From Marsupella aquatica (taxonomy: Eukaryota; Plantae; Marchantiophyta): a DNA stretch of 64,000 bases. Below, piece by piece: positions 1 to 64,000 of the stretch (the stretch's first letter is position 1; each line of letters opens with the position of its first letter). The position numbers and the translations under genes are program-made. Below the pieces are notes generated by a model. It worked only from the letters and a program-made list of their open reading frames with translations. It searched no databases and was not told the DNA's origin. Where the stretch lies: positions 8,765,832 through 8,829,831 of the forward strand of contig OZ316897.1 in assembly GCA_973895155.1 (NCBI GenBank). Reading direction: 5' to 3'.

Positions 1-1241
1 TAACGTGTGGGAAACCCGAAAAGAAACCCATCAGCTTCTGGCAGGGTGTGAACATCGATAATTGGGACGTCAGGATTCTTGGGTGGCGCATGCATTCTCT
101 CCAGCACTTCCGCAGGAAGCGTCTCCGCTACCTGTCATAACCCACCATCGTTGCCACAAGGTCAATCTTTCAATCTTTCAGTCTCTCAGTTACGTCACAC
201 AGAGACGGAAAACTAGCTACAACACTACCTACCCCATCTACTCTGCAATTTCGATCCGAAGATAGCAAACCATCGATTGAGCTAGTAATTCTGTTCTTTA
301 AAACAAAGAAGGAATCAACACTGCAAATTCTGCAGTCCAGAAACTCGAAAATGAGTCTGCACTGATAATACTTCCGATCGAGGAGAAAGGAATGCAGCTT
401 ATCCTGCTGATCGGTATTTTGCGTTTTAGCTCCGCAGTAGGCAGTCTAATTTGTCTAATCTGCAGCTATGATCCTAGGCCAGGAACCTACCAGCAATTTC
501 ACTCTACAATACTCTGATCCAAAGGCAGGAAAGTAGTAAACAAGCTATAACAACAAACAGAGTGCAGATCCAGGGACAGAAGGAGAAAGTATGCACACTT
601 GATATAGACTGGCTTCGACGCCCTCCACAGAATTGGCCCCCTTAACGATCTCCTCTGCCAGCTTTGCCACATGGCTATACATGGAGTAGTAACTGCAAAG
701 GACAATCATCCATGCTCACCAATTGAGTAGATTCTGGTCGTCTGCGATATATAATTGAGTAAAAGCAACAACAGATTTCCAATCTGTTTTATATACTTTC
801 ATAGTACCCCAAAGAAAAGTAAGGGAACAACAGATCCTCTTCAATCCACTCTAAACTTCATTTCACATCCAAACGCAAGTGAGGAAAAATAGACTCTCTT
901 TAACAAATCCATTCCAAACTTCGAATAGTGTGACTGAACAGTTCGTGAGAATCCATCCCCAGCTGCACGAAGTATTATCATCAGGTCTGCTTTTGAGATC
1001 ACCGGAAATAGCCGATCATCTTCAAGCCATTGTCTCATATAACCAAGGCAAAAAGCAGCCATTGCTGTGGCAGGCAGACATTTGTGACTTCTCACAGCTA
1101 AGCCCAACATCAATCAATGCACCAATTAATCAATAGATCATCAATCAATAGTTGGAAACATTCCTGTGACACAATCAGCACATGACCTCCAAGGTGCATA
1201 GTTACTAAGTACACTCACATGACCCATACTTTCGTCACCAT
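1..1241 (-). CDS. FQR1: Flavodoxin-like NAD(P)H:quinone oxidoreductase (FQR1/WrbA family), paralog A; 5' part only, continues off the left edge
   Basis: Minus-strand exons 1241-1219 (MVTKVWVI), 692-599 ([31 protein letters not shown]) and 131-<1 ([43 protein letters not shown]), all with GT-AG borders. Exon sizes (23, 94 nt) equal those of the paralog at 14384. Confidence 0.9.
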
Positions 1242-1421
1242 CTTGTCCTCCTTCCTTCTGTTTCTTCCTCTGCTTCCTCAGGTTTCCACCTGTTTCTCTT
1301 GCTTTGCCTTTGCCGGCCAAACTCAAGGGGCAGCACGAGCTTCAGAGAAATCAATTTGAGTGAAACTTTCTCGACAGAAACGCAATTGATTCCGTTCAGG
1401 AACAGGAACACAGAACAATGG

Positions 1422-1589
1422 TGGTTTAATGAACGACGAAACTAAACGAATCTTATTCTTATTACTATTGGTGGAGAGCTCGGCCGAATCAGATTCTTCC
1501 CCTCCTGGTTTAATGAACGACAGAATTAAACCAATCTTATTCTTATTACTGTTGGTGGAGGGCTGGGCCCAATCAGATCCTTCCCCTCC
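1422..1589. repeat. Direct tandem duplication, two ~84-bp units upstream of FQR paralog A
   Basis: tggtttaatgaacgac...cttcccctcc starts at 1422 and again at 1506. Confidence 0.8.
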
Positions 1590-1912
1590 ACTCTAAGCGA
1601 TTTACTTGATGGACACCAAAATGGAAAGTATTACTTGATGCACCCCATGAGGTTCTGGGTATGATTCAAGGGGTACATTGATTCAAGGGGTACATCAAGT
1701 AAATAGGAAGTCTGGGTACGTTAATTTTAACTGCCACTAGCCATATAGAAGGGAGAAGTGTCCAAGATTTCTCACTTTTTCATTTTACTCTCATTCTTCT
1801 CTTCTCCAGTTCCATATTGCTCCACAAAATTCAAGAAAACATACTATTTATGGTGTTTTTGTCATGGCTAGTGGTGGTTTAAAGGTACATCAAGTAAATA
1901 GGACGTCTCAGA
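1590..1912. mobile_element. Possible degenerate MITE
   Basis: atttacttgatg near 1600 is inverted relative to catcaagtaaat near 1694 and 1888; AT-rich interior. Confidence 0.35.
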
Positions 1913-2574
1913 GCTTCACACATGCAGATGCTAGCTTCTTGGCCATAGGTTTTTTGGGATTTTCAGAGGGTTGTGTAAACTAAGGCATGTTTGTTTTTTT
2001 AAGTAGCCTCTAGAGTGACTTATGGTCATGGCACCTGATATAGCATGCTCATCCGCTTGATTTTTTTGGTCTTGTAGTGATCTGACAGTAAATAAAATAG
2101 GAGAGCATAACTAGAAGGATAATAATGTAAGTAAAGTGTCTACCAAGAAAAGCACAGTGACCAATGAAAAGTACAGTCAAGTTTCATGACACAATGATGC
2201 TACTATTTGTGCACTTAATTCAATGTGCCTTATGAATGACATTTCAATAAAAACCATAAATTTAGGAAAGAAAGACACTATGTGTTGATGTTATTCATAA
2301 CATTCTCTCACTCATGAGAATAATTTGTTCAAGTGGTGGAACTGTTGGTTTCATCTCTAAGAGATCACAAACTTTAAAAGTTGTAAAGGGGCTGCCAAAA
2401 AATTTTCAAAATACTCTAGAATACCTAAAATTAAAGGGGTCTAAAAATTAATTTAAAATGTATATGAACTTGGTGGGACCCCTCCGGTTTTGGGTATGTT
2501 GATTTGGTCTATCAAAGGTCTGGTTGATTTGGTCTTTCAAGGTCTATCAAAGGTTTGGATCACTCAAAGGTCCT

Positions 2575-2918
2575 TGTTAAATATTGCTCTAGTCTTGTGA
2601 CTCATGAGCTAACTACAGTTAGTCTAACTCGGATTAGGACTTAGCTAATGTTAGCGGTAGTGCTGTTGTGCATATAGCCAGTGCTGATGCCCGACCCTGG
2701 TGGAACTTAGGCTCATTGTTACGGAGCTAGTTGAGAGATAGGGAGAGCTTGTGCTGTGGATGCTTGGTATGGCCGGTCGGCCTAGAGTGCAGTAAAGCTC
2801 TTGTGTGTTCCTGTGGACGTAGCCTCATGTGGAGATGAACCACGTATCTCTCTGTGTCAACTATTGTGCGTTGGATGGTTCATGGGCTTGCCGTTACAAA
2901 TGTCGTCTATGCTCAACA
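2575..2918 (+). repeat. 5' LTR of the Tork-like Copia
   Basis: tgttaaatattgctctag...tgctcaaca, repeated at 7066-7409. Confidence 0.95.
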
Positions 2919-2929
2919 AGAAGAGAGAG

Positions 2930-5900
2930 ATGGCTAGATTTGGAGGAGTGAAGTTTGAGGTGGAGAAGTACGATGGTCGTACTGATTACTTGCTCTGGGA
3001 GAAGCAAGTGAAGGGTGTTCTACGGGCCATGGGCTTAGCTCATCTGTTTTCATCGCGAGAGCAGTATGATGGAGAGGAGGAGATTTCTGTGAGATAGTGG
3101 AGACAGGAGCAGGTGATTGGTGTCAATGCAATGATGCTATATCTCAAGCCGCACATCATCAAGCAGCTGGATGATTATGCGAATTGCACGTCACTGTTCA
3201 AGGCTCTAAGAGAGAAGTACTACCAGGAAGATGCGTCAGACCGGTTGTACAAGAAGTCTCTCTTGATGAGCCTCAGGCTCAAGGAAGGAAGCAAAATGCA
3301 GGATCACCTGGATGAGTTTGACAGTCTAGTGGTGGATCTGTCAAACCTGGGAAAAGGAGTTGAAGATGAGGATAAGGCCTTGCTTATGCTAAGCTTCTTA
3401 CCGTCATCTTATTAGGGCTTGAAACAGGTGCTCTTGTACAGAGATCTGAAGTCCATTTCGTATAATGAGGTGGTGAACTCTTTACTGTCTGATGATGCTC
3501 AGAAGAAGCTGGGTCAATCACAGACAACATCTTCTTCTGGCACTGCGCTCAATGTGAACAGGGGAAGAGCAACGCAGCGCACGAGTGGGCATAACAGGTT
3601 TAGATCTACATCACAGGGGAGATCTAAATCCAGAGGGAAATCGCAAGAGAGGAAGCCTCTTGCATGTTGGAATTGTGGCAAGCCTGGCCACATGGAAAGG
3701 GATTGTCGAGTAAAGGTCCCTACTGCATCTGCTAACGCGACATCGAGTTCACATGAGGTAGATTTACTCGATGATGATGACATATTGTGATGTCAAGGTT
3801 ATGCTCTCAACGTAGTGTCAAATCCAGGTAGTGATGACTGGATTCTAGATAGTGCATGTACTTTTCACATTTGCTCTAGAAGAGATTTTTTCAGTTCTTA
3901 CACGGTTTCCAACGGGTCAGTGTTGATGGGAATCCCATGTCAAGTTGTTGGACTTGGATCTGTAAGATTTCAGTGTTTGATGGTGCTGTAAGAACGTTAA
4001 GGAATGTGAAACATATTCCTAGCATGATGAAAAATCTCATTTCACTTGGAATTTTAGAGGCAAATGGCCATCAGTGGAGTTTTGCTAATGGTGTCCTTCA
4101 GGTTTCAATTGGTACTAAAGTTGTATTGAAGGGAAAGAGACATAGCAATCTATACGTTTTGGAGGGCAGTGTAGTTTGTGATGAAGCCAATGTAACCTTA
4201 TTTCATGAGGAGATGGCCTGGCTGTGGCACTTCTGTTTGGGCCACATGAGTGAAAAAAGTTTGGTTATTCTTCATAAGAAAGGATTACTTTCTAATTTGT
4301 AATCTTGTAAGTTAGAATTTTTTGAGCACTGTGTGCTTGGGAAGCAGCACAGGAAACCCTTCGGAGTTGGAACTCACACCAGCAAGGAGGTACTTGAGTA
4401 TGTACATAGTGATGTGTGGGGTCCAGCCCCTACTCCCTCACATTCTGGACGGTTATACTATATCACGTTTATTGATGATTACTCAAGGTATGTGTGAATA
4501 TACTTTTTACACAGTAAGTCTGATATTTTTGCCACTTTTAAGGAGTGGAAAGCCCAAGTTGAGAATCAAACTGGTAATAAGGTGAGATATCTACGATCGG
4601 ATAACGGCGGTGAATATAGTTCTGGTGAATTTGGAACGTATTGTAAGGAGCAGGGGATTACCCGCCATCTCACAACAAGTTATACTCATCAGCAGAATGG
4701 TGTTTCTGAGAGACTCAACCGAACATTATTGGATCGCTCGAGGAGTATGTTGAGTCAATCATGCTTACTACATGAGTTTTGGGCTGAAGCTGTCAACACT
4801 GCAGCTTATTTGGTAAATTTTTCTCCATCCAGTTCTATTGGATTCAAGATGCCATTTGAAATGAGGTACGGGAGTCCAGCAGATTACTCACATCTGAGGA
4901 TTTTTGGATGTGATGCTTATGTGCTTACACCTTCCCAGCTTCGATCCAAGCTGGAGTCCAAGTCAAAGAAGTGCATTTTCCTTGGCTATCAAAAAGGTAT
5001 GAAGGGTTATAGGTTATGGGATCCAGTAACCTGTAAGTTAATTGTCAGTAGAGATGTGTCCTTTAATAAGTCCAGATCATCAAAGGAGGGCGAGAGTTCT
5101 CAGGACTCTCATACTGACAAGGGGAAATCTCTCATCCCGGACCGGGTTGAGGGGGAGATTAGTCATGATGCAATTCATGATAGGACAGATGGAGAAGCTC
5201 CGGGCTTGGAGCTGGTTCATGTGATGGAACAAGAGGAGCAGATTGTTGCTGGGGTACCTCAAATTGAGCCAGCAGCAACAACAGATCAGCCTGAGTCATC
5301 TACTAGAAGAACTTCCAGTCGTTCTACTAGAGCTCCTACCAGGTATGGTCAATGGGCAGACTCATCTAAGCTAGATGACATTGACATTGCACCTGATGAT
5401 GATGATATGGCTTTGATCTTGGAAGAAGGAGAACCTTTTTCGTACAGTGAGGCTTGTGCTTCAGAGCAGAAGCATGAGTGGAATGCAGCAATGCAAAGGG
5501 AGTTGCAATCTTTGAGTGACAACAAGACATGGGAGCTGGTGGAGCTTTCAAGAGGTCAGCAAGTGGTGGACAACAAGTGGATTTATAAGTTGAAAGACAG
5601 TCCTTCAGAGGGTGGAGATAAGATCTACAAGGCAAGGCTTGTTGCCAAGGGGTTCACTAAGGAGAAAGGAGTGGACTACAATGAGGTTTTTTCACCGGTG
5701 GCTAAGTATTCCACAATTCGGATCTTGTGTGAGCTTGTTATGTTTTTTGGTCTGGTGATGGATCAGATGGATGTTGTTATTGCTTTTCTCTATGGCAAGT
5801 TGGAAGAGTTGATCTTCATGAGACAGCCACTAGGCTTTATGAAGAAGGGCCAAGAGAACTTAGTTTGCAGATTGCTCAAGTCCTTGTATGGATTGAAGCA

Positions 5901-7025
5901 GTCTCCTAGACAATGGAACAAGCGGTTTGATAATTCATGTTTGCTCAAGGTTTTACAAAGATGGTGTATGATCCTTGTGTGTATACAAAATCAGTCAAGA
6001 ATGATGTATTTGGTTTCATCATTCTGGTGATCTATGTGGATGACATGCTGATTGTGGCTAAAGATCAATCTGAGGTTGACAGTCTCAAGGCGAAATTGAG
6101 TGTTGAATTCATGATGAAGGATCTTGGTAAGGCCAAGAGGATCTTAGGGATGGAGATTTTTAGGAACTCTGATACTGGGCAGTTGTGCTTGAGTCAAGGC
6201 CAATATCCAAGAAAAGTATTTGCACGATTCAACATGGAAAACTGTAAGCCAATGAGTATTCCTTTAGCTTCACATTTCAAGTTATCATCGGCTTTCTCTC
6301 CTACGGATGCTGTGGAGAAAGGTCTTATGGCTAAGATTCCTTATGAGAAGACAGTAGGCAGTCTGATGTATTTGATGACTTGTACTAGGCCTGACTTGGC
6401 CCTAGCGATGGGCAAGGTTAGCAGATTCATGTCAAATCCAGGAAAGGTACACTGGGAAGCTGTGAAATGGATTCTCAGGTATCTCAAGGGTACACAGGAC
6501 TATGGATTACTATTTGATAACAGATCAGATAGAACGTTAGTTGGTTATGTAGATTCTGACTATGGAGGCTGTCTGGATACAAGGAGGTCTACAACTGGGT
6601 TTGTATACACTCTTGGAGGAGGATGTATCAGTTGGAAATCTACCTTGTAGAAGTGCATTTCTCAGTCTACTACAGAAGCAGAGTATGTTGCGGCAACAGA
6701 AGCAGCAAAGGAGGCAATTTGGTTGGATAAGTTGATCGCGGAGATGAGTTTAGAGCATGGAAAAATGACTCTAAACTGTGATAGTCAGAGTGCTCTTCAC
6801 TTAGCTGCTAACCAGGTGATGGATAGCAGGGTGAAGCACATTGATATCAGGTACCATTTTATTAGGCAAGTAATGTCTGATAAAACTTTTGAGCTAGTCA
6901 AGATTGATGGAAAGCTCAATCCCGTTGATGCCTTTACCAAAGTGATTCCTTTGGAGAGTTTCTCAAGACACCGTGCTTGGTTTGGTGATTGTCTAGAACT
7001 TCCCGCTAAGGATTCCATATGGTAG
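2930..7025 (+). pseudogene. Disrupted Copia gag-pol polyprotein
   Basis: gag MARFGGVKFEVEKYDG, zinc knuckle CWNCGKPGHMERDC, protease WILDS, integrase RSDNGGEY and NGVSER, RT YKARLVAKGF, SLYGLKQSPRQW and YVDD, RNase H GYVDSD and KHIDIRYHF. Broken by several stops and frameshifts. Confidence 0.92.
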
Positions 7026-7065
7026 CATTTAGTCCACTCCCCAAGACAAGAGTCAAGGGGGAGTT

Positions 7066-7409
7066 TGTTAGATATTGCTCTAGTCTTGTGACTCATGAGC
7101 TAACTACAGTTAGTCTAACTCGGGTTAGGACTTAGCTAATGTTAGCGGTAGTGCTGTTGTGTATATAGCCAGGGCTGATGCTAGATCCTGGTGGAACTTA
7201 GGCTCATTGTTACGGAGCCAGTTGAGAGATAGGGAGAGCTTGTGCTGTGGATGCTTGGTATGGCCGGTCGGCCTAGAGTGCAATAAAGCTCTTGTGTGTT
7301 CCCGTGGACGTAGCCTCATGTGGAGGTGAACCACGTATCTCTCTGTGTCGACTATTGTGCGTTGGATGGTTCATGGGTTTGCCGTTACGAATGTCGTCTA
7401 TGCTCAACA
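7066..7409 (+). repeat. 3' LTR of the Tork-like Copia
   Basis: Direct repeat of 2575-2918. Confidence 0.95.
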
Positions 7410-8369
7410 GTCCCATCAAGTAACACTTTTCATTTTGGGGGTCCATCAAACATATTCCTTGGGCATATGACCCATCTTTATGGAAAAAGTTATGGATTAT
7501 GAATTTAATAGTCCATAATTTTTTCTCTCTATAACCTTAACTAGTAATTTAAGGCCTATCAAAATTTGAGGTTTGAGACCCCCTAATGTCTTCCTTCTCT
7601 CTCGTGGCCTTAACTTTATGCATTAGTCCCATCCTGGTTGCAATAAATAGTTAATTAAGATTTTGAACCTAGTGACAATATCTTAGAGTTGCTTGTGAAA
7701 GCCCTACACTCATGCTCCCATGGGCCTGGACACATTTTACACTACTCATTGACACCCTTCTTGGTTCTAAAATGTATTGGACTGGAATCTGTGACCTTCA
7801 AATAATCCATGATTGATATCTCTACTGGAATAGGCTCTTCTTGTGCTCTTCCCAGCTTGGAAATAGTCCATAATGCTTCTATTTCTGAACTCAAAAGAAT
7901 TTTGCTATGCCAATGTCAGAATTTTCGAAGTATCTTATGTAAACATTGACTTTTTAGTGTATATGTATAAGCTAGAAAAAGAATAAAATCAGAAGAATAG
8001 TATTTTGGCCTTGCTTTATTTCCCGGCATAAAATTTGCGCAGGTTCTGGGAAAACCGCATTAAAACTAATGTTGTCCTTCCTAAGTGCACACTCCAAGAA
8101 AGAAGCCAGGATTTGCACTTCCTGCTGCTAGAGCACCTTGATTTTCAGTCATTCCTCTTCCCTCTGTCCAAATAGAGAGATGTTTAAATAGGATTCTATT
8201 GCCTTCCTTAAACCAACAATTGTACACCCAAAACAGATTTACGTCCCTATCATGAACCCATGTCAAGTGTCTCATAACTGCAACAATAACTACATAGAAT
8301 TTTGTGCTCTTTTCCCATAAGTGTGCAATGCCCTTATATAGTTGTTATTCAGTGAAGCCCTTTTGCTGG

Positions 8370-9960
8370 CCTATTTGGACTTGTGTTAACTGCAAAAAAG
8401 TGCAAAATGGTCAGAAAAAAGAGGAAGAATGGGAATGCCTTGCCATTAGCCAAGGGTTTGCACTTATGGAGCACTCAGGAAGAGCTCACATTACTGGAGT
8501 CAAACCCAAAATTTACCAGTTGGGTGTTTGACATCAGTGTGCACATCTCCTTACATGGAATTTAATTTGCATTAGTTTGGTTACACTCTCTTAGTCAAGC
8601 TCAGATGTGCCAGTTTGGGTTACATGCACCTATACATTGTATACCCCGATCTGTGTCAAATAGTGGAACCTCTTTGCACTTATAAAAATACCAAATACTA
8701 AAATGGTCAAGGGAACAATTAGATTCTTGCCATTACCCAGCGTTTGTATTTATGGAGCACATTGGAAGAGCTGACTGGACTACAGTTGAATCCAACAGAG
8801 GAACTCAATTAGTTGTCTGATGAAAAGCATTACTTATGAAGCCTTTATCCTCTGTCCAGATTGACCATAAGAGTGCCACATAGGATATTACCCATCAGTG
8901 TACACAAACCCAAATAGAGAGTTTTGCACTTAGAAAATCTCATTTGGTGCAGCCCTCTTTGCACTCACGAAAACTGCCAAAAGTGCAAAATGGTGAGAAA
9001 AAAGGAAGAATGGGTTTCTTGCCACTTATTCAGGTGTTGTACTTCCACATTGTCATTTAGTGGAGCCCACTTTGCACTTGTACCAACCTCGGTACCAACT
9101 GCCAAAAAGTGCAAAATGGTCAGGAAAAATGGGAAGAATGGGATGCCTTGCAATTATTCAGGGTTTGTATGTCTACATTTGTAATTTCGTAGAGCCCTCT
9201 TACACCATAACAATTGCCAGCAAGTCTCTTTGCCCCGTGGGTTTTTGCCAGGGTGTGTTTTTGAATATCATTGGGTGCATTGTTTTGGTTTAGTATTGGA
9301 TAATTCTAGGGACTCTAGAACCTAATTGAAGCTCGAGTTAAGGATTATCTCAAATAGTTGTATATCCTATTAGCAGGGAGTAATCATTTCACCACTAATT
9401 TTATAATTTTTTGCTTTGAAAGGCAGACTAGTCCAACCTGATCAAAAGCAGGAAAATGCAAAGCAAAAAAATGTATTTTTTGTTTGTTTTATTTCATTGG
9501 ACCCTTTCCTCCCCTCCGGCCTGCAGTTGCCATGCGAATAAAGCCGGACTCTTTTCAAGAACAACAACAAAAAGTGCCAAAAATACAAAATAATCAACAA
9601 AAAGTGCAAACCAATGGTCAGGAAAAAAGGAGAGAGCGGGAAATCTTGCAATTATCCACCATATGGAGCACTTTGGAAGGGCACTTTTTAACAATGGAGA
9701 GAAATGGAACATCTTGCAATTAACCAGGGGTTTTCATGGAGCACCTTTCAACAACAAAAAAGTGCCAAAAAAGTGCACAAATAGCAATCAAAACGTTCCA
9801 AAATCGGCACACAAGAAGCCAGGGGAGAACTGGCCATCTTGCAATAATTATCCAGAATTTGCACATACGGAGCATTTTGGAAAGGCTGACTGGAGTGCAC
9901 CAGAATCCAACAAAAAAAATCACTCCAAAAGCACTATTATTATCAATATTATATTATTAC
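8370..9960. repeat. Dispersed degenerate repeats, probably subterminal repeats of a decayed DNA transposon
   Basis: Motif aaaagtgcaaaatggtcag-aaaa...cttgc(c/a)attatccagg...atggagcac recurs near 8395, 8690, 8980, 9105, 9600, 9710 and 9835. Confidence 0.6.
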
Positions 9961-10092
9961 TCTGTTGGTAACGCTCCATGCTTCTAGAACGAATCCAAAC
10001 AGAAGAGTCCAGTCTCCCCCTTCAGCACAGCATAGTCCATGAGACCGTGACTTTCTGTCGCCCTCGAAAGTGAAGTCCCGATTCTCCCCAAA

Positions 10093-10242
10093 GTCCGTCA
10101 TCTGCCCTGACGTGCCTGACAGATGACGTCAACCCTTGATCTACGGGCTCGACCATGCCACGTACTGAAATCCCACACATTGCAACGTCAGGGGCAGCCT
10201 CTAGCGTCAGGCATCTAAACCGTACGCTATATACACGTGTCG
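10093..10242. promoter_or_regulatory. Cluster of TGACG (bZIP/TGA, as-1-like) and G-box motifs
   Basis: TGACG/CGTCA at 10096, 10108, 10124 (perfect TGACGTCA), 10186 and 10205; CCACGT at ~10158; CACGTG at ~10234. GC-richer island within AT-rich DNA. Confidence 0.4.
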
Positions 10243-11904
10243 ATAGGCGCCCTTCCCGCTGCCATTGCCAAACAGTCAGGCTTTAATTAAAATAAATTCT
10301 ATATCTGGGTATACAGTGTTCAATCAAATTAAATACTTTTTAGAGGACAATATTTGAAGCTGCCGTTTTGAGAGGCAGGTAATGGAATTTGTATCTTTAC
10401 TAGTTTTAGTATGTTCAGGATCTCTCGCTTTGAAGGCTGTTTGTGCTCACAGGAGATTTTTCTATCAACTTATTTTAGTAAAAATAGAATGGCATCTTTA
10501 GTGTGCTTTCTTTTCCAAAACTACTCTGAAATTACAAAGAGAAAAGACAGGAAGGGACTTAACTATATGCTAACCTCTTTTTCGTGTGCTGTAGTAACGT
10601 GACCTTAATATATTTTAATTTTTACTAATTTTATTAAAAGTAGAGGAGAATAGTCAAGATGGGTTGATACAAATCTTGTTCACTCTTTTCCAGGAATGCC
10701 TTGAAAGATACAAAGAGTAAAATCATGAACGGCATTCACTATACAGTGGAGACTCAAGTCATCTCTCAACGCTTGACACTCCTCTCCACTCTTACTATTT
10801 ACACTCCAAAATCAGTTGAGTCAAAATGAGCATGTATTTTGAAGACTTTGTGATAAGCAAAAATCACAAACAACTTGTAGAAAGAGACAACTTTGACTTT
10901 AGAGCACTCCATGACCTCATCTGGATTTTTATGAGTTAATCTGACTGTAGCAGTGCAAAAATTCACTCCTAGGAGAATTCATCATTTATCTCAGCCAGTC
11001 CCTTGAAGTATAACTCTACTAGACCTATCTGCAAAGGTAGTGACTCTCTTAGACATTGCTAGTTTTACAATTTGTGTTTCAAAATAGAACCTATACGCAA
11101 AGGTTGTGACTATTTTAGTGCAAGTTTTACGGTATTTTTTCAAGATACCCTGTTCACAAAGGTAGTGACTGTTGTAGTGCGTGTTTTAGTTTTCGTTTTT
11201 CAAAACATTAGTTCTCTGCAAACTCGGTTAATCAGGCATGAGTGGTGACTCTTTTTTGACAAAAGTGGCACGAGTGATGGTTTCTTGAAAAAAATTGGCC
11301 TGATTGGTGACTCTTGACAAAAGTGACATGGCATGACAAAAGCAGCACGAGAGGAAAGATTAGTAGGAAAATGTTCTTGGCAACCAAATGGATGTAAAAG
11401 TATATAAGATTACTGGGAGACATGATCCCAAATTAAGGCCAAAAACCCAATAAAGGGAGAAAGACAAAGAAAAAATCTGGGAAAACCAATGAGCCAAAGA
11501 GTCAAAAGCCCCATAGCCCAACGACAAAAGCACTGAAGCCCTACTAAGCCACAAACTGAAAAGCCTGCTAGAGCTCTAGGGTAAACTACATCAGAGGTTC
11601 ACAAAGCTGAAGCTGACTAGAAGCACTAAAACCATGCAACCGCCTCAGCCAAAGAAGGTCACAGGTTTTCTAAAGAAGCAGCAACACATAGGAAACAAAT
11701 GAGTTTATGGACATATCAATTTTGTCTTAGAGCAACTCCAAGGGGTACGGGTTAGTCTAGTGTAATGCTATGAGAAAAATAGTCAACTCCAATGAGTAAC
11801 TGGAATGCTACTTAGTTGTGAACTTAGTGGGGTTTTTGGTTGTTGGAAGTGTACTTGAACGATTGTATAAGGCATTGACTCATACATGATTCATTCCTGG
11901 TCTA

Positions 11905-12760
11905 TCCAAGATCTACTGAGTAGTATCTAAGAGTGCCTATGTCAGGAGGTTGTAGAAACCCCAGTAAGGCTAAGTATCCTGGATCTAATGATATATATCC
12001 AAGGGTTCCTATGTGGGAGGTTGTAAAAAACACACTGACCATTGGGCTTGCATTTTGGCATATCATCCTTGCTACATTCAGTACACTAAAATGCGAGGAG
12101 GTTGTAGAAAACCCAGTAAGGCTACCCAAGATCTAATTATTAGTATCCAAGGTGTGTGTGTGTCAGGAGGTTATTAAAACCCCAGTAAGGGTACCCAAGA
12201 TCTAATGATTAGATCCAATTGTGCCTTTGTCAGGAGTGTGTAAAAAACCCAGTAAGGCTATTCAAGATCTAATTATTACTATCCGAGGGTGCCTATGTCA
12301 GAGGTTGTAAAAAACCAAGTAACAAATTGGGCTTGAATTTTGGCATATCGTCTTTGCTATATTAAGTATACTAAACTGCCAGGAAGGAGGTTGTAAAAAA
12401 TCCAGTAAGACTACGCAAGATCTAATTATTAGTATCCAAGGTGTGTGTGTGTCAGGAGGTTATTAAAACCCAGTAAGGCTACCCCAGATCTAATGATTAG
12501 TACCCAATTGTGCCTATGTCAGGAGTTTGTAAAAAACCCAGTAAGCCAGTAAGGCTATTCAGTAAGGCTATTCAGTAAGGCTAATAAACATCTAATTATT
12601 AGTACCCACAGGTGTGTGTCAGGAGTTTGTAAAGTACCCAGTTAGACTGCCCAAGATCTAATGATTAGTATCACAGTGACAACGTAAATAGGTTGTAAGA
12701 AACTTAGTAATTATTGGGCTTGCATTTTGGTATATCGTCGTTGCCATGTACAATATACTA
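11905..12760. repeat. Satellite-like array of ~60-65-bp units with higher-order structure
   Basis: Unit aggaggttgtaaaaacccagtaaggctacccaagatctaattattagtatcc is repeated about 10 times. A second module, attgggcttgcattttggcatatc, sits at ~12041, 12326 and 12714. Confidence 0.85.
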
Positions 12761-12896
12761 CAAAAATATTTCATGTCTACGATTCTAATCCGATTCCTAT
12801 TCCCTGAATGTTAATAAAAATGATGATGAAAATAATCATACATGATCATCACTTTGATATATATTATATTTTTCTTTCCATCTGAGCAAATTTTGG

Positions 12897-13322
12897 TGGG
12901 ACCCTAGAGTCTATCTGTAGTGGGACCCTAGAGTCACTGGCTATGCTTGTATCTATAGTGGGACCCTAGAGTCACTGTCTATATGCTTGAAGACTAGACC
13001 CCCAACTCTAGCCTCTCTATAATTGCTAGTAGACCCCAACTCTAGCCTCTCTATCATTGCTAGTAGACCCCAACTCTAGCCTCTATATCATTGCTAATAG
13101 TTATATAGATTTAATGTATAGAGTGACTAAATAGATTATTGGGCTTGGAAATCTTATCTTATTAATTGGAACACTTGGAACTTAATTAAACCACAAATAC
13201 ACAAATCTGTGTACAAATGCTCCAGGTGACCGGAGCTGTCATACCAGAAACGTGACCATTGTGTTTTTGGCCATGACCGGAGCTGTCATACCAGAAACGT
13301 GACCATTGTGTTTTTTGGCCAT
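12897..13322. repeat. Short tandem repeats
   Basis: gtgggaccctagagtc x3; agaccccaactctagcctct...attgctagt x3; ~48-bp tgaccggagctgtcataccagaaacgtgaccattgtg x2. Confidence 0.75.
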
Positions 13323-14383
13323 GCACCCATTGAGAGCCATCCAATTGTACCCTCCTAACAATCTGGTCCGTTCATGAAACTGGGTGATCTATGGCTCAAA
13401 TTGAAGACCTCTAGAAGGTCTACAGGTATGTCTGAGGAAAAATGGAAATAAGAGAGCTGGGACAAGAGACCTTATCGAGAACAGGGGAATCCACCCCTCA
13501 AATAACTACAGTGCAGAAAAATGCTTTGGTGGGGCCTCTCCCTGCCAAAATTCACCTGTCAGTCCGTTTTGTCTGGATGACCGTAGACGAGTTGGTGCTC
13601 AAGATGGGCCCATGGAAAACTGTGAAAGATTTGGAGCTCCCCAAGGTCTGAATGGCCCCACCAAGCAATGACCTCGATGAGCTGACAAGCCTTGCTGATG
13701 AGTGAATGGAATTTCTTCCACTGTAAGGTCAGTAGTCAGAACGCTTTTGGGCTTTTATTATTGGCATGGCAATGATTTCTGGTAGTGGCGGATATGAGAT
13801 ATCAACAATGGTCAGAGACTCTTACAGCTGCATGGAGAGCATATTGCGTAAGATCTCTCGTGTCATTCTGCAATTTGCTGACTCCGGGTGAGGTATGGTC
13901 TGCATGGTCTTCAAGCGAGTTTGTTCATTGGTCTCCAGGATCTGAGGATTCGAGCTTTCTAACAGACAGATTTGGTTGTAGTTGTGGATTTCTGTACTAA
14001 AGCTCTTTGAGAGAAGTATCATTGATCGGAGTTCAGTTCTGATTTCATTGAGTTCGACTGAGTGCGCGTGGAGAGAGCGTTGGAGCTTTGGATTGGAGTT
14101 GGATCTGCTGTAAGTGAGAATTGGGTGTTTGTTGGGAGCACTTGGGTGACAGTGAAGGAATTTCGGTCTCTTAGGAGACCTTGCAGTAGTAAGGCTGGCA
14201 GGCCGGTGTTGCCCTTGCTTTGGGCCGCCGAAGGTGAAGGAGGCAGAGAAAAAGGAAGAAGAGAACCAGGTGGAGGTGAGAGAGGAAGTGAGTACACCGG
14301 TGGAAGGCACACCGCAGGAAGTGAAACAGGAGGAAGTGAAACAGGAGGAAGTCATTACTGAGGAAGCGAAAGAGGATCCAACG

Positions 14384-17300
14384 ATGGTGACGAAAGTATG
14401 GGTTATGTAAGTCCTGTCTCACCTTTCACTTAGAACTACTGTATTGGGGTCCTCATCCGTTTTGTCTGTGGCAGGATATCAGGTGCCTTATTCCAGTACT
14501 TGTTTCTTCCAGCTTTCTTTCATGATCATGGCCTTAAGCTTGTTCGGCCTTAAGCTTTCTCATGGTGGAAGGCCTTAAGCTTGCGTCTTCTCACAACGTC
14601 AAATGTTAGTTTCCTCCGGCTACCGCTTCTCAGTCCTCTCCTGCACTGCGGGGCTAATGATGGAGCAGTCAGTAGTTTCTGTTCGCTTTACTACCGAGGT
14701 ACAAGGACAACTCTCAGGTTAAACAAACAGTCCCAATTTCAATCATACACCACGACAGACTCTGTTTTTGATCCGAAGTCTGTGCCACTTGCTTTTCAAC
14801 TCAAAGTAATTAGGAACAAGCTTTCAGTGGGGAGTCCGCCTTGCACAGTAGACAGATACGTAAGGCATTCAGTCAAGACCAAAGTGGTCTTGAGCCAATG
14901 GCACGTTTTTCAGTCGGAACTAAGTTCGTGCAAAATCTCCGTGCCTTAACTCATCGGTGCTTGCTTGGTTTCAAAGGGCTTCCCTTTTCCTAGCATCTTC
15001 TAGATCAGCTTGGCTCTCCACTGAAATTAGTCAGCAAGCCTCCCAAGAAAGCTTCGTAGCACCTCAAACCTCGTTTGCGTCTACTTTCCAAATGCAGTAC
15101 GCAGTGACTATTGGCCGTAAGCTTGCTTAGTCCTCCCTACAGAAGAATAGCCCTTGAAGCCCTGATTGATCTCAGCGACATGTTTTCTCACTGTACTGCC
15201 TTTGTCAGACCTGGCCAAGTTCCCAGGTCTCCCGCTTGACGTGTTATACCGTTTTGCCCACTGGACTGCTTGAACTTGATTGACCATAGTTTTGCTGAGC
15301 ATACCCTTACCAAGTAGATATCCGCAATGAATCAGAAAATTGTGGTGCCAAGTCACGCAAGTCGTCCTGGCTAAAACGAGAGCGCTAAGTTTTCCTGTAG
15401 TCGTCCTTTTTCTGTTGGACTCCCCTTTCGATTTCGTTCTGGTAGTTCGAATGTTCCTTGAGACGATTGTCATCGTGCTAAAGATGAACATATCATTCCT
15501 GGGACCGAATTCTAGCTTATGACGCCTTTCCGTTGTTACGATGGTGAAGAATTAGCTAAGGGTTGCTCCCACATTCTGTCGCATCCTCGTTCACAATTAG
15601 ATGCCTCGCCTTCCGGGCACATGCTGTTTTGCAATCGGGAGGAGAATCTCGGACTCTGAAACTCTGCTCAGGTCTGATCTACTTCGGAATCGTGCCTTTG
15701 TGCTGCAAAATGTGTCAAGGTAAGTGTCAATGGAAAGTTCGGAGTGAGGTGCATTCAAATCTGAAGTCAGCTCTTATGAGTATCGAGAAGACGGAAGAAC
15801 ACCCGTCAATCAAAGTTCCTTAGTCCCGCAGCGGGCTCCGTCCCAGCTCCTTTCGGCCGAGTCTCCCTCTAGATTTCTTTCTAGATCTGCAATTGCATCG
15901 TCGTGATCTTTCGCCTGAATGGGTTACCTCCTTGCCAATTGCCTTCTTTTGAGTTCCAGAGATCCAATTCTCTCGTGTGGCTCACTAGTCTAGTTCTTTC
16001 CGTCAAATGCTCTTGCTCTCTGGATATCCAATTGCCTCGTCAGGCTCAGTAGTCTAGTTCTCCCCGGCAGATGCTCTTGCTCTCTGGATATCCAATTGCC
16101 TCACGGTCATTCATTGCATGGTACTTTTCCTTCAGACCTCAGTAGGATTCATTGATTGTTACCCACCTTCAAATAGCTCCTAATTGAACATGCTCCGTGG
16201 AAATCTAGTCACCTGAGCCCTGTCATTCATGAAGCCACCCTGATCCTTCGTGCTGCTGATGATACATTCTTATGAACTGTTCAGTTACACTACTAAGTTT
16301 GGAATGGATTGAAGAAAATCTTTTGTTACTTCACTTAAGGTGGGGTGGGGTCTGAAACTATACAGAACAGCTTGGAAATGTCTTCTTGCTTTCTCTGAAT
16401 TGGCACGGATGCACGATTGTCTTTTGCAGCTACTACTCCATGTACGGCCATGTTGCAAAGCTGGCAGAGGAGATCCTGAAGGGGGCTAATTCTGTTGAGG
16501 GCGTCGAAGCTACTCTCTATCAGGTAAGCATTCTTTACTCCTCTCTCTAGGTCCCCTATCTATCTTTTGTTATAGCTTGTTTAGCTAGTGTCCTGGCTTT
16601 GAATCGCCAAAATGCAGGGAACAAAGCTGATAGTTATGACGTCGTAGCGTAAGATCAAAGCTGCAGATTAAATAAATTAGACTGCCTACTTTCCGGAACT
16701 CAAATGCGAAAATGCGGATTAGCAGGTTAAGTTGCCTTCCTTTCTTTCGGTCGATGGAAAGTATTGAGAGATTTAAGCGCCGACTCAGTTTCTAGCTTCC
16801 GACCTTCGGATTGGATGGCAGCGCATGTAGTGTAGATTCAAATTTTTGTTTCAAATAATAGGATTACTAGCCCAGTTGACAGTTTCCCGGCTTTGAATCA
16901 AAGCTGCAGAGTAGATGGCGTACCCTTTCTTTTGGATTCACGTTGAAATTGTATGGCGTAACAACTTTCGGGACTCCTGATCAAATCACTGAGAGACCAA
17001 TGCTGGGGTTTTGACAGGTAGCGGAGACACTTCCTCAGGAAGTGCTGGGGAAAATGTATGCGCCACCCAAGAATCCTGACGTCCCAATCATCGATGTTCA
17101 CACCCTGCCGGAAGCGGATGGGTTTCTTTTCGGCTTTCCCACACGTTATGGCTGTATGGCGGCACAATTCAAAACCTTCATCGACTCCACAGGTTCACAC
17201 TGGCAAAGTCAGGCTCTGGCTGGAAAACCTGCGGGCTTCTTCTACAGCACCGCCGGACAGGGTGGCGGCCAAGAGACCACTGCGTGAGTTCTGATTCCAC

Positions 17301-17709
17301 CCCATATCTCTGAGATTGGAGTTTCTTTTGTCTCTCCTGTCCTCTGGCTTGTCCAGGAACGGAGTATGGTGTCATGAGCTGGTCATTTATGAGCTGCAGG
17401 AAAGTTTCTGTGAATGCACATTGCTATTCTCGAGTGTAGACAGACTGACGGGTTTAACCCTCGATGTCGATGTGCAGGTTGACCTCCATACCAAATCTTG
17501 TCAACCATGGAATGATATTCGTTCCCATTGGGTATACATTTGGAGCTGGCATGTTCGAGATGGGTGAACTAAAGGGTGGGGGTCCTTATGGAGCTGGAAC
17601 ATACGCTAATGCAGATGGATCGCGACAACCTACCAAGCTCGAATTAGAGGTAGCATTCTATCAGGGAAAACACACTGCTACTATTGCAAAGAAGCTGAAA
17701 GCAGTTTAG
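14384..17709 (+). CDS. FQR1: Flavodoxin-like NAD(P)H:quinone oxidoreductase (FQR1/WrbA family), paralog B, complete, 4 exons
   Basis: Exons 14384-14406, 16430-16523, 17018-17283 and 17478-17709 join in frame at GT-AG borders: [22 protein letters not shown]...[15 protein letters not shown]...[42 protein letters not shown]...[11 protein letters not shown]...KKLKAV*. Confidence 0.96.
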
Positions 17710-20606
17710 GTCCTTGAATTGGGCTTATACCTGGTTACATCACGACGATGATGCCACCGGTAATTATTTTGGAGTTCTCGAATTACCGATTGGGATGTCT
17801 GTGTATTGCGAGGCTTATGGAAGGAATCAGGAAAACTTCTAAACTGTATTTAGACCAAGATTTGTAAAAACGTCTCTACTACCAATCTGGTGAATAATAT
17901 GTGACTTAACGCTCCATCTCTTCTACTCTCTTTCATTTGGCCTTTGGGCAGTGTGTTGTGCCATCTGTCCCCTTGTTCTCGTCTGAGAGTCAGTGGACAG
18001 TAGAATTCAATCCTTGATTCTTTTTCATCCAGAGCATCAGAAAGTCGTGACAGATCGATCAATAGTAAGGCGATGGTAGTCAGACCAAAGAGCTACTGTT
18101 TGATAATGAAGTATGGTGAGAGTACTCGAACTGTATTGATAGAGCCAATTAGTAAAACATAGTTTCCTTATAGCAAGGAAGATTACAATAATTGATGCAG
18201 TCTTTTATATTTCATAGATGCCCACTCGTAACTCTGAAAGAATATGAAATTGTCTGTCGGTAGTATTTGAAACACTTGGCATTGATGGACTTTGAGAGGT
18301 TACATTGGAATCGGCCGTGGAAACAAAAGAAACCACCTCGAAAAGGCAATCGCTGTCAAATGAAAGCAGTGTGCCAGTTCTAATTTGTGGATTCGTTGGA
18401 AATCGTCATCGCCAATGACCTTGTCGTGTGGAATCTATAACGACCTCGTGCTGGAGGTGGCAATCACATCTTCGTCCTACCCCGTTGACATCAATCAACA
18501 TTCCAAGCACAATATTCCTAAATGGTTGAGGCCTCAGCCTTGCCACCCGCAATAATTAACCAACATCATTCTCTCCATAGATTAGGATGAATTGAGAGAT
18601 CGTGAAACATGCGCAAAGCCATATGTTTGCCTCTGCCCTTTCTTGATTTGATAGATGCTAGTGCGACTGAACGGAATGGAAGCAGTCGTCTTAGCTGGCT
18701 TTCACTCTTAGAGTCCACTCAGCTTTCACACTCTTGAGTCTGCTGTCTACTCAGCGAAGTGTAAAAACATCAAGTGTCTCGGCTTGCCATACACGTGCTT
18801 CTCATTCTATGCTTGGCTGTGCAAAAAGACAAGTCGTAAATGCTGAACGATGTTTGAGCTCATCTGACTAAAAGCCGGCAGCCTCTCTAGATCCCATGCC
18901 AACTCAAGTTATAGGATTTCGCTGGTCCCACGATGACACTTACAAGGGACAACCCTATAGCTAACTCAGACAAACGGATTTGCTGACTCAAGCAATTGTC
19001 TCTGGTCCCACTATAATTTTCATACGAGACAAGGTTTTGCTAACTCAGAGAAATATACTTTTGATGGCAGCGTCTTGATGTTAATACTAGATCTTCGCTA
19101 GAACAGCAATTAGATCTGAACGCTTAGGACCCTCAGGAATGTGGTGATGACAATTAGGAATTGGTACCCTGAACCGTCATTTCGAAGAGGGTTTAAGTGA
19201 AAGCTAACCTCACCTGAGAACATTGCCGGTAGATCTCCACTGTAAGATTTCATGCTTCAGCTAGTTCATATGACTGGTTTCGCAGTCAGGAATTCAAGGA
19301 AAACAGCCTCAACAGTTCGGGATTCGATTGTGTACTAGGACATGATTGTTTTTGTGCCTTTTCTGTTAGTGCATTGTACTCACCAAAAAAGGTGATCTCA
19401 CATCACAACCTCTACTGTACTCACCATAAAAAAGGTGGTCTCAAATCACATCCTATTAAACCATATGAAAGCCTCATTTCTTGCCTAGTGATTGCTCATT
19501 CCTGTCCTGTGTTGAACAATGTGCTCGTCATAAAAGGTGAAGTACTCATCTCAAAAGGTGAACCCAAGCACATTCCTAGTGAAAAGTGGACCTATGCACT
19601 TTAAAATGAGAGCTGGGGGTCACCATATGTAACTCACCTATGCACTTTAAAATGAGAGCTAGGGGTCACCATATAGAACTCTTATAGGTGCAGTTGTGGT
19701 TTAAATTCTTTACAATTGCTGGATATGAGTCCATGGAGCATTCTCACAAAAGCTAGCTCTTGGGCTGACTAAGTTACCCCCAAAATTGCACAACCTTCTT
19801 AAGTTAAGTTGCCCCAAAACTAATTTAATTAGTAAGGTGCCCCCATAGATTAATCTTAACCGCATATTCCAACTATCTGAGTTATTTATGGCTGTCTGAT
19901 TTACTACCGTATTTCCGTAACAACCATGGTGGCATGTTGCTACATTTTTGGAGATGAAAGCAATCACCTCTGTTCAACCTTGAAAAATGTGGAGGTTGGC
20001 TTTACATGACAATGTAAGCACTTGTGTGATTGAACACTTCCCACTCCTGGTTGGTGGCCCAATTTCAATCTCATCTCAACTTTCTCAAGAAATTTGTACC
20101 TACTCCAAAGGGGTGGTCCAAAAACATCTCCAAAAAGGCAAGCCTAGATTTTAGCACTACTTTAGGATGGCTTTGCAACAAGTGAGGGTCACTTGGGACC
20201 CTTCTCACCCAAGCAACCTACAGTAGATCGTCACTTCTTGTCCTAGAGATAGATTACATATCAAAATACCTTTGAAATGAAGTTCAATGCAAATGCCTTG
20301 AATCAAAGAGCCAAAGTGTGAAATGTATGAACCACCTCTGGAGGTGATCTAAAATACTAAAATTCTAGACCAAAGAAACACTAATTTTGTATAACACTAA
20401 TTCGTGTGAATAGTATAGTAGTTTTCTTGGGCATGTTTTCCAGGCACCCAATGTTGGTAAACAGGACTTACTAAATACACTGTAGGGTCCATTGTAGGGT
20501 CCAGATCTAATTCCAGAAGGGGGTAAAATGAGTAGAACAAGCACAACTGAAGGAGAGCAATGGTAAAGTAAGGGAACTTTTACAAGAATTAGGGGCAAGA
20601 AAAGTG

Positions 20607-20940
20607 TGCTCAATTTGGTACACGCAAAAATGACCAAAGCGCTTCTCGCATTATATAAAACACAAATGATCATGAAGAAGAGAAATGGGCACTCAATTTG
20701 GTACACGCAAAAATGATCAAAGCGCCCCTCTCATTGTATAAAAGTCAAATGATCATGAAGAAGAGAAATGGGCACTCAATTTGGTACACGCAAAAATGAC
20801 CAAAGCACCCCTCTCATTATATAAAACACAAATGATCAAAAATGACCAAAGCACCCCTCTCATTATATAAAACACAAATGATCATGAAGAAGAAAAATGG
20901 GCACTCAATTTGGTCCAGGCAAAAATGACCAAAGTGCCAT
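20607..20940. repeat. Tandem array of ~80-bp units
   Basis: ctcaatttggtacacgcaaaaatgaccaaagc...aaatgatcatgaagaagagaaatgggca occurs about 4 times. Confidence 0.85.
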
Positions 20941-22628
20941 TCTTGTCATTATGTAAAGCCAGCCTAAGAGAACTTGGTGGAAAGGGCAATCTTCACCTCT
21001 CTCCAAAAAGATGAAGAAATTCGCCATTCATAAAGTCATCATAGTTAATTTGTTTTTTCAAGGCAAAACAAAAAAGAAATTTCACCATTATTACGAAATA
21101 ATTTTTTCCATTTCTTTTCCCCTCTTATGCAAAAGTCAGTGACAACAATTCGTCTTGAAAAAATCATGGGCTTTAATCTCTCGTGGCCAGAATGGCAGAA
21201 TATCACCGAGGCTCACATTCAACAATTACGTAAATTTCATCCCGAGGTGCTGCACATTTCTCTAAGTTGCATGCTGTGAGTTGAGGTGAGGTGATGTGAA
21301 GTAACCAAATCGTGCTCAGTATCCACTCACATTCTACTTCTACGCATGTTTCAGTCCGAGGTGCTGCACATCCCTCTCAGAAATCGCATGCCTCAGGTGA
21401 GGTGCAGAGGGCAAACGCTGCTCCGCGTTTTTCCAATCCTTACTTTCAGCGCAATTTACATCGCCACTTTTGTCTGGGCGCACATTTGTCTGCCACTCAG
21501 CCGGCTATGGCTGCAATGATGAATGGCAAGGGCTAACTAATTTGTCACAGAGAATCGACGGAGCGCTACTTCTGTGTTTCTACCTATTGGTGCTTGAAGG
21601 TTGTCCGCAGCAGCAATCAAGAGCCGGCTTTCGCACGATCCCCAGTTCCTCATCGCTAGAGATTTTTAATGTCTTGACCAAGCCGGCAGCCATCCGACTA
21701 TCCGAGTCTGACAAAGCACTGATTAATAATTATGAAGGAGACCATGCATCGACGATGATAGTGGGACCAACTTTTTGACAATGCGGTCCGAGAATGGAGG
21801 CAAATTGATGGCGCAGTGTAACGTGAAGGCCAAAATAATGGAACGTGACTCTGGAAATTGATGACGACCCGGAAGCTTCTTTCTGGTCGACCGTCTGAAA
21901 AGTGAACAGTGACAGCTTTCGCCTTCGTCGCCCACGTTCAATTCGTCAAGTTCGAATTCTCCATGAATTGGCCAAGTTTGATTTATCAATTAATCTGCTC
22001 ATTCGGTTCTCCGTGAGTGAGCAAAATGGGCGGCGCTTTACTGCTGTCTGGTTCAGACTTCAAACCTTCGTGGATTCCTCCCGAATTCGCAGTCCATCAT
22101 CATTTATTGGGAACGTGACTACTGTCATTATCGACCCCCCACGTGAAGATTGCTTCAGCAGCAGTTCGCTTCTTTGTAATAAATTGTAATGGACTGCGTC
22201 AGTCCCGAACTCTCTTGGCGGGAGACCTTCACTGCCAAGAGAAATGACCTGCAACCGATTGACGTGTGCTATCAATTCAAAACCTCACATTGATCCGCAC
22301 TTTCTCACCATTGCAATGGGCAGAGTTGATAATAGCTCCTCCTCATCCAAATCTTCTAGCGCTGAATTGATGCGTTATAGTCGATCCAATCTAAATGTGA
22401 TGGACAGTTCCCCATTTTCTGACCAGCTTCAATCGGCAGATTTGAGGACGCCTCCTTGTGCCATAATCTTCCGAATCGGAATGAGTTGAAGTGTTCTACC
22501 GAAAGAATTCTCATCGTTCCGCGTCTTTCTGATGGAGACTCTTCAACCTCGATCCGAGTCAGAGCAATTCTTATCGTTCCGCTTCCACCGTGCTGACCGA
22601 ATTCTCCCGCAATCCAATATTTGAATAA

Positions 22629-23285
22629 TCAACACAGTTCCAGACCTTTCTGAGCTCCCGGCAAATTCGGATTTGTCATCTCGTCCTCCAGCCAAATCTG
22701 GTCGGTCGTATCCCTCCGGACGGACCAGCAGCACATCCACCCGAAGCCGCAGTACCCCAGAAAGAAGGGCGTCATGACAGTCATCCCGAATGGCGTCAGC
22801 GACTTGTGGAATTTCTGCATGGGCTCCTCCTCCAGCAGATAATGCCCGACCAGTTCCGGCACCATCGCTAGCAACGCAAACAATAAGCTTACCGGAATGG
22901 CCGCGTACACCGGCATTAGATCGGAAAGCTGATCGGCAATCAGTAACGATCCCAAGACCGCGATGGTAAAGAACGGGAACCAAAAAATGGCGATGAGTGG
23001 GTCGAGGTACCAGTAGAAGCCGAGATATGGCAAAGGGAAAAAGAGGATGATGAGGAATACCAGAATGGGGTCGGGGAGAGTGACCCATCTGAAGAAGAGG
23101 ACAAGTGCGGTAGAGATAAAGGCGAAGAACACAATCGTGGCAATGATGTGGATGAACTGGTTCGCTGGTGAGGAATGGTGCCTTCGGATGTCTCTCAGCT
23201 CGTCCAGAAGGGTTGGGTGGCGAAACAGAGCCTTGCTCGTTGCCTTATAGTCTAGTCTCGCATCAGGTAAACAACAAGACACCAT
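22629..23285 (-). CDS. Mpo1/DUF962-like (2-hydroxy fatty acid dioxygenase-like) membrane protein, single coding exon
   Basis: H-x4-N-x3-H motif (HHSSPANQFIH), several hydrophobic helices, and a GH-x3-E motif (ELVGHYLLEEEP) as in Mpo1/MHP1. First ATG at 23285 (MVSCCLP); the listed ORF starts at an upstream GTG. Confidence 0.7.
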   Translation of the reverse strand: MVSCCLPDARLDYKATSKALFRHPTLLDELRDIRRHHSSPANQFIHIIATIVFFAFISTALVLFFRWVTLPDPILVFLIILFFPLPYLGFYWYLDPLIAIFWFPFFTIAVLGSLLIADQLSDLMPVYAAIPVSLLFALLAMVPELVGHYLLEEEPMQKFHKSLTPFGMTVMTPFFLGYCGFGWMCCWSVRRDTTDQIWLEDEMTNPNLPGAQKGLELC

Positions 23286-25939
23286 TGTGACTAAATCTTT
23301 ATCTGGGCTGGCTGCAGAGCCCAGAGGTCCGTCAGCCACTATGAAAGGCCTACAGTCTTCAGCTGTGAAATTTTCGTCTGTCCATTAAGATCCTACTAGC
23401 ACCAAGGTTTTGCAACGAGGCAGCAGTGGGATGACTGCGCTTTCTTCCCCCGATTCACTAGACGTGAAACCTCGTTGTCTTCTTCACATTGGTGGTCTCC
23501 AATCTACTCGTCAGAACGGCCAAGAAAGCCGCCGATATTCAACCATAGATGGAGTCATGTGTGACTCGTACGAGCATCGGTAGCGCTGCAACCTAGGAAC
23601 CACTTCTCATCACTGCATACAATGCTCTTACCGTACATGATTCATATATACTTTCAAGCTTGGGCCGAAATGGTCATCTCTCTCTCTGATGTGGCTGGAT
23701 CTAGAAAGAGTACACCTTGTCTCTACACCTAGCTTGCAGAACTAGTGCTAATTATTTCCTACCCACAAAATTGAAGTGAAAAAATTGAAGCGAGGGAACC
23801 GGAAGGGCGCAATGCCCTAAGGACTGCCATAAGAGGCTTGACCTCAAGACATTCAGTCGTTCCCTCGTTTGAGTTCAGTGGACTGTACACTTAATTAAAT
23901 CAATTGGATTCTCTCCCCCTTTGGATGAACTCTAAAATAAATCTGTCGCTCGTACACATTATACGTTGTCCCATCTTCGTCGCGAGAAATTGGCCGGTAC
24001 AATTTCCAGCTCATTCACTGCAAGATGATGAGTGAAGTAGCAGACAACGAAAGGACAAATGTCACTCGCACCGACTTGTAGGCCAACATCAAAGATGCAG
24101 TACCTCGGGTTCTCGAATGGCATGGCGTAGACCTTAACGGGGAAGCAAAGGACAGAATGCGCTGAAAGAACAGTGAAAAAAATTCGAGGGGTTCTCCCCA
24201 CGATTTTGTTTGTAGTACACTTCCTGACAAAACCGGCTCGTTCGCTGTAATCGCACGGATCGATCTGATTGTCCTTCAGTGCTAACACGATCCCTTCACG
24301 AGGCTAGTACTCGCGCGGGTAACAGGACGGCACAGTTTTCCAGATGCAGCCAAACTCACCAGCGATATGTGCGGATTGATCAACAGCTCTCAACTCCGCT
24401 CAAGGCTTCAAAGTTTTTCTCTGACCGTCACCTCACACCGTTCGAACAGCTCCCCGTCTATGCCAGAAACATCTCGAGTCCTTCTGCTAACCTCTTTTCT
24501 CAAATTGTTCGCTGTCATTGCTCACCCATGCAGCCGAAGTTCTCATCAACCAAGCTGGGCTCACAACTGCACAAAACCTCCCTCTCCAATGGAACAAAAT
24601 GTTCACCTCCTATCCATAGCTCTCAGCTGAACAAAACCTCCATCTCGAGTGGACCCAAAATGATCACCACCTCACACCTCAAATGTTGTGCCTCATCCTC
24701 AAATGTTGTGCCTCATCAAAGGCAACCAGCTGAAACATCCGAACTTCTCATCAATTGATTACTGCAGCGAAATTGGTAGGCAGCTTCGTAAACTCAACTT
24801 GCAGCCCAGGCACCTCTTCTCTCCCTCACTCCCTCAATGCCAGCGGCACTTTGCTTCCCACAAAAGTTCGGTTCCTGTTCTTCCTCCTCCTGCTCGATCA
24901 CGCGACTATGAATCCTCCTAACGAGATTCCTCTAGACGGCTCTCTACTGTATCTTGCTCTTGCTACGCCACTCTCCTCCATCCTCGTCCTCCGCACGTCG
25001 TCTCCCCAGAAACACCTTTTCCATAATCTCGGTCCGAATGTACCTCGTATCACATTTGACGAACCGAACCTAACTGAAGGGCTCTTCTCAAATTCAGACG
25101 GAGCATTAATCTACTGTTGGGCTCAACTCGCGAAGAAAGATGCCGGCCTGTTTCTAACCGCGTCGATGGAGATCGAATTCGCAGCTTCTCGGATCCATGC
25201 TCGCGTTGACGTAGACCGGGCTCTGGATCTTTCACCTCCAAGACGGCAGAGCCCGACGAAAGCAGCGGCATCACCATCACTAGCTTGGGTGGTGCGTGAA
25301 GAAAGGTCCCGTGCAACTTGGTCACTGATGATGACGACAACGAGAAGAGGAGCATCACTGCATCACAGCTTTTAGCGATCCTTCCCTTTTCTCTTTTTGT
25401 ACTGGCAATAATTCGGCTCTCTTCGAGCTTCGGCCTTCCCGCCTGATTTTGTGCCACTATCAAAGCACGACCTGCTGCGGCGCGACATTACGACTAGGCG
25501 ACGAGCTCTACAGCTCTACAGTTCTACAGCAGCACAGCCGCAGCAGCCAGCACTTTGCTTCTCGCGACCACTGTAGTCAATGATGACATCGGCGAACCAG
25601 AATTCCAGACAGCAGCAACGCCAACGATAGATTTGCACAATTCCAGATTTTGAGATTTGTATGTACAGTAGTGGAGACGATCAGTTTCGCGGCATATTGT
25701 TTTCGTTTTTAAATTATATTAATTTAAATTTATCAGAACTATATAAAAAGTGAAGTGTGGATGGACCTCCATGTTCCATGTCGGGGGTCTGGTACTGCAC
25801 ATCAAAATATAGCATATGCACTTTATGACATCTTTCCATACTATGATAAATCTTGTTATTTTTTTAAAAATCAATGAGTGCACACCTTATGTTATGACAT
25901 TTTGATGTGTGATTACCTGCAAGGTCCATGTTTGGCACA

Positions 25940-26326
25940 ATGCTCTTACATATCACATTTTGGTGGTCTATGGGAATTTAGGGTTTATAACTTGATGATT
26001 GTGAGTTTTAAAATAACCATTAGTTTCATCACCAAAGAAACTAGAGAAGGAGGAGACAAGAAAAAACACAAGCCCTAATATTAGTCAATGAAAATTAATC
26101 AGATAGTAGAATTTACCCCTATGCATTTGATGATGAACAAGTGAACCAAAATGACCAAAATTTTGACTGTCACATTGATGGAAGTGTAGTTTAACTACTC
26201 CTCTAGCACATACTCAAAACTAAAAAATATTTGAATTTTAACATCAAGTAATTACAGTTCAAATTTTGGGAAATATGGTCCATGGGGGTTTTCAAAGACC
26301 AACCTTGTGATCCATGGGAGCATCAT
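25940..26326 (-). mobile_element. ~390-bp MITE, family A, inverted copy
   Basis: Reverse-complement similarity along its length to 40432-40830; ends in tccatgggagca. Confidence 0.7.
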
Positions 26327-26344
26327 TTTTTAGCTGTACCATAT

Positions 26345-26690
26345 TTCTTCTTCTTCTTCTTCTTCTTCTTCTTGGCCTTGAAAACTTAAAGCATAACTAC
26401 CTAACAGAGGATAGACATTCTGCTCCAGAACATGCGGTTTGATGCAGGTAGTCACAAGGGGACAATACCCAGGGGTCCAATAGGAAACCCGACCAGGAGG
26501 GAGAGGGTTAAACCAGGGCCCCAAAGCAAGCAAGTCAGGGGCCAGGGAGAAAAACCGTACTCCCACCACTACACCCCACTGGACACATATACACACATAC
26601 CCTCCACACCCCTTGCCGTGGAGGGGGGAATGAACTTGGGACCTCTTGGGGATTTCAATTCTCAACCCACCAGGGTTTTAGTCTTTAGGG
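26345..26690 (-). mobile_element. tRNA-derived SINE-like element, copy 1, with (AAG)n tail
   Basis: Minus-strand B-box-like aggtcccaagttcattccc; body shared with 36557-36750 (ccaggagggagagggtta...ggccc, ccactacac, cacccc-ttgc-gtgga); (ttc)n run at 26345-26372. Confidence 0.5.
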
Positions 26691-27355
26691 CTGCTTGGTA
26701 GGTTCCTTGTTTCTTGTTCCTTTTTTGTTTGGGGGCACTCCTTGGCTTTTTGGGCCGCTTAGGTCTTCTTTGGGCCTTTTTCTCTTGCCTCCCCCCCCCC
26801 CTTATTGGGTTGGTTTGTCTTTAGAATCCTGTTTCTGTGTTTGGCATTTTTTTCCTTTGGCATGGTGATATATAATTATACAGCAACTATACTTAAATCA
26901 AAGCCATTTTGGTCTTTGAAACACCTATGGACCACATGTCCCAAAATTTGAGATCTCTTCTAAATTATATATCAACTACAGTGAATTTGAAAGCCCACTG
27001 ACCACAAGGCTGGTCTTTGAAACCCCCTGAAGGTATTTCCCAAATTTTGAGTTTAATTATAATAACTTGATATGCAAGAATATTGTTTAGGGATATGCTA
27101 GAAGGTAGATAAGCTATTAGTTTGAAGCCCCCATATATGGACCACAAGGTTGGTATTTGAAACCCCCATGTACCACATTTCCCACAATTCGAGTCCAATT
27201 TGCAATAATTCATATTTATAAAAATTTAAATTATGTTTAGTTAGTATATATGCTAGAGGAGTAGGTGAGCTTTCCATCAATTGAAAGTGATAGTGAATTT
27301 CTTACCATTTTGGTTGAATTTTCTATCATAAATGCTTAACCCTTCATGCAATTGA

Positions 27356-27460
27356 ATAGAGTGGATATATATATATTTGTTCTTTCCCAGACACATATTG
27401 AATGCATTGGTACTCAAGCCCTCTCCGAACAGTACAAGATGGTCGCCCATCATACGGCTC
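27356..27460 (-). other. Group II intron domain V-VI and 3' end (organellar fragment)
   Basis: Minus strand reads GAGCCGTATGATGGGCGACCATCTTGTACTGTTCGGAGAG (domain V), then a domain VI-like stretch ending in CCACTCTAT. Confidence 0.8.
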
Positions 27461-27559
27461 TCTGATTCAACCTTACTTTGAATTTGCTTCTGTCGCCCAA
27501 CCTGCCAAGTATACGAGGCGCTCATAAAATGAAATACATTTTTTCCCTCGCTTATGATT

Positions 27560-27730
27560 CGAAATGGATACATAAATGTCAAACATCAAAACATGAGAAT
27601 GTATTATATACCAACCCAAACAGTCTCTTTCAATTATTATATTTCCTGAAGTATCATACCAATACGCGTTTTAAAGTTTTGATTGATATTTGTGACGTTG
27701 ATCATCCCTCTCGAAAATGAAGATTTCAAG
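27560..27730 (+). pseudogene. nad9: Mitochondrial NADH dehydrogenase subunit 9 fragment
   Basis: [54 protein letters not shown]; the TGA occupies a conserved Arg position (probable CGA>TGA). Confidence 0.9.
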
Positions 27731-27879
27731 GGCCTTTCTAAGCTTCAGCTCTCCCCGCCCCGGTGGAAGAGGAGGTTCGGCTTGGACCAAGCGTCTTTTG
27801 TGCCCTTTGGAAACACTGTCAGAAAGAGTAGTTCAAGGCAGAAGGCCTGTTTCAGCTCATGAAAGACATAAATCTGTGG

Positions 27880-27969
27880 ATAGCTCGTTTTTCCGGTTTG
27901 GATATGGAGTTTCGGTCAAAGCTTTAGACAAACGTGCTATTGAAATCTTGGGTCCTTATGGAATTTCAT
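27880..27969 (+). pseudogene. nad5: Mitochondrial NADH dehydrogenase subunit 5 fragment (C-terminal region)
   Basis: [25 protein letters not shown] versus the recalled plant nad5 consensus [25 protein letters not shown]. Confidence 0.85.
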
Positions 27970-28030
27970 GTGCAAGTTTTCCTGCATGTGGCTCGTCCAT
28001 GATAACTTATTCAGGTTTTACCGGCCTGTG
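27968..28030 (-). other. Second, different group II intron fragment (truncated domain V)
   Basis: Minus strand reads ...TTATCATGGACGAGCCACATGCAGGAAAACTTGCAC, the 5' part of a plant mitochondrial domain V. Confidence 0.7.
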
Positions 28031-29151
28031 TTAGTCACAACTTTCTTACCCTCATCATCCCTTCCAGTCTTGGCAGGTAAATTGCATTAGATTAAATTTT
28101 CATTGTTTTAATTTGAAATTTTGGGGCTTGTGCTTTTTTATATCGATCTTCTCCTTCTCGAGTTGCATTGCATGTGCAAATGTAAGAATTATTGGGCCTC
28201 ATAGATTATCAAGTTAGGGGGCTGCAAACTCCCATGGACCACCAAAATGTGGTCCATGCATGGTGAGCGTTGTGTCCAGTATGGCGGTCCATCCTAGCCT
28301 TTCTTGATGCCAATGAGGTGCTTTGGTAAATGTAGAGCTGAAACAATGTAGCAAATGCCAATGAGTTGCACACTAATGTAACGTAGAGATGAAACAAAGA
28401 AGACCATGGAAGGGTCTAGGGGCAATCTAGTAGTGATAAAAAATTGGTCAATCATTCCATGGCGAGGGTTTGTTCATGTCCACAACTCAATGAGTAAAGA
28501 GATGATCATGTGGCAGTTTGCAAGGATTGCATATGAATAGTGTAGATGCCATATATAGTTTTTTTTGGAGTGCTTTCTTAACCTAGAAACAATGTGAACA
28601 CGGTAATCAGTGTTTTGCATCAAAATGTTTATAATATTCATAAAATACGCATTGAATTTTTTTCCAACTTATACAAGGACTGCCTAAAATTTATTTAAGG
28701 GACTCAAATTTTTAACAATTACTTATTTTTTGCTCAAGTCTGATTATGACTACAGTACTAGGCAAAAGTAGAAATTGGATGAACCCAGGGGTCTATGAAA
28801 CTGGCATGAATTGGCAAAGCTCAAATGACCTAACATGCACAGAACATTAAAATGTACTCAGATATGACATGTTACACTCTTGAATCAAAAGTGATCTGAT
28901 GACAATCAGGAGACTGTTTATAGCCTATTTCAATTAGTTTGCCTGGTGAGTTGTGTGGCATCAGCCTGGGACTCAAACAGGACATCAATCATTACCTTAC
29001 ACCAATCTCTACAAAAACCTTATCATTACATGATAACCAGTCTTTCTTGTAGTAGAGCAAGGTGAGTGTTGGATGCATTTGCATTTTGGTGTGGTTTCTG
29101 CACATTCTCTTGATGCAATTTTAAAGGGAATAGTCATCAGATTGTCATCCC

Positions 29152-29259
29152 TGTTAGACTCTACCTTGACCGGAAGACCGGATCAGCCGGTCATCCCGGC
29201 ACCACTATATGTACCATTACCCAGACTATACAGAAATTGATACTCATTCTCATCAAACA
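29152..29259 (+). repeat. 5' LTR (108 bp)
   Basis: tgttagactctacc...ctcatcaaaca. Confidence 0.95.
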
Positions 29260-29273
29260 CGTTATCAGCACGA
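29260..29273 (+). promoter_or_regulatory. Primer-binding site complementary to the anticodon arm of tRNA-Ile (half-tRNA priming)
   Basis: CGTTATCAGCACGA is the reverse complement of TCGTGCT(G/I)ATAACG. Confidence 0.75.
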
Positions 29274-30228
29274 GGGCTCACCGAGCGGAGCAAAAGGAGA
29301 ATCGAGAAGAAAACCTATGGCGAATTGAGTAAGGATCGAGTAAGAAGAAATTAGAGAGACCCAGCCAGAAGCATATGAAAATTAATAAGGCGGAAGCAGC
29401 AGAAACGCACTGATTCATAAGGACACCGAGAAGCGAAAAGATCGATGCGGATCAAGAACACAATAAGGAGATGCATGCTGAGAAGAAAATTGATCAGAAC
29501 AGCATCGACAACTGAGAATTGAAAAGAGTCCAATTGAAATCACCTTCTAAAGAGAAAGAATGGACGAGAGGCACTGTGAGGACCGATTCCTCAAGAAAAT
29601 TATTGTGAGAAGAAAAAGAGGCAATGGGACCCATTCATCGAATCGAAACTGCAGCATATCGATCATAAGCAGTTAACGACCGGGGCAGCAAGGAGGCAGA
29701 TTAACAAAGTAAAAGAGAAAACTTTAGAAGCAGAAACTGATCAAAGCCACAAACAGAAAGAGAGCACAAATCGTTGCAGAGGCCGATTGGAATCTAAAGG
29801 ACAAGCGCAAACCCCTGGAAACCTGATCGAACAACGGCAGCAGATAGAGGAAGAGAGCTCGAAGTTGAAGCGGAGGCACTGAGATTCGAAAGGGTGAGAG
29901 AGAGGTAGCCACCACCTCAATCCCCATAAGGACATAACACACAGGATTGGAACCTGAGAAAAAAAAAGCAAAACGATTAGAAGAGGACAAAAACCAAAGA
30001 ATTGAAGCAGTAACAGTCACGGAAGGCAGGAGCTACAGCAAAGACCGCAGAGGAGCTTGGAAGGAGGTCGTTGAAATTGAAATTTCGCAACATCAATCGA
30101 AAAACGTCGAGAAACCGTCGCTAAGTGCAAAACCCTCTTTAAGTGCAACATCCGTCAAAGAGATTTCAGTTACAAAGGAAAAGTTGCACTTAACCATAAC
30201 TGCAAAACCTAAGCGCATATCCGCATAA

Positions 30229-33200
30229 CTGCCCTCAGGATCACAGAGTGAAACACATCTTACCGACACCGCTGAACCCTCCACATCAAGGCAGGGCATT
30301 AAGCGCAGTAGGAATGGCAACCATAGAAACAACCCCAACAGGGGGAGTTTCTTTAACCAACGCCCACAACACAATTTCAGACGGTCCTTTAGTGGACGTG
30401 GAGGACGCGGAGGACGTGGAGGACGCGATGGACGCGGCGGACGCGGAGGACGAGGTGGACGCAGCGGACGCGGTGGTGGTAGACCATACAACAACAACCG
30501 TAGGAATGATCGGTCACAACCCCGAAAACAACGGGAACGACCGAAATGCCATGAATGTGGCATGACAAACCACCTCGCGAGAAACTGTAGAATCCCGCAA
30601 CATCTTAGAGATTTATATCAACGGTCTATCCAGGATAGACAAACCTCAAGACCACCACCCCGTGAAACCCACGGGGCGTTTATGGAGTCTAGCGACCCAT
30701 TCCAAGACTTTTTAGACCTACCTGCCCAACCAGAGGCACACTTAGTGGCAAGTAACTCCACTACACCAGATTTAAATAGCCCAAGCACATGTATTATCGA
30801 CAGTGCGACAACGCACACTATCCTCAGGGATAGGCACCTTTTCCACAAGATTACACCCTCACGTAGATCCCTGACCACTATAAATGGTCCTAGTCAAATA
30901 GAAGAGGGCTTCGGCCCAGCCTCTATTAGACTCCCGCAGGGTACTGAAATACACATAGAATCTGCCATTTTTGCCCCAAACGCAACTCGTAATCTCCTTA
31001 GCTTTAGAGATATACGAGCAAATGTGCTACATGTCCAAACGGGCGATACCAGAGACCAAGAGGTCATTCACTTGGTTGAAAACACCCTTAAGGGGAAAAT
31101 AATTAAAGAGACACTTTTCTCGTATCCCTGCGGGTTTTACATAACACAAATTGAATGCCTGCATAACAACGCCAATACAAGCGAATTGCATGCGCTATGG
31201 CATGCACGCCTTGGCCACCCCGGCCAATCAATGCTAACAAAAATCATTAAGAATTCAAGTGGCATTCCAATCAATACACGCCACATCCCAGTGAGCACTC
31301 CATGCACTGCATGCTCACGCGGCAAGTTAATAACAAGGCCCACGGCATCAAAATTGCCAACTAAAATACCCCAATTCTTGGAAATAATCCATGCTGATGT
31401 CTGCGGGCCAATTAACCCACCAAGCGGACCTTTCCGCTACTTTATGGTTTTAATTGACGCATCAACCAAATGGTCAAATGTGACCTTGCTTTCAACGAGG
31501 AACATGGTAATACCTCGCATTTTGGCGCAAATCTTGCGCGTGAAAGCACAATTCCCAGATCACCCCATTAAGACACTAAGGGTAGACAATGCAGGGGAAT
31601 TCACATCTGAAACATTTGATGACTTTTGCACATCACTTGGCATAGACGTACAATATCCTGTACCTCATGTGCATTTCCAGAATGGATTAGCTGAAGCGGT
31701 AATTAAACGCCTTCAGTTAATTGCACGCCCATTACTAATGCAGTCCAAACTCCCCGTCTCAGCATGGGGACACGCCATATTACAGGCGAATGCATTAATC
31801 CAATATCGCCCATCGGCTTTTAATACCTATAGCCCATACCAAATAGCTAACGGTATTAAACCTAACCTATCACACCTTCGTTCATTTGGATGTCAAGTAA
31901 TGGCCCCCATTACTCCACCCAAACGAACCAAGATGGGACCCCAACGACAGTTGGGGATATACATCGGATTCGACTCTCCGTCCATAATCCGATATATGGA
32001 GCCCACAACTGGCGATGTTTTTAAAGCCAGATTTCTAGATTGTCATTTTGATGAACACATTTATCCACCATTAATAACCCCTGAACACCCACAACCACCT
32101 CTGGAGTGGGAAAGACACTCGCCATTTTGGCAAGACCTTCGAACAAATCAAGGGGAGAAAGAAGTTCAACGAATTTTGCAACTCCACAAGATTGTGGAAG
32201 AACTTCCTGACGCTTTCGTTGACACATCACAACTTACTCGCTCACATATTCCAGCTGCGAGAGCATCTGCTCGCATTGAATTATCAAGTGAGCCAGCAAG
32301 TACATCCCAACCTCGTGCAAAACAAGGTAGACCCCTGGGATCAAAAGATAAACAACCACGAAGACGTGGTTCATCTATACCACCTTCACCTAATGTCGAT
32401 CATAACGAATCCACAACTCATGAGGAGATTTCTATCCACTACGCACACACTGGTGCGATGTGGGATAGAAATACTACTTCAATAGATGATGCTTTTGCAT
32501 TGATGGTGGCAACACATATCACAGACGAAACACCAGAACCAATATCCATCTTAGAATGCCAAAACAGACCAGATTGGCCTGAATGGCAGAAAGCTATAAA
32601 CGGAGAATTAGATTCCCTACTAAGCAGACACACTTTTGGCCCAGTCGAGCCAACACCGCAAGACGTACATCTCATTGGCTACAAGTGGACATTTGTCCGC
32701 AAAAGAAATGATAAAGGCCAAGTTGTACGTTACAAAGCACGTCTGGTAGGGAAAGGATTTACCCAACAACCGGGAATTCATTACGATGAAACTTACTCAC
32801 CGGTTATGGATAGCACAACATTCCGATACCTTATCGGATTTGCCATTTTCCACCAATTACAAATGCGACAATTAGATGTTGCAACTACATATTTATATGG
32901 CACTTTAGACACTTGTCTATACATGCGATCACCTCCTGAGTTGGAGCAACGATGCCGAGCTCTAGCTCAAGGCGCTAAATCGCATATCCCATATTTATAT
33001 AAGATTATCACACAATTATCTCAAGTTATACCTCATGTGTCATCTACACACGTAACTCATAATAATGACACCGCTGTGTCAACCGTACGGAATACTCGCC
33101 GTGGACTAGCTATCCGCGTGTTGAAGGCATTATATGGCCTGAAACAAAGTGGCAGAGTATGGTATCAAAGATTTACTGATGAAATGATTGCCATGGGGTT

Positions 33201-34230
33201 TTCCCATGATGCCATTACACCATGTTTATTTATTAAACATGTGGATGATGAATATGTCATCGTTTCTATTTATGTTGATGACTTAAATATATTTGGGACA
33301 CCCCAATTGACAGAAGATACTATTACTAGTCTTAAATCCACATTCGAGATGAAAGACCTTGGACATACAAACTTTTGCTTAGGCTTACAACTAGAGATCC
33401 TACCCATTGGCATGATGCTCCATCAGACAACACAAACTGAAAAGATCCTAAAACAGTTCAATATGAACCTAGCACACCCATTGACGTCACCAATGGTTGT
33501 ACGTTCATTAGAAAACACCACTGATGTTTTTCGCAAGCGCGAAGAACATGAACCCATATTAGGACCAGAAACTCCATATCTTTCTGCAATAGGAGCATTA
33601 ATGTACCTAGCGAATCAGACTAGACCAGACATTGCATTTGCAGTTAACTTACTAGCCAGACATAGTGCAACTCCCACAGCCAGACACTGGAATGGAGTTA
33701 AACACGTATTTAGATACCTACGTGGCACCACCGATACAGGGTTATTTTACCCATTCGGTGCAAACCACGAACTCATAGGATATGCGGATGCCGGATACCT
33801 CTCCGACACTGATACCGCAAAATCCCAAACTGGATATGTTTTTACCATAGGGGGTACCGCTTTTTCTTGGAAAAGCGTGAAACAGACCCTAACAGCAACC
33901 TCATCGAATCACTCAGAAATCTTAGCTCTACATGAGGCTAGTCGTGAAGCCGTTTGGTTACGATCCTTTATAAACCATATCAACACCAAATGCGGCCTAC
34001 AACCACTAACGAAGCCTACTAACATTTTTGAGGATAACGCAGCATGTATACAGCAGATCACGAAAGGATTCATCAAAGGCGATCGCGTGAAGCACATAAC
34101 TCCAAAAATTTTCTACACTCACGAATTACATGGAAAAGAGATCAACATTTTGCAGATTTCAAGTGCAGACAACTGTGCGGATCTCTTCACCAAATCACTA
34201 CCGCCATCAGTTCATCACCAACACTGCTAG
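30229..34230 (+). CDS. Bianca nucleocapsid-PR-IN-RT-RNase H reading frame (open from 30229; first ATG at 30562)
   Basis: RGG repeats, zinc knuckle CHECGMTNHLARNC, protease IIDSATTH, HHCC, integrase D-D-E (HADVCG, RVDNAGE, NGLAE), RT YVDD, RNase H. The stop at 34228-34230 is probably a few codons premature because the frame continues AIGLR. Confidence 0.9.
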   Translation: MPSGSQSETHLTDTAEPSTSRQGIKRSRNGNHRNNPNRGSFFNQRPQHNFRRSFSGRGGRGGRGGRDGRGGRGGRGGRSGRGGGRPYNNNRRNDRSQPRKQRERPKCHECGMTNHLARNCRIPQHLRDLYQRSIQDRQTSRPPPRETHGAFMESSDPFQDFLDLPAQPEAHLVASNSTTPDLNSPSTCIIDSATTHTILRDRHLFHKITPSRRSLTTINGPSQIEEGFGPASIRLPQGTEIHIESAIFAPNATRNLLSFRDIRANVLHVQTGDTRDQEVIHLVENTLKGKIIKETLFSYPCGFYITQIECLHNNANTSELHALWHARLGHPGQSMLTKIIKNSSGIPINTRHIPVSTPCTACSRGKLITRPTASKLPTKIPQFLEIIHADVCGPINPPSGPFRYFMVLIDASTKWSNVTLLSTRNMVIPRILAQILRVKAQFPDHPIKTLRVDNAGEFTSETFDDFCTSLGIDVQYPVPHVHFQNGLAEAVIKRLQLIARPLLMQSKLPVSAWGHAILQANALIQYRPSAFNTYSPYQIANGIKPNLSHLRSFGCQVMAPITPPKRTKMGPQRQLGIYIGFDSPSIIRYMEPTTGDVFKARFLDCHFDEHIYPPLITPEHPQPPLEWERHSPFWQDLRTNQGEKEVQRILQLHKIVEELPDAFVDTSQLTRSHIPAARASARIELSSEPASTSQPRAKQGRPLGSKDKQPRRRGSSIPPSPNVDHNESTTHEEISIHYAHTGAMWDRNTTSIDDAFALMVATHITDETPEPISILECQNRPDWPEWQKAINGELDSLLSRHTFGPVEPTPQDVHLIGYKWTFVRKRNDKGQVVRYKARLVGKGFTQQPGIHYDETYSPVMDSTTFRYLIGFAIFHQLQMRQLDVATTYLYGTLDTCLYMRSPPELEQRCRALAQGAKSHIPYLYKIITQLSQVIPHVSSTHVTHNNDTAVSTVRNTRRGLAIRVLKALYGLKQSGRVWYQRFTDEMIAMGFSHDAITPCLFIKHVDDEYVIVSIYVDDLNIFGTPQLTEDTITSLKSTFEMKDLGHTNFCLGLQLEILPIGMMLHQTTQTEKILKQFNMNLAHPLTSPMVVRSLENTTDVFRKREEHEPILGPETPYLSAIGALMYLANQTRPDIAFAVNLLARHSATPTARHWNGVKHVFRYLRGTTDTGLFYPFGANHELIGYADAGYLSDTDTAKSQTGYVFTIGGTAFSWKSVKQTLTATSSNHSEILALHEASREAVWLRSFINHINTKCGLQPLTKPTNIFEDNAACIQQITKGFIKGDRVKHITPKIFYTHELHGKEINILQISSADNCADLFTKSLPPSVHHQHC

Positions 34231-34609
34231 GCGATTGGACTACGGAGCGTGCGATGCATGATGACCGTGGAGGCTGCTGCTCCACATGATACTTGATGAT
34301 ACTGACGATATACTGCTGACGACACACTGATGAAACAAATGTTAAAACTAGATTTACTATAGCATCTAACTTTATACACTATTGACATTTAATTACGACG
34401 AGGACTGTTAGGCTGCACTCTTTTTCCTTTAGCACTCATATTTTTCTCTGCTACATTGGTAGAGTTTTTACTAAGCTAGAGTTGATAAAGGTTTTTTAAC
34501 GAGGCAGTCTACCTCGATTGTACTTATATCATGTACCCCTATGAACATGATATAATTTAGGTATAGTCTATGTTGTCTATATAGTTGTCACTATATATCC
34601 AAAGGGGAG

Positions 34610-34717
34610 TGTTAGACTCTACCTTGACCGGAAGACCGGATCAGCCGGTCATCCCGGCACCACTATATGTACCATTACCCAGACTATACAGAAACCGATA
34701 CTCATTCTCATCAAACA
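34610..34717 (+). repeat. 3' LTR (108 bp)
   Basis: Direct repeat of 29152-29259, followed by the TSD atccc. Confidence 0.95.
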
Positions 34718-35072
34718 ATCCCTTCATATCTTATGCTTGTAGTTTGGAGTCACTTGGGGGAATCATGAGCAGCCTTGACATTCGACCATGATTGCACAAA
34801 CAATGGAGGGGTGTATGTAGCAAGAGCGGCAGTGTCAGCATTCATACTACAACAGAACACAACAAACCAGGCATAAGTCTTGGAGCAAAGGGTGAATGGA
34901 TTTCAAATACTAGAGATGAATCTCAAATGCCTGGGTGACTGAAACTTAGCCTATATACTAGGCTAAGGGGAATGGCAAGTTCCATCCATATTGTAGCTCC
35001 TTCTGACTTTCTAGGTGAAGGGGCAATAGGCTTCACACAATCCACGGGAGCTAGCAAGAAAAACCCTTTGGT

Positions 35073-35330
35073 CCATCTGGGCTTAAGATTTGTAGAAGGC
35101 GGACAATTGTTTTAGTTTAATGAGTGTAATTCGTACGTTGTCATCTTTCCCCGCATGGATTAGGCAAACAATCTCAGATTAAAGTTAGAAAGATCACGCA
35201 GTCGATGGGAGATGGCAGGATCCCTCCATCCATCCGGGCTTAGGTTTCATATTAGGCTGACATTTTTTATTCAGTGTAATTACTTTGTCATATTTTTCCA
35301 ACATGGATTAGGCAAACAAACTCAGACTAA
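35073..35330. repeat. Degenerate direct duplication, ~155-bp period
   Basis: ccatc(t/c)gggctta...gtgtaatt...catggattaggcaaacaa-ctcaga-taa occurs twice. Confidence 0.6.
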
Positions 35331-36556
35331 CTTAAAATGATCAAACTATGGTCAACTTGGACCCTTCTGCATCAGACAGTCATAACTCCCTCACCCTTGA
35401 GTGTTCCATTATACTACCACCCTCCACCTTGGGGATGAGTCAGTTGTCATCATGTTGTTGCAAGCTGTTCAGCTTGTCAGCACCTTCAATTTGTGAAAGG
35501 AAGATACCCACCCCAGGTTAGAGTGTGGCAGGGGTTGGGCAAGTTAGAATCAAGGCTCGAATCAAGGTGAGCTTTTAACTGTAAATTGGCTACCACTGGA
35601 TTGTTTTGAGCTATCCTGAGTTAGCTTGCCTAAGAAACCCATGTTAGAAATGATGATATCACGGATGGCTCAAGATGGCCTGTATGGTATTTGACAGCTA
35701 TAAAATTTAATTCCCGACTCAAAAAAATACATATGAAATCATATGATAGATAAAAATAATTTGTGCCTGATCAAATCTTGGGGGTCTCACTATCTTGATC
35801 TCTTCTGAGCTTTGTGGGAACAAGTTTCAGACTAGAACCCCAGCCCAAACAGTCTTTATCATATGTAATATTTGTCTGGAAAAAAGATAACCAGGTAGGA
35901 CTTTCTGGGCAAAGGGTTATGGAAATGGTGGCACCTAGTAGAAAAGGTTACACACCAGTAACATTTCTTCCTGACAGGAATTACATCCTGTTGGCAGCCG
36001 GGCCTCTGGTGAGGGAACTGGGCTGGAGGGGCTCCCCATACATCCCCTACACAGGTTCCACTGAGTCCTTTCCGGGAGGTCCAACATCATTGATAGCAGA
36101 CCTCATCTCACCTCATGTCATCGCAAGTATGATCCAAAAATCATAACAGTGCAGCCAGGATGGCGGACATTTGCCTGCCTCTTCGTCTGGCCGCTTCGAG
36201 AGCCAACGCTTGGCGGCCAGCAAAGAAAATTGGGTGGGTTTGACACTCAACTTTGGTGATAGCGAGGCAGGTTGAACTTAATGTTTTTGGATGGCAGATT
36301 GACAAGGCCATTTTCTAAGTGGACTGCCCTATTTTTGAGACAAGTGGAAATGCTCTCATTAGGCAATTTATGTTTGAATTCAATCTCCATAATAGGCAAC
36401 AACCATACCGGAGACCTTCATGTATCCGCATAAAGTTTCATTGCATGCCAAACGCAATGTCTTTACTTTTATTTTGTTGCCTTGAAACTGAAAGCAGACC
36501 CATCCAACAAAGGATAGACAATCAACTCCGGAGTTGTGCCTTTGTAAGGTATATAT

Positions 36557-36750
36557 TCCAGGAGGGAGAGAGGGTTACACTAAAGGCCCAATGCTGACAG
36601 CCAGGAGGCCAAGATAAACCAGTACTCGGACCACTACACATGACCCACCCACACTCCCCCCACCCCCCTTGCATGTGGATAGGGGATTGAATTTGGGACC
36701 TCTCAATTATAGGCTAATCCCCTGGCCAACTGACCTAAGCCAGTTGATCC
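36557..36750 (-). mobile_element. tRNA-derived SINE-like element, copy 2
   Basis: Minus strand has A-box-like TGGCTTAGGTCAGTTGG and B-box-like AGGTCCCAAATTCAATCCC at tRNA-like spacing; body shared with 26490-26660. Confidence 0.55.
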
Positions 36751-39700
36751 CTCACAAAGAGCCTCTTGATTTCATGAAACTCTCAAGTATTTTTTGGGTG
36801 GTTTTTCAGGTTGAAAACGATTTTGGGATAACAGGTAGGAGAAAAAATGGGTTTTCAGAATTTTAGGAGGTGGGGGTATCCGAGTGATGCTCGTAGACAA
36901 ATTCCAAGTGGGATAAAGAAGTCTGCTATGGACTCTCACTGGCCCTCTCCAAACTCCAGAACTTTATTGTGACCATTCTTAATTGTTTATCTCCGCTACT
37001 TTCAATTCTGCCATTTGTTTATTCTGTGTTAAGTGTTAGGACCTGTCTGATGAAAAGAACCATGGCCATCTCTAACCCGATTCTCCACTATTCACTCGAT
37101 CTGAAGTACTTGACTGCTACAATGTGTTGAATGTAACTGGTGCCATAGAATTGACAGATTTCTTCATTTGCATGGAGCCCATCCTCTCACTCGGGTGTTT
37201 TTAGGTTCGTTGAAAATCTGTAAGAATTCTTTGACAGAACTAGTTTAATTGGCATTCTAGCTCCTCTTCGGTACAGTTTTCCATAAGACCTGGGGGAACT
37301 GAAATTGGCTGAGTCTTGTCCCTGTCTACTAATGGCTACGTATGCAGCCTGGCAGGTCACCTTAATGGAATCATTACAGAAACAATGTTATTTTGTTGGA
37401 GTATGACGCAGAGAAGTCAGGATCGTCGAACGTAACAATTGGGCGAGCGAGAGCAAAGGTCAGATTTTGCCCATGATTTTGACCAACTCCTCCTTCTGCT
37501 TCTGCACCGATGTCACTCAATATTACTTATAAATCTGGACGCTTCTAAGAGGGTTGTGTACGCCCCACTTCCAGGATGGTTGCGTTTAACGTTGCACTTG
37601 TGATACATTCGTTAGGTCAGCTGTTGCAGCTCTTCTTCTTGATGTCCAGAGTATGGAACAATCCTCTCTACTCGTTAAAATGGGGAGAATTTGTTGTCAT
37701 CGTATTTTTCCAGTCTCATGACTGTATTGCTTGGCTGTGCAATGTCAGGAGTGTGGGCGTGATGAGGGTTTCGGGGGGCGTATGATGTTGCAGTGGCTAG
37801 GGCTGTGAATGCGACTACTTTGTGAGTGATTAATCATAGATGCATTGGCAACATCAGGAAAAACAAATATTGAAAGATAGTCGTGGTGAACGAAGGGGTC
37901 AAAAAATATTATATTCCAGTTTCTCAAATATCCAAGGCAGAGACCACATCGGTACAGGAAGAGAGTAGGCTCTTACAACCTTAAGGAAAAGGCTCTGAAC
38001 TCATTTGTTTTTCCTAGATCGCCCCTTGCACTTTTCTAGCCTGAACTGAGTCCTCTTTATCACCATTTGCTAATCTGGAAAACCACCTGTGCTATGTGAC
38101 AGGGCCATCGATTTTTGTGCGAGGAAAATTGCTTGATATTTTGAAGTGGATGATTCAGATTGAAGAAAGCATACTTGTCCAAAGAAACTAGAGCAAGATG
38201 TGCAGCTCCATGATTACCTAAACGTGTGATTTTCAACTGAAAACTTATCATTTATTTTGCAGCAGACCTAAGCCTGCCATTGGTCCAAGTAAGGGGCATT
38301 TTTGTGGCGGCAAAAGGCCCCAATCCAAAGGTTGGTCATCGGGCAACACTTCTGTAGCTAGGCGTAACAGTTTCAGCCGTGGGTATGGACCTATTTCCAA
38401 TGGTCGTGTTTAGCGACTGAATGGAGATGTAGACTATCCAAGCTTAGACTTGAGCACACGTGAATTTGTCCTTTTAAATTGGCTTACGGAGTTGATTTTG
38501 TAGCGTTTTCCCTTTCTGCAACAAGTATAGGATTGCTCCCCTGTTGGTGTCGCTTCGTCAATAGGGTTTGCCAGCAAACTGATAGATTCGTTCCTAGGAC
38601 CTTCAACAAGAAATCGAAGCCCCAAGGACAGCAATACGCGTCTTTGACCTCTCTTCTGTCGATATCAACGGGTAAGTTTGCAAAATTTGAGTTTTGCATT
38701 CACTAAATGATGACTTCCGAGACGGGTCTGAACGAACGTGCCAGACGTGTGGCAACAGACAAGTCTGAAAACTTCTTCTGCTTGTTGAAATTGAATTTAA
38801 ATTCTCCATAAACTAGGATTCAAAGGTTTGAAACATGAAGTGTGGAGGGACCCGAATCATTGGACTGAAGTTCTGATTCAATGCGGGAGCCATAAAGTGA
38901 CTTCTGTTTTGATTCTTTGTTACTCTTCATTGTGAAGTTGCTTCAGAGCGACCCCTGGGTTTGTGGACAGCTGTTGTATGTCTCAAATAGAAGCCTACAT
39001 CTGCAAAGTATCCTCGAAGTCAAGGCACCCCTGGAAAGCATCCTCTGTAGATTGGGGAAGTCTTACCTTGAAGTGCATCGATCTAGTTCAGACTATCTAA
39101 TTCTTCTTTGCTCTCGTGTGTTTTTAATGATTCTGAAAGCTCAATCCCCAAGAAATGATGAGTTGGAATCCCACTGTGATATTTCTCTGCACTTGGGAGT
39201 TGAAATTTGCATAGTAAGAGCTGATCGTTTCGCTCTACATGAACAATTTCTTTTGAAATGCCTCGTTTTGGTTCTTTGGAGAAAACACACTTGAAGAAGA
39301 AAGGTTCATCAATCAAAAGGTAAGTTATAAACACGACGACAGATAATAATCTCAGGCAGGACAACAGTTTACTGCCAGAAGCATACCAGTTAATATAACA
39401 CGATATCTTTATGGAACTGCATGCCCTCCATCAGTGTATTACTGTTGCAGTGATACTCATGCCTTGTCCGTTTGACATTAATAAATTTGTACCTCTCAGC
39501 CATAGAGTGAATCCTATTGTAGGATTCCAATTTAAGTGCTGGTTACTAAAGCTGAGTCACTTGTTTGGTACAGACGATGTGGTGAGAAAGTTGAGGACTT
39601 GAACTGAAGGAATAATTACAAACGGAGTCCCGGGAGAATCCAGTCCTAGTGCTGAATACTCAGGGCGAGTCAGTCTGGAAAGCACCCAAAAAATGGTTCA

Positions 39701-40431
39701 AAAACTAGTGGCACGGGCTAGGAGCGTCCAAAAGGAAAGACAGACATCCAGCTGAAAGACAGGATTGAAGAGTCTAAAACGATTGGATCGATTCTGAAAC
39801 AAAGGGTCATTCTCTAATCATGAGATCCCTTCGAACAACAACTAGTCACAATGTTTTCTTCTTCCAGCGCCCCGTTTTTCTGCAAGTATTAATAGAAACT
39901 ATTTAAAGGGGTTTACTAGTTTGGCAGAATATTTTAGCTTTGATCAATCATCGAGTTCCGTCCTATAATTAAATTATTGTCTTTTCCCTACTCTTGCCTT
40001 CATTGAGGCCTAGCTATCTGGCTACTCTATCGAAAGACCGTGTTGTTGGGGAGCTCCCAAACATCTCTACAGTAGGTAACAGAAACTATTTCTATTACAA
40101 TCGTTTTCTTTACTGTCATCCATTTATTTATCCAGTACACCAAAGTGTTTCAGTTGCAAAAATTTCATGAGAGCAAGATGGTGGCACAGAGCTCGAGGAG
40201 TCCTAAGATTTGTCTGCAGCAGAAAAATGAATATAACAGTACTACTGCTGGTGTCTACCAATCAGCGGAAGTAATTAAATTTGTAACAATAGGAGATGAG
40301 CGAATCCTTGGCATTTCCTTTGTGTTTTGAATGAGAATACATAGCACAAACCCCTTCAAGAAAGTTGAGCCCCCCCCCCCAAAGATATTTCCTATTACTT
40401 TTTGAGCAATGAACTGTTCAATGTTGAAAAT

Positions 40432-40830
40432 AATGCTCCCATGGTCCACAATGTTGGTCTTTGAAACCCCCATGGACCACATTTTCCAAAATTTGAGTTT
40501 AATTGTAATAACTTGATGTTCATTAATTCAAGTATTTTTTGGGTTTGAGGTATGTGCTAGAGGAGTAGGTAAGCTACACTTCCATCCAAGTGCGAGAGAC
40601 TTTTTAGCCATTTCAGTTGAGTTATTCATCATGGAATGCCGAGGGGTAAATTCTATTAGATTAATTTTCATTGTGTTAATATGAAATTTCAGGGAGTGTG
40701 TTTTTTCATGTCTCCTCTTTCTCTAGTTTTAGGCAAGTGAAAAACTAAAAAATATTTTAAGACTCACAATCATCAAGTTATAAGCCCAAAACTCCAATGG
40801 ACCACCAAAATGTGGTCTATGGGAGCACTG
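40432..40830 (+). mobile_element. ~395-bp MITE, family A, intact copy, Tc1/mariner-like ends
   Basis: Terminal inverted repeats tgctcccatggtccaca ... tgtggtctatgggagca(ctg); non-coding and AT-rich; homologous copies elsewhere in the window. Confidence 0.75.
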
Positions 40831-40994
40831 TGTCCAACGTGGAGGTCCATCCGGGCTTCACTTTTGTTCAATGTTACTCGTACCAAGGCCTGCTGATAAG
40901 TTCACCCTCTTTTATTATTTATGATAAAAACATGTATCCTTTAATTTATTTTGGACATTTTGCTTTGGGAGGCTGTTGCCCCTGTCAACTGGCC

Positions 40995-41490
40995 ATCTCC
41001 CCTTGTCACCTGAGAGTCTTGCAGGGGACATTTTGCTTCACCCGGTAGATTCCTCTGTCACCTGTCAGTTTCCAGTGTCCCATGTTTCTCCTTGCACATA
41101 GGCTGTTTCCCTGTCACCTGTCAGTTTCCAGTGTCCCATGTTTCTCCTTGCACATAGGCTGTTTCCCTGTCACCTGCCAATTTCCCTTGTCACCCTTTGT
41201 TTCTCCCTGCACACAGATCACACTATTGCCTGTCTAGAGCCTTCACTTTGCTCAGGAACAACACAGCCATTATTGTCATTTCCTTTGTCACTCTAGGCTC
41301 TTGCAGGGGACATTTGACTTCACCCAGCCATTTCCCCATGACATCTGTCAATTTCCCCTGTCACTCTGTTTCTCCTTGCACACAGATTGTTTCCCCTGTC
41401 ACCCTGCAATTTCCCCTGTCACCCTTTGTTTTTACTGCACACAGAAGGATAGATTGCACTATTGTCTGTCTAGAGCCCTCACTTCAGTTA
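40995..41490. repeat. Pyrimidine-rich tandem and duplicated repeats
   Basis: ctgtcacctgtcagtttccagtgtcccatgtttctccttgcacatagg recurs, nested in a ~280-bp duplication (cttgcaggggacatttt at ~41018 and ~41300). Confidence 0.75.
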
Positions 41491-41756
41491 GTGGCAGGGT
41501 CAGCACACTCTGGTGACATTATCAAGTACTCAAGCACAAACAATCCGTCAAGGGTTGTTCGGTGATTTGTATTGCTCTTCCCTTATCAGGGCTTGCCACG
41601 TCAGCAGCTTTATATCTCATTATTTTAAACCATATTTTGCGGTGTATTTGTAGGGTTGAAGTTCAGCACAGTGCATTGCCGAGGGTGTCAGAAGTAGTGT
41701 CTGTATACCCAATTGCACCAATCTCAGCCATTTATCTATAGATACGACCACTTAAC

Positions 41757-41880
41757 ATATATTTAGGATCTTCATTGCTCTTTAATGGAGCATTGGGGCT
41801 CCCGTACGCCTCCCAGCTGCGGGTCGGCATACAGCGCCCCATATGCTCCATTAAGGAGCATATCAAGACCATAAACATAT
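41757..41880. other. ~124-nt fold-back: pre-miRNA-like hairpin or tiny foldback element
   Basis: tgctctttaatggagcattggggc pairs with gccccatatgctccattaaggagca; pairing continues inward (gtacgcc/ggcatac, ccc/ggg) and outward. Confidence 0.6.
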
Positions 41881-42292
41881 ACCATAAACATATACATCAC
41901 AGATCTCTAGCAGCTGGTACTAGAGGGCCTGAATGGAGGCTTGGCTGCTTATAGGACAATCATCCATGTCCCACTTACTGACATAGTTATGACATGCCCC
42001 ATTGGTGATTGACGCAGCACAGGGCGGCTATAGGTTGGTGTCCGTTGGGCACACCATGGCCTTTTATTAAAAGTAAGACTTAGTTATGAGAGTCACTGGA
42101 TGTGGACTATAGAGCATGACACAATTGCATGGTCAATTTGTATTCTTAGGTTTTTGTCTTTCTAGATTTTGGGGGTTTGCATCAATTTGCCTCTCCTTTT
42201 GAGTTTTGTGTTTGTCCTCTTTGTGCCTCTTTCCTCCTGTGTACTTTATTTTCCCTTTCAAGTACACCAATCGTTTCTATCCTATCCCTTAA

Positions 42293-42740
42293 ACTGTTGG
42301 AGATTACAACCTCCCCCCAAAACAAATTTATTATCAGGTTGCACCCCATTTCATATACAGGTTGCTTTAACTTGACCGTAGTAACCTGAGATCACACGTT
42401 ATTGGTTTGCAACACTTGGAGGCTTGTGTTTAACCCACCCTAAACCCCTCCGACCTACTGTGCCTTCACCTTAGTTGGACCAGGTTCCTCGATCTTACAC
42501 TCACCCAAAATAATGCGGGTGCCAAATATTGTCTGTGAGCAAAAAAACTATCATGCTTCAGCCCCCCTCAGTTCCCCCACTTTTATGGTCGGGATAAATT
42601 ATGAGCCTCAGTGTGTTCCCCACCAATTACTTGCCATCTTGGGTTAGTGTAGTCTGGCTAAGCCAACCCACCTGAGAAAATGTAGGGCAACTTGATAATT
42701 TAAATTAGTTTGGGGGGCAGGTTACTTTTTGACTACAGTA
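42293..42740. mobile_element. MITE with ~60-bp degenerate inverted termini
   Basis: aacctccccccaaaacaaatttattatcaggttgc is inverted relative to gcaacttgataatttaaattagtttggggggcaggtt; ends in ctacagta. Confidence 0.5.
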
Positions 42741-43784
42741 GTTTGAGGGCAGGAAAGGAAAGGGAAGGAAACACAGTGTTAGTAAATTGGTTTTCTTTTT
42801 CCTCCTTCACCATTTAGAAAACAAAACTAAATAACAAAATCCTTTCTCAAGGTTTGGATAATTCAAAAGATTCACCAAGTCCAAACGCTCAATCCTATGG
42901 CCCAATCCTGTGACTCTGAAATCGTGATCATAATGACACCTAGCTGGATTAGGCCCTACCCTAAGCCTCAATGGAGTGGGCCCATGAGCTGAAATGTCAT
43001 GCCAACGTTAGTGATTGAGGGGCACTTTACAAGACCACATAGACAAAATCTCCAGACCTCTTCCAACACCCACTTTAGATGCTAGAATATACTACCCAGA
43101 CCAAAAACCAATTTCAGTTTTGGTGGGGTCCATGTGTATGGGAGGTGGCTACATGGAGCCCACACAACTTTGGACTTCCTCTAGAGATATTCCAATCTTT
43201 TGGCACCGAGTTTTCACCTTGTTCGCTTACAGCTAGGTCCCACCCAATTACAGGTACAAATTGGAATTCCCAAGCTCTAAACTGCTTCAGTGATATTATC
43301 AACATGATGCTGTTGCTGGTTTCATTGTGTTTAACTGCTCAGTCAAAATCACCCCTTTCACCCAGCCGGATTTGAAGTCCACAAAGCTTCACATCTGTGC
43401 TTGACCCCCCTCATGATGGGTGGACATCCCGAATTTACTGGGCTGGTCCCCTCCCCTAGTTTGGCTCATTCACCATCTATCCCAATTGGACGCAAGACAT
43501 TGTCACAAGCGCGGCCTGAGGGAGGCTGGCTTGCTCATGGTTGGAGATTTGTATTAGTTGATGGACTTGCTTCTCCTTGGCCCTGGGTCTGGGCTCTGGA
43601 TACTACTTGCTATACTCAATGAGCAATTTTGAAGCACCAATTGGCAATCATAGTCCCTTACATCGACCTCATGGCTACACTTTGCACAGTTACACTGTAT
43701 GGTTTTGGGTACAGGTATGTTATGTTCTATATCATCAGCTCACTTCATTCTCTCTCACTGCCATCTATGCACAGCTGGGGACTG

Positions 43785-44990
43785 AGCTTTCTAGGCAGAA
43801 TCACCCCTTTCACAGACCCTTCACAGCGCTCTCTCTCCATCATCCCAGGACCCAACATGAGGAGGAGAGCAATGAAATGGCCATCTGGGCAAAGGAGCTA
43901 TCAATCAACCCCTTATTACCCACACTGACTTCTCATTTTTTGGGATTTTTTGGGGGCGTTATGCCACACAATGCATTGTAAAGGGAACTTTACTGTATAC
44001 ATTAATTTATGCTTACACTAGCTTTTAACCCCTTATCACCCACAATGATTTCCGTGAACAGTGAAAAGTTTTCATTTCGAGGCAGAATCTCCCCTTTCAC
44101 AGACCCTTCAGAGCCCTCTCTCTCCATCATCCCAGGACCCATCATGAGGAGGAGAGCAGTGAAATTGCCATCTGGGCAAAGGAGCTATCAATTAACCCCT
44201 TAGTACCCAAAATGACTTCTCAATTTTCTTTTTTGGCATTTTTGGGGGCGTTAGGCCACACAATGCATGTAAACAGGACTTTACTGTATATATAAATATG
44301 CTTGCACCTAATTTTAACCCTTTATCACCCACAATGATTTCAGTGAACAGTCTAAAGGTCTCATTTTTGAGACAGAATCACCCCTTTCACTGACCCTTCA
44401 CAGCCCTCTCTCTATGGATTCCCAAATGATCCCAGGACCCAACATGTGGCAGAGAGCAGGGAAATCACCATCTGGGCAGTTATAGCCACACAATGAACTA
44501 GGGTGTCTCAAAGGGGGTCTCAAAGCTAGTAAATGGATGTACCTTAACTCCCTAGTTATGGGTTATGGACTATAAAATTCATAGTACATAACTTTTTGTC
44601 ACAAAGGTTGGTCTAATGCCATAACCATTAGTCACTATAGAGGCAAGTGAAAGAAAAACCTTTTTTTTTTTTTGACAAAGTCTTGTGAAAGAGTTATGAA
44701 CTCTTCTTTATGACTAAATGTATATCTGTAATTTCCAAGCTTTGAGACTCCCTAATTGTATACTGTATACATAAATTTATGCTTACACCAGATTATAACT
44801 TATCACCCACAATCCCCTTATCACCCACAATGATTTACGTGAACAGTGTGAAGGTTCCATTTCTAGGCGCAGGATCACCCCTTTCACTGACACTTTACAG
44901 CCCTCAATCTATGGATTCACATATGATCCGAGGACCCAACATGTGGAGGAGAGCAGAGAAATCGCCACCTGGGCAAATGAGCAATCACTA
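43785..44990. repeat. Array of four ~290-bp degenerate units
   Basis: cagaatcacccctttcacagacccttcacag...cccaggacccaacatg...ggagagca...ctgggcaa at ~43795, 44082, 44372 and 44870. Confidence 0.8.
44499..44755. mobile_element. Tourist/Harbinger-like MITE inserted into the array
   Basis: Inverted ends ggggtctcaaagct / agctttgagactccc, flanked by cta/taa; interrupts array unit 3. Confidence 0.6.
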
Positions 44991-45576
44991 AAAGATTTGT
45001 GAAGGCTGTCTATGGCCACGAGAGCAACGGGAGCGATGGCACCCACTCACTCACTCACTCACACTCACTCGATGCGCTGTAGACTGCCCAGGGTAAAATA
45101 TCTGGGCAGGCCCCCCAAATATCTTCTGGGTACGGTTCAACGGAATCAACACATTCCCACACAGACATGGCGAATTGATTCTCGTCTGTGGATGTGTCGT
45201 GGGCCCGCTTTCACCAGTCAACGAGCTCCTGGTTGATGCTCTCAGCTCGTTATCCTAATGGCAGAGTGCCAGCCAATGGGAGTGCGATTCTCTCATCACC
45301 TTCGCTTTTGGGATGCAAACCGAAAAAGGAGGACTCGAAGCAGATCTTAGCTGCTGGAGAGGAAAACGAAGGAATGTGCTTGCTGTGGCTGAGGTTTAGC
45401 GTGCACCACAGTAGGAGCAAGAGAATCAGCCCAGTGATGAGGCTTTGAATTCGGCCAAGGAGAGGCGAAGAGAGGGGAGGAGAGGAGAGCAGTGCAGAGG
45501 AGAGCAGACAGGGGCAAGCAGGGGTAGTGTGACATTCTGGACGAGTTTGTCTGAGCTGGTGTTGTTGTTGCTGGAG

Positions 45577-48500
45577 ATGGCCACGGTTTCAGCTACGACC
45601 GTCGGTACGGGTGCAACCCAGGTGTGGAACTCGATTGGAGGACACACTGAGCGTTCTTCGAGAGATTCGAGGGCTGTCCGATGCCGTTCGCACATTTCTT
45701 CCAGCTCAGGTGGGTTTCCCGTGTTCGTATTTACTGTAGTAGAAGTGGTCATTCACGAGAAGCTTTTCTCTGTGGTCTGCGTGACAATAATACTTGATCT
45801 AGTATGTAGGGCGTTGTCAGCTGTTGGAGTCTAGGGTTTGTCTACCATGAAAGTATCTTCCTTGCTACCTGTCTGCAATCTGTGTTGCTCCGTCTGTATC
45901 GTAGAAATTGGTTTTCCAAAATTGGTTGTTGGAAGACGTTGATGTAGAGGCTGTAGTGTGTTTCTCTCGAGATTGTGGTGGAGCTGCCCATGTAGACTGA
46001 GGACTGCTTCACTTGAGAGTTGACGATCTAGAAGCCAATGGGTGCATAGCATGATAAACTTTTTCCCCTGGTTTCCGTCCCAAGTAGTGAGTGCAACTTA
46101 TGTGGAATGGATTGCGTTAGTCGTATTGTGGCGTTTGATTCCATGGGCTCTGCTTCTGGAGTATGACATTGGGAGGTCCATTTCCTTTCCTTTGTCATTT
46201 ATTCCGTCAGCATTGATTGACGATCTGAGACTTTGGTCTACTGTGCTGTCTTCTGTTGTACAAGTTATCACATGTGTAGTCAGACCGAAGCTTTTAGCCC
46301 GTTTGAGTCTCACCTCCAAACATTATGCTTTATCACACATACTACATTAGCCCCGACACGAGAGCCCCTACTAGCTCGGGAATTCTGTGAGCAGGAGTTG
46401 CGATTATTAACTCTTCCTCCTCGCAGCGAACGTGAATGCCAATTTTGAGGGAATCCGTGTTGCCAATGATGTCGACCGAATTGGGAAACTGGTGAGCAAA
46501 TGTGAACCATGGCCTGTGCACAATTTCTAGAGAGCTGCTTTGCAGTCTGTTTTCGTGGTACAATGAATGTTGATACCTCTCGATAGATTGAACATGGATG
46601 TTTGAATTCTGAATTGTTATGTATGCGCTGTGCTCAAGCATTTCACTGGGACCGCACCTCCTTTCCGTGGAGGAAATTCCTTTCTAAACTCCGGGGCACT
46701 TATCTCATTTCCACCTTGTTGTTGCTTTTGTCCAGGTCGGGAAAAAGGGGTGGTCCTTGTGTCTCCCATCCCCAGGCAACATCGGAAGAACCCCCAGGGT
46801 GAGATTTCATTTCAATTCCGAGGGGCCAGTTTAAGTAATTAATAATTAGATGCCTGTTGTAGTGGCCTGTTTATTTCCTGTGGAAGACACGGTCATGGTT
46901 TATCTTTCCCTGGCTAGCTACTTGAATTAGTGCTACTTGACTGTAGACCTTAATGTCCATTCGCTGAGTTCATGCCAATCTTCTGATCTTTGAATTGGCC
47001 ACAAATCATTGCCTCATGTCCATTCTTCTGTTTCAGGTGATTTCTGCTGTAGTGGGCGGCGGTGGTATGTTTACTTCTACCCGACCAGAAGTACGCCGCA
47101 TCATTCCAGAAGCTCGGCCTGGAGTACCTGTTGTGAAAGTTGTCTACGTCGTTTTGGAGGCTCAGTACCAGTCTTCTCTTTCAGCGGCAGTTAGAAGTAT
47201 AAACAGGGTTAGGAAGGATCTACGGATTGAAGTGGTTGGATATTTAGTGGAGGAGTTAAGAGACAAAGATAACTTCGAGACGTTTTGCAAAGATTTGGAA
47301 GACTGCAACATTTTCATCGGTTCGCTAATTTTCGTTGAGGAGTTGGCCACTAAGGTCAAAACTGCAGTTGAAGCCCAGAGAGATCGTATGGATGCCGTGT
47401 TGATTTTTCCATCTATGCCGGAAGTCATGAGACTCAACAAGCTTGGCACATTTTCTATGGCCCAGCTCGGTCAATCGAAGAGTGCCATCGCGCAGTTTAT
47501 GCGCAGGAAACGCAAGGAATCTGGCGGTGGTTTTGAAGAGGGGATGTTGAAGCTGATCCGAACCTTGCCGAAAGTCCTTAAGTATTTGCCTACCGACAAG
47601 GCTCAGGATGCACGAAACTTCATCATGAGTCTCCAGTTCTGGCTGGGCGGTTCCCCTGAAAATTTGGAGAACTTTCTCGTAATGATATCGAACTCATACG
47701 TTCCTGCATTACAAGACAAGAAGATGCAGTTTAATGATCCTGTTGTGTTTCTAGACACAGGCATCTGGCATCCTCTTGCTCCTACCATGTATGATGATGT
47801 CAAAGAGTACTTGAACTGGTATGCCACTAGACGGGATGCTAATTCGAAGTTGAAAGACCCGAACGCTCCTGTGGTAGGTCTCATTCTTCAACGCAGTCAT
47901 ATTGTTACCGGGGATGACGGCCATTATTCTGCAGTGGTGATGGAATTGGAAGCCAGAGGCGCCAAAGTGATCCCCATCTTTGCCGGTGGATTGGATTTCT
48001 CTGGCCCAGTGGATCGATTCTTTTACGACCCAATCTCAAAGAAACCCTTTGTGCAGTCTGTGGTGTCCCTCACTGGTTTCGCCCTGGTCGGAGGACCCGC
48101 ATCACAGGACCATCCACGTGCTATCCAAGCTTTGATGAAGTTGGATGTGCCCTACATGGTGGCATTGCCTCTTGTTTTTCAAACTACCGAGGAGTGGTTA
48201 GACAGCTCACTGGGGCTGCATCCCATCCAGGTAGCACTGCAAGTCGCTCTTCCCGAGCTGGATGGAGGGCTTGAGCCCATTGTTTTCTCTGGACGGGACA
48301 GTCGAACAGGTGAGGTTTTGCTCCCATTGTCTTGTGTAGCCCCTCAGTGCCGCAAATGAGCTGGGTTTCCTGTCTCTTCTCTGTTCTTATTATATGTCGT
48401 AACATACTTTGCAAATGGTGAGAAGTTTTCACGGACTAAGAGCAGTCTCGGAGGTGTACGAGTGTGTAGTCTTTCTGATTACGTCTGGTAGGAGATTATC

Positions 48501-51500
48501 GGAAGTACTTAATGCACAGTAATGGTGAGGTTGCTTATCGATGGCAGGGAAATCTCACGCTCTTCACGAGCGAGTTGAGCAATTGTGTACGAGGGCGATA
48601 AATTGGGCAGAGCTGAAGCGGAAACCAAAGGTCAGTCTCTCTTCAATAGTATGACTTACAACAACGGCGTTTTTGATAGATTTGCCTATTGGAGCCTAAT
48701 GATGTCGTTTGAGTCTTATTTCGCTGGTAGAAACAGAACTCTTACGAATTATCTGGTTGTTATATCTTACGGTGCCCTGCAGTTTCTGTTTTCTATCTTA
48801 GTCTGCATCGTATGTTCAAAGTTACTTCATGAGCTCTTTGCTGTACTCTTCACTTTTTTATGATGCCAAAAGTACCTGGCTGGAGGAGAATCTGCCCCAC
48901 AAGTTTTCGCTAGATGCTGAATGGCTACTTTTCTGTTTGTGCAGGCTGAGAAAAAGTTTGCCATTACTGTTTTCAGCTTCCCACCTGATAAGGGGAACGT
49001 TGGCACTGCTGCTTACTTGAACGTCTTCTCTTCGATATACAGTGTGCTAACAGATCTGAAAAAGGATGGTTACAATGTGGAGGGTCTGCCAGACAGCTCA
49101 GAGGCTCTGATAGAAGATGTCATCCATGACAAAGAGGCGAAGTTCAGCAGTCCTGACCTGAACATCGCTTACAGAATGCCTGTTCGTGAATATGAAAGAC
49201 TCACACCTTATGCCAAGGCCCTTGAAGAGAGTTGGGGTAAAGCACCCGGGACACTCAATTCTGACGGGCAAAATTTGCTGGTGTATGGTAAGCAATATGG
49301 GAATGTGTTCATCGGTGTTCAGCCCACTTTTGGTTACGAGGGGGATCCCATGCGGCTTCTGTTTGCCAAGTCTGCTAGCCCCCACCATGGATTCGCGGCT
49401 TACTACACGTTCCTCGAGAAGATCTTTGGTGCGGACGCGGTCCTTCATTTTGGCACACACGGTTCACTCGAGTTCATGCCTGGCAAGCAGGTCGGAATGA
49501 GTGACACATGCTACCCTGACTCCCTCATTGGAAATATACCGAACATCTACTACTATGCCGCCAACAATCCGTCCGAGGCAACTATCGCCAAGAGACGTAG
49601 CTATGCCAATACCATTAGTTACCTTACCCCTCCTGCTGAGAATGCTGGGTTGTACAAAGGGTTGAAGCAGCTGAGCGAATTGATTTCGTCCTACCAGTCT
49701 TTGAAGGATACAGGCCGAGGTCCTCAGATCGTAAGCAGCATAATTAGCACTGCCAAGCAGTGCAACCTCGACAAAGACGTCGAGCTCCCTGAGGAAGGAG
49801 TTTCTCTTTCGTCCGATGAAAGAGACAATGTCGTAGGAAAAGTGTATGGAAAAGTCATGGAAATCGAGTCTCGTTTGTTGCCTTGCGGCTTGCACATCAT
49901 CGGTGAGCCTCCTAGCGCAATGGAAGCCGTGGCCACACTCGTGAACATCGCTGCCATCGACAGGCCTGAAGAGAACATATGTGGATTCCCTGGAATTTTG
50001 GCGGAGTCAGTAGGAAGGACTATTGAGGACGTGTACAGAAGCAGTGACAAGGGAGTTTTGCAAGATGTGTTGTTGCTGAATGAGATCACCCAGGTCTCAA
50101 GATCAGCTGTGTCTGCATTCGTAGACAGGACTACTAACAACAAGGGGCAGGTAGTGGAGGTAACAGAGAATTTCATGTCATTGTTGGGACTTGGAAGGAA
50201 AGAGCCGTGGGTAGAGGTTTTACAGAAGACCCAATTCCGAGACGCCGATCGAGATAAGCTGAAGGTTCTATTCGACTTTTTGTCGTTCTGTTTGAAGCAA
50301 ATTGTTGCTGACAACGAGCTGGGGGCTTTGAAGCAAGCCTTGGAGGGCAAATATGTTGAGCCCGGGCCCGGAGGTGATCCAATCAGGAACCCGAAAGTCC
50401 TGCCGACTGGGAAGAACATTCATGCGCTTGATCCTCAAGCTATCCCAACTGCAGCAGCACTCGGAAGTGCGAAGGTTGTTGTCGAGCGCCTACTGGAGAG
50501 GCAAAAACTTGAAAACGAGGGAAAGTATCCCGAAACCATTGCGTTGGTACTTTGGGGAACAGATAATATCAAGACCTATGGGGAATCTTTAGCTCAAGTA
50601 TTGTGGATGGTTGGTGTCAGGCCTGTTCCTGATGCCCTTGGACGGGTCAACAAAGTTGAACCTGTTCCTCTTGAAGAACTTGGCCGACCTCGTGTTGACG
50701 TTGTTGTGAACTGCTCGGGTGTTTTCCGGGACCTGTTCATAAATCAGGTGAGTAGAGTTCTATGGTTTTCTGTTCAACAAGTTTTCCACGTTCACTAGGG
50801 AAAATCCTGGAAAGAAAGGCTTATTGGATGTGTCAACATAGACGAAGATTATTCTAAATGTTTTCCTCGTGAAATTGACCTCTACTGGATATGGGCTAAT
50901 GATGAATTCCGCTTTTTGCAGATGAACCTATTGGACAGAGCCGTGAAGATGGTGGCAGAGCTTGATGAACCTCTAGAAATGAACTTTGTTAGAAAGCATG
51001 CTCTGGAGCAGGCTGCATCCTTGGGTGTGACTACCCGGGAAGCAGCGACTCGCATCTTCTCCAACGCATCTGGATCTTACTCGTCAAATGTGAATTTGGC
51101 CGTTGAAAACTCTTCCTGGAACGACGAGCAGCAGCTGCAGGACATGTACCTGTCGAGGAAGTCCTTCGCCTTCGACTCAGATGCTCCTGGAGCAGGCATG
51201 AAAGAGAATCGGAAGATTTTCGAGACTGCACTAGCTACAGCCGAAGCCACTTTCCAGAACTTGGATTCATCCGAGATTTCGTTGACAGACGTCAGTCACT
51301 ACTTTGACTCCGATCCTACTAAACTTGTCCAGAATTTGAGGGCCGACAAGAAGAAGCCCAACGCCTACATTGCTGATACGACCACCGCAAACGCCCAAGT
51401 CAGGAGTCTTTCCGAAACTGTGCGCCTCGATGCCCGGACCAAAATGCTCAATCCCAAGTGGTACGAGGGAATGTTGTCAAGCGGGTACGAGGGGGTTAGA

Positions 51501-51776
51501 GAGATAGAGAAGAGATTGACAAACACCATGGGTTGGAGCGCCACTTCCGGGCAGGTGGACAATTGGGTCTACGAGGAAGCCAACTCAACATTCATCGAGG
51601 ACGAGGACATGCAGAAGAGACTCTTAGAAATGAACCCCAATTCTTTCCGAAAATTGGTTGCTACTTTCCTGGAGGCGAATGGTCGGGGCTACTGGGAGAC
51701 GTCCGAAGAAAATTTGGACAAATTGAGGCAGTTGTACTCCGATGTCGAGGATAGGATCGAAGGAATTGACAAGTGA
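45577..51776 (+). CDS. CHLH: Magnesium chelatase subunit H (CHLH/GUN5), plastid-targeted
   Basis: Firm exons 47037-48309, 48548-48630, 48945-50747 and 50922-51776 join in frame at GT-AG borders; motifs [58 protein letters not shown]. Transit-peptide exons (ATG 45577, possible exon 46736-46798) are tentative. Confidence 0.95.
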
Positions 51777-52234
51777 TTTGTGTAGCGAATGTATATCCAT
51801 TCAACTTGTACTGAATCTGTACTCTAGGTAGTGACAATGTAGTACCTCCTCTCTAGGTTCCTGGACTGCCAGAATGTGCCCGATTCTAAAGTGGTAACAC
51901 CCATATTGTGGCCATCTTTACTAGACTAGTTCCAAGGGCACATATCACATTTTGAAACTCGTGTTTCCATCTCCTGGCCATCTAATAAGACTACAGGGTT
52001 TTATCGGACTACCGTCAAATATGAACGAGATTGTGAGTTCTACCGGCACATTCACACTTCGAAACTTTTGTGTCCATATCCTGGCCATCTAATAACAAAA
52101 CGGAGTTGATCAGACCACCGTCAAAGATGAAGGAGATCGTGAGTTTCACTGGCACACTTACACGTGAATCCTGTAGTGTACTGTAGGGAGCGATCTCCTC
52201 CCATAAAAATGAGAATCGTGTATTATACTGTAAT

Positions 52235-52620
52235 GGGTGACGACACTACACATAGCATAGCGACAGTAATTTGAGACTGCAATGCACGTTGGATAGCAAC
52301 AGAGTTTTTACTTGTAGTAGACTGTTATGTGTGACGACACTACACATGGCACAGCAACAGTAATTTGAGACTACAATGCACATTGGATAGCAACAGAGTT
52401 TTTGCATGACAAACGAGTTTTGCTGTTTTCAATGCCAGTTGCGCAAGGGTGATGGCATGAAGAACATCTGCATTCTAGAGAGTTTGGAGGGGTAGTAGTG
52501 TAATCTCACAAATTCTAGGGGTGTTTTCGGACACAAGGGTGATGGCATGAAGAACATCTGCATTCTAGAGAGTTTGGAGGGGTAGTAGTGTAATCTCACA
52601 AATTCTAGGGGTGTTTTCGG
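52235..52620. repeat. Two tandem duplications (~96 bp x2 and 90 bp x2) between the CHLH and PCNA 3' ends
   Basis: gtgacgacactacacat...ggatagcaacagagttttt x2; caagggtgatggcatgaagaacatc...gggtgttttcgg x2. Confidence 0.8.
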
Positions 52621-54309
52621 AGGTTTAGAATTTTGGAGTAAAATATGTGCTTGGGGCGTTTCAGGTCCAGTCCCTTGTTTCGGTTCCAGTCCCCTCCTCT
52701 TTGCTTATATTCAATTTCTGATAATGCATGGCTCATAAGGGTCGCAATTAAGGTAACTCATTCCGACCAAGTCTAGCCGCCCGCCAACTGTTGGTTTGGA
52801 TCAAAGATCACAAAGGCTAAAGAGAGTTAAATAATGACCATCTCTGGATCCCAATTAGGTTCTGATTTTGGATTGCGATATTATGAGCCAGAAAATCATC
52901 ACGGTCTATGTCCATAATTTTTAGTAGTGTGATGTAAGGTAAACTCAAGGTTGTTCCTCATATTTGTGAAAGCGTTACAGGGGAGCTTCAGCGTTTTCGT
53001 TTAGTATCCAGTTTCTCAAGGAATGTAGTTTAACATGCCCTAGTATGCTTTCGATTAGTGCTGTCTCACGAGTTACACCATAAAATGGAGGAGCTTCACC
53101 ATCAGCGTGGCTGTCACCGTCTGACGAACAAAAGAACCTTCGCAATAGGCAAAACGCTTTCACAGGAGGGAATGGAGTGCGGCCCTCGCACTAGTGTAAT
53201 GTTGCAGACAGTAGTAGTGCAATTGATCCCTCTTGTACTACTCAGTCTCGTAAGCGCAAGAGCTCTGCTGAAGCTGGGGTGCCCTCCGATTAGTACTTAG
53301 TGGGCAGAGTGATTCGCAATTCGCCCCTTCCGATTCAAATTCCTTCAAAGATTAAAACTGGCATTGTCTAACCATTATTCTTTTGAGTCCAAAATTCGAG
53401 TGCATCATTTGTCTACCGTGAAAGGACACGGAGGTTACGACAGATTGCATAGGTTTCTCCTCTTGCTAGTATGAAAATCGACTCTGTCCTTGCTTAGAAG
53501 TGGTGGCCCACTGTTTTCAAAAACATTCTCTCAGGAAGCACAAAGACAAGCCAGGAGAGTGGAAGGGAAGGTAATGGCGCACACACACCGCTTAAAAAAC
53601 GAATTTACCTGCTGGGAACTATGCGCAAAGAAAGGAAGGAGAATGAAGATCAGAGCACAATGCACTTCTGTGACCGACACAGCAATTGAAAATTAAATGA
53701 ACCTAAGTCCTCCAAGACATTGATTCAGAATCGCGCACTCCAAATCAAATGCAACTATCCAGGAGAAAGAAGCATTCTCCATAATTACCGGAACGAGAAG
53801 CGTCAGTGACCCTCGCTCATGATCAAATATATTGCACAACAGAGTCTTGAGCAAGTCCTTCACCGCGTTAAAGGTGAAGAGACGAACAAATTTCGAAATC
53901 GTTTTCCAACAGACAAAATACGATGTGAAAATAATTGGCGTGGGTGCCTCAGTCCACCCATAAATTTCCCCGTGAAGTGACCACCTGATTTCCAACAAAT
54001 GTGGGCAGGGACCTCACGTAACTATAGTACACTGTCGGGAACTTTTCAGGTCTGCAAAGTGGTATCCACAATTCAAAAATGCAGACGAGGGAGCTTTCCG
54101 AGGGGTTCGGTTGTTTCAAACAGCTCCTTGGGAAAAGCGCAGGACTTTCACAATGGCAGCCATTTCTTGCGCAGGACTCCAAGATGGGCCATAGCAAGAA
54201 GGCCACGAAAGGGAGAAGCCTAATCTTTGACTCTGCTTTCCATAACATCCTTGGAATTCTCTGCTTGTATTATGGATATGTAATATCCCTGAACATGATG
54301 CGCACTAGA

Positions 54310-56044
<1,735 letters not shown>

Positions 56045-56635
56045 CTATTCCTAACGATACCTACAAAAGCTCAAGAATCGGAGCAACCTCTCTCTTCCGA
56101 GGCCCTCGATTCCACACCAGCAGCAGGTAGCCGGGCTACAAAAAAGCTCGACAATCAATCCAAACCAGGGAACAAGATTTTCTCCCTCCCAAACCCAAAT
56201 CGCGATTTCTTTTGGCACATACGGTTGCGCAAAACCCAGGAAATGGTTTCTTCGCCTCTGCCGCGAGTAGCAGAATTGAATCAAAGCTTAGCGAACTGGC
56301 GAATAGATTGGAGAGGTCGCGAACTGGGTGGAGAATTACTAATGAACTGGACGGAGAAGAGGAAGGAGCAACCGAGAGAGTAGAGAAGATTCAACTGAAG
56401 GGACGAGAGCATGCGAAATTTTTGAAGGAGGAGGATCGGCGAGTAGAAATGGCGGGACGGGGGATGAGAGGGTTTTGGACTCGGAGCTCCCTCCCTCCAA
56501 TCTTCGATCGACGGAATGTGATCGCCTGAGGGTCGTGGAATGGGCGGGAGGGCTGAAGGGGAGGGTTTTGGGGAGGCAGCTTCTTCCTTCCTAGACTACT
56601 GTACCTCTCTTTCGCTTCAGAGGGGGAGGGCACGA

Positions 56636-56647
56636 TTTTGGCGGGAA
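56636..56647 (-). promoter_or_regulatory. E2F binding site in the PCNA promoter
   Basis: TTTTGGCGGGAA (reverse TTCCCGCCAAAA) ~600 bp upstream of the ATG; further GGCGGGA cores at ~56451 and ~56543. Plant PCNA genes are known E2F targets. Confidence 0.7.
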
Positions 56648-56729
56648 CCTCGGGCTTGTGATTCTCATTCCCATGACGTGTAATTCGACTCGTGCCATCG
56701 TCATTTCCCCTGACTACAGTCAACCATGC

Positions 56730-57560
56730 ATAAGTGTTGGGTGTGTAAGTGCATTCCGTGGTTAGGTGTAGGTGTGGTTAGGTGTAGGCCAGCACACGTG
56801 GATGTTATCAGGGGCTCATGCCATTGCGATTCCCCTAACTACAGACTGTTCATCAATGCGATGTATAAGTGCATTCTGTGGTTAGGGGGTGTATGTGTGG
56901 TTAAGTGTAGGCCAACACACGTGGATGTTATCAGGGGCTCGTGCCATTACAATTCCCCGTAACTACAGACTGTGCAACAATGCAGTATATAAGTGCATTC
57001 CGGTTAAGGAGGTATAGGTGTGGTTAAGTGTAGGCCAGCACACGTGAATGTTATCAGGGGCTGGTGCCATTGGGATTTCCCTAACTACAGACTAAGCATC
57101 AGTGCAGTGTATAAGTGCATTCTGTGATTAGGAGTTGTAGGTGTGGTTAAGTGTAGGCCAGCACACGTGGATGTTAGCAGGGGCTCGTGCCATTACGATT
57201 TCCCTAACTACAAACTGTGCATCAGTGCAGTGTATAAGTGCATTCTGTGGTTAGGAGGTGTAGGTGCGGTTAAGTGGAGGCCAGCACATGTGGATGTTAT
57301 CAGGGGCTAGTGCCATTGCGATTTCCCTAACTACAGAGTGTGCATCAATGCAGTGCGATTCCTGGGACATCATGTACTGTTCCCTTGTGATTTTCCCTAA
57401 CTACAGTCAGCCGGGCACAGGTGCGGGTGTATAAGTGCATTCCATAGTTAGGTGCATGCTGGCAGACGTAGAGTTCATCACGGATTCGTGCCCTTGCAAT
57501 TTTCCCTAATTATAGTCAACTGTGCATAAGTGTAACATGTATAGGTGCAATCCATGGTTC
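56730..57560. repeat. 123-bp tandem array (5 good units plus 2 degenerate), with a G-box in four units
   Basis: CACGTG at 56795, 56918, 57041 and 57164, an exact 123-bp period; CACATG at 57287. Confidence 0.9.
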
Positions 57561-59104
57561 GGTGGAGGCTTTTTCAATCCATTACATGATTCTGAATGTA
57601 CTTAAATTGAGATGTGACAACTAACTTTAGTCCCCAAGGTTTTTATGTGTACTTCCAAGATACTTAAAAAAAAAATGTTTTTCAGGTCATCCAATACAAG
57701 AACCACTATCAGATTAGAAGAGAGAAGAGCCAGGCTTGAAAGTAGATAAAAACAGTTCTAAACAGGCCATCCTTCAAGGCTATAACTTTTGGTTGAGGCA
57801 AATTGAGTGCAGTTTACAACTTGGAATATGGCCAGTTGGAGACTGATATAAAACCTTGGGACTGAATAAACTACCTAAGAATGTCTACATTTAGTCCACT
57901 ATGTCAATCAATCAACTACTCATATAACACTAACTGGTCCTAATGGTATAGTACAACTAGTGCTACCTACATTTTTTTGGTGATCCCCACCTTTTTCTTT
58001 GCCTTGGGAATGAGCCTCAATTTTACACTGCAATAAAGTGTCAAAAGGGGAGCACAAATGGTGAATCAACCCCAAGTAGCCATAGCAAATTGAACATGCA
58101 GTTTACTTTACTGCATCCTCAGTCAAAGACAGTAAATAATACAAATTAGTGGACAGGCACGGACCAATGGTCAGGACTTATCATGGCAGGGTAACCAGAG
58201 AACCATATCATGGGATAAACCTCTCTAATAATGTATTGCATGGTGGTTGTTGTGGGGGAAATAAGGTGATGTCTAGTCTACCATTCCTGAACCAATAAAT
58301 CTTGTTAATAGAGTGTGTCAAAGTACTCCTGTAATCAAAGTCTTACGGCTGTGGATTTTTGGACCTACCATCCTTATGGTGTACGTATTTTGGTAGCCAG
58401 TAGCAATTTTGTCGTGGCGGTAAGAGCACCTTATGTCCTGCGCTGTAACTGTGTTATAACCTTGCTTTGACACGCCCTAATGACCCCCATTGCCACTATG
58501 AAAAGGTCCCATCCCCTAATTGGCCGACTAGGTGAACTGTAGACCTACCCTGGAGGTTCTCCCACTCACTTCCCATCCCAGGACCCTTGTAGCTTGATTT
58601 TTCTGTGTAGAGATTTCTTATTAAATATCAGCTATTTGTAGATGCAGTTTTTGTGTGAATGAGATCTATGTTCTGAGCCGTAGATTGCCCCCAACAATGA
58701 ACCCCAACAATGAACTAATGAGTTGACATTGATACTCAAAAATTCACAAAAATATGATATGCTCTTTTCTATACATCGTTCTATTCTATGTGGAATGAGT
58801 AACTTGGGTTACCAGGAATATTTTATAGCATAAAGAGTCATTTTAGCAAAGCCTTATCCTCAAGCCCTTTCTTACATTAGCCTCGAGCTTACTCCATTCG
58901 ATTTGAATGTAAGTAATATGAGTGATATACAATGTAAGTGAAACTGACCTGTCCCAACTTGGAACTACAAGTGGAATAGTCGATCCGCATACACCTGTCG
59001 TGATAGAGGGCTCAGATGACGCCATCGGAGATACGCGGCCTGATTCTCGTCCGATCGGCGAAAGATCGATCACAAGTGGAAAGGGCGCCGGCGGCAGCAG
59101 TAGC

Positions 59105-59950
59105 GTCACCTCTCGATTAGTTGGTGCAGGAGCTTTGCCTCTCGTTGCGCTCTCTCCTTAATTCTCTCGCTCAGTTTTGCGAGCGCTCAATTCAGTCGTC
59201 AATTCGTTCGCAACGATAGCCTGTAGTAGTTTGCAGCATCACCTCTCGCTGCAATGTTGGTGCAGGAGCTTTGCCTCTCGTTGTGCTCTCTCCTTGATTC
59301 TCTCGCTCAGTTTTGCGAGCGCTCAATTTACTCGTCTTTTCGTTCGCAACGATAGTCTGTAGTAGTTTGAAGCGTCACCTCTCGATCCAATGTTGGTGCA
59401 GGAGATTTGCCTCTCGTTGTGCTCTCTCCTTAAATTCTCTCGCTCGGTTTTGCGAACGCTCGTTTCAGTCGTTAATTCGTTCGCAACGATAGTCTGTAGT
59501 AGTTTGAAGCATCTTGCTGTAACTCCGCGCAGCAATTTGTTGGCTCTGCGAATATATTAACACCCTCGCGATCTCTTGTTCAAGTCATTCGCAACGACAG
59601 CAGGAGTTCAAGCATTTTGTTGAAGCTCCGTGTAGCAGTCTTCTTAGCTCGATGAATTAACACGCTCTCGTCGTTCGCAACGATGAAAGTAGGTTGAAGC
59701 ATTTTGTTGAAGCTCCGCGCAGCAATCATCTTAGCTCTATGAGTTAACGCTCTCTATACCTCGTACAAGTCGTTCACAACAATAGTCATAGGTTGAAGCA
59801 TTTTGTTGAAGCTCCGTGCAGCATTCTTCTCAGCTCTATGAATTAACGCTCTCTCTCGTTTAAGTCGTTTGCAGCGACAGTGGTAGGTTGAAGCATTTTG
59901 TCGAAGCTCCGCGCAGCAATCTTCTTAGCTCTAAGAATTAAGGTTCTCTC
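59105..59950. repeat. Two adjoining, related tandem arrays (~135-140 bp x3, then ~90-100 bp x5) upstream of the SYCP2-like gene
   Basis: ttggtgcaggag-tttgcctctcgttg x3; aagcattttgttgaagctccg(c/t)gcagca...cttagctc x4-5; both share cgttcgcaacga. Confidence 0.85.
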
Positions 59951-60391
59951 TACTTCAAATCGTGCTTAACTACATAGGTCCAAGCATTTCCCCATGCTCC
60001 CTCGAAGAAATCGTGGATCCACTCAGATCGATTCTGTCTCGTTTTCGTTCGCTACTGCATCTAGTTTTAAGAATTTTGTCAAAGCTGAGCACAGAAAGCT
60101 TACCTAGCTTGCTTTACTAACGCTTTGTCTGTGCACCGGCATTTCGAGCATTCAGTGATCGTTTAATTTGACGAACTAAATTTTCTGCAAATGATGGCTC
60201 CTGCAGTTCATTGACATCTCTGCGGCAATCGGGACTCTCGGTTATAGTGGTCTAACAAGCAACTGAAAACAATTTAGAATCTGGCCCGGTTTCTTCCCCT
60301 GTCCCGTGCGATTTCTCCCTGCGGACAAAGGCCCTGAGGACGGTCGGAGCTACACTTTTGTTAGAGAGATCCCTCAATTCACTCGGGAATC

Positions 60392-63300
60392 ATGAACAGG
60401 CAGAGGTTCTCCCAAAAGTCCCTGACGCACGATGATATTGATGAGGAAACTGTAAAAGAGATGGACATGGTGTTGAAGACTATTTCCAATGCAGAAGCTG
60501 ACGTTTCTGATGCAGTTTTAGAACAGGTTCGAAGATTCCTTGAAATGGTTAGCGAGGTAAGACGACTGAGAAATCGCAAAACAGTGCACTATACTTCTTG
60601 ATGTCCAGCTTAAATAACGTATGTCAAACAGTGTAGATGAAAAATCGCCGCATTGTCATCCCTTGGAGTGGGTTGATAAAGACTTTGTGTCAACTGTTCA
60701 CATCGCCTTTGTCCTTCTTGAGAAGCCGTATGTTATGTTTACCGTGGTATAATCATTTGTTGTGTCATATTATAACCAATTCTGTGAACCATCGCAAGAA
60801 TGAGCTATTGGAACTTACGACATTGAAATGTCTTCAGGCCTGGGCACAATCACCAACACTCGGGAAACTCCTCGACATTGGAATTGTTCGAACCCTAGCA
60901 ACAATATATGACAATTTAATTCAAGCCGACTATGGCAGATCCGGAGTCTTAGCATCTATACTGGAGCTCTTGTTTATTGTCGAAGACATGAGTGACAGTG
61001 TCGAAGGTTGTTTGGATTATACTCCATGCGCTCTCTCTGTGTTTTATTTAGAGCCAGGTTTGATAATAAAATGAATTCGTAGGCGCACACTGCCGTAGGA
61101 ATCTGAGGCATACTCAATTGACTCGAAACTTCCGCGCTGTTTTGATCGGCAAGTTGGTCTCTCAGACCGGCCAGCTAGCACGCAATCCATATACTAGTTT
61201 AAGAAGCCATATCAAATTTGAACAACTGAATTTGGTCTCCCCCTGTCATGACGAGGCAGCCATCATATCTGTTCAGCTCCAATCTCTCCCGGAATCTTGA
61301 TTTAAAGAGCTTTTGTAGTCCAATCATTTGAATTAGGTGATCGAGGATCTCGCTTTACTCTGCATTGCAGCTATATATCCTAGCCTGGCTGGAAATACCG
61401 AAGCTTCTGAATATTTGACAGTGAGCCTGCAATAATGAGCCTGTTGATTCGCTACATCAGTCTGCGCATTAGCGAGTAAAAGCGTAATGTCTCGTCCAAT
61501 GCTTTAGGGCTGTGAAGAGTCGACCGAAACTACAATAATTCGATTTGAACATCTATGAACTCGCCTCTGCCCGATGTCCTCGAAATACGATACAGGAAAT
61601 CCGACCAAGGTTACAGGGCTGTATTCCCCGCTATATTCACAACTAGCATAGTCTAGCTAGAGTGCATCAATGTAGCTGGAAGTTAGTATACTAGTAATCA
61701 TCACTGGTCTTACCTAGGAATTTCCTTGGAGAGTCTTCATTAGAAGCACAGTTCAGGAGGCGCGTGATGACAAAATTCTTGGATGCTGTCAATCAACCTC
61801 TGAATATCTAAGGAAACCTTACTCGATCTCGTTTGGCCTATTTGACCTTTGCCTCAGGAAAGATCGAATGTGGAAAACTCTTCTTATTCCGTCTGATGGC
61901 CTTTGTCACTGCGACTAGTAATACGCCGTCATTGAAGTTACAACGAGCTGTTATAGAGACGATCTGTGCTCTCGTGACCAGGTCTCCAGAAAACCAGCAG
62001 GCAGTTCTCGACCAAAAGGTGGCATGGTAAAGAATTCTGACATTGCTCTCGTGGACTTTTACAATGTTTGAAAGTGTCTTCCCTAATTAGGCAAGCAGTC
62101 CACGCGGCGTCGAATGGAGTGAATTGATGTTTATGGAGGGAAATCTCGTGAACTGATTTGGGAATCGAGCAGACCAGAATTTATTCATAGCGATAATAAG
62201 TTCGATGATCGATCTCAATCATGGACTTCAGTGAGACTTGATTCTTGTGTACCATCAATCACCTGTCAGCTACAAGTTATTCAAGGTGTTTCTTCCAAGA
62301 TGCGGCGACTTTCAGCTGCAGGCTAGTATCACGGAGATATTTTATCGGCTTGCGAAGAAAGGGCCACATCTATTGCACTTCATACAGGATCGAGATGTCA
62401 AGAAATGTATTGAGTCGCTGATACAATCCAAGAAGCCCGACCTGTTGTTAGAAATCAGGAAAATTGTGACGCATCTCAACGAATCCCTCGGCTGCCTCAG
62501 AAGGTAATCAAATCAGTTAATGAAGTGGATCTGTTAAGAGCTTGGTTTAAGAGCTGAAAGAACTTTAGCCCGTGTCGATGTGTAACTGCGAGTTTTTGTG
62601 TTTTCTCCTGTCACTGGCAGTTCTAGATATGAGCGATTAAATACTCTGAATCGATCGTTACATGCAAAATATAAACACTGTAGGAAACGTTACGCTAGAA
62701 GTCAATTTTGGATGGCAATAAAAATGAAAATCATGACCAAAGTTCGGAATTGGGTTGTTAAACACTGTTATGATGTCTTGTTACAGTGTTTACTCATTTC
62801 TAGCGGAACAAATCTTAATAAATGGCCACGAAATGATCACGAGCGACAAGTGGGTAAACATTGGACGAGCTCAGCTAAGCTTCTACATCTCAGGACTCCC
62901 AGACTCGGTAACATTACGTTTTTATTAGTCACGTTATCGGAGATCAGAGAACATTGTTGCCGCATTGATGTAGCTCTGACTGGCTCGTAAGCACTCTGCT
63001 GGTCGAATATGCTGATTTTCTGATTACTGTAGGGAGTCGAATGGCATTTTCTGGTCATATTCTGATGTTTATTGTCAATCGTCAACGTGACCTGATCATA
63101 CTAAGACTCCTAGTAAATATGTACAAATGCAAACAAAGGTCTGTACCGACGAAAATTCGATCATGGATGTGCAATATGAAGACATTATGGAGGTCAAAAG
63201 TGAGTATCTTGCAATTAAGACTTAGTCCCGTCTCCAATTTATTGTATCGAAAGGCTTAGACCACATTTGAGGCTATCTTGAATTTGATTGCACTGAAGTA

Positions 63301-64000
63301 ATCTGTACGCGGGTCGGTACGTTGTCTCGATGGGACGAGGACTTGTTCGATAACTAAGCCTGGTCTGGAACGTACCCCAGAACGTAGAACTAGGTTCTAA
63401 CTGATGAGCTGAAACGGAGTTATGCAGTCTGTATGTAGTCTGAGGAAATTATGCCAATACTCTGAAGCTCTGAAGCACATAGCTAGTACTTTAAATGACT
63501 AATGTAGCCAGCCTATCAACATGCAATTGATCCTCCGGACGTGCTAGAGACAAAATCTAAATTGTGATAGTGTGACTGTGCAGAATCATCTCCAACTCTC
63601 CTGGAAATACTTGTGCAGAAGAGAGCCGGATTTTCTTCCTTTAAGGTTGGCCATGTGATCACGTACAGCTGCCTTGAGTTGTAGCAATTCAATTTCAGTT
63701 TGTCATTCTTACTGGGGATATACATACCAGATGAACAAAAGTTGATGTACTTAACACCCGACTTAACAGCTTCGTGCTCCCCTCTGATCCGGCTATGTAC
63801 AGGCGCTAGGCCAGGAGAGAAGCTCGTCGACCATCCTCAGAACGCAAATGCACTTTAACCCAGCAGGTTTGCAGACCAATACTTTTGAAAAAGTTGATTT
63901 ATAAACACTATATCCGGCATCTGCTATACTGTACTTCGCTCTGGACCTTCACATGCTTCGTATACGTGGTCTGGCTGCGCGCTCTGTTTACTGCCAGCTC
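60392..64000 (+). CDS. SYCP2/Red1-type meiotic chromosome-axis protein with N-terminal ARM-like and PH domains; 5' part, continues off the right edge
   Basis: Proposed exons 60392-60556, 60637-61006 (internal intron unresolved), 61858-62026, 62270-62503, 62787-62907, 63139-63199, 63584-63645 and 63803-63866 are phase-compatible at GT-AG borders. Translation includes LFIVEDMSDSVEGKIECGKLFLFRL, CGDFQLQASITEIFYRL, IRKIVTHLNESLGCLRSVYSF and WVNIGRAQLSFYISG. Confidence 0.75.

Follow-up and report, generated by a model that had tools for sequence, protein, structure and literature searches.

First eight exons of a probable liverwort ASY3 with a predicted SYCP2-type ARM+PH head

ARM-PH heads in known axis proteins

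Described proteins comparable with the gene analysed here include mouse SYCP2, the axis and kinetochore proteins of yeasts and kinetoplastids, and the ASY3 proteins of seed plants. The mouse SYCP2 N-terminal domain (ARLD + SLD, 5IWZ) has the same two-subdomain fold as the plant head described below and has motifs in common with it across about 200 residues, but identity is about 17% and the partner coiled coil in plants is that of ASY4, not SYCP3. [quoted passage not shown] Their divergence is too great for a direct match in sequence; Red1 assembles as a homotetramer, and the site of action of KKT17/18 is the kinetochore.

On the plant side, ASY3 of Arabidopsis thaliana (Q0WR66, 793 aa), PAIR3 of rice and DSY2 of maize have the orthologous C-terminal coiled coil (Pfam ASY3-like, about 617-787), but they start roughly where the long proteins of non-seed plants exit the ARM-PH module and are without the ~380 residues encoded at our locus. 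That angiosperm ASY3 has no ARM+PH module, as an earlier sequence-only reading of this DNA held, is stated in the literature, in which the ARM and PH domains are described as lost from ASY3 in Spermatophyta, Marchantia having been used in the search path (Tromer et al. 2021, PMC8131943). The novelty which that reading implied is therefore not borne out, as retention of the head in non-seed plants is already known and was published in 2021. This retention is easily overlooked though published: in a preprint of 2026 the domain is simply called 'missing in plant ASY3'.

Gene model and the exon-2 acceptor

In the window, by which we mean the whole 64,000-nucleotide stretch of Marsupella aquatica DNA that was analysed, the 5' part of the gene is modelled as eight GT-AG exons on the + strand, from 60392 to 63866 (Table 1). 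Phases are consistent throughout, also when checked by hand, and none of the eight exons contains an in-frame stop, in agreement with the earlier claim that small ORF pieces splice together in matching phases. A 'key PH exon' had been placed at 62787-62907, which is exactly exon 5; it lies inside an ORF at 62755-62928 that is listed at a minimum of 20 aa. Exons 7 and 8 are matched only by the closest relative, the leafy liverwort Calypogeia fissa, and the capping helix and the remaining gene lie past position 64000, outside the window. Four sequencing runs contain the stretch, none of them recorded as RNA; they consist of DNA contigs in which the introns are present and splice joints are absent.

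Table 1. Exons of the ASY3-like gene in the window. Blocks 1 to 5 are the segments likened to SYCP2 in the sequence-only reading; a slash marks an exon border.
Exon	Positions	Strand	Length and borders	Predicted part	Long-ASY3 profile	Relation to C. fissa
1	60392..60556	+	165 nt, 55 codons; start codon, ends in phase 0	first ARM-like helices	positions 5-49, E 4.5e-7	ATG and donor GAG/gtaaga homologous; 62% aa identity
2	60799 (or 60838)..61006	+	start 60799 preferred	ARM-like domain		
3	61858..62026	+	169 nt	ARM-like domain; block 1 (second half), block 2	positions 128-179, E 3.4e-28	same length and splice sites; 87% aa identity
4	62270..62503	+	234 nt	last ARM-like helices, linker; block 3 (CGDFQLQASITE), first part of block 4	positions 182-258, E 1.4e-43	splice sites conserved
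5	62787..62907	+	121 nt	PH/SLD strands 1-4; end of block 4 (SVYSF), block 5 (W..G...LSFYISG)	positions 260-300, E 1.6e-19	
6	63139..63199	+	61 nt	PH strands 5-6	positions 302-319, E 3.8e-7	tblastn match to residues 310-326; exon 58 nt, 3-nt difference
7	63584..63645	+	62 nt	PH strand	weak, E 0.12	same length and splice sites; 67% identity to residues 328-348
8	63803..63866	+	64 nt	last PH strand	no match	71% identity to residues 347-374; exon 70 nt, 6-nt difference

The 5' border of exon 2 is the one point at which the splice sites depart from those of C. fissa. The acceptor of the C. fissa exon (gcag/GTT) reads ccaa in the window gene and is followed by deletions of 1 nt and 4 nt, so that with the C. 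fissa-type acceptor gone and two frame-shifting deletions the gene needs a new acceptor. Two candidates are in frame and leave phase 1, caag/AAT at 60799 (exon of 208 nt) and tcag/GCC at 60838 (169 nt). On the long-ASY3 profile the longer exon reaches 83.6 bits and the shorter one 71.4, and only in the longer is the invariant Leu of the 'CLQ' helix retained; in this region the homologue alignment extends back to 60820. We favour 60799 over 60838 on these comparisons, though the choice is uncertain. Compared with C. fissa, the border has moved and about 9 residues fewer are encoded.

Such a change could be taken as a remodelling of the ASY3 head in this liverwort lineage, in which the ancestral acceptor was lost and a new one shortened the second or third helix, either as an early and still-functional stage of N-terminal erosion of the seed-plant type or as a source of head-less or head-altered isoforms, but we consider this improbable. 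The destroyed acceptor and the deletions behind it, together with the dispersed-repeat and tandem-array sequence that lies directly 5' of the ATG, could also mark a decaying or recently inactivated copy, whether a pseudogene or a long ASY3 in the course of shedding its N-terminal head, as happened in the ancestor of seed plants. Against such decay stand the absence of stops from all eight exons, the other splice sites, which are canonical and conserved, a dN/dS of 0.32 (dS 0.39, over 339 codons compared with C. fissa), and the in-frame acceptor at 60799, which restores the helix with its invariant Leu at a better profile score; we give decay only a slim chance.

Orthology with the long ASY3 proteins

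In the reading that we prefer, exons 1 to 8 of a liverwort ASY3 with an SYCP2-type ARM+PH head very probably lie in the window. The exons are collinear with P0001 of C. fissa (1211 aa) over its residues 1-374, at 60-87% identity per exon; apart from the exon-2 5' border, splice sites stand at homologous positions, and exon lengths are equal or differ by multiples of 3. Furthermore, each of exons 1-6 matches the long-ASY3 profile at ascending positions (E 4.5e-7 to 1.4e-43), with reversed-sequence controls at E of at least 0.12. Exon 4, searched with phmmer against 1.84 billion representatives, returned 13 matches, the best of them to C. fissa at 79% identity; exon 4 matches proteins of 1069-1266 aa in Calypogeia, Marchantia, Riccia, Diphasiastrum, Selaginella and Adiantum, that is, in liverworts, lycophytes and a fern. 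The group comprises the unnamed products P0001/P0014 of C. fissa, Mp2g06990 / MARPO_0021s0152 of Marchantia polymorpha (P0015, 1129 aa) and the proteins of the other four genera, and the N-terminal domain and the intron positions of these long ASY3 proteins of non-seed plants are common to the window gene.

The sequence-only reading had left two options, a long ASY3 orthologue or a separate paralogue, and it is the former that the relatives favour. The ASY3-like coiled coil (Pfam PF20435) is C-terminal in all seven full-length relatives tested, the closest included, and scores 34-60 bits there, above the cut-off of 25.7. Since all full-length relatives carry this coiled coil, the window gene is very probably a long ASY3 orthologue. 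A paralogue consisting of ARM and PH parts only, uncoupled from the coiled coil and accompanied by a short ASY3 at another locus, could be imagined in that the window stops inside the PH domain, which leaves the coiled-coil linkage out of view, and in that short models of Spirogloea (322-397 aa) contain the head alone. However, head and ASY3-like coiled coil are joined in one protein in every full-length land-plant relative, the C. fissa gene has ten further exons beyond the matched part, its exon 9 would map just beyond the window end, and DNA similarity to that gene continues to 63937, near the window edge, so we judge this paralogue very unlikely.

The window's own protein was not found in the protein collections searched. 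Among the matches listed, a homologue search with the P0001 head gave only two C. fissa proteins, one with the P0005 coiled coil only P0005 itself, and one with alignment A1 only A1's own members. Four stretches of P0011, an NB-ARC/TPR/ankyrin protein of 2168 aa from an insect, were also matched by exon 4 (E 2e-7), and we rejected this protein as a repeat-driven false positive.

Predicted fold and possible role of the head

All search queries were either single exons or orthologues taken from databases, and the link to SYCP2 rests on an orthologue profile and an orthologue model. A nine-sequence HMMER profile of the long orthologues gave one significant PDB match, to the mouse SYCP2 N-terminal domain (5iwz_A, E 2.7e-7), in which profile positions 104-302 align with residues 125-330. 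Five strings are common to the plant profile and 5iwz_A (LL..I.D.S..GK;.Q..a.......l...P; GD..LQ..I.E.l.R;.R.f.nl.N..LG..R.VytF; WIDF..G...LSFYI), and the five SYCP2 blocks which had been claimed by comparison with human SYCP2 are indeed present in the same order in this alignment, which is to mouse (not human) SYCP2. The AlphaFold model of the Diphasiastrum orthologue P0005 folds residues 1-372 into helical repeats, then an eight-strand beta-sandwich, then a capping helix (pLDDT about 85-95), and predicts disorder over 373-1004 and one long helix over 1007-1171; exon 5 corresponds to strands 258-291 of the orthologue model, and its match in 5iwz_A extends to residue 330. Foldseek placed 5IWZ first for the P0005 model (E 1.7e-11, target-normalised TM 0.65; next match 5.7e-5), and VIA-align superposed 329 of 372 residues on 5IWZ over model residues 5-370, which include both subdomains, at Z 26.7, with a runner-up at Z 15.5 that covered the ARM part only. 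Neighbours in the language-model atlas were the SYCP2_SLD/ARLD, Red1 and DUF8079+PH_30 clusters.

The metazoan-built Pfam models SYCP2_ARLD (PF18581) and SYCP2_SLD (PF18584) matched neither the exons at E <= 10 nor single full-length orthologues at E <= 1, and the precomputed family of the plant head is PF26290 (DUF8079). Single exons against Pfam, and exon 4 against the PDB with phmmer, gave noise only (TPR_LAA1_C, Cullin_Nedd8, thymidylate kinase) because the exons are too short. The SYCP2 likeness is visible solely via a profile or a structure, and homology to SYCP2_ARLD/SLD is at the superfamily level only. The profile-to-PDB search, the orthologue fold and the language-model neighbours support the reading of the head as a predicted ARM-like + PH module of the SYCP2/Red1 type. 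ARM-like repeats packed on a PH (Spt16M-like) beta-sandwich, among the features by which Tromer et al. (2021) characterise the SYCP2 type, are found in the orthologues, and window exons 1-6 fit the profile in order.

That the gene might encode an unrelated armadillo/HEAT-repeat protein, its SYCP2 likeness being that of the common ARM fold only, is hardly credible: beta-catenin, CNOT9, APC and WAPL do align with the helices at Z 13-15 and single exons gave only weak TPR or Cullin noise, but generic ARM matches are limited to model residues 4-249, 5IWZ alone covers both subdomains, the sequence profile matches SYCP2 alone and the C-terminus of the relatives is ASY3-like. Assignment to a generic ARM family (beta-catenin, importin-alpha, CNOT9) was likewise rejected, as these chains leave the PH part unmatched and score 11 Z units below 5IWZ.

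For the ASY3 orthologue that we prefer, the window is predicted to encode the entire armadillo-like helical subdomain together with seven or eight strands of the PH subdomain (Spt16M-like), the two being packed against each other in a single N-terminal module like that of mouse SYCP2. The orthologues, and established knowledge of the family, suggest that the remaining gene, with a predicted closure motif, a disordered region and a coiled coil, lies beyond the edge. The coiled coil would pair with ASY4 and polymerise into an axis filament that recruits ASY1, and the ARM-PH head most likely acts at the axis as a module that docks proteins or chromatin. The head was lost in seed plants and is kept by non-seed plants, this liverwort included. 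One more bryophyte genome thus confirms an SYCP2/Red1-type ARM-PH head in the ancestral land-plant axis core protein, which makes the ASY3 of Arabidopsis, rice and maize (~800 aa) a truncated derivative. The practical value is modest: bryophyte orthologues, Mp2g06990 of Marchantia among them, would allow the function of the head to be tested genetically in a plant.

A candidate HORMAD-binding closure motif, K-x-S-[IV]-G, occurs in seven of eight orthologues, 25-40 residues after the PH helix and outside the window, and also near the N-terminus of A. thaliana ASY3, whose N-terminal region is reported in the literature to contain a closure motif. In A. thaliana ASY3 (sequence from PMC9957857), as in the long forms, K-x-S-[IV]-G is followed by IETDS in the same order, and this comparison places the point of truncation in the seed-plant protein directly ahead of the putative closure motif.

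Exon chain of the ASY3 gene and its counterpart in Calypogeia fissa

We found that the ASY3 gene begins with eight short coding pieces on the forward strand (60392-63866; see the table), each flanked by canonical splice signals, with mutually consistent phases and no stop codon inside any of them. This bears out the claim of the sequence-only reading that small ORF pieces splice in phase into one protein. What it had called the key PH exon is also real and corresponds to exon 5; it lies inside ORF 62755-62928, listed at the 20-aa threshold. The window covers the ARM-like subdomain (exons 1-4) and the PH strands (exons 5-8), while the capping helix and everything downstream fall beyond position 64000, and exon 9 of the C. 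fissa gene maps immediately outside the edge. The four public sequencing runs covering this stretch are DNA, with introns present.

Exons of the ASY3 gene in the window and their lengths in Calypogeia fissa
Exon	Position	Strand	Start phase	Length (nt)	C. fissa length (nt)	Subdomain
1	60392-60556	+	0	165	165	ARM-like
2	60799 (or 60838)-61006	+	0			ARM-like
3	61858-62026	+	1	169	169	ARM-like
4	62270-62503	+	2	234	234	ARM-like
5	62787-62907	+	2	121	121	PH strands
6	63139-63199	+	0	61	58	PH strands
7	63584-63645	+	1	62	62	PH strands
8	63803-63866	+	0	64	70	PH strands

Searches used single window exons or database orthologues as queries. Exon 4 alone (77 aa) matched 13 of 1.84 billion representative proteins, the best, at 79% identity, being P0001, an unnamed product of 1211 aa from the leafy liverwort Calypogeia fissa. 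When P0001 was compared with the window by tblastn, its residues 1-374 fell on all eight exons in order (59-79% identity), and the C. fissa locus (GCA_965154635.1, CBCUJL010000001.1) shows a GT or AG at the position homologous to each splice site in the window. Exon lengths are either equal in the two species or differ by multiples of three. Over 339 aligned codons we obtained a dS of 0.39 and a dN of 0.12 (dN/dS 0.32), and the introns of the two genes can be aligned in part, so the two species are close. C. fissa carries two long ASY3 copies on different contigs (P0001 and P0014, 86% identical), which may be homeologues.

The N-terminal head as an SYCP2-type ARM-PH module

A profile built from nine plant long-ASY3 sequences (A1) had one significant match only among all PDB sequences, the mouse SYCP2 N-terminal domain (5iwz_A, E 2.7e-7), with A1 positions 104-302 aligning to 125-330 of 5iwz_A. 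All five SYCP2 blocks listed in the sequence-only reading appear in this alignment in the same order, which confirms them against an actual SYCP2 sequence. Window exons 1-6 fit A1 in ascending order (5-49, 65-126, 128-179, 182-258, 260-300 and 302-319), scoring between E 4.5e-7 and 1.4e-43, against E 0.12 at best for reversed controls. Neither SYCP2_ARLD nor SYCP2_SLD, both metazoan models of Pfam, was reached by single plant sequences, whether window exons or full-length orthologues, and membership is therefore at the superfamily level. The C. fissa proteins carry PF26290 (DUF8079) as their precomputed family and, as a lead only, neighbours in a protein-language-model atlas were the SYCP2_SLD/ARLD, Red1 and DUF8079+PH_30 (Euglenozoa) clusters.

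The structural comparison proposed earlier was run on the Diphasiastrum orthologue P0005, modelled with AlphaFold2 from A1. Residues 1-372 of the model form a domain predicted with confidence (pLDDT mostly 85-95). About 14 helices occupy it up to residue 250, eight strands come next (258-348), and a capping helix (351-373) closes it; disorder (373-1004) and one long helix (1007-1171) follow. Foldseek against the PDB placed 5IWZ first (E 1.7e-11, TM 0.65 normalised to target), ahead of a designed ARM protein (E 5.7e-5). VIA-align with 5IWZ gave Z 26.7 and rmsd 4.6 A, with 329 residues aligned over model 5-370 and hence both subdomains covered, whereas the next best, generic ARM/HEAT proteins (Z 13-15.5), were restricted to residues 4-249.

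A long ASY3 orthologue and its possible working

Full-length relatives (1069-1266 aa) were found in Marchantia, two Riccia species, Calypogeia, the lycophytes Diphasiastrum and Selaginella, and the fern Adiantum, and head-only gene models in the zygnematophyte alga Spirogloea. The sequence-only reading had left a choice between a long ASY3 orthologue and a separate paralogue. All full-length relatives carry Pfam ASY3-like PF20435 at the C-terminus (34-60 bits, cut-off 25.7; model positions about 600-787 of 793, the coiled coil), which argues that the window gene is the ASY3 orthologue of its lineage, carrying some 380 additional residues at the N-terminus, and not a separate paralogue. Several relatives are named in UniProt 'Meiosis-specific protein ASY3-like coiled-coil domain-containing protein'. 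The models P0007 (Selaginella EFJ15601) and P0013 (Spirogloea) show GDT1 and a cyclophilin, respectively, fused to the ASY3 head, which probably reflects merging during annotation and not a true fusion.

Axis core proteins of the SYCP2/Red1/ASY3 family polymerise via a C-terminal coiled coil (the plant partner being ASY4), and a closure motif, reported for Arabidopsis ASY3 in the N-terminus region, recruits the HORMA protein ASY1; at least Red1 and ASY3 bind REC8 cohesin via a motif in the disordered region. In orthologues P0001, P0005, P0007, P0008, P0009, P0010 and P0014 a K-x-S-[IV]-G motif is conserved 25-40 residues past the PH helix, with a (D/S)xIETDS motif further downstream in the disordered region. 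Arabidopsis ASY3 (sequence in PMC9957857) has both K-x-S-[IV]-G and IETDS in the same order, suggesting that the seed-plant protein is the long protein minus its head. There, K-x-S-[IV]-G sits close to the N-terminus, where the closure motif has been reported, and K-x-S-I-G would then be the candidate for a HORMA closure motif. A CIM-like L-R-S-K-L motif (strict pattern) occurs, among the orthologues, in Selaginella and Adiantum only. The coiled coil of long ASY3 would polymerise with ASY4 and the closure motif would recruit ASY1; most plausibly, the ARM-PH head would dock onto a protein or chromatin partner.

The earlier observation is thus confirmed and its reading as a long ASY3 orthologue supported, but the central claim, a head retained in this plant lineage and absent from angiosperm ASY3, is correct without being new. 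Tromer et al. 2021 (PMC8131943), whose ARM-PH search path included Marchantia polymorpha, reported that ASY3 lost the ARM and PH domains in Spermatophyta, and the taxa with a head found here (liverworts, lycophytes, fern, zygnematophyte) agree with that statement. Retention outside seed plants is under-appreciated, since a 2026 preprint still describes the domain, without qualification, as '(missing in plant ASY3)'. Our additions are a further liverwort orthologue, which appears to be unannotated, and the shift of its exon-2 acceptor.

Exon-2 border, copy variation and upstream repeats

The 5' border of exon 2 is the sole irregularity in the exon chain. Where C. fissa has the acceptor gcag|GTT, the window shows ccaa instead, with deletions of 1 nt and 4 nt after it, so a downstream acceptor is needed. 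Two are available in frame, caag|AAT at 60799 and tcag|GCC at 60838; we prefer the former because the long form gains 12 bits over the short one against the family profile and retains a leucine that is invariant in a conserved helix.

In the two runs from organism B, 60672-61167 and 61664-62159 (exons 2 and 3 plus flanking sequence) reach 3-10 times their neighbours' depth and variant contigs are present, one with an in-frame 33-nt skip within exon 2 (60892-60926) and another skipping 592 nt of intron 2 (61129-61722). This organism may harbour additional, diverged copies of exons 2-3.

At 60300-60348, breaks or branches occur in many contigs of all four runs and depth rises to 105-699, which marks where a dispersed repeat ends, about 45-90 nt ahead of the ASY3 start codon. 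Further upstream lie minisatellite-like tandem arrays (57007-57375, 123 nt x 3; 59120-59528, 136 nt x 3; 59574-59949, about 95 nt x 4), and several small ORFs in the ORF list are read-through of these arrays.
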